Origin: Lama guanicoe
Taxonomy: Eukaryota
Assembly (NCBI GenBank): GCA_013239625.1
Contig: MU056270.1
Coordinates: forward strand, 124,001-188,000
Reading direction: 5' to 3'
Length of the DNA: 64,000 nt
Positions 1 through 64,000 of this stretch are shown here, piece by piece. The position numbers and the translations under genes are program-made. The notes under the pieces were generated by a model. The model saw only the letters and a list, made by a program, of their open reading frames with translations, was not told the origin of the DNA and searched no databases. The first letter of the stretch is position 1. Each line of letters starts with the position of its first letter.

Positions 1-754
1 CTAGACCCCTGTTTTGTAGGTTAGCAGAAGGGTTCTGGCTTGGCCTCCCAGTTCATTCAGTCTGTCTTCTACAGGTAGGAGCACTGGAAGGGAATGAAAT
101 TTTGGCGTCTCCTTAGCTGCAAATGCATATAATCCAACAGCCAACTGATACCTTACGGACTGTTTTGTTTGGAATTTCCGGACAATGGCATTTTTGGTTT
201 TGCCATAAAGTGAAATTTAGACGTTAAAAGCCACGTCTGCATCTGGACCCATTCCCTGCTGTTTGACTTCAGGGTTGAATCATCTCTGGCTGGTTCCTAT
301 ATCTTATATAGGAAGTTGTTTTTGTATTTAATTTCAGCCTAGATTAGTAATCATGAAGAAGTAATTTTAAAAACCATTTTAAACATCTTTCTTGTTACAT
401 GTTTCACATGAGAGACTAACTTAAGGGTCTGCAGCTTGACAAGTGCCAACTACAAAATGATTTCACAGCTGTGCTTCCTTTAAACAGCAACAATCGACTG
501 TAATGTTTAGTCATCTGGATACATGACTACTTTGTATCAAAAGATGTGCCAGTCAGAAATAAACTTAGTTGTCTGCAGAATATGTAAAAGCAACAACCCT
601 GAATTCCCTAGATCTAGATTATTCTGGTGTAGTCAGTTATGATGTTTTAAGAAAGAAATATGCAAGTCATTTTGTGTCTTTTTCTGGCTATAACCTTTAG
701 GAGTAATTCCCTTGCAGAATATATTAAAATGACCTCTTCTTTCTTCTGTGACAG

Positions 755-837
755 ATGCCAGAGATGCAGAGCAGCTGAGCAGAAACAAGGTGACACACAT
801 TTTGTCTGTGCACGACAGCGCCAGGCCGATGTTGGAG
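755..837 (+). CDS. DUSP22: DUSP22 coding exon 3 (83 nt; (D)ARDAEQLSRNKVTHILSVHDSARPMLE)
   Basis: Acceptor ttcttctgtgacag|AT and donor GAG|gtgagg. Translation matches the DUSP22 N-terminal phosphatase domain as I recall it. Ends in phase 0, compatible with the next exon. Confidence 0.96.
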
Positions 838-2439
838 GTGAGGGAGGGCGGCTGCACGTGTCTGCACTTGTGTTCCTGGGTGTGTTTGGCGTGAGTGAAG
901 CCGCTGTGCCCCGCTAACGCCAGTGTGCTCCCATACTGCTGGCTCTGTGCGTGCCTTTGCCTGGTCCACGGCTCGGCGGAAGGGCGCCTTCCTGTTCTGA
1001 CTGCTCCTGTTGTGTTGCTCACTTGCTTTCCTGGCTAAATGCCAAAGGTGAGCTGGGGCCGTGTCTCCCTCTGGATTTTATGGCAACTTAAAACCCATTT
1101 TCATTCCTTTCAAAATTACCTTCTGTTTTAGAATCCAGAAGAAATCAGGCTGCACATTTCCTGACTTTCCCTCCCATTTAAGCTCAATTATCTGCAATTT
1201 GCATTTGGGAGTAAAAGGCAATGGAGGGTCAGTTGTCCCTGGAGGTTTTCCAGGGTTGCTCTGGTACAGAGACTGTCAGTGCAGAAGCTTGTGTGTCTAG
1301 GGTTTAAAGTAAACAGGGTGTGCCTGCCCGTTCACTGATTCCAAGCACATCTGCAGTTTTACCCTAATGGACGATTTGAGCTGTTGGCTGGGAGCAAAAC
1401 CTGTGACTCTGTTTATTAGCCTTGACAGACCCCAAGTTACCTCTTTTTAGAAAATCATGTGAGTGTGGTTGTGATGTGTGTGCTTTTCTGTTTTAGGGTG
1501 AGCTGTGTGAGACGGAGGGGTGGCTTGTTCTGAAAGTAATCATCCTAGTTCAAGCAGTTTTCAATTAAATTCATATTATACAAGAGTAGGTAATGTACTT
1601 TTATTTCAAATTTGTCTGTTTTACATGACCATTAGAGCTGCTGGATTTTAGCTAGTGTAAAGCGAGTGAGAACACAGGATAACAGTGATTCTACCGACAT
1701 CAAACCGCAGAGGACCACGGGGGTGAGCAGACCCTACTTCTGCCTCCAGGTTTTTGAGCTTCTACTTTCCTCTATTGTTTCAGCTCATGATTTTTTGTTA
1801 AGGTTCTATAATTTGTGCTGCAGCATGATTTTGTTGAAAACAACAACAACAAAACATCATTTTTTGGGAGCCTAGCAGTTCCCTTGAAAATAGCTACTCC
1901 ATTTTTCATCCATCAACAGTGGTTTGTATTTAACATGTAGCCGAGCTACGGCCTAGACCAGAAGTCAGACACAGACTGGTCGTGACTGACTTCCTCTTGA
2001 ATCACAAGGTGAGGCTGGAGGTTCCTTTATTTTAGAGCACTGCATAGACGTCCTCCCACCCTCGCCCTCCGGGCTGCCTCACCACGTTACGCCCCATGCA
2101 GGGCAGCACCTGTCACATGGGAGCGTGGCCCTTACATATGTCCAGATACAGAACCTTCAGGTGTCAGGAATGACAGAGCCCCGGCTCTTGTCTGTCCCAC
2201 CCCCCCTGTTTTACACGTGGGCAACGAGGTCTGGAGACTAAAACAGATGCGGTTGTGACCCAGTGTAAGGAGGTCACTGTTTGAGTAAAAACCTCAGGAC
2301 TCTGGGTAAACTATGTCCCCCCATCAGTGACACGCCACATGTCCCTTTTTATTCCCCATGGGACTGCATTTACTTGGCGACAATCTGCTTCAGTCTTTGT
2401 GTGCTATTATTATCTTGCTTAATAATAAGTACTTTCCTG

Positions 2440-2700
2440 TGATCTCACATTTATTGAGGGTTAGACCACCGTTCTGTAGCATGACGTACCTTAACATTGC
2501 CCCTCATAATTTATTTTTAACTTTACAACTAATTCAGGAATATATTCTTACTTAAAAATTAAAACAGTAGGTTTTCTCTGATTACATGAGCGGAGGAAAC
2601 TGAGGCACGAAAAGTTATGTGAACTGGCACGTTCACCGTAAGTGATCGGAGCAGAGGGAGCTCACCAGAGGCCCAGAAGCTCCGGACCTTTGTTGAGCCC
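2440..2700 (-). mobile_element. MIR SINE fragment
   Basis: GAGGAAACTGAGGCAC core (reverse complement of the MIR core). Boundaries approximate. Confidence 0.6.
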
Positions 2701-3884
2701 TCTGCCTGCTGCGTAAAGGCAGGTGTCTCTCTTAAATTTCAAATTCAGTTCTAGAAGCCTTAATTTCAGTCAGCCCGAGATGACTCAGGGAAGTTATTTG
2801 TTTGGAGTTGGTAGGGAATTAATGGATGGATTTTATCTTTCAGCAGCTCCATGTTATGCTGGCCCTGGTCCTTGGAGGGAAATGGGGTTGGGATGAAGGT
2901 GAGAGGGTAGATCATGCACAGGGCTGAGCAGCCAGCCTGATGAGGGGCCCCTCGTGAAGGGTGGGGGGCTAAGGGATGGGAGAGGAGAGAGCTGGGACCT
3001 CCTTCCCTCTCTGAGGTCTTCGAAGCCATGCGCATTTATCGAATGGCCCCTCGCTTTATCCGGGCAGCCCGGGGCTGGGCGGGGCTGGGCTGGAAGTGGG
3101 GAGGCAGTGACTGCCTCAGACTGAAAGGATTCAGTCCCGTCACATCCGCGTGGGAGTTCTGTGGGCCCTGCTGCTGTGCAAGACAGCACAGGTTCTTCTT
3201 CGGTGGACGAGACAAGGTCTGTTTGTCCTCGGAACCCTGGGGCAAGGTGTCGGTGGAGGGAAACAGGCCCAAGCCTCCAACTGCTGTCTCTTCAGAAGAG
3301 CATCTGAGGGTTAGATCTTCCAGAATAGAGTCTTAGGGACTTTGCAGAAACATAGGAGGCTTCGTACTCACCGAGTCAGCCCTAAACTAGCACCTGAGAT
3401 CCCGAGGAGCTCTGGCCCCGTTTCCACGCCTGCTGCTCTTTGTTTGACGTAGAAATCCCAGCTGCACGGCGTCCTGGAGTTCACCCGCCTACCCCCTTCA
3501 CTGTGTGGCCAGGAAGCTGAACCTCAGAGACGTGAGGGGATTCCCATGATCCCACAGCTGGTTTTGATGGAAACCTAGATCTCCCTTCCAAGGCAGAGAT
3601 TTTCCCAGCATGCTTCACTGCCTTGGTCCTTTCCTCGCATGACTGATGCTTCTGATTTGGTAGCAGGATCGGTAGATGTTGGCACATCCACTTTGGAAAG
3701 GTGCTGTTTGTATCTGACAGTGTATCAAAATCCCTGCCTCCCTGTGCCATCATCAGCATGGGTCTTGCTCATCTTTACTTTTAATTAGCAATGCTTTTAT
3801 TTTGATTTATTTGCTGTGAATGCCTTCCTTGCACCATCAAGCCCCCTGTCCAGACAGCTCTCCCGTCTGAAGGCAGGGAGTTGA

Positions 3885-4050
3885 TCATTCACTCATTTTT
3901 GAGCTCCTCCCACAGGCCAGGCCCTGGGACAGGTGCTGGCCGTAAAGTGAATGCATCCCTGTGTCTGCCAGGAAGAAGCCGTCAGTGTGTAAACAAGATA
4001 CCTATTCTGGCTATTTTGTACATGTTGATAGTAATTATAGTCCAGTGGGA
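3885..4050 (-). mobile_element. Probable L2 3' fragment
   Basis: tcattcactcatttttgagctcctcccacaggccaggccctggg resembles the reversed L2 tail. Boundaries approximate. Confidence 0.4.
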
Positions 4051-6389
4051 GAAGGGCTCAGGCTCAGGGCAGGAATCACTCAGGGAATAGGGCTTCCTCC
4101 TCTGCCAGGTGGGTCTGGACAGTCTGCAGTGCCAGGTCTGTGGAGGTAACTGGGAATTTGGAAAATCTGATTGGAGCCGTTCCAGCCAGAAGGAGGTGGC
4201 AGAGGACCAAGACCTGACTTTTAGGGGGGCCCCGACTCCACGGGGTCACACCAGCCCCACGTGACCCCAGGAACCCTGGGGGCCCGGCCAGCTGGGCGGC
4301 ACAGCCAGACCCGGAGGTTCCCTTACGTCACCTGCTAGCAAGTGGCAGAGCCTGGGGGAGAAACCTTTGCACACGCATGCATTTCAAATAGGAATTTAGC
4401 CCAAATCTGTAATTACAACATTTGGGGGGGGAAAGCTCCTCCCTCTGATGCCACGGAGAGGACTGGGCGGGGGACATCACATGAGTCTGCTGAAGGTGTT
4501 CCCCATTTGTGATCTGTGTCTTCGGCGCCGACTGGTTGCTCCAGACTTGAGCCGTGGTGAAAACTCCTGTCACAAAGGTGGTGCTTTTTCAAATCAGAAA
4601 CCCTGTGTTGTTTGTAGTCATATTGAGCAACGAAAGGTTTCTCCCTTCCCCTGAAGAAATAAATAGAACTCTACCTTCCTGATGTAAAAATTTCAGAGTT
4701 TGTTTCATTTTTCACGTGTTCCGTTGTTGGGCATTTAACAAGAGTACCTGCAAGAAACAAACCTGTTTCACTATTAACAAAAATGCTTTAAAAAGTATTC
4801 CCATTCCTTCACTGGGCCAGCCACACAGGGATTTGACTTTTAAGTGATTTAGAAGAAGAAAAGAGTTGACACACATACACTCGGGGCAGAGTGTCGTGTG
4901 TGTGCAGGCAGGTGTCTGAGCTCGAGTCTGGCTTGGGTCTTCTCCCCATTTTAAGCTGTGACTTTCACATTAGAACTTTTTAAGCTTTTGCTTTTATTTT
5001 TAAGAAAAGGATGTTTTCATCAGTCATTATTTATTCTGCTGATTCAGTTTCTATTTTCTTAAACACTGAAGGTCTTTTTTAAGGCATCCAGGCTCCAAGT
5101 TCAGTTTTGTTAGTTTTATGTGTCGGTGTCTGCTGCTCCTGGTGCTGGTTCTCACTGTTGTCTGTGTGTCTGCACAGACAGACATGCCGGTGAATACCCC
5201 AGGACAGGTCCGGTCTGCTGAGACCGAGGGGCTCCTGGAAGGACCTCGGTCCACTGCCGCGTGTCTGTCTGGTCACCCACCCCATTTCTCACCCTCAGAA
5301 GTTCTGTTGGCTTCCCAGGTGTCAGAGAAGCCAAACCCAAAGGGTGAAACTGTGCTCCTCTGTCCGCTTCTTTCTTCCTCCCTCCTCTTGCCCACCCAGG
5401 TCCAGCCTCCTTCAAAGCTCAGCCCAGCTCTTCTTCTGACAAGGACACTTGCTGTACCCACCAACCTCAGGACTCCTTCCCTTTTTCTGTAACATGTGGT
5501 TTGTGCTCTTTGTTGGGTCGTGAATTGCGTGTGCTCTGTGACAGACTCTGGGGGGTCATCCAGTGGGCGTGTGACCTCTGCTCGATGGTCTGCAGCCTCA
5601 CTGCCTCTGTCCAGGCTCCTGAGCTGGTCTCAGGCCACGGCAGGCAGGCACCACTTTGGAGCTCTTTGGTGTCTCCAGCGCTCAGCCTGGGTCTGATTCT
5701 CGGGGCCCCTCTGGGAGCCTGCTGTTGAACCCGTGGCCCAGAACATTTCCGCTCCACTCCCAACTGGAAGTCATGTCCTGGGTCACTTGTGGCTCCCTTC
5801 ATGGCATGAAAGAAAAGCAGCGTCAAGAGCGATGTACTGATCACCAGTGACGTGTGAGGCCAGAGGTCTGGCTAACGCAGCACAGCCGCCCTCTGCGTCT
5901 CCCCGTCAGCGAGGTGCAGGGGTCCTGCCCTGCAGAGTGGACGTGGCCTCTAGTTCAGCATTACCTCCTGCTAAGTTACTGCAACCACGCGACCTTTTGA
6001 TCTCCCAGTGGCCCTTTGATCTGCAGTAGAAGCTTGGTCCTGCAAGGAGGACAGCATGACCTAGGACACAGACAGTGGGTGATCAGTTAGAAGAAGACTT
6101 GCGCAGCCAAGGCAGCACGCTTGAGGTGGAGGCAGAGTTAGCTGAGACATTGTCTCAGATTTCAGGGAGCTTCTAGCCAGATCACAAGAGGCTGAGAGAA
6201 CCTTCGAAGCCCCGGGATTCTGTTCTGCCTCAAGAGGGAGACCCTTCTTACCTGTGTCCTCCTCTGGAGGCTTTGCAGGCAGACCTGGGGCATGTCACCC
6301 CTGGTCCTGCCTTTCTGCCATCTGGAGATGTGCCAGTGCTCTGCTCTCAGGACCCTGGGGCCCCTTCTGTCTGTGACCTTCAAGTCATA

Positions 6390-6860
6390 GGAGCTCTCAG
6401 CCACATTTCCCCTGGCACAAGGAAGATAATTGTCCCACACACACAAGTGTGGGCAAGGATGTTCACTGCTGCTGTGTTTGGAATGCAAAAAATTGAGCCA
6501 ACCCACACATTCAGCAGAAGGGTACTGGTCAGTTGTGATACATCCATATTGAGAAATTCCCTGCAGCGGTTCAGAAAGAAGAGGAAGGATCAGATGTGTG
6601 CACGGGAGAAGGAGAATCGCTCAGCAAAAGAAGCGAGTTGCAGAGTGATATCCGCAGTGTGATCCCGTGTCTGTGAAGTTGCACGTCAGCTGTGCGTCTC
6701 TGTGTGCACATGTCTGAGTGCATAACGCACAGGGGGAGGGTCCGAAAGGGCCGTGCCAGACTCCTGAGCGGGGAAGAGGAGGAGGATGCGGGGAGAGGGC
6801 GGGAAGGAGGAGTTTCACTTTTTTCTCTATTTATTTTCTACAGTGGGAGCATCTTCATAG
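6390..6860 (+). mobile_element. Old L1 (L1ME-like) ORF2-end/3' fragment
   Basis: gcaaggatgttcactgctgctgtgtttggaatgcaaaaaattg and agttgcagagtgatatccgcagtgtgatccc resemble L1ME 3' regions. Boundaries approximate. Confidence 0.55.
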
Positions 6861-7518
6861 TATCTTCTTGAGTGAAGAAGGTAGGGAGAGAGGGCGGGCA
6901 GGTGGCCGCGCTCGGCGTCTGTGGAAGTGACGGGCAGGTTGCACTGGGGTGCTCAGGCTTGGCTGCGATGAGTCCGGTGCTTGGTAGCAGCATTTCCCGT
7001 GGACCTGTGTTGGACGTGTGACACCAGAAGTGCCGTGTGCTGTCGGCCACAGTCAGTGGGCACAGAGCTCCTCTGTCAGTCGTCGTAACCTTTGAGGGAG
7101 AAGGCACCCCTTGAACACTTTCCAACTGTGTGCATGCTCAGTATCAGTTATGTTCTGCTTCTGCTGGGCTGTTTCCGTTGAATGAGTTTGTATCCTCTGG
7201 GGTTCACAGATCCCAGCTGCAGCGTGAAGCGGTGGTGGGACTCCTGCTGGGATTGGCCCCTGTTTCCAGTGAGGGCGAGGTCGGTTGCCGCACTGGCCTT
7301 ACAGAAAAGTCCACGCTGTCGTGACTGCTCATGAGATCCGGGGCCTTTGAAAACAAATCATTGTTTGACCTGGAGCAGTTTTCGGGTTGACAGTTGTTTC
7401 CACCTCTCTAGTAAAGTCTTTGACGCAACCCGAATATCGGTGGCACCTACTGTACCCAAGGCTTGCAGCTTTCATGCGTTGAGGTAAATTTGTTTGAAGC
7501 CAACCCCAGACTTAAATA

Positions 7519-7537
7519 GAAATGACTCAAATAGAAA
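7519..7537 (+). promoter_or_regulatory. Composite AICE (GAAA-TGACTCA-AATA-GAAA): AICE2 and AICE1 sharing one AP-1 site
   Basis: Exact matches to GAAATGASTCA and TGASTCA-N4-GAAA. Confidence 0.65.
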
Positions 7538-8204
7538 TGATTATGGTAGGTGTCGAAAACTGTCTAGTAATCGCTCTTTCTTGAATCCAGCTGCGTGTGA
7601 GTTCCCTGTGTGGGCAGTCAAATACAAAGACGGCAGGCAGCTCCACCTGGCTCTGAAGCCAGACTCCAGCACGGCTGGACAGAGAGCCTGAGACCCTCCA
7701 GGACTGCACTGGGCCCAGAGGAGAAGGCAGTCGCTCTTTGTCTCTAGGTGGAGGAGCCCTGTGTCAGGCTCCCTGTGGCCTGGCCCTCGAGAGCTCCCTG
7801 CATGTCTCTCTGGTCCTCACGCTTACCGACCAGCCTCTCCGTGCAGGTGAAGACTTTTCCAGAGCGCTCTTCTTCCTGGGCTTCTGCTCAAAGCCAGGCC
7901 CCAGTTCTGGAGCATCTCCTGCTGAGCCCCACCTCGCCCCTCTTCTCCGGACCGCCCCCCCCCCCCCCCCCGCGTGGTGAAGCGCTGCGCACACGTGCTG
8001 AGCGCTGCTCCTGGGCGGGCTTTCCCAGTCCGGCCCCTCTCAGTCCTCCACGGGGAGCAAGCCAGTGGCAAGACCCGCCAGGGTTTCCAAGCCAAGATCC
8101 CGGGAGAAGCTTGTGGCATGTGGCCTGGCCCCTCTGCTCCAGCTGGAGGGGCAGTGCGCACTGACACGCTGTACAACAGTGCCGTAAGTGCTGAAGCACG
8201 CGCC

Positions 8205-8654
8205 AGTTTGGACAGGATCCCCGTGCCCCGGGGCCGGGGCTGGGGAGATAGGTGGAGAGGAGCAGGGAGGCATGTCTGGTGCAGCGTGTGTGTGTGGGTG
8301 GGTGTGTGTGGAGGGGGTTGTCTCACGTCGGACCAGCCCATGTCTGGTGCAGCGTGTGTGTGTGTGTGTGTATGGAGGGGGTTGTCTCACGTAGGACCAG
8401 CCCATGTCTGGTGCAGCGTGTGTGTGTGTGTGGGTGTGTGTGTGGGTGTGTGGGGGGGGGTTGTCTCACGTAGGACCAGCCCATGTCTGGTGCAGCGTGT
8501 GTGTGTGTGAGTTTGGACAGGATCCCCGTGCCCCGGGGCCGGGGCTGGGGAGATAGGTGGAGAGGAGCAGGGAGGCATGTCTGGTGCAGCGGGTGTGTGT
8601 GGGTGGGTGTGTGTGGAGGGGGTTGTCTCACGTAGGACCAGCCCATGTCTGGTG

Positions 8655-8691
<37 letters not shown>

Positions 8692-9061
8692 GAGGGGGTT
8701 GTCTCACGTCGGACCAGCCCATGTCTGGTGCAGCGTGTGTGTGTGTGTGTGGAGGGGGTTGTCTCACGTAGGACCAGCCCATGTCTGGTGCAGCGTGTGT
8801 GTGTGTGTGTGGAGGGGGTTGTCTCACGTCGGACCAGCCCTTCCGGGCCGCTTGGGAACGGGGAAATAAGCCCTGGGCCGCAGGACATGTGGATGGGGCT
8901 GGGTGTAGCAAATCGGACCAGCCCATGTCTGGTGCAGCGTGTGTGTGTGTGTGTGTGTGTGGAGGGGTTGTCTCACGTCGGACCAGCCCTTCCGGGCCGC
9001 TTGGGAACGGGGAAATAAGCCCTGGGCCGCAGGACATGTGGATGGGGCTGGGTGTAGCAAA
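8205..9061. repeat. Compound minisatellite/VNTR with nested (GT)n
   Basis: Nine copies of CATGTCTGGTGCAGC followed by a GT-rich run, most continuing into GGGGTTGTCTCACGT(C/A)GGACCAGCC. Two flanking blocks are duplicated (starts 8205/8510 and ~8839/~8988). Confidence 0.95.
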
Positions 9062-12000
9062 GAGGGTGGCCAGCAGCGCGGGGTGAGGGTGGTGCCACCT
9101 TCAGTTCTCCTTTTGGCTAAGTTGGGAGTTATTCCTTCAGCTTCAGCAGATGTTAATTGAGTGCCCACCTTGCAGGAGGGACTGGGGACAAAACACAAAG
9201 AGAAGCAAGAGGTGGCCCAGCTCGGGAGGAGGCAGGCACGAGACCCTTGCAGCGGTTCAGAGCTGTGAATGCGTGGCAGGGCGGGGGGCCCGGGGCGCCC
9301 AGGAGAAAGTGGCCAGCCCCGTGGGGTCAGCCAGGCCTCGCCAAGGAGTCGACCCCGTGGAGTGACCCTGAAGGATGGCAGGGCTTGCTGGGGAGCGGTG
9401 GCACAAAAGGGCAGCTGGAGCGGAAGTGGGGGCACGGGGTGTCAGAGGCACCGGCCGTACACAGCGCAGGGCGAGCCCCGCCGGGTGAGGCTCTGCAGAG
9501 CAGGTCTGCAGGGAGCTGGGCTGGGCGAGGAGGCTCAGGGAAGACTAGGTTCTGCTCGCCAAGGCGGGGAGTCCGAGCTTGCCCTCGTGTGAAGCAGAGA
9601 CTCAGCAAAGGTTCACGAACAGCCAGGTGACACGCTCAGGTTCCTTTTCCAGGGTGCCGACTGGGGGATGGGATGGAGTGAGGGAGGGGGCACCAAGGAG
9701 ACTGCTGGGGAGCTCTTGCAGTAATCCTGGGCAGAAATTGTGAGGGACGGAACTGGGTTTTTTTTTCTGTAATCGGAAGAGTCACTTCCACAAAGTGGTC
9801 CTGCAGCGGCACCGCAGGATGCAGAGGAGTTGGAGGGGAGGGGCTCGGGGTCCGTGCAGTCCTCTGGCCATCAGCCCTGAACGAGGAGGCTCTTGTGCGT
9901 GAGTGTGTTGGGTCCTGTGGATCCTGGAAAGGGGGAGAGGCATAGGAGCAAACCGGGAAGGCTTCAGCGGGGGATGCAGTTTTGCTAAGGAGTTTAAAAG
10001 GGAAGAGGAGCCTTGTTTGCAGGAACCACAAGGAAGAGTAGATGTGTTTCTGGTCCCAGGTCAGGACAGCACAGCGTGTGGCTATAGGCCAGCAGGGACC
10101 CCACTGGTGACGGGTGTCTGGCCCACGGGCACTGGAGGGGTTGCAGGCTCCTTGGGTGAATGGCCTTGGAGTCTGCAGTCACCAATTTGAATGAGAAGCT
10201 AAAGGTGGTTAGTTGGTTAAAACCTAAAGCAGAGTTAAACGACTCTACTGGCACTGTTGTTTTTAGCCACAGGAAAATTTAGCCATTTAAATGTAGCCTG
10301 GTTTACGCAAATTTGCCATTTTTAGGTGCTCCTAATAACTCAGTACCTGGTAGGCGCTGCAGGTGGACCCCGTGCCTGCCACACCTGCAAGGGAGCGCCC
10401 CAACCTGACTTCACAAGCTGGGGGTGGGGCAGTGGCGCAGCTGAGGTCGGGCCCACATCCCTGGAAGTGCTTCCCCCTCGGGTCTGAGCCCTGGGACATC
10501 TCTGTGTGAGGCGGGGCAGAGGTGGGTGTCCGGCCCCAGGTCTGGATTGAGAGCCCCTTTCTCTCCTTTCAGTCTTCACCACGGCCAGCACAGGTGTTCC
10601 AACACTCATGACTGAGCAGGGCACCTCCGGCCAGCTCTGCCCTCTCTTCCAGGGGGTCTCGAGTGGAGGGAGGTGAAGGTCGGGGCTGGGCCATGGCTGC
10701 TGCAGCCCCGGGCAGAGGTGAGGAGGCAGACGCACCTGGAGTCTGAGAGGGAGCCTCCTTCTGAGGGCCAACTGTGGACGTGGTGTTTGCTTCCCAGGCG
10801 TTTTCCAGTTAAGGGAAGGTTGTGCATGCAGAGCAGAGGAAGGAGAGGCCTCCCCCTCGTCATCCAAACGGCTGCAGAGGGACGGCTTCCCCACGTGGCG
10901 TGATCACTCGGAGCATCTCGGACACAGAGTGGTGCCCAGACCTTGGCTTGAGCCCTCTGGTCTTGGAAACTGTTCCCGACCAGGGCAGTTAGAGGCCATT
11001 CTGGATGGTACTCGTCGTGGCCTGGTGGTGGGGGGGCTGGTCCGACTGGAATTTCCCTGTTCGGTGAAAGCCGTTGTCCGAGAGACCAGCCCCACAGCCT
11101 CCAGGGGAAGACGCTCCCAGATCTGCCCCGAGAGACTGTTAGTTCAGACCGCATGGCAGAGCCCCTGAGCCCTGGCTGGCGGAGCAGGAACAGCGTTCCC
11201 AAAGGTTTGCCTCGTCTCCCTGGTGCTCCTGAGCCCAGGGCTTCCCAGCGGCTCTGATGGGAGCCTGTCCTGCTGCTGCGTCCCCAGCGGTGCCGCGGGG
11301 ACTGCTCCACCAGGCACCCCCCCCCCAGAGCGAGGGACCGCTGACCTCCCCACAGGGGCTCTTCCTTCTGTGCCTCTTGCGAGAGGATGCAGCTGTCAAA
11401 ATAAAAATAGCCCTCAGCTTGCGTTCAGCAGCAGCTGTCGGGGAGGGAGGGCTTGGTGAAGTGTTGCCCCTCCAAGGGAGGCCCGGGACCCTGACTAGCC
11501 CACAAGCAGAGCAGCGCAAGGAAAACGCCCCTCTCCTGTCATACGTGGGGGTTGGCACCCAGACCATGGTTCACAAGTGACCTATGAGCCAGGCACATCC
11601 GGTGCGATCTCTGACCAGCCGCTCACCTGGCCCGTGGAGAACACGCTTCCTTCACAGCCTCTGTCTGCTCCCTCCACTCCTGCCCCCGCGCTTTCCCGCT
11701 GCCCTCAGCTCGTGCCCTTCTTGTGCGGCTCACGTACGGGCCTTTACCACATCCCGCCTTTGTGTGTCCTGACCCTGACCCGACCCCGACCCCACCCACG
11801 CAGGACTGGCCAGCTTCCCAGGAAGAAGCGTCCAGCTCTGAGTCAGTGTTCGGTCTGGTCCCGCGTGGAGGATGCGGCGTCGGGTCCTGAGGAACCGGGC
11901 ACGCTGCTCAGAGAGCTTCTCAGGTGCCCAAGCCCTGCAGGGGTCTCACTCCACTGTAAGCGAGAGTCTGAGGCCCACCTGCTCAGTAACCTGCAGAAGG

Positions 12001-14424
12001 GGCCACCGTATCGTGCCAGACCAGGCTGCGCTCTCCGAGAAGGGAGCTGGATTTACGAGTGAGCGGCCCTTCCTGCCTGGAGGGTGAGGGCGGGGCCCAG
12101 GCGAGTGGCAGACCAGCTGGGAGCGTGGCCCTCCAGGCGCCCACGCAGCCTGGTCTGTGCTGGCCCTTTATCAGGCCCTCCAGCTGCTCAGTGTTTCACA
12201 GGTCGCATCTAATCTCCTTGTTTGAAAAAGTCCTGGGAAAGAGGGAAATTCCCTTGTCCCTCTTTCGTCGGGTGAGGAAGGGAGCTGGGCACGAGGCCTG
12301 GTCTGGAACCCAGCGATCCCAGGCTGTCTCAGACATCTCCGACACGCGGAGAGAAGTGGGACGTGTGGTGTGCTGGCGAGCTCCAGGCCATCAGACCGAC
12401 TCTGCGAAGCGCCGCTGTCCGACCAGGGCTCAGCGCACCTGTCAAGGGCCAGGTGGGGAGTAGGTTCGGCCCTTGGCCCTAAAGGTTCGAGGCAGCACTC
12501 TGCTGTGAAAGGGGCTGCAGGCGCCATGCAGGTGGACAGGGGCTTCAGTCTGTCACCTCTGTCTCACGGCAGGTGACAGGGAGCACAGCTGGGCTGCACA
12601 TGCCAGGAGCCTGTGCTGGGCCTGAAGCTTGGGGGTCCCCAGTGCAGGCAGTCCTGAAAAACTTCTGAGCATCTGGCCTACCTCCACCTTAGTGGTAATT
12701 TTCCACTGCTAGTGAGACCAGCACAGCCTCCTGCTGAGACAGTTTAGAGCCTGGAGTGAACTGCAAGTGGAGGTGTTGCCGTTTAAGACTGCTCGGCCTG
12801 GCCTGCCGAACCGCGGGGGCCTCTGCCGGCTGGGCACGGTGCTCTTGGGCACGCTGGAACTCAAGATTCTAGAAATGGGTCTCCCTTCCTTCACGTAGCG
12901 ACCATTCATCGCTAGTCTCTGAAGAGAGGTGCTGGGATGCTGAGGAAAGATGACTAAGACGGGCCCTCAGCAAGGAAGGCCTTGGGGCCCACGGGAGAGG
13001 CTAGCCGTTCCCCAGCACTTGTGTCGCTTGTGCTGGGGCCCCGGTGCCGGGTCTGGTGGGCAGTCAGAGGAGCAGCCGGCGTCGCCAGAGGACTCCTGAA
13101 GGGGGGAAGAGTGCCCCGGGGCGGGGTGGGCAGGAGGGTGCAGGGCTTCGAGGGAGACGCAGGCAGCCAGGGCACCTGGGGCTCGGGGAGCTGGGGAGGG
13201 GAGCCGAAGGACTTCGGAGAGGGTCTTCTTTACTCTGCAGATGGGACGGGTTTCAGTAGCTGAGAGGCAGGATCAGATAAAAGTCTGCCTTTGTACCTCT
13301 CACGAGCAGGATCTGTGCGGTGCTCCTGAGGTGCCCACCTACGCTGGTTCCTCAGGACGGTGGTTTCTGGGCACTGAGTCTTGACGTGTGGTGCAGCATA
13401 GCCGCGCGCCAGGCCGCGCTGTGGAACTGCCTGGTTTGGGGAGATCGCTGCAACTGGCCAGTGTTTGTGAGCCGTGTCAGGCACGCAGCCGGCCCCCAGG
13501 CAGTGGAAATGGAAGGAAGGGGAGTGGGCGGTGGGCTGGAGCGGGTGGTGCCTGGCTGCCGCCCCGTGGCCCGAGAAGGCCGGCATGCTGACTGTGCCCA
13601 CTTTGGCAAAAGTAGTTTGAGCCAAAATAAGCATTTGGGTTCTCCACCTGCTGACCTGACAAGTCAGATGGATGTCATTTTTTGACTAACCTGAAAGAAG
13701 CCAGCAGGTGCTAGTGGGCTCTCATTTGCATTTTTTTCTCACAAAATCAAACCAAGGGCTCAATCTTGTCCCTCCGCTCTGACCTTTGCACCCCCCCCAC
13801 CCCATTGAGCACCGCAGGGTTCTTGGAAGTTGTTATTTGTGGCGGTGTCTCCTAAATTTAGCGGGTGCAGGAAGAATCAGCGGCAAATGGGCACGTTAAG
13901 AAAATGCATCTGCACTTCAGAGTTTAGACCTGACGGGTTTTGTGTGGCTCAGCCGAAGGGCTATGTTTCTCTCCCATGACTTCACACAGTCGTTCTTGGA
14001 GATTTTGTTATGGTGCAAAAGAGAGCTGGCAGAGCCTCACTCCTGAACCTCCCTGCTTTTGTGTTTCATGCTGATTTCCGGTTCTTAGTCCACAGCCACA
14101 CATGCGTTTTTCCAGATGTGATTTCTCCGTGGACGTACTTTTGTTTCATGCTTTTTCCCCTTGGAAATGTTACTGGCTGTGTGGAAGCTCTTAAACTGAG
14201 GAGAAATAGTAATTACAATGTGTGTGCCACGTTCGTAACTACGTGGACACCTTCACTCGCTTTCTCTGGGGTGAGACGCGGCGCAGGGGGTCTCATGCCG
14301 GGGGGTGAGGTTGTCATGCCGGCACATTCGTCCCAAAGCAGTTTCAAGTCAGCCATTGCCATCTGTTGGGTCTGTGGCCTTCAAAAGTGTGGCCAGACTA
14401 ATTTTTTCAGAGTTTACCTTCCTT

Positions 14425-14637
14425 TAGGTTTGTATGAAAGTGTGGAAGTTGTCAAATTCAGGGACAGAAGGTAGAATGGAGGTTGCCAGGCGCTGGGGGA
14501 GGGCGGGAGTTAGTGTCTAATGGGGACCTAGTTTCCATTCTCGAAGATGAAAATGTAAATATATTTAATGCCTGTGAGCTGAACACTTAAAAATGGTTAA
14601 AATGGTAAATTTTATGTTATGTCTGTTTTATGACAAA
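14425..14637 (+). mobile_element. L1MB-like 3' end
   Basis: gtcaaattcagggacagaaggtagaatggaggttgccagg ... cacttaaaaatggttaaaatggtaaattttatgttatg, typical of L1MB 3' UTRs. Confidence 0.8.
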
Positions 14638-17377
14638 GAGGGCGTGGAGAGAGTGACTGTCTCAAGTGGGAAAGACTTTTTCTTCTTAGTGTATAAACTG
14701 TGATCTTGCTTCTGATCAGACAGTTCAAATTTAGTTTTTTTAATTTTATGTTTCTTTTCTGGAGTCCGAGGTTGTTGGGAATGTGGTGACGTTAGCTCTT
14801 CTCGGGGTCCTGGCCGTCCTTTCTCAGCCCGTGGGTGGGCGTGTGACGTCAGGCGGTGAGGGGCGTGCGGGGCTGCAGAGTCGTGCTTGTCCAAGCACCA
14901 GCGCCGTCTCTGCGGGGGGCCCTCGTGTGCACCTTGGTTTCTCCGGGCCCTGAGTGGGATAGGTGAGAAACCAGGGCTCCTAACTGTGTCGCTGTTGCTT
15001 GCATTTTCCAATTCAGGCCCCCCAGGGGACTCCCTCTCCTGCCCTGCAGAAAGTGGGGTGATTTTCTGGCTGGTCCTCGCTGGCTGCACTGGGAGAGAGC
15101 AGACAGACTCTGAAGGGCTCTCTCTGGAAGGCAGCATGTCAGCTGAGTTCTTCAGGAGACTCTTACTTGTGCTGTTTCAGAAAGAAAAGAGCAGCGAATT
15201 TTAGAAATTGTACTTGAAACAAACGAGAGTTTGAGCCTTTTACTGGTCCTGAAATCAGAATCTTGGCCCTGCTTTTCAAGTACTTGCTGTCGCATCATCT
15301 GAGTGTGATCTGGTTTCAGGCCCAAAGAAAGGCAGAAACTGTGCTTTTGGTGGTGTTGAAACAGAAAACTGAAAAATGTTACGACTTTTGAGAACACGCA
15401 CGTAGAAAGCTTTCACCTTTCTTCAGGAAAAACCTCTGGAATACACTTTCTTCTCAGCCAAGAAGTGCCGATGGCTTCTTCCAGAGCCTGGCACAGGCGC
15501 CCTCGCAGAGCTGCCCTGGGGGCCTCGCCCGCTCTCACTTCTTTCCTGTGTTTCCCTGACGTTCTCCCCGCACACGTCACGCTCGCTGATGCGTCACTCG
15601 GCATTGTGATTACTGCGTGCGCATCTGCCTCTCCCCCCCCCCCCCCGGTGCCTGGCTCATCAGCACAGGACGCGGGAGGCCATGCAGAATGTCCGGCAGC
15701 CCAAAGCCGTCAGTCGCCGCTCCTTTTCCTAGAAACCTCGACCGTCTCAGCGAGCTTGCTCTCGGGCTTCAGCGCCTGCTCGGGCCAGCTCTGCAAACTG
15801 AAGATCTGTAACTTGACATTTATTGCTTCCTAAAGGTTTTCCACTAGTCACTTTCCTGAAGTATCATGGAAGTACTGAGTTTTTATTTGCTTAGTGAGAA
15901 TTTTAGTTCAAGGGAGGTAACCAGTCTGAGGGACTTTTCATGCTGGAGGGAGTATGACGGAGGAGTGCCACACAGGACGTTCTACAGCAGTGGAGATACT
16001 GCAGCTGTCTTTATTGCTTACGAAGTTTTCAGCTTGTTCCAGGGTTTTTTCCTCTAATGAGATGTTCTTTCTTTTTTTGCTAAACTTTCCATAATTTAGC
16101 TAAACATACCTCATCCCTCGTCTCTGCCTGTACGAACTCCAGCGGTGAATGGCCCTTGTTGGGGTCCAAGTAGGTGAACAGTCCGTTCCCCGTCACGTTA
16201 GAACGTTGGCAGAGCCCAGCCCTGTGACACCAGGGCTACTTTAAGCCTGTCTGGCCTCCTCGCAGCCTTGAGGCCCTCTCGCTGCTTTCTGAATTAGTAA
16301 TTGACTGAACCGTGCGAGGGTGCAGGCATCTGGAGCCCCTTCTCAGGTCCCTCGTGTTCTGCTGTCTGTGGCCTCCGAGAGGGAAGCATTTTCGTGTTTG
16401 TTAATGACTAAGCTAAGATAAATAGATGTTCTTGGGTGGCGAGCAACTGAACCTTTTTGACAGTTTTGACTCCTTTCTTCACTGAATTTGCATAGTTCCT
16501 TATTGTCGTTCTCTGGTGAGCCGCTTCCTGGCTGCGTCCCGTTGGAGGAGGCAGGTGGGAGGCTGCTGTCAGAGCACGCGTGCCGTGTGCCTTGCGTGGC
16601 ATGGCTGCCAGCCCAGCTCTCTCGTTCTGTGGTCACCAGAATGAGGCGTGGGCCCTTTGCAGTGTTGGTCTGGTGTGGCCTCCGTGTCAGTCGGTGCCAC
16701 CTAGTTCTCGTCACTCAGCAGACATTAGTGAGTGCCTGCTGTCTGCCCGGCATCGCTCCAGGGAAGGTGGTTTTTGCTGTTGCTCTGTTACGTTTCCTGT
16801 GCCTGCCTTTGGGTAGGGGATCCGCGGAGGTGCGGATGGGAGGCCCTCGGCTCTTCCTTAGATGCCTCACGGACGGGAAGCTATAGCTGCTGCCGCCAGC
16901 ACAGCTCAGGAGGGTGAGGACCCTACGTGGCCGGCAGCTCCCTCCTGGTCCCCTGGGGGTGTGGACACCGGGACACCCCGGGCACTGCTCCCGGTTTGCT
17001 CCTGTGCGTCAGGCACCACAAAGGCAGGGGCTTCCTGCCGGGGCCTGTGTTCACGGGAGACGCTCGTAAGGACTGAGAGCCGCCCCTCTGGCTGTCCTCC
17101 ATTTCTTTGTGTTTCCTTCCTCCCGACCTGCGGGCCGGGCCGGCGTTCGGTTACGTGGGCTCCGTCAGCGTGAGCAGGCGTTTTCACCCTGTCGTCTGGC
17201 GCTGCTCTCGCCGACAGCCCGCGTGGAAGGGACAGTGGAACCCGAGAGCCTCCCTCCCGGTCCCTGGAAGGACGAGGCAAGGGAAGGTGGGGGGCGTGTG
17301 TGGGCGGAAGGCGTTTCCCAAGCCTCTGGGCCTGATCCCTGGCTGACTCTCACTCACGAGTAGATGGAAAAGGCAGT

Positions 17378-17388
17378 TGAGTCATTTC
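17378..17388 (-). promoter_or_regulatory. AICE2 motif (GAAATGACTCA on the minus strand)
   Basis: Plus strand reads TGAGTCATTTC. Confidence 0.5.
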
Positions 17389-19044
17389 CCCACGGACGCG
17401 TGAGGGGCAGCGCGTGTCCACACCGGGCACGGGACGGACGGAGTGAGACAGCTTTTCACAGTGTTGTTTCCTTTTACGCTTTCTTTCCCTTTAAACCTGG
17501 GCTCTGAAGCCTGCCTGGCTTGGAGGTGCTTCGGAACCTCAGGCAGCTGCGTGGAAGCGCCCAGCAGCGTCCCAAGGCAGCGCAGGCAGCGCGGCAGAGT
17601 GAGGCTGGGTGGGCAGCTCTGCTGCTCGACGGCCTCCTGCCAGCAGCCGCCCTCTGCACCTGGGCCTGTGTGGCCCTGTGGCGGGCGAGCGGCAGTAGGA
17701 CTCATTTTTGTCGAGACTCAGAAGAGCCTGTGGTGCAGGATGTAATGGTGGACCCAAAACTCAAAATACACACATGTGAATTAAGCAGGAAACTCTGTTT
17801 TGACCTCTCGTGGGGAAGGAAGGGGAATTGTGTCGCTTGGGTCTTAGATGCAGACAGCAGATTCCACTCTGAGCCGCTCCAGCGGGAAGGTGTTTTGTGA
17901 AGAGACAGCTGAGCGCTTGTGGTCTCCTCGGAGGAGCTGGGGAAACAGGCTTCCAGCTGAAGCTCCAGGAGCAGCACCCAGACCGCAGCACACAGCTGCC
18001 ACCTGATCTCCCACCACGTCCGCCACCTGCACCTGCCACACAGGTGCTCTTTACCTGTCTTACTCTTCCATGTCCTGTTTTCAAATCCGCCTCTCGTAGG
18101 TGTGTCAGCTGATGAAACCAGGCCTGAGTCTACACCCAGCAGCAGAGGAGGTTGAGAAATCTGGTTTAACGTAGCTTCTGTGTTGAAAAGTGGGATTTCC
18201 GCCGTGGGGAAGGACCACGCCGTTCCTCACAGCACACTGCACAAGCAGATGCTGCACAGGGGTTTCTGACCACCTGCCCTGACAGTAGAACGTTAATGAC
18301 CTGCTGTGGAAAAGTTGCAAATAATTCTGCAAGACAAGTTGTTTCGACTTTGACTGCTGAGGGACTCTTGGCTGTCTGTGCCACGATCCTACATTTCTCT
18401 CCTTCGTTTTCTCTCTTAGGTCAGTTATTTTTCTAGTTTCTGGTATGTGTCCCTCATTAATTATCTATGATATGGTGGCCAGGTTCTATTAGGTTAGGCT
18501 ACCAAGAGAGGAAGTTTTAAAAGTGGTTCATTAAGTCTTAGTGAAACCATATTCTTTTGCAAAGGTCACTGAGACCGATCTAGATTTTATATCTTTACTT
18601 AACATGGAAGACCTTTTGCACTGTGCTTTACGTCCCTACAAAGAAGAAGCAACCAAGGTTTTAATAAAACTCAAACTTACCATGATTTTTGTAGCATGAA
18701 TTTACATAAACATTTTTATAGATTTTGTAGCAAACTATATGAAGATCATTTTTTGAAATTGGGTCATTCTTTAAAAAAAAAATATCAGTTTGGTTTGCAA
18801 ACTTTTACTCTTCTGAACAGCAAGCAAAATAAATCACATTGTTTCCTGTGTGTGAGGCCCTGTCCCGCACCAGTGGCGTTGCAACCCCCCAACCCTCCGA
18901 CTGTCCCATAACCTGTCATCGTGTTACTGTTTCTACTGTCAGCGTTTCCTTTCTGACCAGTCAGGATCTTAAATGCAATAGAGTTAAAAAGTAGAATTTG
19001 TGAACAAGCATCTGAGATAACAGTCTTGGAACTTGTGGACGCTT

Positions 19045-19888
19045 AATGGGAAGTACTCAATTGTTTTGCTTTTTTGATACACTCTAACCTCCAAGCTGTT
19101 TGCAAACTAGAGTATGAATGTTTGTGTGCATGGTCATGGAAAATAACCAGGAACCTTAATTAAAGAGTTTTCCCCAGTTCCTTGGCAACAAAAGATGAGT
19201 GGAAAACTTCTCCTTTTTACTTTTTATTTTGACCTGAGTAAATAGTTCCTTTAAATGTTTTTCTTCACTAAGTATCATCATTTTATTTTATTTTTTATCA
19301 TTCTACAGGGGGTTAAATACCTGTGCATTCCAGCAGCGGATTCACCATCTCAAAACCTGTAAGTTGCTTTTCTCCCCCCTGTATTATTTGGGCATATTAA
19401 AAGCAAATAAAGGACTGTGAAGGCATCAGAGCCGATGGGACCTTGACGCCTGCAGGGAGGCGGGAGGCCCACAGAGGTCTGTGCTCCCTGCTTGCCGGTC
19501 CTTCGCCAGACAGCGCTGCCCGTCGGGTGTGCGTCAAAGGAGGCTTATCTCGTAAAGGGTGCCTCAAACCAGACCTTCAGCTTGCTCGCCCTCTCCCTAG
19601 AAGCTGCCGTGTCTTGTCCCATGGAAATGGAATATGAGCCACAAATGCAAGTCACACGTGTGTGATTTTAAATTTCCTAGGAACCACATTGAATAAGTTA
19701 GAAAGAAACGGGTGATGATAATTTTAATAATATGTTTATTTAACCCAATATATTCAAAATACTATCAATTCAGCATGTGCTCAATATTAAAAAAAAAGAT
19801 ATTTTACATCCTTTTATTCATACTAAGCCTTCAAAGTCTGGTATGCTTTTTATACTTAAAAAAGCAAAATAATTGAGTACTTCCCATT
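19045..19888. repeat. 31-nt inverted repeat (arms 19045-19075 and 19858-19888) flanking DUSP22 exon 4
   Basis: AATGGGAAGTACTCAATTGTTTTGCTTTTTT versus AAAAAAGCAAAATAATTGAGTACTTCCCATT: 30/31 complementary, and the mismatch is G-U in RNA. Confidence 0.95.
19309..19358 (+). CDS. DUSP22: DUSP22 coding exon 4 (50 nt; GVKYLCIPAADSPSQNL), carrying the general-acid Asp of the AADSP loop
   Basis: Acceptor ttttttatcattctacag|GG and donor CCT|gtaagt. In frame with exons 3 and 5. Confidence 0.96.
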
Positions 19889-19948
19889 TCCACTTGGACA
19901 GCTGCATTTCAAGTGCCCAGAGCTTCAGGGGCTACTGGCCACCCAGTG
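19607..19948. mobile_element. MER33-like hAT-Charlie DNA transposon carrying a non-MER33 31-nt insert
   Basis: Matches the remembered MER33 consensus (attttaataatatgtttatttaacccaatatattcaaaat; catactaagccttcaaagtctgg; catttcaagtgc). Confidence 0.8.
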
Positions 19949-21304
19949 TCTCTTTGAGAGACTAGGTTTCCTGGTTGAAGGAGCCCCGCTCTGCCTTCCC
20001 CACGGCCAAGCACATCTCTGATGCTGCTTTCACTCTATCCTCCCTCCAGAGTCGTGCTTGCTCTCCTTTCCAGACCCCCCTCCCCGTCATCCCAGACCCG
20101 TGGGATTAGGCTTGGGCAGAACCTGGGGGTGGGGGGGCGGGAGCCCGAAGACCCTCCAAGGTTGCAGCTATGACGTCACACTCCCCGGGTCCAGAAGTGC
20201 CCAGGATGACGTGGAGTGGGTGAGAGCCTTCTCGAAGCCTGGGTTTTGAGCCGTGCAGGCCGAGAGGCAAGAAGTCAGTAACCTGGCTGTGCTGTGCATC
20301 CAGTGACCCAGCCTCCGCTCTCAGGCTCACCTGCTTGTGCAGTTCAGGTCGGACACCACAACCCTTCTGGAATCACTGGTTTCTGCACCTCACCAGGGAA
20401 CCTGTAAGCTGCGATGTTTGTGAAGTTGGGAGGCCACAGGCTTCCCAGGACCCATTGGCATGATTCTTAAGCTCTGCTGCCTGCAAGTCCTACGTATGAG
20501 AAGTGCAGACCATGTAGTCTCTGGATCCCAAGGGCCCCGCCCCTCTGAGACCTGGCCAGTGCTGGACTAGCAGCCAGCCTTGGTTTTTCACTGCTGGGAA
20601 GCGGAGAGACCACAGGGTATGCAGTAACTTTGTGGCATCCACCTTTTAAAAGGGGGGCAGCTGCAGTCAGAGGCATTGGTGTGGAGAGGAGGAGGGGCAC
20701 GAGCAGGCAGGAGGTGCAGTGTCAGACCCAGGAAGAGGGGAGGAGCTGGACGCGGGCAGGTACATCCCACCCATGGCCTGTGTCCCACGCTGCCTCTCCG
20801 TGTGTCACAGAAGCCAGTCTGTGAGACCGAGGATGGTGAAGGGAAGATTTCGTAGGGCCCTAGGAGGACAGCGGTAGCCTAGGTCTGAAGGAGAAGTGTC
20901 AGAGCACTTCCTTGGTTACCAGTCGTGTCAAGAAACAGAAGTGGTTGCAGGGCATGGTGTGCACGGAAGGAAGTAAGCCACTGCCTTTCTCTCGAGACCA
21001 CAGCAATCTTCTGCCCATGTTTTGGTGGCTATTTTTAGAGCGGTTGCTTTGCTCTTATCTCAAACCGAGATTCTGATATACTGTTGAACTTGTCAATAGC
21101 TGGTTGGCATTGTGACTCTTTGGAAGAATCAGACCAACACCTCCTAGGCGTTGGTGGTCAGAGCAGGTGGCCACTGTGCTCGAGCTGTTCCCAGAACTTC
21201 TCAGCTTTGCTGGAGTCAGGCCCCTCGACGTCCAGGACAAGGGTCCTGACCCACCCAGTGCAGACTGCCTGCTGAGTGGTCCTGTGCTGTGCGGCCAGTG
21301 AGCA

Positions 21305-21475
21305 GCAGACCCGGAGTCAGAAATCTCAGATTCAAAACCAGCTCCATCTGCCTTGGGCAAGTCATTTTAACCCATCCAAACTTCAGTTCTCTCATCTGAG
21401 AATGCCTGCCTTCAGGATTTTCAGAGATGAGATCATGTATGTGAAAGTGTTCCCTGTGACCGCTGAGCACTTTTG
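21305..21475 (+). mobile_element. MIR SINE
   Basis: ccttgggcaagtcattttaacc ... cttcagttctctcatctg ... catgtatgtgaaagtg follows MIR consensus order. Confidence 0.75.
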
Positions 21476-24400
21476 AAAATAAGAGTATGTTTTACTCAAA
21501 GTATATTAATGCATCTTGAGAGTTACAGGAAAGATGGGTTTGGTGCTCTGGAGGCCCAGTGAGCTGCTGGGCAGACACGACCCGGGGAAGGGGTGGGGCG
21601 GATGGTGCCGTAGCCGCTCGCCTGACTTCTGACATCTCCTGGGTCACTTCACGTCATCTGTCAACCTGGGGCCAGAGGACCAGCTCCTAAGATTTGAACC
21701 GGTTCTCTCCTGTCCCAAATATGTACAGGGGTCTTGTTAAGACGTGTGGTTTGCCTTTGTAACCCTTTCTTTATATTGGGATGAGAGTGTGGGGTGGGAC
21801 GCAGTTGTCGCAGTGTCTGAGCCTGGGGCCGCTGTGGGCGGGGCCGTGGGCTGTGCCGGGGCTGCTGTTTTGGAGAAGGAATGAAGTCGTGCGGCAGCAG
21901 ACCTCTGCTTCACCTGGAAAAGGAAGTCGAGACCACAGCTCATCGAAAGGCAGGAGAAATGGCACTGTGCTGCTGGGAGCTGTGTTCACGGGCACGTGTG
22001 TGTCTCCCGGGGAACCTTTTACTTCTGACCCGTTAGAAATTCCAGAGCTTACATATGCGTAAGGCTTTGGCTGCGTAAGTGCCCGTGATGCTGTAAATGC
22101 TTCCTGCCTTACTGAAGTAGTACGGAGATCGGGAGGTTATGCTTGGAACCTGAGTGTCTTCGTGTGCTGGGAGGCAGCCTGCGCAGTAGCTTTGGGTTCT
22201 TGCTGGCTGTTCGGACGCTTCATGGAAGCACAGTGCACCTTTTAATGTGAGCAGGTATCCACGATGTGGTGCGACGGTCGACATCGGCCAGCGGAACACT
22301 CGACTGTTCTTAAGACCCACCTCCCTGCGAGCAGCCTTGCTCACCACCCGCCGGTGATGCACCCTCGGCGGCTGTGTCGTCCACCGAGGCAGACGGTCAG
22401 GAGACGGGCCCTCCCGGTGCTCGGGGAGCCCAGTGAGAACTGGCAGTCCTTCGGCCACCATGACTTCCTGGTGCCTAGCCGTTCCTATGTGCAGTGACAG
22501 AATTAATTCTACAAAAGTGTATTGCTTATTCTTTAAAACTTCATTACAGATTTTAAAAATTATTTCCAACTTTGGATATAATTTAAGGTTTTATATCCTA
22601 ACTCTTTCCCCACAAACCCTATGCCAACAGGAATTCTTCTTGCTAATTACGCGTATGAAGAGGCCCGTGGCCTTTGGAGATGAACTGCTTTCAGTCCCAG
22701 CAGACGCTCCAGAAAGGTCAGCTTTCTGTCTTGGCCGTGCTCCTCACAAACCCCCTCTCTGATCTTCCAGGAATTAAAATGCAGAAACCTGGTTTGAGAT
22801 GACAGTAACACGTTAGAATTTCAGCCCAGTCCCCCACCACCCTGCTCCGCAAAGCCAGGAAGTTCCAGCTCTCGCAGTGGCGGTAGCCTCAGACCCGGGC
22901 CAGTGCTTCTGCCTGACTCGCACCATCAGAGTTTACATCCCAGGACTTGTGTCGGACGCACACACCTCCTCCGAGTGGCTGGCGTGCGGCGGTCGAGTGA
23001 GCTGAGGCTTTTGGAAATACTTGGTTTTGCTTTCTCTCTGTGCTTCCTCAGGCAAGTCATTTTAGCCTCACTTCTCCTGTCCAAAATCTCTCTCTCAGGA
23101 TTTCTGCAGTGTTAGGTGAGGCAGTCAGAGGGTTGTTGATGGACACTAGAAGTCTAAAAACTCGATTCTGGTTTCCGCCTATTCAAGTAAGGGCTGTTAA
23201 TGTGTCTTGAGAGTGAATGGTTGGAGATACCCATTGGCTGGCCTGTTTTATCCATTCTCACTTAATATTTATTAAATTGGCATTCGCATTTGGACACCAT
23301 AAGGAAACACCTACCTTTCTTGTGTTCCCTCTGGAGCCAGCCTCCTGGCCTGTGCTGTGGAGCTGGCAGCCCGACGTCTTCACAGCAGAGCCTTGCGACA
23401 AGAGTCTTGAGAGTCAAGCAGGTTCTAAGCTTCCTGAGGTTTTTGTGGGGAAGAGGCACTAGTGATGCAGAGAGCTTGCGTCTGAGACGTCAGAGCCTCC
23501 TGGCTCGTTGCACCTCCTGCCTGTGCGTCTGGTGTAGCTCGTGTCTGTACTTTACACTCTCTCTTTCTCTCGGTCACATTTTTCCTCGTTTTCATTATAA
23601 GAAGCAGTTTTGCAAGATCAGAGCTGTGTGGGCCCTTGGAGTGCTGTGGTCTTGCTTGCCGACGGAGCTGCACACGTGTGTGCACACGCGCACACGCACA
23701 GGCATGACCCCTGGGGACTTGGCAGCCCTCAGAAATATGTGGAAAAGGTGTATTGTGTTTTCCGTGAGACTTCACTTACTCAACTGAAGAACTTACGTTT
23801 CCGTCTTGGACGCCGTTGCCCGTGATTGCTGGCGTGGGGCTGCTCTTTGTGAGATGCGGTGTGGTAGATGGCGGAGAGCACTGTTTGCTCTTTTGCTTGT
23901 TTTTAGAGTGACCTTTTCTGGCAAAATGGAAGTGCAGTACTCACATTCCCCCAGCTTCCCTCCAGATGTCGGCTTGTAGGGAACGCAAACGTGCCGAAGG
24001 CCACGCGCGGTCTGCCCGGGGGAGGAGGCTTCCTTGCTTCTCGCCTCTCTCTGGGTGGGGTGAGAGGGACAGGTCACCCAGGAGGAAGCCGCCCTCTGAC
24101 CTGAGCCTGCCCTCCAGCACCTGGGCCCAGGGAGGACGTTCCCCTCACCTCTTTTTAAACATTGCTTTTTGGGAGAAAAAAAATCTTACGGGGTTTCTGC
24201 TCAGGGAGGGAGAAGCAGCCTGGAGCGTGTGGCTCGTGCTGTCTGTACAGCCTGGTCTGGTGCTGCTGGCTTTGGGGTGAGCCCAGCTGCCACCCCAGGT
24301 GCTCGTCCACGTCTCCCACAAGCAGGGTCCTCCTCGGCAGGACAGCGCTGCCTCAGATCCCACGGGGGATCACAGCCTCCAAGGCTTGCGATCTCGCAGT

Positions 24401-27400
24401 AAGAAGCAATTGTTCAGCCTCAAAAGCGAGCATCGTGCCGTGCAGTGTTGCTAGATCTATCCACCACCCTTCCTGAAGGTCAAGGAAACCTGGCTGGTAC
24501 TGCTCTCGGCCTCTGGATGAGAGGGAGGGGTAGGGGTGCTTGGTCAGTGACGCAGAGGAGGGAGGGACGGTGGCAGTGGCCAGGCTGTTAGCTGGGCCCT
24601 GAGGACGCCTCTCGCCAGCCCACAAGTTCCCTGCGGCTGCCGGGAGCAGCACAAGTGTGTAGGCGTGCTCGCTTCTGGACGAGCCCAGCTGGCTCTCCTG
24701 TGACGGAACCAAGTAAAGGTGAAGAGCGAAGCTCAGGAATGGGGAACCGGTGCCACTGAAGTAGCGGTGGTGGGACGCGCTCCGCAGTCAGGAGTTGAGC
24801 AATGTGAGGGCTGGAGCCCTGGGTGTTTCCCGCCGTGGAGGAGGAAGTGTGGTGACCGGGCTCGGGCTTATGTCATGAGCTTCCCTGGAAATAACCCACC
24901 CCAGCAGCACTGAGCGCGCCTGCTCCTGGCTTTCCTTGGAAGCGGCACTTCTAGGAATGTCCGCCTGGCCTGGCCTCATGCCAGTTGTGTTCGTGAGCAA
25001 AGTCCGTGGCAGGGCCCTGAGCAGCCCCTTCGTTGACATCGGCCCTCCTGGGCGGGGCCCTGCAGTCTTGTCCCCACACTGTGCTGACAGGGGCCATCCG
25101 GATTTTTCTGGACTTGACACTTGGTGCAGAAAGGCCGGGGGCACCTCTTCCCGGCTCCTTGGCTGTCAGTTCCTTGGATGTCACCCTGCTGACCACATCC
25201 CACCCCCAGTCTCTTACTCTGACTCCTGAACCCCATCCTACACCCTATTTACGACCTGGTTCCATAGTGCCTGTGGTTCGGGACCTGCAGGTGTAAAAGG
25301 CAGACATGAGACGCTGTTCCCACTCTGAGGTTTCAGTCAAGGCACTCAGCTGTCGTCTTTGCAAAATGCTGGAGACCCCTCAGCACCGACACGTCCCCGA
25401 ACAGTGAGTCCGCCCAGCTGGTGGGGCCTTCTCAGTGTGTTCATTTACTTCTGGATTTGCTCTTCCTTTTCTGGGAAGGTGTTCTGGCAAAAGCATGGGC
25501 TGCAGGCATGGGGAGGGCCTCTTGGAAACTGTTGGGTGCCCCAATGTGGCCGGCCTAGTGGACAGAGGTGTGTGCCCTCTAGCCGCACCCGCCAGCTTCT
25601 AGCCTGCAGTTGGGGTGAGCCTGGGTTCTGGGTGGACTGGCCCTGGACCTACAGGGCCCTCTGGCCTGTCTGCTCTACACGGTCTGCCTCTATGCGGAGG
25701 CAGACGACTGCCACACTGCATAAACCACGAGGCAGATGGCAGACGGGCAGCCTGGAGCCACTTCTCAGCCAATCCAGTGGCTCAGTGTCTTTAAAGCTGT
25801 TGCACCTGATACCACGTAGCTTGTATCCGCTGTAAGTAGCAGAATATCTGACTGAACAGTGTTTTAAGTTATAAAGAGACTGATTTACAGGAAGCCTCGT
25901 GGGTGCTTCAGGCCTGGGCAGCAGCTCCTGGGAGCCCTCCTTCCAACCCCATCCCACCACCCTCCACCCCCGAGGCCTGCCACCTGTGGTCGCAGGGCGG
26001 CGGACACACTTACGGGTGTGAGTCCACTCCTCAGCCTCCCCGGCAGGAAACCTGGGGTGGAGACACCTTCCAGTTACCACGAAGGGGAAGTTTCCGGGAG
26101 CCCCGCCCCACCTCCTGCCCCGTGGCCGAACGGGAGGGAAGATGGGACGGGGCGCTCTGCCGCCCAGGCAGCATCGCTGTGATGGAAGACATCTGCCCGG
26201 CATCAGCACGTCCGTCACCAGGGAGCTCTCCGCCGGCGCCATGGCTGATGTCACTTGGGAGGCAGGGTGGACGCTCCCAGCCCCCAGCCTTCACCCCCGC
26301 TGCGGGGCGTGGCCCCGGGGCCCACCCTGCACCCCTGCCTGCCTCGTGGCTCGGCCTCCTTGGCTTCTGCTTCACAGCCCTGCGCTGAGGTCTTCAGGTT
26401 TCAGGGTCCCAGCAGGAATCTTTCCTCACCTGTTTTACACCAAGCGGGCTTTGGGGGTAGAGTTGCGATGCCCTCAGTCACCCGGTGGGTTCACATCTGA
26501 GAGTGCTTGTTCCTGGGAACATTAGCAGAAGCACACCTCACCCTGCTGGGCAGTCAGGTTTCAGGCAAGAGCCTGGAGTCTGTGGGCAATGGCTGCCACT
26601 CAGTGTCCTCTGTGCCGGCTACCCTGGTCCAGCCAGCAGCCGCCCGGCTGGTTGTGCGCCACCTGCTCCCACTCTTGTTGGCTTTGTTGGCCCTCATGAG
26701 ACTCAGACCTGGTTAGTGCAGCTGGAACCACACTCTACTCACCTCTGAATCCCTTGCAGTTCAGCAGAGCTCCTGCTAAACAGTCAGTCCTCAGTAGGTG
26801 TTGTGAACTTGGTCCGTGGGCAGCTTGAGGTGTTTTGTTCTTTATAAGCCATTCAGAGGCGGGAGACCTGGAAAAGCACATGGTCTGTAGTTTGTACTCC
26901 ACCCACCGACCTGTCTGGAACAGGCTGGCACGCACAGCTGGGCGTGAATGGCTGAAAAGCTCAGGGGCAGAAGGAAAGAGCGCAGAGCCGTCCTCGTGCA
27001 GGACTTCAGGGTTTGCAAAGCACGCTGGCCTTTGTTCCTTCATCTCAGCCTGTAAGGCATCACTCCCGCTTCGTAAGTGAGGCCAAGGGAGGCTGAGTGA
27101 GGTTCCTGGGGCCACTCAGCCAGTGAGGCCGGGCAGGGTCGGAGCTGCAGTTCCCACCTCCCAGCACTGGGGCAGGAGCAGACAGGACCCACCTCCGCGA
27201 GGGGGAGCAGGCTGGGGAGAAGATGAGGTTTTTGGATGGTCAGGCAGACTGGCTTTAGGGCTCGGGGAACCTACACTGGGTGGGCACCTCTGTCACGGGG
27301 TGGCTGTGTGGGGTCACTGTGTGCAGTGAGCGTTCAGGGGCCCAGACGGACCCTGGGGCGGGGGCGGGGCCCACCCCCAGCAAGTCAGCGGCAGCTGTGT

Positions 27401-27612
27401 GTCTCGGGAACTCCTCACAGAGAACTCCCGCCACACGCAGCGGGGGGCGCCCTCCTCGGACCCACAGCCGAGGCAGCTCCAGCCCAGGCGCTGACCAGGG
27501 CTTGATGTTGTGGGGCTTGGAGACCTTTTCAAGAAACCTCAGGTGGACTTTTCTTTTCATCGTGTGTTGAGTAAAGTAGAGAGATGTCACTTCTCTCTTT
27601 TTCCTCCCCCAG

Positions 27613-27687
27613 GACAAGACATTTCAGAGAAAGTATTAAATTCATCCACGAGTGCCGGCTCGGGGGCGAGGGCTGCCTCGTACACTG
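27613..27687 (+). CDS. DUSP22: DUSP22 coding exon 5 (75 nt; TRHFRESIKFIHECRLGGEGCLVH-C)
   Basis: Acceptor ttttcctcccccag|G and donor TG|gtacgt. The peptide is visible in ORF 27584..27799. Confidence 0.96.
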
Positions 27688-29666
27688 GTACGTGCACCTC
27701 TGGCCGGCAGCAGCAGCTGAGCAGTCCCGCTCCGCGCACGGAGGGCTCCTGCGTCTCCCCGAACCGCGGACACACACCCCCGACCCTGCTGGCTGTTAGT
27801 CACTGTCTCATTCTTTTTTCTTCTCACTCAGGATTTTCATTTTCTCAGTTGGGTTTCCACAGGGACTGTCTGGACAGCAGAAACCCCCTTTCCAGGGAAC
27901 ATACACTCAGCTCTGAACCCCAGTGGCTTTCACCACACTGTTTCCTTCTGGAGCTTTGACTGCATACACGGGCGGGTGTTCAGTGCTGCATTCCTGTCAC
28001 ACCAAAATGACCATTTCTTCTCCCTTGACAGGTTGGGGCTTTTGTGTGTGTTTGCCTTGTACTTTGAAGAGGACTGACTAGACTCTTAGAATTAAGCAGT
28101 TACATGCAGCCGTCCGCCTACATTCAGCTTCGCTTTGTGTGGGCCGTGTGCACACACCTGTGCACACACATGTTGTGCCGGGAAAGCTGTTCCAGCACAC
28201 GTAGCTGCACCTGCCTGGCACACAGCAGGCACCCAGGGCAGGTCAGCTCTCATTTTATTACCACCAGCGCTTGTACTGATAACACAGCTAATAAGGGTAA
28301 CATAAGCTGGTCTTTGCAGGGGTAACAGGTCCAGGGAACCAGCAGCCAGCATTCTGGGGCAGAGGGCTGCTGCCTCTTGAATGAGGTTCGAGCTCTTGAA
28401 TGAGTTTACTGAGGGCGCAACACTCTCCTGAATTCCCCAAATGAGCGGCTTCTGCAGGAAGAGCTCTTGGCAGATGCAGGCGCTGTCTCCCGGGACAGCC
28501 ACCGCCCGGACGAGGGGCCGGGGGTCCCCTTGGTGGTGCCCAGAGGAGCCTCACGGGAGCCACGGTCGGTTCTGAGACCAGCATCCCGCAGCAGGGGAGA
28601 GGGCACTGGACAGTTCGATGGCTGCTTGGCATAGTGTGGTTTCTCCTTTTACTTTTAGAAAGAGCAGGACATGTAATGAACACAAGTGCAGGTTTTGTGA
28701 CACTCACTCGCGTTTGCTTCACAGCACTTCACGCTGCCGTCGGAGCCATTCCAGGGGTCCTGGGTGCAGTGCCTGGCGTTAGCATCTCCCCAGGTGCAGC
28801 CCAAGAGGATGCCTTTTTAAAACAAGCTCTCTCGATATTTCTGACACAAAGCCTGAGGGCAGAACCGCTACTTGAGAGCGGTTCTTTTATTTTTACTATT
28901 ACTATTATTTATATTTGACTGTGTGCAGGCCTGATACTCTAGGAATTCGTATTTCGTAGAGTTGTGTAAATCTGAGCATAGGCCTTTCTAAAAATGAGAC
29001 ACTCGCTTACACTTCCCCATCGTAAACCGTTGCTGCACACTCCAAGTCTGACGCAGCACAACCCCTCTGTGACCGCCTTCATTTGCATGTGCATTTAAAA
29101 TCGGTCCCCGTCCTCAGCCTGCTGGAGAAACTGCCCGTTACCGCCTGCAGAGCGTTCCCCCGCCCCCCCAGAGCACGTGGACTGTGCCTGCTCCGGTGCC
29201 CTGCCGAGGGGTGTGCAGAGCACGCAATGCTCAGCGAACTTCTAAGCTGTAGGCTTGGCCCTCATGTATCTAAGGAAGCCAGACCTAAAAAGTGGCACCT
29301 TCTAGACGGCTGCAGTTTGTAACCGGGCTTATTACTCAGACCCCCTTGCTTCCTTGACGGGCTTTAGTGATTGTGCTGCCCAGGGGAGTGGGAGCATCTG
29401 AGGAGGGGCTCAGGAACAGTAGAGGATCATAAAGCAAAGTGTCTGGAGCCAGAGCCAGTAGAAAACCAATAAAAAATGAGGCTCACACAGAAAAAGAATG
29501 CCTGAGATTCTAGCATCACCAAGTAGAGAGAAGCCGGTGTGTTTCTGGGTGACTTCCTGGTAACGTACTGGCTTGCTGTCCACTCATGATCCAAGACGGG
29601 AAGGGCGCCTAAACAAGTCCACAGAGTCACTGACCCTCCCTTGCCCTGCGGCTTTCGGCCCTGCAG

Positions 29667-29838
29667 CCTGGCTGGCGTCTCCCGAAGTGTGACCCTGGTG
29701 GTCGCGTACATCATGACGGTCACCGACTTCGGCTGGGAAGACGCCCTCCACACCGTGCGTGCAGGGAGGTCCTGCGCCAACCCCAACCTGGGCTTCCAGA
29801 GGCAGCTCCAGGAGTTCGAGAAGCACCAAGTCCACCAG
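29667..29838 (+). CDS. DUSP22: DUSP22 coding exon 6 (172 nt; LAGVSRSVTLVVAYIMTVTDFGWEDALHTVRAGRSCANPNLGFQRQLQEFEKHQVHQ)
   Basis: Acceptor ctgcag|C and donor CAG|gtaact. With exon 5 it forms the HCX5R motif HCLAGVSR; AYIM and NPNxGF motifs of atypical DUSPs are present. Confidence 0.97.
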
Positions 29839-30268
29839 GTAACTACGCTTGGGGGCTGGCAGCGGCGGCGGCGGCCCTGGGAAGATTCCTCAGTCTTTGT
29901 GCACACGCCAGACTCCTGGAGGTCGGAGAGGCCTAGAGGTCATCTGGGGCAGGTCGCCCTCATCCCCACTGCAGCCACCTCTGGCCTCTTGTTCACTGCC
30001 CTTCCCCTCGTTCCTCAGCCTCACATGGACATCTGTTTCTCTCCCTTTGGGTCAAGCACCTTCTCAGTGCGCTTGCTTTTATGTTCTCAAGCCCAAACCG
30101 GGGAGAAGCAGTCATTCTTCCTCCTTGCCCCTGGCTGGCAGCCTCAGCGCTGCACGCTCAGCACCCATATGCTCCCATTTACAGTGGCAGAACCTGCCCG
30201 TCAGGTAGTAGGTGAGGGTCCTGGGGTGCAGCTTTGTGGCATCTCGGTTTTGTTTCCACCTTCTCCAG

Positions 30269-30341
30269 TTCCGGCAGTGGCTGAGGGAGGAGTATGGAGA
30301 GGACCCTTTGCGGGACGCAGAAGCAGCCAGAAGCATCCTGG
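30269..30341 (+). CDS. DUSP22: DUSP22 coding exon 7, spliced form (73 nt; FRQWLREEYGEDPLRDAEAARSIL)
   Basis: Acceptor ccttctccag|TT. Internal donor CTGG|gtaaat (phase 1) joins in frame to exon 8. Confidence 0.92.
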
Positions 30342-30451
30342 GTAAATATAAAGAGCAGGGGCGTGCAGAGCCCCCGCCTGGCACCAGGCGCTGGAGCAGC
30401 TTCCAGGCCCTGGCTCCTCTGCCCCATGGCAGCCACACCACGGAGACCTAG
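30269..30451 (+). CDS. DUSP22: DUSP22 exon 7 extended (intron-retaining) form ending GKYKEQGRAEPPPGTRRWSSFQALAPLPHGSHTTET*
   Basis: The frame stays open past the donor to TAG at 30449-30451. The tail resembles the long mammalian DUSP22 isoform ending TTET (from memory). Confidence 0.85.
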   Translation, partial: FRQWLREEYGEDPLRDAEAARSILGKYKEQGRAEPPPGTRRWSSFQALAPLPHGSHTTET

Positions 30452-31634
30452 CCTGGGCCTCGCTCCTGCCACTCCCACTCGCCCTCCGTGCCGTCCTGCT
30501 GGGTACCCTGGTTGCTGGCCTGGCCCGAGGACTGGAAGTGGGTGTCTGGTGAATCAGGCCCCTCCCAAGAACCACTCCCAGCTTCTGCGCTGCCTGGATG
30601 CTGCTGCCCCTCGTGTCCTGGCGAGCCGGGGTGCGTGTGCACACCTGTGTGCACGTGCGTACGTGAGCATGTCTGTGCATGTGTGAGTGTGAACTCTGCA
30701 TGTTCACGTTACGGGAACCACCACAAACCCTGCACTGTGGGACTGGCTGTGCTGCTTCTCCCAAGGCTCCACGGGGGGGGGGGTACGTTTGGAGTTGGCC
30801 TTGGGAGAGCCATTTAGCCAGGGCAGCCCGTGCCTGTGAGCAGACGGTGGGGAGGGCTCAGGGGGCAGGGGCCTCCCCGGAGCCCAGGGTGCTGGTGCCG
30901 GGCGGCAGGGGCCCAGCTGCCTCCTGAGGGTGTTCCTGGGACCCTTGGAGGCTGGGGCAGTGGTGAGCCCGGCCTCGACCCCTCCCGCCCAAGTCAGCCC
31001 CTTCTCTGCCTTTCACACCCTGAGGGCCCTTGGTGGCTGTCCTTCCGCACCAGCTTTCACCGCATGGGGAGCAGCCCCACGTCCGCCCTCTGCCTCTGTC
31101 CAGCTTCGCCTCTCCCCGCCGCCTGCCGCTCTTGCTGCCAGGGCCTCTCTGCAAGGTCTGCATGCGCCTCGGAGCTGGAAGAAAGAGCGGTTCTGGGCAC
31201 CGTCACGGTTTCCGCTTGAATATGCGTTTTTGAAGTCCCTGAGCACTAATCAGGCACCTTTGTGTGTGCTGTGGATTTGAAACCTGCTCTCAGCTACCTC
31301 GTTAAGTGTTTTCGAGGTGTTTTCATTATTCCAGTCAGTTCTGCCTCACAGCTGGAACTGTTCCATCACAACTGCGTCTGAAGCCAGAGGGGAAAGGATC
31401 ACATCACTGGGCTACTCAGAGCTTCTGACTTGGGCTGCAGGGGTGCCTCCTGGTGGGTAAAGTCACCAGCCAGGTGCGACCTGTGCGCGCTGAGCAGCCC
31501 CGTGGCCCAGGCCTCTGTGCTGACTCGGGTGGTCTCAGCACGAAGAGCCACGCAGATGAAGACACATACTCAGCCTCTCCCTAAACAGACGTTGCAGCCC
31601 AGTTTCTCCGAATTCCACCACAAAAGGGTCCCTG

Positions 31635-31640
31635 AATAAA
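31635..31640 (+). promoter_or_regulatory. Candidate proximal poly(A) signal (AATAAA) for the exon-7-extended isoform
   Basis: Canonical hexamer ~1.2 kb after the TAG, upstream of exon 8. Usage cannot be shown from sequence. Confidence 0.35.
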
Positions 31641-31754
31641 AAGAAAGTGCGTCATAGGCGACCTCCTCGGGGCCAGGAGAAGGGAGGCCTGCGCATGGAG
31701 TTACCCTTCTGCAGCCAAGACAGTTTGCCTCGAAAGTGACTTTTCCTTAAACCG

Positions 31755-31806
31755 AAAAAAAAAAAAAAGAGAGAGAGAGGGAGGGAGAGAGAGAGAGCGC
31801 GAGCGC
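31755..31806. repeat. Poly(A)/(GA)n microsatellite in DUSP22 intron 7
   Basis: Direct inspection. Confidence 0.85.
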
Positions 31807-31942
31807 AAACATGTTAACAGGAAAAGTACCAGGATGTCAGCTTGAACGCGTAAACATGTGTGTCCAGCGTGGACCCTAAACGTATTCCTGTGTTTTAAAG
31901 TGTCGTTTTACGTTTGTCGCCAGTGATGTTCTTTCTTCACAG

Positions 31943-31989
31943 CCACCTCGGGGATTCTGAAGTCCTGGGCCTTTCTCCGAAGACTGTAA
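31943..31989 (+). CDS. DUSP22: DUSP22 terminal coding exon 8 ((A)TSGILKSWAFLRRL*)
   Basis: Acceptor ttctttcttcacag|CC and TAA at 31987-31989. In-window exons sum to 500 nt; adding the 55 coding nt expected from exons 1-2 gives the canonical 184-aa protein. Confidence 0.93.
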
Positions 31990-32816
31990 TGTTCCTGACG
32001 TTTCTGAAATGTTGCAGAGCCACAGAGTTTAGGCTGGTGCTGCCAGGAAGAAAAGCAACCCAGAGTTTAAGTGTCCAGAAGTGGTTTGTGAACCTGCCTG
32101 TTTTCCTCTCAAACCGGTACAGCATGTCGCCAGCCACGTGCCGTCTCTGGCAAAAGAGACCTGTCTTCACCTGGTGCCACTGCTGTGGCTCCCTGTTTGC
32201 CCTGAGCCCCGCTGCCCAGGCCGTCTCCGCGGCCTGCCGTGCCCCCTCTGCTCCTGGAGCGCGGCTCCCGGGCTGTGTTCCATCCCTGGTTTTGTTCCCC
32301 GTGTGGCCTTGGCGCCCACACGTGTTTCTGTTGGTGAAGGCAGCCCTCCACGTTGAGCCCCGCCGCCCGCCTTCCTCCTCAGCCGGGTGGGGACCCCACG
32401 CCACCAGGCCGTTGGGGGCTGCTTTCCAGAGGGTGGGGTGGTGACCTGCTTCCCTGTGGGAGAACGTGGGTCCCCGTGGGCCGGGGTCCCGGGGGATGCG
32501 GCGTCCAGTGCCTTCTCCTGATTCCGTGTTCAGCTTCGATTTGAAGGACGCTAACTGGTGTGAAGAGCAGTTGAAGTCAATTTCTCAACTTTTTCTCGTC
32601 TCAGTCCAGCAGGGGAGAAGGAAACCTAACTTTTACTTAAAGGATAGGTTTGGCTTGAGCTCAGGGAGCTGACAGGGTGGGCTCATTGGCGGAGGTGTGT
32701 GCTTGGCCTGTGTTCTGAGTCGGGGCGGGGGCGGGGCGATGAGTTGGGTGAAGAGGACCCCTCGTGCCCAGCAGCCCCTGGCCGGTGTGGGATGACAGTT
32801 CAGATCCATTTGGAGC

Positions 32817-32822
32817 ATTAAA
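32817..32822 (+). promoter_or_regulatory. Candidate distal DUSP22 poly(A) signal (ATTAAA)
   Basis: First common poly(A) hexamer I found downstream of the exon 8 stop, ~830 nt away. Confidence 0.4.
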
Positions 32823-34599
32823 ATGCTTGTTCTGACTCAACAGGCCCGCCTGGGTGAAGCATGGGTAATCCAGGTGTAGGTGCTGGACCTGGAAGCCCTG
32901 AGATGCCCCCCAGTCCCCTCCTGTGAAGATCGGACTTGAGCAGCAGCCCAGCCCAGGGCGAGCCTTGGAAGACCCCTGGGCAGCACACAGGCCCCTCGCC
33001 AGGTGGCTGTCCGGTGCTCTGCAGGCCACAGACCGTCCCCCGCAGCGGTGTAGGCCGGAGAGAAGATGGTATTTCATTCACCTGAGGCTCAGAGAGCCCC
33101 GGAAACATACCAGAAACTAAAGATGTTAGCGATGCTTTGCTTGAACCTGGGTTTTCTGGTCCCAAATCAGTGGGCAGGGTGAGAGGGAGGGGCCGGGTGC
33201 CCCAGGCTCTGCACGCAGAGGTTTTGAGGCCCCAGCGCCAGGGCCTCTGGGGAAGGGCCAGCACCACTGCAGCGTGCGTGGCCGTGAAGCTGGAGCCTCT
33301 GTTTGCCTGTTTCCCCCGCGCTCTCTCTGGGGGTGATTTTGGGCCACTGTGGGGTGGTGGTCAGTTCCTGTGACCAGACCAGGTGTCCGGGTCTCGTGGA
33401 GATGGGGACGGTGGACTCCCCCAGCCCCGAGGGCCCTCCTTGTCGGGTAAGGGGGCCGTGGCTCCGGGCAGTTCTCTCAGGCTGCCTCTTCTGTGGTTTT
33501 CTTCGAACACCGGTCCGCCCAGCCCAGGTCCACCGTGAGGGAGGCCTGCCCTGCCTCCGTCATCCAGCCCCTTGTTGGTTCGCTTGACGAAGGCTCGTTT
33601 GTCCCAGCAGGTGCTGTGGGACTCAGGCAGGACACACAGACCCACCCCTGGTTCTCAGAAGACTAGCTTGGTGGGGGGTGGCAGCGAGGAAAACTGGCAG
33701 TTGCAGAGCAGGCTGCGAGCACCAGGCAGGTGCTCCTGTGCCGTGTGGGGAAGGGAGACACCTTTCCAGGTTGGGGGAGGGAGATCGTGTTCGGGAAGGC
33801 ACCTCAGAGAAGGTGGTACTGAACTGGAGGCCTGAAGATGGGTGCTGAGCAATCAGCACTATGGGCAGAGGGGAGTCCAGGCAGAGGCCTGCACGATCGC
33901 TTTGTGTGACAGGAACCGGTGCTGGGGGGCAGTGATGGGAGCTACAGACACAGGCAGAGGCCCAGGCGTCCACTGTCCACTTGGTGCTGCTGTCCAGTGA
34001 CTGGTGACTCCTCACACCTGCCTTGAAGCTGACCAGCTCAGAGGTCTGGTCCCGAGCATGCAGCCTTGTGAGCAGCCGGTCTGCGGACCGGAGGGGGCTC
34101 CTGAATGTGCTGGGCGCACTGGCACAGTGGCAGGTGTGCAGGGGGGAGTGGGGGTCCATGAGGGGCTGGTCAGGAGGCCATGACCACGGCCGTCCAGGTG
34201 ACAAACGGGGGCCTGGAAGGGGACTGTGGTGTGGAGGCGAAGGGGCTGAGGAGGCTGGGGGGGAGGGGTGCTCCTGGTGCGGCTCTCCCGAGTCTGGTCT
34301 CCCCCGCCGTGGCAGGGTGTGGGCTCTGCCCTGTCCAGGGGGGACTGAAGGGTGCTGCCGGCCCAAGGCCCCCACAGGTGCACCCCTGGTGGGACCCTGC
34401 TTTGCACATAAGGTGCTCAGGTCTGTCCTCACACCCATGACCGACTTCCAGGAAGCAGACTTGTGACACTTAATGTTCAATTCAAATGTCCAGTTTCTTA
34501 CTTTATTGGGAAAGATAAAATATTTGCTTTGTGAAGACTAACTTTATCCCCTAACCAGGCTGTCTGTCTCTCATTATCAAGATTTTTGGAAACCAGCAG

Positions 34600-34665
34600 A
34601 TGTACACCGTGACGTACACAATGTTGTATGTCAGTTATGTCTCAATAAAGCTGAAGAAAAAAGGG
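34600..34665 (+). mobile_element. Short L1 3' tail
   Basis: acacaatgttgtatgtcagttatgtctcaataaagctgaagaaaaa is an L1M-type terminus. Confidence 0.6.
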
Positions 34666-35048
34666 AAAGCATGTTTAGTCCTGAGACGCTGCCCTGTGCT
34701 ACGGACGTGGGGCTGACACCTGGGGTGCGGTGTCCTGACAGGCGTGTCCCGAGAGGTGTGGGCCGCGTGCCACCTGGCACACGTCTGCAGCCTCAGTCCC
34801 TCCTGAAGTCCCTGTGCTGGTCCTCACAGGCCGCCTCGCCCTGCCCGGCAGCTTCTGACTCAACTCCGTTTCTCAGAGCACCTTTGTTAACCTTTGGCTT
34901 CTCTGGGTCTGGTTCCCGCTGGTGGCTTTTTTGTGTAAAAGGTGCTGGTTCCTTCCAGCTTCTGTCTCAGCAGGAAACCCCACACCTGACTTCTGGGGCC
35001 GCTTCCTGCTGCTGGTGCACGGAGACAGCCTGCTAGTTGGTGTGCCTG

Positions 35049-35088
35049 TGTGCGTGTGTGTGTGCGCGCGCGCACACACACATGCACA
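35049..35088. repeat. (TG)n(CG)n(CA)n palindromic alternating purine-pyrimidine tract
   Basis: Perfect 28-bp palindrome at 35055-35082, extending to 40 bp with one G-T mismatch. Confidence 0.9.
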
Positions 35089-37069
35089 GCTGTCTTTTGT
35101 TGCTTGTTCATTTTATTTTGGAGAAATCCTTAGCCTTTGAGGAATCCTGTGAGCCCAGGTTCCTTAGACGGCGTGGCCAGGGAGCCCAGGAAAGGCAGAG
35201 CTGGTCACCACGGGCTGCCCTGCACGCTAGCACCTAGTCCTGGAAACGGGGAACACACAGAGACTCAGCATCCTGTGATCCCACACTGGATGACCCCTCC
35301 CATCCTGACTCTGAGTTATTAATAATTTTATCAAGAATGTGCTTTCAACACGCTTGTATTTACAGACGTACTTAACAAGAAATCACCAAGACTTCAGAGG
35401 GAAGTTCCTCTTCCCTTTCCTTTTTATGGCCCAGAGACAAGGAGAAACGGAGAAAAAAAAATGCCTTTGACTTGTGCTGGAGGCTTGAGAACGTCCACTG
35501 TCCCTTCTGAGGGTCTGCTGGGGCCTCCTTAGGCCCCGGGCCCACCAGCTGTCAGATGCTTGACTGCGGGGACACCGGCCGCATTTCACCCGGACCCTTG
35601 GCTTTCTTGCTTTCCTCCCAGTGAGATTTTGAGAACTGTGGCTGCAACGGCGGGACGTGCTTATTTCAGCCAGTGTCAGAGTCAGTGTTCTGGTTGCAGC
35701 GTGGCCTCAGCCACGTCGGGCAGCAGTGGGTTAGAGGCTGCAGTGCTGGTCGGGGCCGTCCGCCGGGGGAAGAGTCGCAGTCCAGGCTGAACACCTGCAA
35801 GCCTGGGCTGCGTCGGCTCTGGACACATTGTGGGTCAGAAGAGTTAGCAGTAGGCAGTTCACTTTCCTGGAGCCTTGGGTTCGGCTGTGAGTGATCTAAA
35901 GGGCTCTCTTGTAACTGGAAGCCCAGGGCCGCCCGTGTTCTGATCCAGGTGGTCTGGCTGCATGTGTGGGGGCAGGTTTGGTAGGGGAGATGGGATGGGA
36001 TTGGACCAAGGCCTGTCTGGGAAGGCTGTGGGGGTAGAGGGGACTGATTCTGGGGGTGAACAATTCCTTCTAGTTTGGGACAGTTTTTGGAAACAGTGCT
36101 GATCACGCCAAGGGCATTTCCCAGTTCGACCCAGGGAGGCTCACAGCTCACGGGGGCTCAGCGCCCAGCCTCTGGGACGCACACGCATGACAAGTGGCAC
36201 GTGTGATGGAACACTGATGTGTGTGGGCCCCCCCCAGAGTCCGCTCACCTCAGACGTGGCCAGACCGGCACAAACAGGAGCCGTGCTCTCTGGTGAGCGG
36301 GCCTGCCTCTCAGTCGGCTCTGGGTTTCCCCAAGGCACCAATGGGGAGCCTCTTGGAAAATAAAAATCAAAAGGCCTCCGTGTGTGCACCAGAGAAATGT
36401 CATCTTCTGCTTTGCAAAGGGTGTGCCCTTCACAGCGAGAGGCCACGGGGTGCAGAGCTTCCTCAGAAGGGAGTCTGCAGAGCCTTGCCATGTACTGGGC
36501 CAGATGGTCAGTCCTCCTCGGTCTGTGTGAAGCCACGCTGATGTGGTGGTAGGAGGTGTGAGGCAGGACCAGTGCTCCCTGTCCGCAGAGGCCCTTGTGA
36601 ACCTCCAGAGGCCAGGTGCATCTCGGGGCTTGCAGCAGTGGCTGCCTCTCTCCTGCCTCAATACTCACAGTCGCGCAGCACAGGGGCCTGTGCTCTGCCC
36701 TGCCGCGCCCTTCCCGAATCTCCCGCCCGCCGGGAGCTCAGCGGTGCCGGTCCTGATGCGCAGGTCAGGGCAGAGGTGACCAGGCAGCCTGGCTGCGGTC
36801 CGCTTTGATCCCAGTTCTCTGGAATACCTTGGGGAAGTCCCCAAGAAGGCAGCCCACTCATGTGGGGAACTTCTCTGGACCGGCGTGGAAGAAACCCCCT
36901 AGAGGGGTGAGCAGAGCTGGACGGTGCCCCCCGGGAGCTCGGTGCTGCGGCCGCAGCCCACCTCACGGCTGCCCGGGTGTCGCCGTGTGGCCTAGGAAGG
37001 CCCTTCTGCCCCCGGCTAGGTGACAAGACGGTCAGCCTGAGGAAGGTCAGCTGTCACTGAGCGCTCAGA

Positions 37070-37235
37070 GTGTGACATTTCCTTGAAACCACATCCTTTC
37101 GACAACTCATGGGATAAGTTTTACTGTTATCCCCAGTTTCCAGACAAAGAAACCAAATTCTTGAGAACTTGAGTGTTGCCTGGTCTCAGGCCAGAAAGTG
37201 GCCGATGAGGCCTGGAGTCCAGGCAGCCTGGCCCA
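37070..37235 (-). mobile_element. MIR SINE fragment
   Basis: ttatccccagtttccagacaaagaaacc ... ggagtccaggcagcctgg, reversed MIR. Boundaries approximate. Confidence 0.6.
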
Positions 37236-39914
37236 GCCGCACCAGGCCACCGCTCCCTTCAAAATGCCAGCACGCCTGGAGGGGCCGTGCTGGGGCTCTC
37301 TCCTGAAGGTCAGGGGCCTCGTGGGGAGGCCAGGGAGGGACACAGGCTGGCACGAGGAAAAGCTGTTTCTTCTTTCCGCCGGAGCCCCGAGCGTGGCCCC
37401 TGTGCCTGCCTTCTGCCTCCAGTGGCGGGCCTGACTTAGCCTGGAGAGGTGGACAGGGTCCCAGGGCCCGGGAGGCCTCTGCAGGAACACAGATTGGCCC
37501 TGCCCGGGGGGCTTGGAACCCGCACCCTAAGCAGTGGGGCTCTGCCCTTGATGCCCCGTGGATGAATGCATTCAGGAGATCCAGTGGGGTTTTTGCAAGA
37601 AGCTCAGGGATTTGCTGTTGTTCAGCTCAGATCACTCAGTGGAGACCCTCGTCGAAGACAGAGGTGAGGGAGGCAACGTGGACACTGGAGCAGAGGCGGT
37701 GACCTCCTTCCGACCCCTGGGGCTGACGGCAGGTCGGGGAGACAGGGTTACAGAGCCTGCTGAGGACTGGGGTGCAGGGCCCAGCAGGATTTGGGCAGGG
37801 CGGGAGGCCACGTCGGGGAGGAGTTCCCACTCTGTGTCCTGTCCTGTCCACCCAAACCGATGCAGAGCCGGCCAGCGGGGAGTTCTGCGCACTGTGGGCT
37901 GTGGGGGGCACAGCAGCGTGTCCCCCTCCTACAGGTAGCCCTGACCCTCAGCACTGGGGGGCGGACACGGAGTGACAGGATGGAGGAAGTGCCACCGCTT
38001 CCAAGAAGCAGCTGGGTATCGGCGCCAGTGCCGCAGCTGGTCTGAGAGGCAGCCTGGGTTCTCCTACACGCTCTGTGCCAAAAGCAGGCTATTAGGAGCT
38101 TGGCCTGTGACTCACCGCTTTCATCTTTAAAAAGCAACCTAGAAGCATCCATGCCTGCCCGTGTGCCCCTGATCTGTACTTTCCCGTGGCCTCTCCAGAG
38201 AGAAGACACCCTCCAAGGGACGGCTGTCGGGGTCAGGTGGCATCTGACTTCTGCTGTGAACCATGCCCGTCCGTGAAGGGGAGGAGAGCTCGCACCTGTC
38301 ACCCCAGGGTCCCCAGGGCTGCCCAGAGGGAGCGGAGGAGTTAGCCTTGGCAGCCCTGTCTTCAAAGACTGTTGAATTGAGGGGAGAAGGCAGTCAATCT
38401 GGAGTGCTCTGTGCCCAGATGCTGCACATGGAAGCACCAGCACAGGCCAAGAAGACCACTGCCTGGTGGAGAGTGTGCTGGGGGTGGGGCCGAGGTGGGA
38501 GCTTGCGGCACGTTGGCGGTTGGGCGGGGAGGCGGAGGTGCAGGCAGGATGGGTGCACTGGTTAGGAGGGAAAGGCAGCGGCAGCCAAGGCCGGGCCTGG
38601 TGATGACAGGTCATGCAGGGTGGGCTACAGGCAGGAGGCAGAGCTGGGGGGACAGGCACCCCAGCCCAGGTGGACAGCCCACAGGAGCCCCCAAAGACAA
38701 CCTGCCAAGCGAGGTGCCTGACAACGTGTTTCGTTGTCACCTTGAAGAAGTGGCAGGTGGTGCCGGCTCGAGTTCTCAGAGGCAGAAACAGTCAAGGCGT
38801 GAAGATCGTTGGTGGTCACACCTGTGAGAGAGGGGAAGCAGGCTCACGGGGCAGAGGGGCTACCTGCTCCCAGCCACAGGGCCCTGGGGGGCGGCTGGGC
38901 GCCCCAGAAGTGCGGCCAGTGGTGCTCACCGCGCTCACGGGATCTGCAGGGTGACCAGGTGCTGAAGTGCGACCCTGCAGAGGTGCTTCTGCACAAACGT
39001 GCCACCTGCAGGACCAGCCCCCCAGTGCTGGGGCTTCCGGGCGCTGGGTCGCTGGGTGCCCCTCAAGACCTGACGTACCCCTTCCCCCGGGCGCAGCCCC
39101 AGGACTTGGGGGAGGCCTGCTCTCCTCACAGGGGTCCGCCGCTCCCTGTGCAGGAGATGCGGAGACACACTGGCCACAGAGCATTTATTCAAGATTATTT
39201 TCAGTGATACACAACTGAGAGTCAGTCTGCTTTTGACCACCACCAAGAGCCAGCCACCCTGAACCGTTTCAGTGCTGAAGTACACCGCACCCAAATTCTT
39301 CTGTAGGTCTAAGTTCTATATGAGTCTAAGGCTGTGCCTGCTGTAGTGTTTTGATAAATAACGCCAGCTTCATACGTGCAGGCTTTTATTACACAGCCTT
39401 TAGTCAGCAGCGTATCCTCCACGGACGTGAATGTGGAGAACTCCCGCTTAGCAGCAGCGCTGGCGGGAGGGGATCCGCCCTCTTTGTTCTGTCTTCGTCT
39501 TCCAAGTTCCGAAGGTTTGCCGCACCAGCCCCGTGGGGAAGTTTGGCCTCCAGCCTGTAGAGTAGATTCAGAACAGCCAAGGAGGGGACCGCCAGCGACT
39601 TCAGCCTGGCTCCTGCGTGACCACGTGCGGCCACTTGAACATTTACTTGCCTTGACAAGCTGTTGGCTGCACAGACGTTTGAGAGCCACCAGAATTGGTC
39701 CCAAAGAAGCACAGACATGCTATTTGTGGAATCTGAAGAGAAATGGGGTTTCTATGAACCTCTCCCAATCTTACCCTTCTGTTTAATAGTTTTCCTATTT
39801 GTGTGTCTGTTGCTTAACATGAGAGGAAATTTTCAAAATTGAAGCCAAATTGGTCTATGATCAATGATGAATGAAGGTAGACTGGCAAGTCTGACATAAA
39901 GAGAAGTTCAGTTT

Positions 39915-40367
39915 CCTAGTCGGCTGTGAAAAAGAAAGAAGTCACGCCATTTGCAGCACCATGGATAGACCTGGAGATCGTCACTCTACGTGAAGTCAGC
40001 CAGAAAGAGAAAGAAAAATGCCACATGATATCACTCATATGTGGAACCTAAAAAAGAAAACCGAAGACACTGATGAACCAACTTACAAGACAGAAACAAA
40101 CTCTCAGAGAGAGCAGTCTTTCGGTGACCCGAGAGGGAAGAGCAGTGGGCAGGGGTAAGCGGGGAATCTGAGGTTTGCACACACCAACTGCTGTCCATAA
40201 AGTAGGTAAACAGCAAACGGCTTCGTGCAGCACGGGGAGCCGCGTTCGGTGTCCCGCAGCGGCCTATGATGGAAAAGAAGATGAAAACGAGTTTACATGT
40301 GCGACTGAAACGTGATGCTGTGACCAGAAGTTGATGTAACCCTGTAAATGACTACACTTAAATAAAA
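39915..40367 (+). mobile_element. 5'-truncated artiodactyl/camelid-type L1 (ORF2 end + 3' UTR) with 17-bp TSD
   Basis: gccatttgcagcaccatggatagacctggagatcgtcactctacgtgaagtcagccagaaagag, an A-rich tail, and TSD AAAGAGAAGTTC(A/C)GTTT at 39898-39914 and 40368-40384. Confidence 0.9.
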
Positions 40368-41269
40368 AAAGAGAAGTTCCGTTTTGACAAAATCACTGAC
40401 AATTGCCGAAATTATTCATTAGCGTGACAGACCAACAGATAGGTATGTTTCTTCAAATACACTTTATTGCAGTTAAAAAGTATTCGTCCATGACTTTTTC
40501 CTCTTTTTTTTACCACGATATTGTTTTATTTTTGTTCTTATTTATTTATTGGCATGCCAATGAATGTAAGGTGCAGAAAAGCTCCGTTCACAGCATTGTT
40601 TCTTTTCTGTGTCACTCCAGAGGACTCTGGTGTCACACGTGCCACGTGCGACCGGTGCTCACAGGTCCTTAGGAAATACTGCGGCCCTGAGGCCTGCTGG
40701 TCTCCCTGTGGCCCGTCCCTCAGTGCCTGCCGCCGTTCTGATTTGGTTTTTATCTCATTTACTGACTCCTGAGACTTGGCCAATTATTTCCATTTCATTT
40801 TCTCTATAGAGACACAAGTTAAAAGTCAACTGACTTTTCACACGTTCGTTTCATTTTTTTCTGGTCCTTTCTTCAAAGATAATTGAAGATTGCTGTGGTC
40901 ACTTGTGAGGCCCCTGGATGGGAGAGCTGCTTTGTTTCCTGGCATCTTTGCCTGCTCCTGTGTGAGACCCTTCCGGTAAGAGGCTTGTGCAGGAAAACCT
41001 ACATCTCACTGGAGGTAAACGGAGGCTGAGGCATCCCCTTTCTCCTTGTCACAGAATTCCCATCAGCAAGTCTTTAAACTGCCATCTCTCCTTTCAGAGA
41101 CTCAGATTTATAAAAATTCTGTGAACATACCTCCTCCATTGCCAAACTCACAGTGCACCTCTGTTTGGTGATAGGACCTAATTTAGATGTTTGTGAGGTT
41201 TGTGAAGTGACTCCCAGTCATAAAGCACACCCTTCTTCTGTGCCAAAGATTGCCAAGTGTCTTTATTCC

Positions 41270-41426
41270 TTTTTAAAAATTACAGTTGATTTACTAAAAT
41301 GTGTTGATTTCAAGTGTACTGCAAAGTGGCTCAGCTATATATATGTACTTCTTCAGATTGTTTTCCACTGTAGGTTATCACCAGACATTGAACACAGTTC
41401 CCTGTGCCGTCCAGTGGGCCCTTGTT
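41270..41426 (-). mobile_element. L1 3' UTR fragment (artiodactyl type)
   Basis: Reverse complement reads ggcacagggaactgtgttcaatgtctggtgataacctacagtggaaaa, homologous to the L1 copies at 40.2 and 52.7 kb. Confidence 0.75.
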
Positions 41427-44400
41427 ACCTACCAAGCACATTTCTAACACAGGGACCAGCCGGCCCGGGACCCCAGCTTCTCAGGGCAGGCACGGCGCAC
41501 AGCAGGTGCAGAGCCGTGTCTGTCATGAGCCCCTTCCTGCTGCACCTCTTGTCAGAGCCCCCAGGGCCTCGCTTTCCTTGGGCTGTGGCTGCACCCCCAG
41601 GCCAGCACTCACACTGCAGGCCCCCCAGGCCCCGGCTCCCCCGCCCCAGCTACCCAGAAGTCCGGGCTCCCCCCGAGTGTGTGTTGTGCGAGCCGCGTCC
41701 TGGCCGTCTCGTCACGCCTGGGCTCAGTGAGAGGATGGGCCGAGCCGCTCGGCGATGCGCACAGAAGCCCCCCTGCCCACTGAGTCCTTCACACCCTCTC
41801 ACCCGACTTTCAGAAGTGTGCCAGGACCCTGTCTGCCCCCAGCCGGCCAGTCCCTTGGGGTTGTGGGGTCTGGGCGTGCTGTGGGCCAGGCGGGCGGGGC
41901 TCAGCCCGAGCGGCTGCCAGTCTTCCCTGTGCTGACGTCGCTTGTCTCTGAGCCTTTCTTTAAAAAGTAAATTAACAAAAGTCAAGTGTTTTGGGAATTG
42001 AACCAGCCTCTGAAACTCTCTTTTCAAAAGGCCTCACCACTAGCGTCCTAATCTTGTTTTATTTTGCTTCTTAAGCTTAAAAAAATGCTGACACCTTTCT
42101 TTCCTTTTTCTGTATTTAAGTCAATCGGTTGAAACCATTGGTGGCCCTGCTGTGCACACAGCTGTGGGCCAGGCCCCTGCCCATCGGAGCCCACGTGTCC
42201 GCTTCCAGGGTCTCTCCTGAACGTCACTTTTGCAGCCCCAGCCAGAGCACGTCCGCACTTCTGACGTCAGCGGCCTTCTCGTGGCTTGGATTTTGAACTA
42301 TCGTCTCTCTCTTACAGTACCGTTGACCTTGTTTTTGTCACCTTTCACTTAAGCCCATGCGCTTACTATCTGATAGCCTTGTTCTGTTTCCTGGATTTCT
42401 TCATTCGTTGCCTTTCTCACAATTTACATTCATTTCTCAGAACAGTTTGATGCAGATTGTTTGCTGTGAAGCTAGCTCTGGACAAAGTTCGTGGTCCCGG
42501 TTGAAACGGTTGCTTAAAGCAGCTTTTCTTTCAGAGACACGGCTTCTGAGCTGGAATCCCACACCTCTCTGGAGAGACACCAGCAGGCATCAGGCACTGT
42601 GAGCAGGTGTGCGGACGGCGAGTCCCCCACGCAGACTCCCCGTCGGGTCTGCGGTGCCTGGGGTGTGCTGCGGGCACAGGGTCCGGGCGTACGCATGTCT
42701 GTTCTGTTTTACCACAGCTTTTCTTCAAGTTTCTTGGGGAAAAGGCTAGACTTCCTTGATTTTCTATCCAACAGTTTCTTCCTAGGATTATGGAAATTTG
42801 TTTCCCCCTAAATGAAAGAAGTCTACAATGGCATTCAGAAAATTACTTTTATTTGGTCAGTTCTCTAGTGCTTCATAAAGTGTTTTCCCACTTACAGAGC
42901 ACCTTCACGTAGATGAATTCATCTTCCCGACAAGGCGATGGGGTCACCAGCACACAGGTTCAGCTGCTGACTAGACTCAGGCTGGAACTCAGGTCTGACT
43001 CTTAGCCCAGGGCCCTCTGCCCTACACCAAGTTGGAACCCACGGACCACAGGCTCTCCATGTGAGCAAAACAAAGATAACCTGCCAAAATAATCCAGAAA
43101 CAGAGGTCGAAGCAACGTTGTCATGTGACACAGTCGGTTCCCAGTGGATTGACACCAATCAGTAAAGGGTTAGCAGAAGAGGCCAGAGTTACCTGGTCTA
43201 CGAGGGAATGTTGTCCCCACAGGATACATTCACACAAGAAAGTGTCTCCTCCAGGACTTTGGATGTGAAATCGTCTTGGAGGCTTGTAGACGTGGTTGTG
43301 TCTGGGATCCACTGAAGGAGTCTCGATCCGCCAGTGGGTGGCCCCTGGGCTAGGAGGGGCAGCAGGTGGAGCTGCCGTCGGTCTGGGAGGCACCCTCTGG
43401 GAGAACCAAGACAAAGTGCAGAAAAGAAGTCAGCGGCAGGGCAGAGGCTGCTCGGGAGGGGCAGAGGCAGGCGGCCCAAGGACTGAGCGGATGGGGAGGA
43501 GGGAGTTTGGTCCGGCCGGGGTGGACGGTCCGGGAGCAGTGCCGGGAGCAGCAGGTCCAGGGACCTGCCAGGCAGAGTGGGGTGCTGCTTGTCTGCCGCG
43601 GGGCAGGTCCAGGGCTCAGTCACTCATTCTCACAACACAGCTCTGGACCAATGACAGCTGTCATTCTAATGCCAAGTCTTCACTCGTAAGTAAACGTACT
43701 TTAAGACCATAGGGTCAATCTCCTCTTGCTCAGAATTGTTTTGTTCCAAAACTTAAAAAAAAAAAGTTTCAAGTCCATGTAAAAGAATTGATTTTTTCAA
43801 AAGAAGAATTTGAGTAGGGAAGGAAACAAAGGGGCAATTGAAAAGTAGCTACGACCCGCCCGGCAGAGGCGACGAGGATGTGTTTCGATAGACAGTGAGG
43901 AGGGGTGGCAGTAAGTGCGTCTCTGACGTTCTTGGCTGGGGTAAACCTGGCAGAGGTGCTGAATCAGTAGCCCTGCCCTCCCTCTCTGACTTCTGTGAGT
44001 GTAAACCTCAGAGGCCAGAGAGCAGGGAGACAACGCTCTCCGGAGGTTTGGAAACTGGCCTGACTCGCGCCTCCTGGGTGGCGAGGATGCTTGCCCCAGC
44101 TGTGTGCTTCTCTCTGATCGCAGCACTTGACAACTGTCAATGTTTGGAAAGAAAATTTTTCAAAATTACTTCTGGAGCTTATATTTATGCATTTGTCAAA
44201 AGAGGGTAAGCCAAAAAGACCAGCTGTGGACCTTCTCCAGTGATAGCACCTTTTTCTTATTTCCATATTTTAGGAGATGCCTATTTTTAACATGTATTTG
44301 TTGCCTGGACTCTGCTCTGCAGACGTCGCTGTAAAACCACATGCTTTCACAGAACATGCGTGAGACACACACTGTCTTTCAGTGACTGTTGTCATTGCTG

Positions 44401-45680
44401 CTCAGCAAAAATCAGAGAGAATGTTCTACAGGCATTTTCTTGGGAACCAGTGGGGTTTAAGTGGGTGCGTCAGCCTCCTTCCTGCTCTCAGCTCTCACTT
44501 CGGAGGTTGGGCCTAATCAGAATTATGTATTATTTCAATTTTTTTTTTCCTGAAATGCTGGCAGGTGTCGTTGGGTGAACCCCCTTCCTGGCTGCATCCT
44601 CCGTCAGGGCCAGTGTGATTTCTCCAGTCCTTGGTTTACTAGGCCTCAAAATAGGGACAGAATTTCTCAGAATTTCAATGTTTTGTAATGTATCAGATGT
44701 AGAGTCATTGAAAGAGAAAAGTATCTTTGTGTTTGTGGCCTTGGGGGAAATTTGAATTATTGCAATTATCTCTTCTCTTCCATGTCCTCCCCGTTTCCAG
44801 CTTAAAGGAGGTCAGGAGGTGGGGGGGTGAACTTAACTAACACCACCTTCCTTTACTCAAAACTTTGCCAGAATGAGGTCTTGGGATAGCTTACCCAAAA
44901 GCCCAGCTTCTAACCCATTTCTCACTTTTCTTAGGTCCATTAGAGCTGAAGATTCTAGAAATTTATTTTACGTGCTGCCTCACGTAGGGGCTGTGTGTGC
45001 ATTTGGCCAAATAGGTGTTTGTAACGAACGCCCAGGGAAAGCTCTCACCCCAGACAGATCGTGGGCCCCTGGAAACAACTAGGCATCCAGGTGAGGCCAA
45101 ATGTTTCTATCTCCAGGAAGACGTGTGCTGTCCCTCTTGCAATTAAAGAGGCCCCTGGGCTTCTCTGAATAGTGGCAACAACTGTTATTTAATGCACACA
45201 AAAGGAGACAGGCTTTTTTTTCACTGTAGCAAAGATTTCAGTAGGCCACGGGGGATTCTGGGGAGTTTCAAACCTTTTTCCCCTTTGCATTTCATGTCAC
45301 GCTGCGCATGTTTCGTCATGAGTGTTTTACATGCTAACAGAAAACGTAGCCTGTCTGACAGGACAGACCCCGCCGGTGGCCAGGTTGGACATGGGTGATC
45401 ATGCGTGCAGACTGTTTTCCACGGAAAGCTACACACCAGCACTGACCAAGCAGCCCGCGTGCTGCAGCAGGTGCTAACAGACGTCGCAGCTGTCTGACTG
45501 GCAAAAACACTGTGGGCTTGCTCTAACGGTCATTTGGGTCGGTGGAATGTGGGGAGTCTGACCTCTGCTTTCAGGAGACTGCTGCCCAGAGTCACAGGGC
45601 ATCGCGGGGACCAGGCTGACCACCTGTCAGATTCTCTCCTTCCGCAGTACTTTAACCCTCCTGTTGTTTTTTCCCTCGGG

Positions 45681-46000
45681 TTTTTTAAAAAACAGCTCTA
45701 CTGAAGTCTAATTTACATACCATGCATTTCACCCATCTAAAGTGTGCCGTGAGTTCAAGAACTCCACCAAGTGTGCAGCTGTCACCCTAACCAGACTCAG
45801 TTTTCATCACCCCACGCCCCGCCCCTTCCACCCCCAGCACCGACAACCATGATCCGCGCTCCTTCTGTCAGTTTGCCCCAGGACAGTTTGTACGGGCGAA
45901 CCATACAGTGTGGTCTTTGGTGTCTGGCGTCGTGCACCAGCGTAAAGTGTGGGAGTGCCATCCGCGTGGGGCATGTGTTGCTGTTTCCTTTTTACTGAAC
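45681..46000 (-). mobile_element. L1MB/MC-like 3' end
   Basis: aacagctctactgaagtctaatttacataccatgcatttcacccatctaaagtgtg ... accatacagtgtggtctttggtgtctggc. Confidence 0.75.
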
Positions 46001-46036
46001 TGCCTGGTTTGTTTTTCACTGGAGTGAAGGGTTCAC

Positions 46037-46213
46037 CAGTGGTTCTGCACTGGGACCAGTGGTGGGACATCTGGGGGCATCTTGATGGTCACATGGGGGT
46101 GGGGCTGCTGCTGGCGTCTGGCACGTGGAGGCCAGCGATGCTGGAACACAGGGCCCCACGACAAACAACTACCTGTCTCAGAATGTCAGTGGTGCTGAAG
46201 CTGAGGATCCCAG
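46037..46213. mobile_element. MER20 hAT-Charlie DNA transposon
   Basis: cagtggttct ... ctgctggcgtctggcacgtggaggccagcgatgctg ... gccccacgacaaacaactacctg ... aatgtcagtggtgctgaagctgag follows the MER20 consensus. Confidence 0.8.
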
Positions 46214-47509
46214 GCTAGGCTTCTCGGAGTTTCCATTGCTGTCGAGGCCCCTGTTTAAGACCAACTGGCGCACAGTGGGACTCTTCCCTCCTGTCTGACT
46301 ATGTATTACTGAACTGGGGTTCTGTTTGTCTGATTTCTGTGTGTGTAAAATATGAATTCATTTGTGAAACTGATAATCTTTTTTTACCATTTGGGAAAGT
46401 TTTGGAATCTCGCAAAATAGTATTCAGTAGGTTGCACTGTCCACCAAAGAGAAAGGTGAGGAAAAAGAGTATACAGTTCTTATCCCCTGGTTGAGATCTC
46501 AGTATAGCCTGGTTCTGAAAACTTAGCGACAGAAAAGTAGCAGATGTCTTGGCTTGTGCCGCTTAAATTCCAGGAGCTGCAGGAGCCACTGGGCGGTTTA
46601 TAATACAGGCATCTAATGAAGAACATTAAGTTCATTCAGCAACAAATTGCACCATAATTTTTGTGGAATGGGGTCCAATATTATGTACTCTGGTTATATT
46701 TTTCCAGTTCAGCTTCAAATTTTGAAGCTGCTGTTATTCTTAACATTAATGAAGCAATTTTATGTGGGACGGAGGTTAAAAGAAACAGATATAAAGAAAA
46801 CAACACTAAAGAAGTTCTTCTCACCAGCATAAAACCCTTCTTGAGAACAGGAAGAGATCAGCCAGAGTTAAAACACTTTGTTTTTGAGGCCAGGGATTCC
46901 CTGACTGCTGGACTTTCCTCCAGGGAGGTTGAGATGCCAAGAGGTGGAATGCTGTCTCCTGGTTCTTTTAAGCTTTGTGTGATGATGAATAAGAAACAAG
47001 GTTTTCTGAAGCTGATAACGTTAAGAGGAGACTGAACTGCCATGAGCTGGTGAACCATCCTTGGCAGAGGGTACCTTTGGGAATCTGACAAATAAACAGT
47101 GTGTTTCAACTGCCTGGGTGACTTCTCCTCACCCTGACAGCTCTTGTGTTCCAGTGGGCAGCTCCAGCCCAGCCCCCAGAGAGGGAGCGGCCAGAGGGGA
47201 GTGCGGACTGTGTGTAGGCTGGGAGCAGGCAGAACGGGGTCTCCCACAGTCTGACGTCCGGCGTCACCCGAGTCTCCTCAGCACCTCCTGCCAAAACTGA
47301 TGGTAAACCACATCAGAAATACAGGGTAGAAGTAAACTGGGCAAGATATATACCCACACCTGTGCGGGTGCACACATGCAACACACATACATGACATGCA
47401 CACCCGTACACGTAGGCGCCTGCACGTACAGTACATGCACACGCTACACACATGCCCCCCCACAGCACAGGCATTCACGCACACACGCACGTTCCTCAGA
47501 ATCACGGTG

Positions 47510-47635
47510 AGCACTTTGCAGACATTTATTCATCACTGCCAGACAGTTATTTTGTGTCTGTGTTACAGGTGAGAACACTTAGGCTCAGAGAGGTCAAGTA
47601 ATTTGATCAGGGCCATGCAGCTGGTGAGTAGTAGC
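47510..47635 (-). mobile_element. MIR SINE fragment
   Basis: ttacaggtgagaacacttaggctcagagaggtcaagtaatttg. Confidence 0.7.
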
Positions 47636-47689
47636 AATTAGGAGGTTTTCTCTAAATCCAAATTCCAAAGAGAGAAGCAGTGCAAGAGA

Positions 47690-48030
47690 AAATCTCGCCT
47701 TTAGAAAGCTGTCACTCCAACGTAAAAAGACCAGTGGTGTGGGAGTGAGGGAGATGCCTAGGCAGAGCTGAGGCGGTGGAAACACGCGTATACCATTATA
47801 ATGTGGAAACATCTGTCGACACCCACAGAGAGCACAGCAGCAAGGGTGACCTTGACGTGAATGCTGGGTGATGGCGATCAGCGTGCGGCGGGTTTGTGGA
47901 CAGAGACGTGTACCAGGTATTGGCGGCACTGGGTGTGTGCTGAGGGGGCGTGGCAGGGGCACATGGGAAATCTCTGTGCCTGTCGGGAACCTAAAACTAC
48001 TCTGAAAAAAGAAAGTCTGTAAAAATAAAA
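47690..48030 (+). mobile_element. L1MC-like 3' end
   Basis: ggcaggggcacatgggaaatctctgtgcc ... aacctaaaactactctgaaaaaagaaagtct. Confidence 0.7.
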
Positions 48031-48409
48031 AGACGTAGCCCCACACTCAGTGTTCCAGCTCAGCTGTTTCAATACCGCTTACAGAAGATTCAACTTGGTC
48101 GATCAACTGCCTGAATTAGAAGCTCAGGAATGTGCTAACCCTTTGTCTGTCTCTCTCTCTTAACATAAAAGTAGCTTTTTTCTAAAGATAAAAGTGACAT
48201 ATGCTAACTACTGAAATAGTCCATATGTATATGAAATATTTTTAAAAGTAAGAATTATCTTCACCTCTTCATCTAGAGATAAGCAACCTTAATGTCTCCT
48301 GAATACTCCTTTTGCTGTGTCTCTAGGCAGATTGGATAGATGGATGGTAGGTAGGTGGTAGGTAGGTGGTAGGTAGGTGGTTGGTAGGTAGGTGATAGGT
48401 AGATGGTAG

Positions 48410-48858
48410 TATTACCGAGTCCAAACTCATTCTACTTGCCACACAACAGGCCAACAAATTGGAAGACGAGGTGTTGGGACAAGGAATAGCGACTTTGTTC
48501 GGAAAGCCGGCAGACCGAGAGGATGGCAGACTAATGTCTTAGAGACCCATCCTCCTCGGGTCAGAATACAGGCTCCTTTTATACAAAAAAAATAAAAATA
48601 AAAAGGAGGGGGAGGGGGTGTGGTTGGTTGTTGCAAACTTCTTGCTGCAGGAATTCTTTGTCCTTGCAGTTGTCCATGTGGGCCAGGTCATGGTGCTCCT
48701 GCAAAACCTCCAACAAAACAAATGTTTTTCTCTGTTCTGCAACTTGTTATCTTTACATGAGTGCAGAGCCAGCAAGACTAAGCCTAGAAAACAGGGCACA
48801 GGGTTAAAGCCAAAGGAACAGATCTAATATAGAGTCAGATTTGGTCTTTTCTGTTACA
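48410..48858 (-). mobile_element. ERV1-class solo LTR (MER41-like) with 4-bp TSD, inserted in a (GGTA)n microsatellite
   Basis: Minus strand begins TGTAACAG and ends GGTAATA (CA changed to TA). TSD GTAG at 48406-48409 and 48859-48862; internal TATAAAAG on the minus strand. Family assignment is from memory. Confidence 0.8.
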
Positions 48859-49551
48859 GTAGGTAGGTGGGAGGTAGGCGGTAGGTAGGCGGTGGATAGA
48901 GAGGCTCGGTAGAGGTATATGCACGGTGCTGTGGTATAGACGCTGTCATGGAGCAGGTGTTTTACTCACATGTGGGTTGACGTTCTGTATCAATACATCG
49001 AATTCTACACCATCATCACAAAGGCCACCCTGATTCATGACTATGATCTATTTGACCTATATGCCCTTTTCCCCCCAAGTCCTCTTGTCAGGGGAGGGCA
49101 GGGCAAAGAGACCTCAAAAGCCCGACATTGGGGTGAAAGATGTCTTTGAGAAAGGAATCAACTGACACTGTCGACGTGGAGCAACCCTTCAGGAAGCCAA
49201 GACCTTTTACTATCTGATCACCTGAAACTCTAGAGCTTTCCTCAGCTCAAGGTCTTTAAGCCCAGCTGGGTCTGACAGAGCCTGGATTTGACACCAGAAC
49301 TCGTACAGTGCGTGCAGGTGACCTGAGCCCACACTGTCTCAGGAGAGTCCCCCTGTTCTGCATGGAAGCGCCCTCCTCACCTGGAGGCCCTGCCACGTCC
49401 TGAGCGGCTCCCTGATCCTGGATACACCCTGGCATCTAGTGTTTGATCGGATTGCTTCCATCAGTGCGTCCCTGCTCTGTGCTGAACGCGAGACGAGGAG
49501 ACGGTCTCTCTTTGTGACGTTGAGAGCAGGGCCAAATTTTCAGTGCCGCTC

Positions 49552-49640
49552 CTTCACTCAGCAAGTGTTAACTGAACACCTACTGTGTGCTGGGCAGTCT
49601 TCTAGGTCCAGGGAGATACCAGCACACCAGACAGGCATGA
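49552..49640 (-). mobile_element. L2 3' end fragment
   Basis: ttcactcagcaagtgttaactgaacacctactgtgtgctgggcagtcttctagg. Confidence 0.7.
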
Positions 49641-50121
49641 ACGCTGTTCGAGGGGTGAGAAAGACGACCCACAAACACCTCGTGCTCACATTTCTGCAAG
49701 CCTGAGTGAGATTTTCTCCTAAAAATGATTTTCCAGAAGTGCCGTCATGGCTCAAAGGGGCTCCTTCTCATTCTTAGGTCTTCTCTGGAGACCTTTTATT
49801 TTGTAAATAAGACGATTTCAATTACTATTATGTTTGAATGACATCAGTGAGCCACCCCACACTTGGAAGACTCTGGCCTCCATGTTCAAACACCACCTCC
49901 TCTAATGAAGAGCTCGGAACTCTGCCCAGAGCTTCCCAGCCCTCACCCTGCTGCTCTCAGGGAGAAGAGGAGCTGAGGGCAGACCTGTTCCTCATTCACT
50001 CCGTCAGGGAGCGTGGAGGGTGGCACCACCACATCGTCCGCGTCACCCAGGTCAGGGGCTCTGCTTGCTCCCCACCTCAGACTCTGGAAATTTGCTCGGT
50101 CAGTTAGAAACATGCATCCAA

Positions 50122-50250
50122 GGGGGAGGGTACAGCACAGGGGTAGAGCGTGTGCTCAGCACACACAAGGTCCTGGGCTCTGTCCCCCGGACCTGCATCA
50201 AAACAAGCAGATAAACCTATAGTTATCCCCCCCACGAAATAACCGAAAAA
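50122..50250 (+). mobile_element. tRNA-derived camelid SINE (vic-1 type), followed by a (GA/GGAA)n tract to ~50350
   Basis: GGGGAGGGTACAGCACAGGGGTAGAGCGTGTGCTCAGCACACACAAGGTCCTGGGCTC: tRNA-Ala-like head with degenerate A/B boxes, then aaacctatagttatccccccc and an A-rich tail. Confidence 0.8.
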
Positions 50251-51526
50251 GCGGAAAATCCATTTCTTAAGAAAAAAGAAGGAAAGACAGAGAGAGAGAG
50301 AGAGAAAGGAAGGAAGGGAGGGAGGGAGGGAGGAAGGAAGGGAGGAAGGAGTGTCCAGGACCCACCCTGGAGGTGGCCTTGACCCGTCTCCGCGCTGCGC
50401 TGGGTCTGAAGCAGAAAGGCCCCGCCAGCCCGGCCCTGTCCTGGGCTGTGCAGGCCGCGGGTCCTGACCCCAGGGCCGCCTCCGACCTGCCCTGCGGGCA
50501 GGGCCCCACCGCAGCTTCAGGAAGGAGCCGTCAGGGCTGCTGAGTAGCGCTCTGCACCCTGAGCCGTGGATGTTAGCCACCGGCGCTCCGGGCTCTCCTC
50601 GGGCTTTTTAAACAAGATGCAAGACATACAGGGTGCTGGCTCCCACAACGAGAACTGGTATTTCGTATTTTGTAATGCTTATTTTTCCTATAAAAGAGAT
50701 AAAACATTACAAATGTAATTTCTAGAATCCTTTAAAAACAAGCAAAACATATCATTTACTGTTTACAGATGCACGTACAAGGGCTACAAATAGGTAAGGA
50801 GTGCCTCTGGGCGGGCCTGGAGGGACCGCTAAGCGGACGCGTCCTCTCCTGCCCCCGAAGACAGCAAGATTCACCTGGAATCCACAGGGTCTTCTGGAAG
50901 GTCCATGTGGTCCTCATTAGAGGCTTTCAGCTCCCTGGGGAGGCTGTGCGGCCTGTGGGCAACAGGATGTAGGGGAACATTTGGCAGAGCCTGGTGGCCA
51001 CCAACATGCCCTTCCTGAGTCTCCTGGGTGCTTCCCTCCCCGGACGACTTGCTGACCCTCAGGCCACATGCCCTGTGCCCTCCTTGCTTCTGCGCAGCTG
51101 TCCACTCAGGCTGGCCCGCCCCGGCTCATTTAGGGTGGGGGGGTGCTGTCTGGGAGGACTCCTCGCCCCTCCCTGAGTCCTTTCCTGGATACGTCCCTGT
51201 TGCACCCACAGAACTCTGTCTTGCAGAAGCCGCTCCTCATTTCCCTCATCACACGGTACCATGCAGTGCGTGTGCACGCGCTGCGTGCACGTGCATGTGT
51301 GAGAGCTCGTGAAGCCAGGGTGATGTCTTCCTCAGCTCAGGACTCCAGCTTCCTACACTCTGTCCGGCACAGGCTATTGAACAGATCATTCATGCGGAGT
51401 GTGGGGTTTGGGAGAGTCTCCGGACTGTGTGCTCCGGACTTCTCTATAACCACAGGGATAGGTCTGTAGCTGGCACCTGGGGTGAAGCACACTTCTGACG
51501 TGGGGTCAGGGAGGGTGGGCACTTGC

Positions 51527-51838
51527 TGCGTTAGCTCGACTGGGCTGCTGCTCAAACAACTACCACAAATGGGGAGGCTAGCAGCAGGCCTGGACTTCTC
51601 ACAGTTCTGGAGGCGGAAGTCCGGACCTCGGCCCCACAGACCTCGTATCTGTCTTCCCGCCACGTCCTCATGTGGAGGGAGGGGCGGGAGCTCTCTGGGG
51701 TCCCTTCTACAGGGACTCCAATCCCTGATCAGGATCCTCAGGACCTGATCACCTCCCAAAGCCCCACCTCCTACCCCCTCCCTTGGGGGTTACAGTCTCC
51801 ACACGTGGACTTCGTGGGGACACGTTCAGTCTACAGCA
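51527..51838 (-). mobile_element. MaLR LTR (MLT1A-like)
   Basis: ttctcacagttctggaggcggaagtcc ... gagctctctggggtcccttct ... atcacctcccaaagccccacctcc ... ggggacacgttcagtctacagca. Confidence 0.8.
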
Positions 51839-52173
51839 TCTACGTTTCAAATAGCCTCTTTGAGAGTCTCGAATGTAAGGGGCTGGCTTCTTGTGAGGTT
51901 AGCACTGCATGGTTTTACTCTGGAAAGGCCGCTGACAGCGCCTGTTCTCGGGAGGGGGGACGGCTCCTCTTTCTCACTACAGTTTTCATTCACATTCTGG
52001 GGGGGCCTTCTGTTTAACACCGGAAGTGGGAGGGGCCCTGGCAGTGCCCCATGGCAGTCACCATTAGGACCCTCCCGGCGATCGTGGAGCTGGACGAGCA
52101 TGGGGCCACTGCCACTCCCTGGGCTAAGCGTGAGTTCAGCTCATTTTTAAAATTTTAGGTTAAAACACATAGA

Positions 52174-52827
52174 AATCCCAGTCCTGGTCACACATCTGGA
52201 GGGAACTTAATTGGAAAAGACCTGCACCCCGAAGTTCACAGCAGCTCCATGTACGACAGCCGAGACGCGGAAACAGCCTCGATGTCCATTGACAGGCGAC
52301 CGGATAAAGGCGTTGCGGTGCATTTATGCAACGGAGTGCTGCTCGGCCGTAAAACATAATAAAATAATGCCATTTGCAGCAACATGGATGGACCTGGAGA
52401 TCATCACTCTAAGTGAAGTAAGACAGAAAGAGAAAGAAAAGTGCCACATGGTATCACTCATATGTGGAATCTTAAAAAAAGAAAAGAAACGAAAAGGACA
52501 CTAATGAGCTCATCTACAAAACAGAAACAGACAGACACAGTAAACAATTTATGGTTACCAGGGGAGAAAGGGTGGGAAGGGACAAACTTAAGGGTTTGAG
52601 ACTTGCAAAGGCTGACCACTATGTATAAAACTAGATAAAAAACAAGTTTCTTCCGTACAGCACAAGGAACTACATTCAATATCTTGTAATAACCTTTAAT
52701 GGAAAAGTATATGAAAATGAATATATGTATGTACATGCATGACCGGGACACTGTGCTGCACACCAGAAACGGGCACACTGTAACTGACCGCACTGCAATT
52801 AAAATAGATAAATAAATAAATAAAAAT
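52174..52827 (+). mobile_element. 5'-truncated camelid-type L1 (ORF2 C-terminus + 3' UTR + (TAAA)n tail) with ~12-bp TSD
   Basis: ORF 52211..52504 encodes the L1 ORF2 end (IMPFAATWMDLEIITLSEV). TSD AAAACACAT(A/G)GA at 52162-52173 and 52828-52839. Confidence 0.92.
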
Positions 52828-55079
52828 AAAACACATGGAGACAGACGTTCTGATGTGTCTGCTGCTGGACCCGTGGTTACCCCAGCCGCAGCAGGTGTTA
52901 GGTACCCAGACACTGAAGGCTTATTGAAGGAGAAAAAGGATTTGGACCACAATCATCTTCATGAGTCCAAGGCTGACGTGACGGCAGGTGACAGACGTCT
53001 GGGGGAGCTGAGCCTCATGGTCTGTCTTCTCGAGACCCAGCTCCCACTGGTCTGGGGGGGAGTCAGACAGCTCCCCAGACTCCCACACGTGCCCCCCCCG
53101 AGTCTAGACAACTTCCCCGTAAACTGAGAGGGGGTTACAGAGTGTCTAGTATCCAGTTTGGGGGCCTTCAGATATGCAGAGTTCTCTAAGAAAGAGTAGT
53201 GGTTACGTTCTCCTGAATAAGGCTCAAGGTACGGAAGCAGCGATGGTGACAGCGGCAGGGACAGCAGCAGGGAGTGTGCCCCCCGAGTGCCCACCACTGA
53301 CGTAGACGTAACCTCATCTCATCTGAAAAGCAGCCTGGGTAAAGCCTCCATGCTCCAGCTGCTCTTAGACCCGAGTCTGAGCTCCCCGACGTGCCCGACA
53401 ACTCCATCCGCAGCATCTGGCCACCTGGCCCTGCTCCCCACACGTGCGTCCTGGGGCCCCCTACCAGCCCTGCACTTGTCCTGGGGAACAGCTGCCTCCC
53501 CGCCCCAGGCAAGGGTTCCCGTGCTGTAATTGCTCAGTCAGCCCTTGACGGCCTCTGTCTTGGAGCCAGAGGAAGGATGTTCTCAGGAAGCACAGGAGTC
53601 AAGGGGCTCAGACGTCCACCGGCTGCAGCCACAGGGGCCAAAGCGGGAGTGAGCTCAGCACAGGATAAGTGGTGGCGTTGGACCCGAATGCGCAGGATGA
53701 CTTGAACGTGCAGGTCCGCGCTGGTGGAGAAGTGAAAGCCCACTGTGAGGAGGGCGTCCTCTGGCTCAGGGCCCCGCGCACGGCCCGTCCAGCGCGGAGC
53801 GTGCCTGGTGCGCGCTCAGTCACCGGGGGCGCAGGGAGGCGCTGCGTCGGCACCCCGGACCCGGCGCAGGATGAAGCTGGGGGTGAGAGACTGCCTCGGG
53901 CCAGCCTGGGATGTGAACTCGGGGGCCTGTCTTTAACTGCTTTTTCTGCCACTGCCCTCAAAGGCGAGGCCGAAGGCCCTCCCCGCTTCCAAGCCGTCAT
54001 CTCCCCAAGTGTGCCGGGACCCAGGACGGACACAGCACGGCGTGTGAGTCCCTGAAAGCTCCGCTCCTCGCTGGGACACCAGGGCCACGGCTGCAGTGCG
54101 TTCACCACATGCTGCGCATCCCTGGGTCCGCCTGGGCTCCCGGGGCAGCTGCAGCCGACGGGGACAATTTTGGCCTCACTTACACCTCTGAATGTTAGGG
54201 GATCTCGAAAGGATAAAGATAACGGAATGTGTCAGACGAATTCGACAGCAAGGTTCAGCAGCAGGACCCACGCTGCCTGCCCCACCCCTCAGAGTCAGCC
54301 CTGCCCCACGTGCTCTCAGGCCGATCACCCACCCTGCCCCGAGCAGCTCACCTCCTGCCTCTCGCTGCTGGTGTACACGTTTGGCACGTGTGTGCAGGAG
54401 AGACTCCTCAGGATCCGCGTCAGTTTGCACCTTGGAGACCAGGCTTACTGACGTCCTGCGATACGTGCGTCCCTGTGTCCTGGCTGCCAGAGTGCACTCG
54501 GTTCTGTGGAGTGATGTACAGGCTCCTGGATTCTGTCTCCTTCAGAGCTATTTATAGAAAGATGAGGACAGAGACATGATTCCTGGTTTCAGGCTCCCCA
54601 GGCTGGCAGAAGCTGGAATTGCTTCAAAGCCCTGATTGCTTCTGTGGCCAACTTGCCAGCACCGTCTCCTGAGTGATGAGCGCCCCAAAGCAAAGGGAGA
54701 CAACCTCTGCTCCTCTGAGCTGAGCAGGCGCCGAGGGGCCGGACACGAGGCCTTGCTCTCCTGGGGCAGCGTCTCCACCAGGAGGTGGTGGTTGGGGTGC
54801 AACTGTGGTGGTGAAACAGAGACTGGAAAACCAGGCAAGGTCAGGCACGGCCTGATCCACAGCCTGTTCTGAGTAACGCGCCGGCATGGCGGGCCCCGGC
54901 TGTGGGCACGCGGCTCATCCCAGGTGGGAGCGAGGGGGCTGCCAGACAAGCCTGAGGCTGGTGGGGCCAGAAGACAGGGGAGGGTTTGAGAAAGAGAGGC
55001 ATGTGGCACAGACACCGGCCCGAAGGAGCTCCCAGCGGCCAAAGCTGGACTGATGCGAGCGTCCCGGTGGGCAGCGCCT

Positions 55080-55650
55080 CTAACCCAGAAACGAGAGGCG
55101 CTGCGCTCTAAACCCCAAGACGACACGAATGCCCGTGTGTCCACAGTGACGCGAACTAGCAAAGAAGCAGGCGAACCAACGGCAGCGAAGGATTTAAGTT
55201 AACAAGCGTGGAAGAAACAAGGAAAACACCGAGTCATCAAAAGGCAAACACTACAGCAAGAGCCGTCGCAGGGCAGACCCACTGGTGACACAAAAATCAC
55301 TGTGCTCAGCTTCGAGGAAAAACAGGGTATTTCCATAGTCTCTCACCTTGTCTCCCCCAAGAGGCTGACCAGTTAGGAAGAGAGAAACAGTGTTAATTAC
55401 AGTCTTCACAGCTGAGGAAGCCCGCAGCCCTGGGGACGAAGGAAGGAAGGAAACCGTGGGCCCCACACACCCTGCTGGACGCTCGGAGGACAAGTGCCAT
55501 TTCCTGGGACTCCTGCCAGAAGCGCATCACCTCCACTGATCAACACCGAGAAACAGCAGACAAGGCCGCATTCTGAAACTTTCCACAAGGTGACCGCCAG
55601 AAGCCTTGGGTGTCAAGGGCATGAAAGACAAGAAAGGACTGAGCGCCACC
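55080..55650 (+). mobile_element. L1MC3/4-like 3' region
   Basis: gaggaaaaacagggtatttccatagtctc ... ctcctgccagaagcgcatcacct ... gtgtcaagggcatgaaagacaagaaaggactgag. Boundaries approximate. Confidence 0.7.
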
Positions 55651-56267
55651 GCCCAAAAATTCCAGCAGCTGCTCTCCTGAAAACAGAGGCCAGGCCTGAG
55701 TCAGGGAGCTGCTCTTCAGCTGGAGCCGGGCGTCGCCGGGGGAGCCGGAGATCCCCGCAGATCCTGCCCCGTTTCTCCACAGAGATGAGACCGAGGATGA
55801 GGGAAAAGCGTCTGAACTCGGCCAACGGAGATGGGCAGTTAGGGCAGTGCAAACTCAAATTCTTTGTTTAAAAAAATTCTATCTCAATTTGAAAAATTGT
55901 CCGAATTCTCTCCTTCACGTTGCCTGCCAGATAGCTTACCTCATGCAGAGCACTAAGGCCTGGGAAAATGATAAAGAACTGGAAACGTGACCCTCATTGC
56001 TGGGACTCAGAGGGAAATAAGGTCACAAGAGAAATACACAAGTCGAAGTTGAAACCCGTGCCCACGATCAGTAACCACACACTTCCCTCAACAACAGTGC
56101 TTGGTGCAAGTCTAACCTTTGCCTCTAAATGGTGATGGTTTGAGGAGAGCTGTCCACTTACCCACGCCTCCTCTCACAGCCTAGTGGAGTGCCTTGTGTA
56201 TTGCAAAAGGTACTAAAAAATATTTGTTACATGAATAACCTGTCTTACAGTTTTTAAGAATGCCTGT

Positions 56268-56800
56268 AATGAATGGATGAAGGATAGATGTACAGAGTAC
56301 TGTTTGATCGTAAAGAAAGAAAGACGCCCTGTCATCTGTGACCATGTGGATGGAGCTTGAGGACATTGTTCTCAGTGACACAGGCAGGCACAGAAGGACA
56401 AACCCTGTGTGACCTCACTTGCGTGCAGAATCTCAGTCACGCGCACTTGGAGAAGCAGAGGGTGGAGGCATGGATGCAGGGGCTGGGGGAGAACAGGGGG
56501 CGGCGGTCGGAGGACTGCGCTGCACTTACGCCGGAGGACAGGCTCCGCTTGGGGCCTGCAGCTCACACGCTGGGCTGCACACCTACACTTGGCTAAGAGG
56601 ACAGAATTACTACATGACAACAACAGCAATGATTTAAAAGGGGTGGGAGGAAACTCTGGGAGTTGATGGATGTGTTCATGGCCTTGATGGCGGTGATGCT
56701 CCACAGATTGAACTCATCCCCAAACTCAGGTTACATACATTAAGTGCATCCAGCTTCTTACGTGTCAATCACACCTCAGTAACATGGTTTGAAATTTAAA
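56268..56800 (+). mobile_element. L1MA10/L1MB1-like ORF2 end and 3' UTR
   Basis: tggatggagcttgaggacattgttctcagtga ... gggaggaaactctgggagttgatggatgtgttcatggccttgatggcggtgatg ... tcaatcacacctcagtaa. Confidence 0.8.
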
Positions 56801-59800
56801 AACGTAATTAATTTTTAAAAGCAACGCCCACAGACATCGCCTGAACTCGGACAGAACTTCCACCAAGCCCAGAGACAGCCCTTAACGACAAGGGAGACGG
56901 AAGGGCCAGGCCGGAGGAGGCCGCTGCGGGCTGCGGCTGAACGCGAAAATTCGGGCCGGGAGGAGAGTGTTCTGGAACGGAGAGAGACCCGCCTTTTGCT
57001 GCTAAAGGCAGAGCATTTGAATCACAGGTAGAGTGGGCGAGGGAGAGGTAAGAGGCTGCAGTAGGAGGGGGTGCTTTGGGTGGAAGGGGCAGGACAGGCC
57101 ACTAGGCCGCTGGTTATGAGGGTAGCTGGTGTCGTGCAGATGAACGTCTCTGAATGTTCATCTGGGTTGATTCAAAAGCATTGGGAGGCCTAGAGATTCT
57201 GAGAAGGAGGAGCGGAATTTGGTGAGACACAACGGAATACAAACGCGGTGATTACGGTGGGGGAAGCCCCTGAAGATGGGACGGGGAGGCCAGTCGTGGA
57301 GAAGGGGCTGGTCAGAGGAGCTGAGAGGCCTAAGGCTCAGAAAGGGGGTGAGACCATTGGATTTCTGCGAGAAGGAGGTCACCAGTGGAGGTGTTCAGCT
57401 GAAAATGTGTTGAGGGCAGGAACCCTGCTCTGATACAGCTTTGGTTTCCAGAGGCATCTTTGAAATCCGACAATGGCGCTCTATGCCTCCCAGCCAGACT
57501 TCAAGCAACCCAGCGAAAGACACCAGTGTGAAAGTAAAGACATGTGAGGAGCGAAGCTCACAGCCAAGAGGAGGAGTCCACGGGACTGGCCTAGGCGGGG
57601 CACACACTGAACCTGTGGGTCCGGCGTCCTGTCTCTGCACTTGACATAAACCAGCATGTCTGTCAGTCTTTTCTCTGTTGCTTTTCTGTCTTTAAGACCA
57701 TGCTTTTATGGTTTTGATTATAAGGTATTTTTATCCCCCCAAAGTGTAAACTTCAGAGAGAAAATGGAGGAAAGACAAAGGATGAAAACCCCGTGTGGCC
57801 TCCCGCACGTCGGGGCCCCAGCTGCTGCCCGTCCCTCTCAGCTAAGGCCGCGTGTGCATGTGGCTCTGTGCCTCCTTCCCTTTAACATCATAGCATAAGC
57901 GCTTTCCCCAAAGTAGCAAAGCTTCTCTCAATTTCCCAACTGTGTGAACGTGCTGATGCATACTGATTGTTCCTGATGATTAGATATTTAAATTAAATCC
58001 AAGTTTTACAGCAACAGGTGCTGAGACGAACACTTTGGACGGGAGCGTCCGGTTGTTTCCGGGGGAGGTGCTGCACGTGGTTTCAGCTGGGGGGTGAACT
58101 GCTTTCTCTTTCCAGCGCTTATTCGTCGAGCAGTGCACGGGTGCAATGCTGCTCTGCCCCAATAGGGCCACCTGGGGAGCAGAAGGTTTGGATGTGGACA
58201 CTGAGGTACAGGCAGTGTGAGCACTGGGCAGGGTCACCTGCAGGGCGGCGGGGAGTGGACTTCTGACCCAGGGCTGTCCCTGAGGCCGCACAGGCTCAGG
58301 GGCCCCTCTGTCCAGCTCGTCTGTTGACGGGGGCGCCTCCAGGAACCCCTGTATCTCAAGTGTCCATCCCCAAACAGAATCACACCTGTGGCTCACAGTC
58401 AGCAAAGAGAGCCTGCATGGTAACGCAGACTGGATGCGAGGCTGGCCCCCAGCACCTCCCCCCGAGCCCTGACCCCAAGGGCACCTTGCCGAGGCCCCCG
58501 ACCGTCCCCACATTTCATTGCAGCTCCAGCTCCTCACTTCCAAGTCTCGGAAGCAGTTTGGGTGAGGAATCCCCCAGGCACCTGCTCTTCTTCGCTCCTG
58601 ATCCTTTCTTCCCTCTCCTCACGCCCCCAGCGGGGCTGCTCTGTGCGCACGGCACACGTGCTTCCTTCCATGGCCAAGGAGCCTTAAAGGAAGTCACCTT
58701 GGGTGGCTCCGCCAGGGCCACCCCAGAGCCGTGCTAAACGAAACTTCGTCGGAGGGAAGTGATCGGCGTCCACGGTCGGGAACCTGGTTCCTCCTGACCT
58801 CTCGCTGTGCCCCACTCCGAGTCTGGGGCAGAGACGGTCAGAGTGCCCACTGTGATGGTTGACAGTCAGAGTCCCCGCCTCCTCCCTGTCCACTGGGGGG
58901 CCTGTCTGCCCACCCCGAGACTGATCCCTGGTGAACCTGCTTCCAAAGTGAATTCCACTCCCTTTTACAGGTCAGTCCACCTAAATGTCCTGGGGGTACC
59001 TCTCATCTGGTCCCAAGTCAGCCCTCACTCTCCGTCCTAAATTTGGTGACCCTCCTGCAGCTGGCTCTCAGCACCCTTGGGACCCACACGGCCCGGTGCT
59101 GCCTTGCCGTGACCTCCTTGGTCCCCAGGGCCCCCAGGCCCAGCAGTGCCCCGCCTCCCGTCTTGGAGGAGGACTTCTGCTGATGGACCTGAACTTGATT
59201 TTCAAAAGGAAGAAATACCGAAGAAATTGGGAAATTTCAATGAACTAGAAAGGAACATTGGTTTTTAATCTATAAAGCTGGAGGTGGAGGAGAATGCATT
59301 AAGAAGCCTTTCGTTGCAGACGATACAAACAGAAGCCAAGGAAAGGCAAACATTTACTACAACGGTGGGGGGAGGGCACATTAATTTATAAAACAGTAAG
59401 TACATAAATCACAAATTGGAAAAATGCAAAATTTTAAGCCTCCCCAAAGTTCTATGTAGGTCACCCAGGAAGAACACACCCAAGCACAACCTATAAGGGT
59501 CAGTTTACAACCTGTGGCCCTCAGGGACGAAGGTGACACTTTGTCCAGGATAAAAGCAAACACATCTGCCAAAGCAGCTGCATTAAGGGTTCACAGCATC
59601 GCCCTTCTGAGGCCTTCCCTTCCGTGTAAGTCAGTTCCTTTTCACACTTGACAGACAATAAAACAGAGAGCTGAATTCAGCGAGCAGACGAGCAGACCAT
59701 TCCAGGGGTTTGTTCAAAAGGCACTGCCTACTGGCTTTGAAGGATGATTTTGCAGAGTTGAAAGAAAAAGCACATCGTTTAGAAGAGAAAGGGAATTTCT

Positions 59801-62800
59801 GAAGGGAGTTTCAAAACAGAAATTTCAGTTTAAATGGGATGAGGGACACAGGCTGGCTCAGCAGCGACGGAGAGTCTTGTGGGTGCTGGGTGCCAGGGAG
59901 GGAGGGGCTGCAGGAGTTCAGAGGGCTCCCCTCCCAGGCGCTGGGGCCACACAGAAGGGCCCAGCATGGGGAGAGGAGGAGGACCACCAGGCCCTCGGGT
60001 CAGGAGGGAGGGCAGCACACCTCTCGCTGGCGGCCTCAGCCCCGTCCCAGCAGAGCTGTCCTCTGCTGTTCACATGTAGGGCCGTTAAATCTGGTGCTGT
60101 CTGATGGGCCTTAAGAACAACTGACAAAACAAAACTGACGCCTTTTGAGAAAGTCCAGCATGTGTCAGTGTGCAGACTGTCCCTGTCTGCTCCCCGGGGC
60201 CAGAGTGCCTTGCTTGTCTGACTACCCTGCCCCCACGCACCTTCCAGAACTTTGAAAGTTGAAGAGGAAACGGCCAGGGGGTCCAAAACACACATTTTAC
60301 CGGGCATCTGGGCCTGACTGTGAGTGGGCACCTCCAGCCACCCCTCCCTTCTCACCTTGCAGCATGTGGACCAGCACATGTAGGGGCAGGAGGCGCCTCG
60401 GCTCCTCTGTAGGGGAGGCAGCCGGGGGCAGGTGGGCAGCTCGGCAGCTCAGCAGCTCAGGCACCATGTGAACATGTGTGACTGTGCTTCCCTGGGGCCG
60501 AGGGACAGAGGGAGCATGCGGAGGGGAGCAAGCGACGGTCCTAGGGGCCTGGCAGAAAGGCTGGGTGAAAGGTCAGAAGCCAGGGGGCTGCGGACATCAG
60601 CAAAGTGTGTGGCCAAGGGCTAGCCTCACTGACCAGCTGGTTCTGAGGACATCAGTGCCTCTGACAACCCCTCGATCACTGGTGTTCATCTCCAAGACGG
60701 AGTCAGAACTCTGGCCTCACTGCCACGCTGACCAGAGAAATCATTTTCAAACGCACCCCTGAGCCTGTCTGAAGTGCTGGAACGAGGCTGCCGGTGGACG
60801 CACCCCTGAGCTCGGAAAGGGCAGAACATGTCTGGGGGCAGGTCTGTCTCCGGCCACGAGCCCAGGTGGGGCAGGACGGAACCGGCCTCTGTGTCCCAAG
60901 AAAGTTTTAGGGCTCGGACAGTGTGGTTTGCGGGCAGCAGCTGCCTTGGTGGGGAGGCCCCTCTCCGCGGGCCAGCCCTTGCTCCAGTTCCGAGTCAAAG
61001 CAGCCGTCCCACAGCACGCTTCCAGGGGTGCCCGCTTCCGCAGCGTGGGGTGCCGGGCAAGAGAGGTGGAGAACATGTATTTGAGCCCCTCAATCAAACT
61101 GCCTCCTGGCTTGGCCGGGTAGCCCTCCCACACTTCTGAAACCGAATCAGTCATCTGCATTCAGAAATGAAAGTTTAGAACATTATATAGAAAATGTGCT
61201 CCGATTTTTGTGAGCTAAACGTATGTGGAGAGGAGTTGAAAGAGGATTTTTTTGAGTTGCCTAAAATCCAAGGTAAAGCTTTGGACTCTTGCTAAAATTA
61301 GTTAACGCGTATAAAGCACTTAATCTGTTGTGTCAGAGGCTGTCTCATAGATAAGGCACCAATGATTTCCAGCCTAAGATGCCTGCGGAGAATCTCCCCA
61401 AGCGGCAGGGGGACAGGTGCTTCCCAGCCAGCGGCTCCTCCACCCGCTCCAGGCACCACCGTGCCCACCTCCCCCCAGTTCCCGCACCGGCTCGGTCTGG
61501 CTGCTTGCCTGGCCCTCAGGCCCCCTTGCCCTGCTTGGAACAGGGGTTTTTCTGCTCCACTGCCCTTCGGGAGACGTGCCCTGCCCTCCACAGGCTGAGG
61601 GGAGGGGGCCTACTGCATCTCAGTGAAGAGGGACGAGTAGGTGAGGACAAAGGCCCAGCCACGCAGTGGACGTGCTGCGGAGTCGGCGGCCCTGAGCTCA
61701 GTCGGCAGGAGCGGCCCTCATCTCCTTCGAAGGCTGGTGCTCCTCGTACTTGAAGACGAGGCAGGGGCTCCTCTTCTGCCAGACAACATGTGCCCCCCAG
61801 ACTCTGCCCTGCTGCTCCTCCTGGCTGGTCATGGGTGTCATGTTGCTAGCCAGCCCGGCTGGGGGTGAGCGGGAACCTCAGTCTCGCCCACCGAGACCAG
61901 CAGGACCCAGGCAGGCAGGCGGTCGTGGACATGGCTCTGAGGGTGCTGAAGTACCTTCAGGCCAGAGAGGCAGGACTGAACACCCCGCAAGGCCCGGGAG
62001 GTGCTGGGCACATGCAGAGAAGATGGTGCCCAGGAGGAGAGAGAGAAGGCCACACGGAAGGGGACGGGGTGCTCAGCCTGGAAGAGGTGGCAGGAGGAGT
62101 GGGACCTCACACCACAGGGGTCCTCAGCAGGATGCAGCCTCAGGGAGCCCGGTGGTGATTAGGAGTGGGGTCACTCGTGGAGGCCAGGTGGGAGGCGTGC
62201 CCCCAGCACCCTGTCTTGTCCCACACAAGTCTGCTCCTCCCCCACACTTCTTTGTTTGGGTCTTGGTCACACCCTCCCCCATCTCTGAGCCTGGAAACTC
62301 CAGTAATTTTAGCTCCAAGCTCGCTGTACCACATCCACCCTCCTGCACGCCGTCCCCTCTAAACCCCCCTTCACGCGTCCTTGTCCCAGAGCCCCCTGCT
62401 CTCCCTGGGGCCTCCCGGGGCCCCTGGCCTTTCTTCCCTCTCCGGCCTCCCCAGGCTCACCAGGCAGTCTGTTCTCCAGCAGAGCTCTCACCTTGTGATG
62501 GGGGAGCATGAGTCACTGGAGAGAAAGCTCAGGGAACACCGCGTGGCCCTCCCTGCACCCCTTCTCCATGTCATGTGACCAGGACTGTTCTGGATACATG
62601 CAGCTTTGTTGGCCTGAATTCTCAGAGTGGTGACGGTCAGCAGTGAATGGCTCCTGTGAATAAGAGGCAGCCCTGCGTGGCTCCAAGCCCCTGAGATCTG
62701 CAGCCTTTCCCGAAGACACACCCTGCCACCCACAGGGCCCTCGAGTCTCAGAAGTGGCACTTCCTGTGTGACAGGTGACAGCATGTCCCACCACGTCCAG

Positions 62801-64000
62801 CCTGGAGGAGGGTGGACAAACAAACTTGAGGAAAGCCCAGCCTCAGGGACTGCCGCAAATGAGTGGAACTGGCTTTTCACCTCTTTCTTCAATTTTCAGA
62901 AAATTGCCCAAAGTCATTGCAAACACCTCGCACTTCTGTTGACTTGGAGAAGGGAGTTCGCAGAATCAAGAGGTCCCTTGTTAAAGCTTACGTAGAGTCA
63001 GAGAAAGGATGCGTCACAGGACACTTCTCAGAACACTGGCCAGAGGAGGAGACAAGGGACAGCTGTTCACACAGTGTCTTTGACTCCCTGACTTTCTACT
63101 GCATAACTGACTGAAATCACAACCCAGCTTCCAACCTGCCCAGAGTGGGGAGGTCACTCCTGCTGCCGTGGCTGAGCTCTGGGAGCCCTCCAGGCTCCTC
63201 TGCAAAGCTCCTTCACTGAAGCTCAGGGCACTCTGCGAACTAAATTAGGAAAGTGAACACAGCTCTGTACAAAAAGATCCAGATCTGAGTGCCGCGTTGG
63301 CATTGCCAGGGATTTGTCCACCACCCTTTAATCCGGGTGTGCTGGGACAGCATTTAACACTAATTTCTTTCCCAGACAGCATTCTATCCCAACTCCTCTC
63401 CTGCACAAGTGGCTTATAGGTTAGGTTTTCCCAGAGGATTAAACACTCGAGGGCAGTGGCTGGGAGTCAGGACAGCTCCCTTGTTTCCTCAGTGTGAATA
63501 CGGCTTTGGAGGAAGAAGTGGGGGCCAGTGGTTAGGTCAGTGGCTTTAAAAAATGCAGCTTCTCTTACTCTGAACTCAGCATAACCAAAAAGGCCACTGG
63601 TTCCAAGAGCGGAAGGAAGAAAACAGCTAGCTAGGGCTGGAAGAAGGTCCAGGGGCTGCCTGGTGGCACAGCCGAGAAGGTCGGAAGGCCTGCCTGTCAC
63701 CCCCCAACCCCGGACAGAGCCGGGCCAGTGTGGAAGTGTCCCCTCCAGGCTGGCAGGCCTGCACTCGGAGGCTGATTCTGAGATACTGTCGCCGCAGGCA
63801 GCCAGACGCCTGCAGACCAGGGTGAAGGACCGCTGGCTGGTCAGAACGGGGCCCAGGCCATGGCCCACGGCGGCCCAGGGTGGGGCCTGAGCACTGCCTG
63901 CCCTGTCCTAGGGGTGGGGGGTCAAATGAGACAAAGTCCATGAAACATCCCGAAATGTCGAGCACAGCATAAGCAACAACCGAGCACGGGACGCCCCAGA

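Follow-up and report, generated by a model that had tools for sequence, protein, structure and literature searches.

We found that the inverted repeat bracketing exon 4 of DUSP22 in Lama guanicoe most likely arose by a polymerase template switch, in which a short piece of intron 3 (the left arm) was recently copied in inverted orientation into intron 4, where the copy now forms the right arm. The window in which the repeat lies is the whole 64,000-nt stretch of contig MU056270.1 that was analysed, and all positions are those of the window unless another locus is named. Considering the anatomy of the insertion together with the predicted folding of the transcript, we judge it likely that the right arm is a recent templated insertion into an old dispersed repeat and that the predicted stem around exon 4 is a neutral by-product of this event.

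The gene on the plus strand is DUSP22, since the translation of its exon 6 agrees with DUSP22 chains of solved structure at 51 of 54 residues (E 3e-31). Exon 4, which reads GVKYLCIPAADSPSQN and carries a strong 5′ splice site (GTAAGT), begins at G47, and D57, the catalytic aspartate, consequently falls within it. The initial annotation had proposed that skipping of this exon would shift the frame and remove the catalytic residue, and both proposals were borne out: exon 3 read straight into exon 5 gives DKTFQRKY*, and D57, numbered from G47, is lost, a residue whose role is described in PMC7589817, where its mutation cut kcat 26–31-fold. A junction downstream of exon 6 would make the exon-4-skipped transcript a candidate for nonsense-mediated decay (NMD). 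Elsewhere in the gene, the frame of exon 7 (window about 30278–30460) stays open for about 60 codons before it reaches a stop, in keeping with the 205-aa isoform that PMC5356586 describes for human, in which intron 7 is retained, and intron 3 contains a tandem repeat of 60–64-nt units with GT runs (8271–9061).

Table 1. Features of DUSP22 and of the inverted repeat around its exon 4 (positions in the window).
Feature	Position	Strand	Length (nt)	Remarks
DUSP22 exon 3	755..837	+	83	Upstream partner of the skip
DUSP22 intron 3			18,471	Contains the left arm
Left arm	19045..19075	+	31	In DUSP22 intron 3; single-copy; likely donor template
DUSP22 exon 4	19309..19358	+	50	G47–N62 including catalytic D57; from AG/GT ends and translation; frame runs on into exon 5
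DUSP22 intron 4			8,254	Contains the dispersed repeat and the right arm
Old dispersed repeat copy	19615..19942 (ends approximate)			In intron 4; broken by the right arm; from genome search and alignments
Right arm	19858..19888	+	31	Inverted copy of the left arm; net +21 nt versus repeat consensus
DUSP22 exon 5	27613..27687	+	75	Premature stop at codon 9 upon exon 4 skip
DUSP22 exon 6	29667..29838	+	172	

The geometry first described for the arms was confirmed: they are complementary at 30 of 31 positions, are separated by 782 nt and enclose the 50-nt exon 4. The single mismatch, G19063 opposite T, becomes a G-U pair in plus-strand RNA, so that RNAduplex pairs all 31 positions of the transcript at −43.4 kcal/mol. 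Complementarity breaks off abruptly at either end of the arms, and the pair is the sole inverted repeat of at least 22 nt at 90% with a spacer of 50–3000 nt in the window. No inverted repeat of at least 22 nt at 90% appeared in any of eight Markov shuffles of the window, where the longest reached 16 matches, and the inverted repeat is not explained by chance. An inversion of the spacer was rejected because exon 4 stands in the sense orientation and the repeat that hosts the right arm is collinear across it.

The right arm sits inside a copy of an old dispersed repeat, which resembles the hAT-Charlie element MER33. A genome search with 19600–19960 as the query returned 906 candidate places, of which 40 were scored, and the 39 scored copies other than the window's own had identities of 72–80%. 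None of these 39 aligned past query position 262, the right arm beginning at 259, and with more permissive BLAST settings the alignment went on to 19877–19942 in four of the 29 copies fetched. In the multiple alignment of the fetched copies the window rejoins the repeat consensus immediately after the right arm, and in the right-arm columns all 29 other copies have 6–11 letters versus 31 in the window. The net gain (Table 1) is made up of 18 nt (about 19867–19884) between the motifs AGCA and CAT, plus three extra A. These two motifs likewise flank the matching part of the left arm, and they occur in the repeat consensus, against which, and not against the true ancestral allele, they were judged as junction microhomologies. 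The left arm itself is unique: a search with 18880–19165 gave one match in the genome, which was itself, and the 18-mer common to the arms had two hits in 2.05 Gb, one in each arm.

The interruption of the repeat, the flanking microhomologies and the single-copy left arm together point to the right arm as an inverted insertion templated by the left arm. The marks of a templated insertion are present in each respect: there is extra sequence relative to 29 sister repeat copies, which serve as a proxy for the ancestor and are not orthologues; it is the reverse complement of a nearby template, the left arm; and microhomologies with the repeat consensus lie at the junctions. We infer the direction of copying, from left to right arm, by polarising against the repeat consensus only. 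In such an event a short match (AGCA or the A run) would have let a nascent or broken 3′ end within the repeat pair with the opposite strand 0.8 kb upstream, at the site of the left arm, where about 18–27 nt would have been copied. At another short match (CAT/CATT) the end would then have switched back to the template it had left, and one substitution has arisen in the arms since. Such an event is of the MMBIR/FoSTeS or polymerase-theta type, its anatomy being no guide to the enzyme. The short-range template switches known from catalogues span less than the proposed 782-nt jump, which counts against a template switch.

The near-perfect complementarity of arms on both sides of an exon is also what would be expected of an ancient conserved RNA structure, or of the terminal inverted repeats of a transposon that had captured exon 4. 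We regard this as very improbable and as largely refuted, since the right arm is missing from all 29 sister repeat copies and the repeat continues across it, no target-site duplication of 2–12 nt was found, and the shared 18-mer occurs nowhere in the genome outside the two arms. Rfam gave no matches in the window. A DNA transposon or MITE with terminal inverted repeats was rejected in the same way, as there is no target-site duplication and the ends are not multi-copy. The arms are about 3% apart (1/31; 95% CI 0.1–18%) versus a divergence of 17.4% between the window's repeat copy and the consensus of the 29 other copies, which themselves diverge by 9–19%; the probability of at most one arm mismatch is 0.009 at 20% pairwise divergence and 0.0002 at 30%. 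These values indicate that the insertion is much younger than its host repeat, barring selection or gene conversion that kept the arms alike, and the stem was probably rightly described at the outset as lineage-specific. From this age we infer that the insertion postdates the split from primates and that the right arm is missing in human. The apparently recent origin of the right arm argues against deep conservation of the stem; the sole change in the arms preserves pairing as G-U and is a single event.

An inverted local copy with microhomology is likewise the appearance of fold-back or amplification chimeras, and the right arm could in principle be such an artefact of assembly or library preparation. 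We give this very little weight. The arms are not identical, differing by one base, and 14 of the 17 DNA runs listed contain 93–98% of 130 words sampled from 18900–20100; these 14 come from six studies under four organism labels and include one run that is possibly the source, and the other three runs contain almost none of the words. When the possible source run was excluded, 13 runs from five studies were left, six of which stood at 0.96–0.97. A genome without the insertion would lose about 5–6 of the 130 words, giving an expected ceiling of about 0.95; as the probability of four or fewer words being hit is 0.23–0.37, the word counts are supportive, not decisive. RNA runs contained 9–37% of the sampled words and were not counted as evidence. 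Overall, an artefact origin of the right arm is unlikely.

Having set out why the right arm is best read as a templated insertion, we consider the structure it would create. Folding of 18945–19988 paired 30 of the 31 arm positions at probabilities of 0.95–1.0, and the minimum free energy was −294.8 kcal/mol versus −272 to −275 kcal/mol with six shuffled right arms, a gain of about 20 kcal/mol. The stem is thus predicted to form in the pre-mRNA, and the features on which looping-out of an exon depends, complementary arms and a stable duplex around the exon, are in place, the duplex as a prediction. The left arm ends 233 nt before exon 4 and the right arm starts 499 nt after it. Masking of the splice sites by the stem is not predicted: their accessibility (3′/5′) was 0.52/0.67 with the arm versus 0.38–0.39/0.51–0.52 with three arm shuffles, and so was not lowered by the arm. 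From the exon 3 donor to the exon 5 acceptor is 26.8 kb, which the stem shortens by only 0.8 kb. Back-splicing of the lone 50-nt exon was judged unlikely on the basis of general size limits.

The genomic background was assessed in a control scan of 120 stretches of 10 kb (1,192,070 non-N bases) for inverted repeats of at least 22 nt at 90% with spacers of 50–3000 nt, which gave 14 rows and, once three CA microsatellite rows had been dropped, nine loci. Five of these nine form a duplex of −40 kcal/mol or below on both strands, which in 1.19 Mb corresponds to 4.2 per Mb (95% interval 1.4–9.8) and would mean several thousand such duplexes in the genome. Homology extended past the arms in eight of the nine loci, as in repeat pairs (by flank scores, with alignments for L123 and L141), and none of the nine was a sharp-ended pair of 30 nt at 95%. 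With five stable duplexes and no sharp-ended pair among the nine, the stability of the DUSP22 stem is commonplace, whereas an origin such as that of its right arm is uncommon. Two control loci are recorded here in their own right. At L141, positions 7887–8031 and about 9029–9173 form an inverted pair about 1 kb apart with 124 matches in 142 columns, the first 27 perfect, which may be either a pair of repeats or a second local inverted duplication, of greater length; at L051, positions 6828–6860 and about 9113–9145 are inverted at 27 of 33 positions, 2.25 kb apart and devoid of flank homology, and make a candidate, though a weak one, for a templated insertion of greater age. The window also contains a GGTA-type tetranucleotide repeat array (48345–48409).

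The question that follows is whether the stem affects splicing of exon 4. On the preferred reading, the arms would pair in the pre-mRNA but exon 4 would lie in an open 782-nt loop and probably be spliced largely as it is in mammals lacking the arm, in which it is already skippable and coupled to NMD. According to PMC5356586, exon-4-skipped DUSP22 is readily detected in normal human lymphocytes at a level equal to the included form, and its 54-aa product was never detected; skipping is thus abundant in human, and if the arm is missing there, as its age implies, exon 4 skipping needs no stem. Other reports on DUSP22 splicing concern different points: in its statements on the gene PMC12637451 just cites PMC5356586, PMC6615926 describes an alternate promoter event, and PMC5435706 reports altered Dusp22 splicing in mouse FUS and SMA models, the exon being unnamed in the passages concerned. 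Neutrality is nevertheless the default and not a result, since exons within loops closed by intronic duplexes show lower inclusion on average (PMC8052449).

The same mutational origin could be combined with a stem that measurably lowers exon 4 inclusion and so sends more DUSP22 mRNA to NMD in this lineage, which we think unlikely while granting it a real chance. The predicted stem is strong and its arms have little competing structure, the right arm is transcribed when only 499 nt separate it from the 5′ splice site and 7.7 kb still lie ahead up to the exon 5 acceptor, and exon 4, a short exon, is one that human cells can already skip (PMC5356586). Moreover, loop-out by intronic duplexes is established (PMC13019944, PMC13019027, PMC8052449): enrichment of inverted Alu pairs is seen around exons that can be skipped (PMC13019027), and in seven reporters inclusion rose by about 1 to over 40% once one Alu arm was removed (PMC13019944). 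Set against this are the distance of the arms from the splice sites, which the fold leaves unmasked, the strength of the 5′ splice site, a duplex of 31 bp with eight G-C pairs, roughly one-tenth the length of one formed by Alu elements, and the skipping of exon 4 in human, probably without the arm. The boldest version, in which one template-switch error would have built a working 31-bp exon-looping stem and, by increasing NMD-coupled skipping of the exon for the catalytic aspartate, shifted the dosage of a T-cell phosphatase, giving lineage-specific splicing a single-step origin that involves no transposon, seems to us improbable, and more so than a measurable effect on inclusion as such. The role of DUSP22 attenuator assigned to the stem in the initial annotation finds no support in the anatomy of the insertion, the abundance of skipping in human, the predicted accessibility of the splice sites or the frequency of such duplexes, about 4 per Mb.

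The preferred reading, a templated insertion with a neutral stem, describes an unremarkable scar of mutation whose side effect can be tested: a clean, polarised templated inverted insertion that was noticed since it broke an old repeat. The mutation class is already known, and what is new here is the origin of the right arm. PMC8421209 reports 10 and 11 classical germline templated insertions of at least 25 bp in two people, with microhomology at 138/155 and 135/148 junctions of all classes, and PMC5453318 reports that template switching generates new inverted repeats. The DUSP22 insertion resembles the MMB-TI of the former and the four-point template switches of the latter in being a short reverse-complement copy from nearby, with junction microhomologies and a new inverted repeat as its product. 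It differs from them in that the template lies 0.8 kb off and is not adjacent, the copies bracket an exon, and the insertion was detected against a repeat-family consensus and not against an ancestral allele. Among the literature listed, no title or abstract opening presents a template-switch route to an exon-looping stem, which does not imply its absence from print.

If the stem does alter exon 4 inclusion, a DNA-copying error, and not only paired transposons, would be shown capable of building such an exon-looping structure in a single event, in a gene whose product is a tumour-suppressor and T-cell signalling phosphatase. Human DUSP22 Δ-exon-4, p.G47fs9* (PMC5356586), shares with the skip considered here the exon, the frameshift and the position of the stop codon; the human transcript, however, was observed, with the arm probably absent, whereas in Lama guanicoe the skip is a prediction from the DNA sequence. 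Like the PCCRs of PMC8052449, for which an association with reduced inclusion and with A-to-I editing is described, the predicted stem joins short intronic segments over a long range in a duplex below −30 kcal/mol and loops out an exon; unlike PCCRs, which are defined by conservation, it has a right arm that is recent by its anatomy. The main texts of PMC8052449, PMC13019027 and PMC13019944 do not name DUSP22. As in the inverted-Alu loop-out described in the last two, a lineage-specific intronic pair flanks a skippable exon within 1 kb. Those pairs, however, are about 300 bp versus 31 bp here, stem from two retrotransposon insertions versus a DNA-copying error, and have been linked to splicing, whereas the DUSP22 stem is known from sequence and prediction; in this comparison it would bear on how short a loop-out stem can be.
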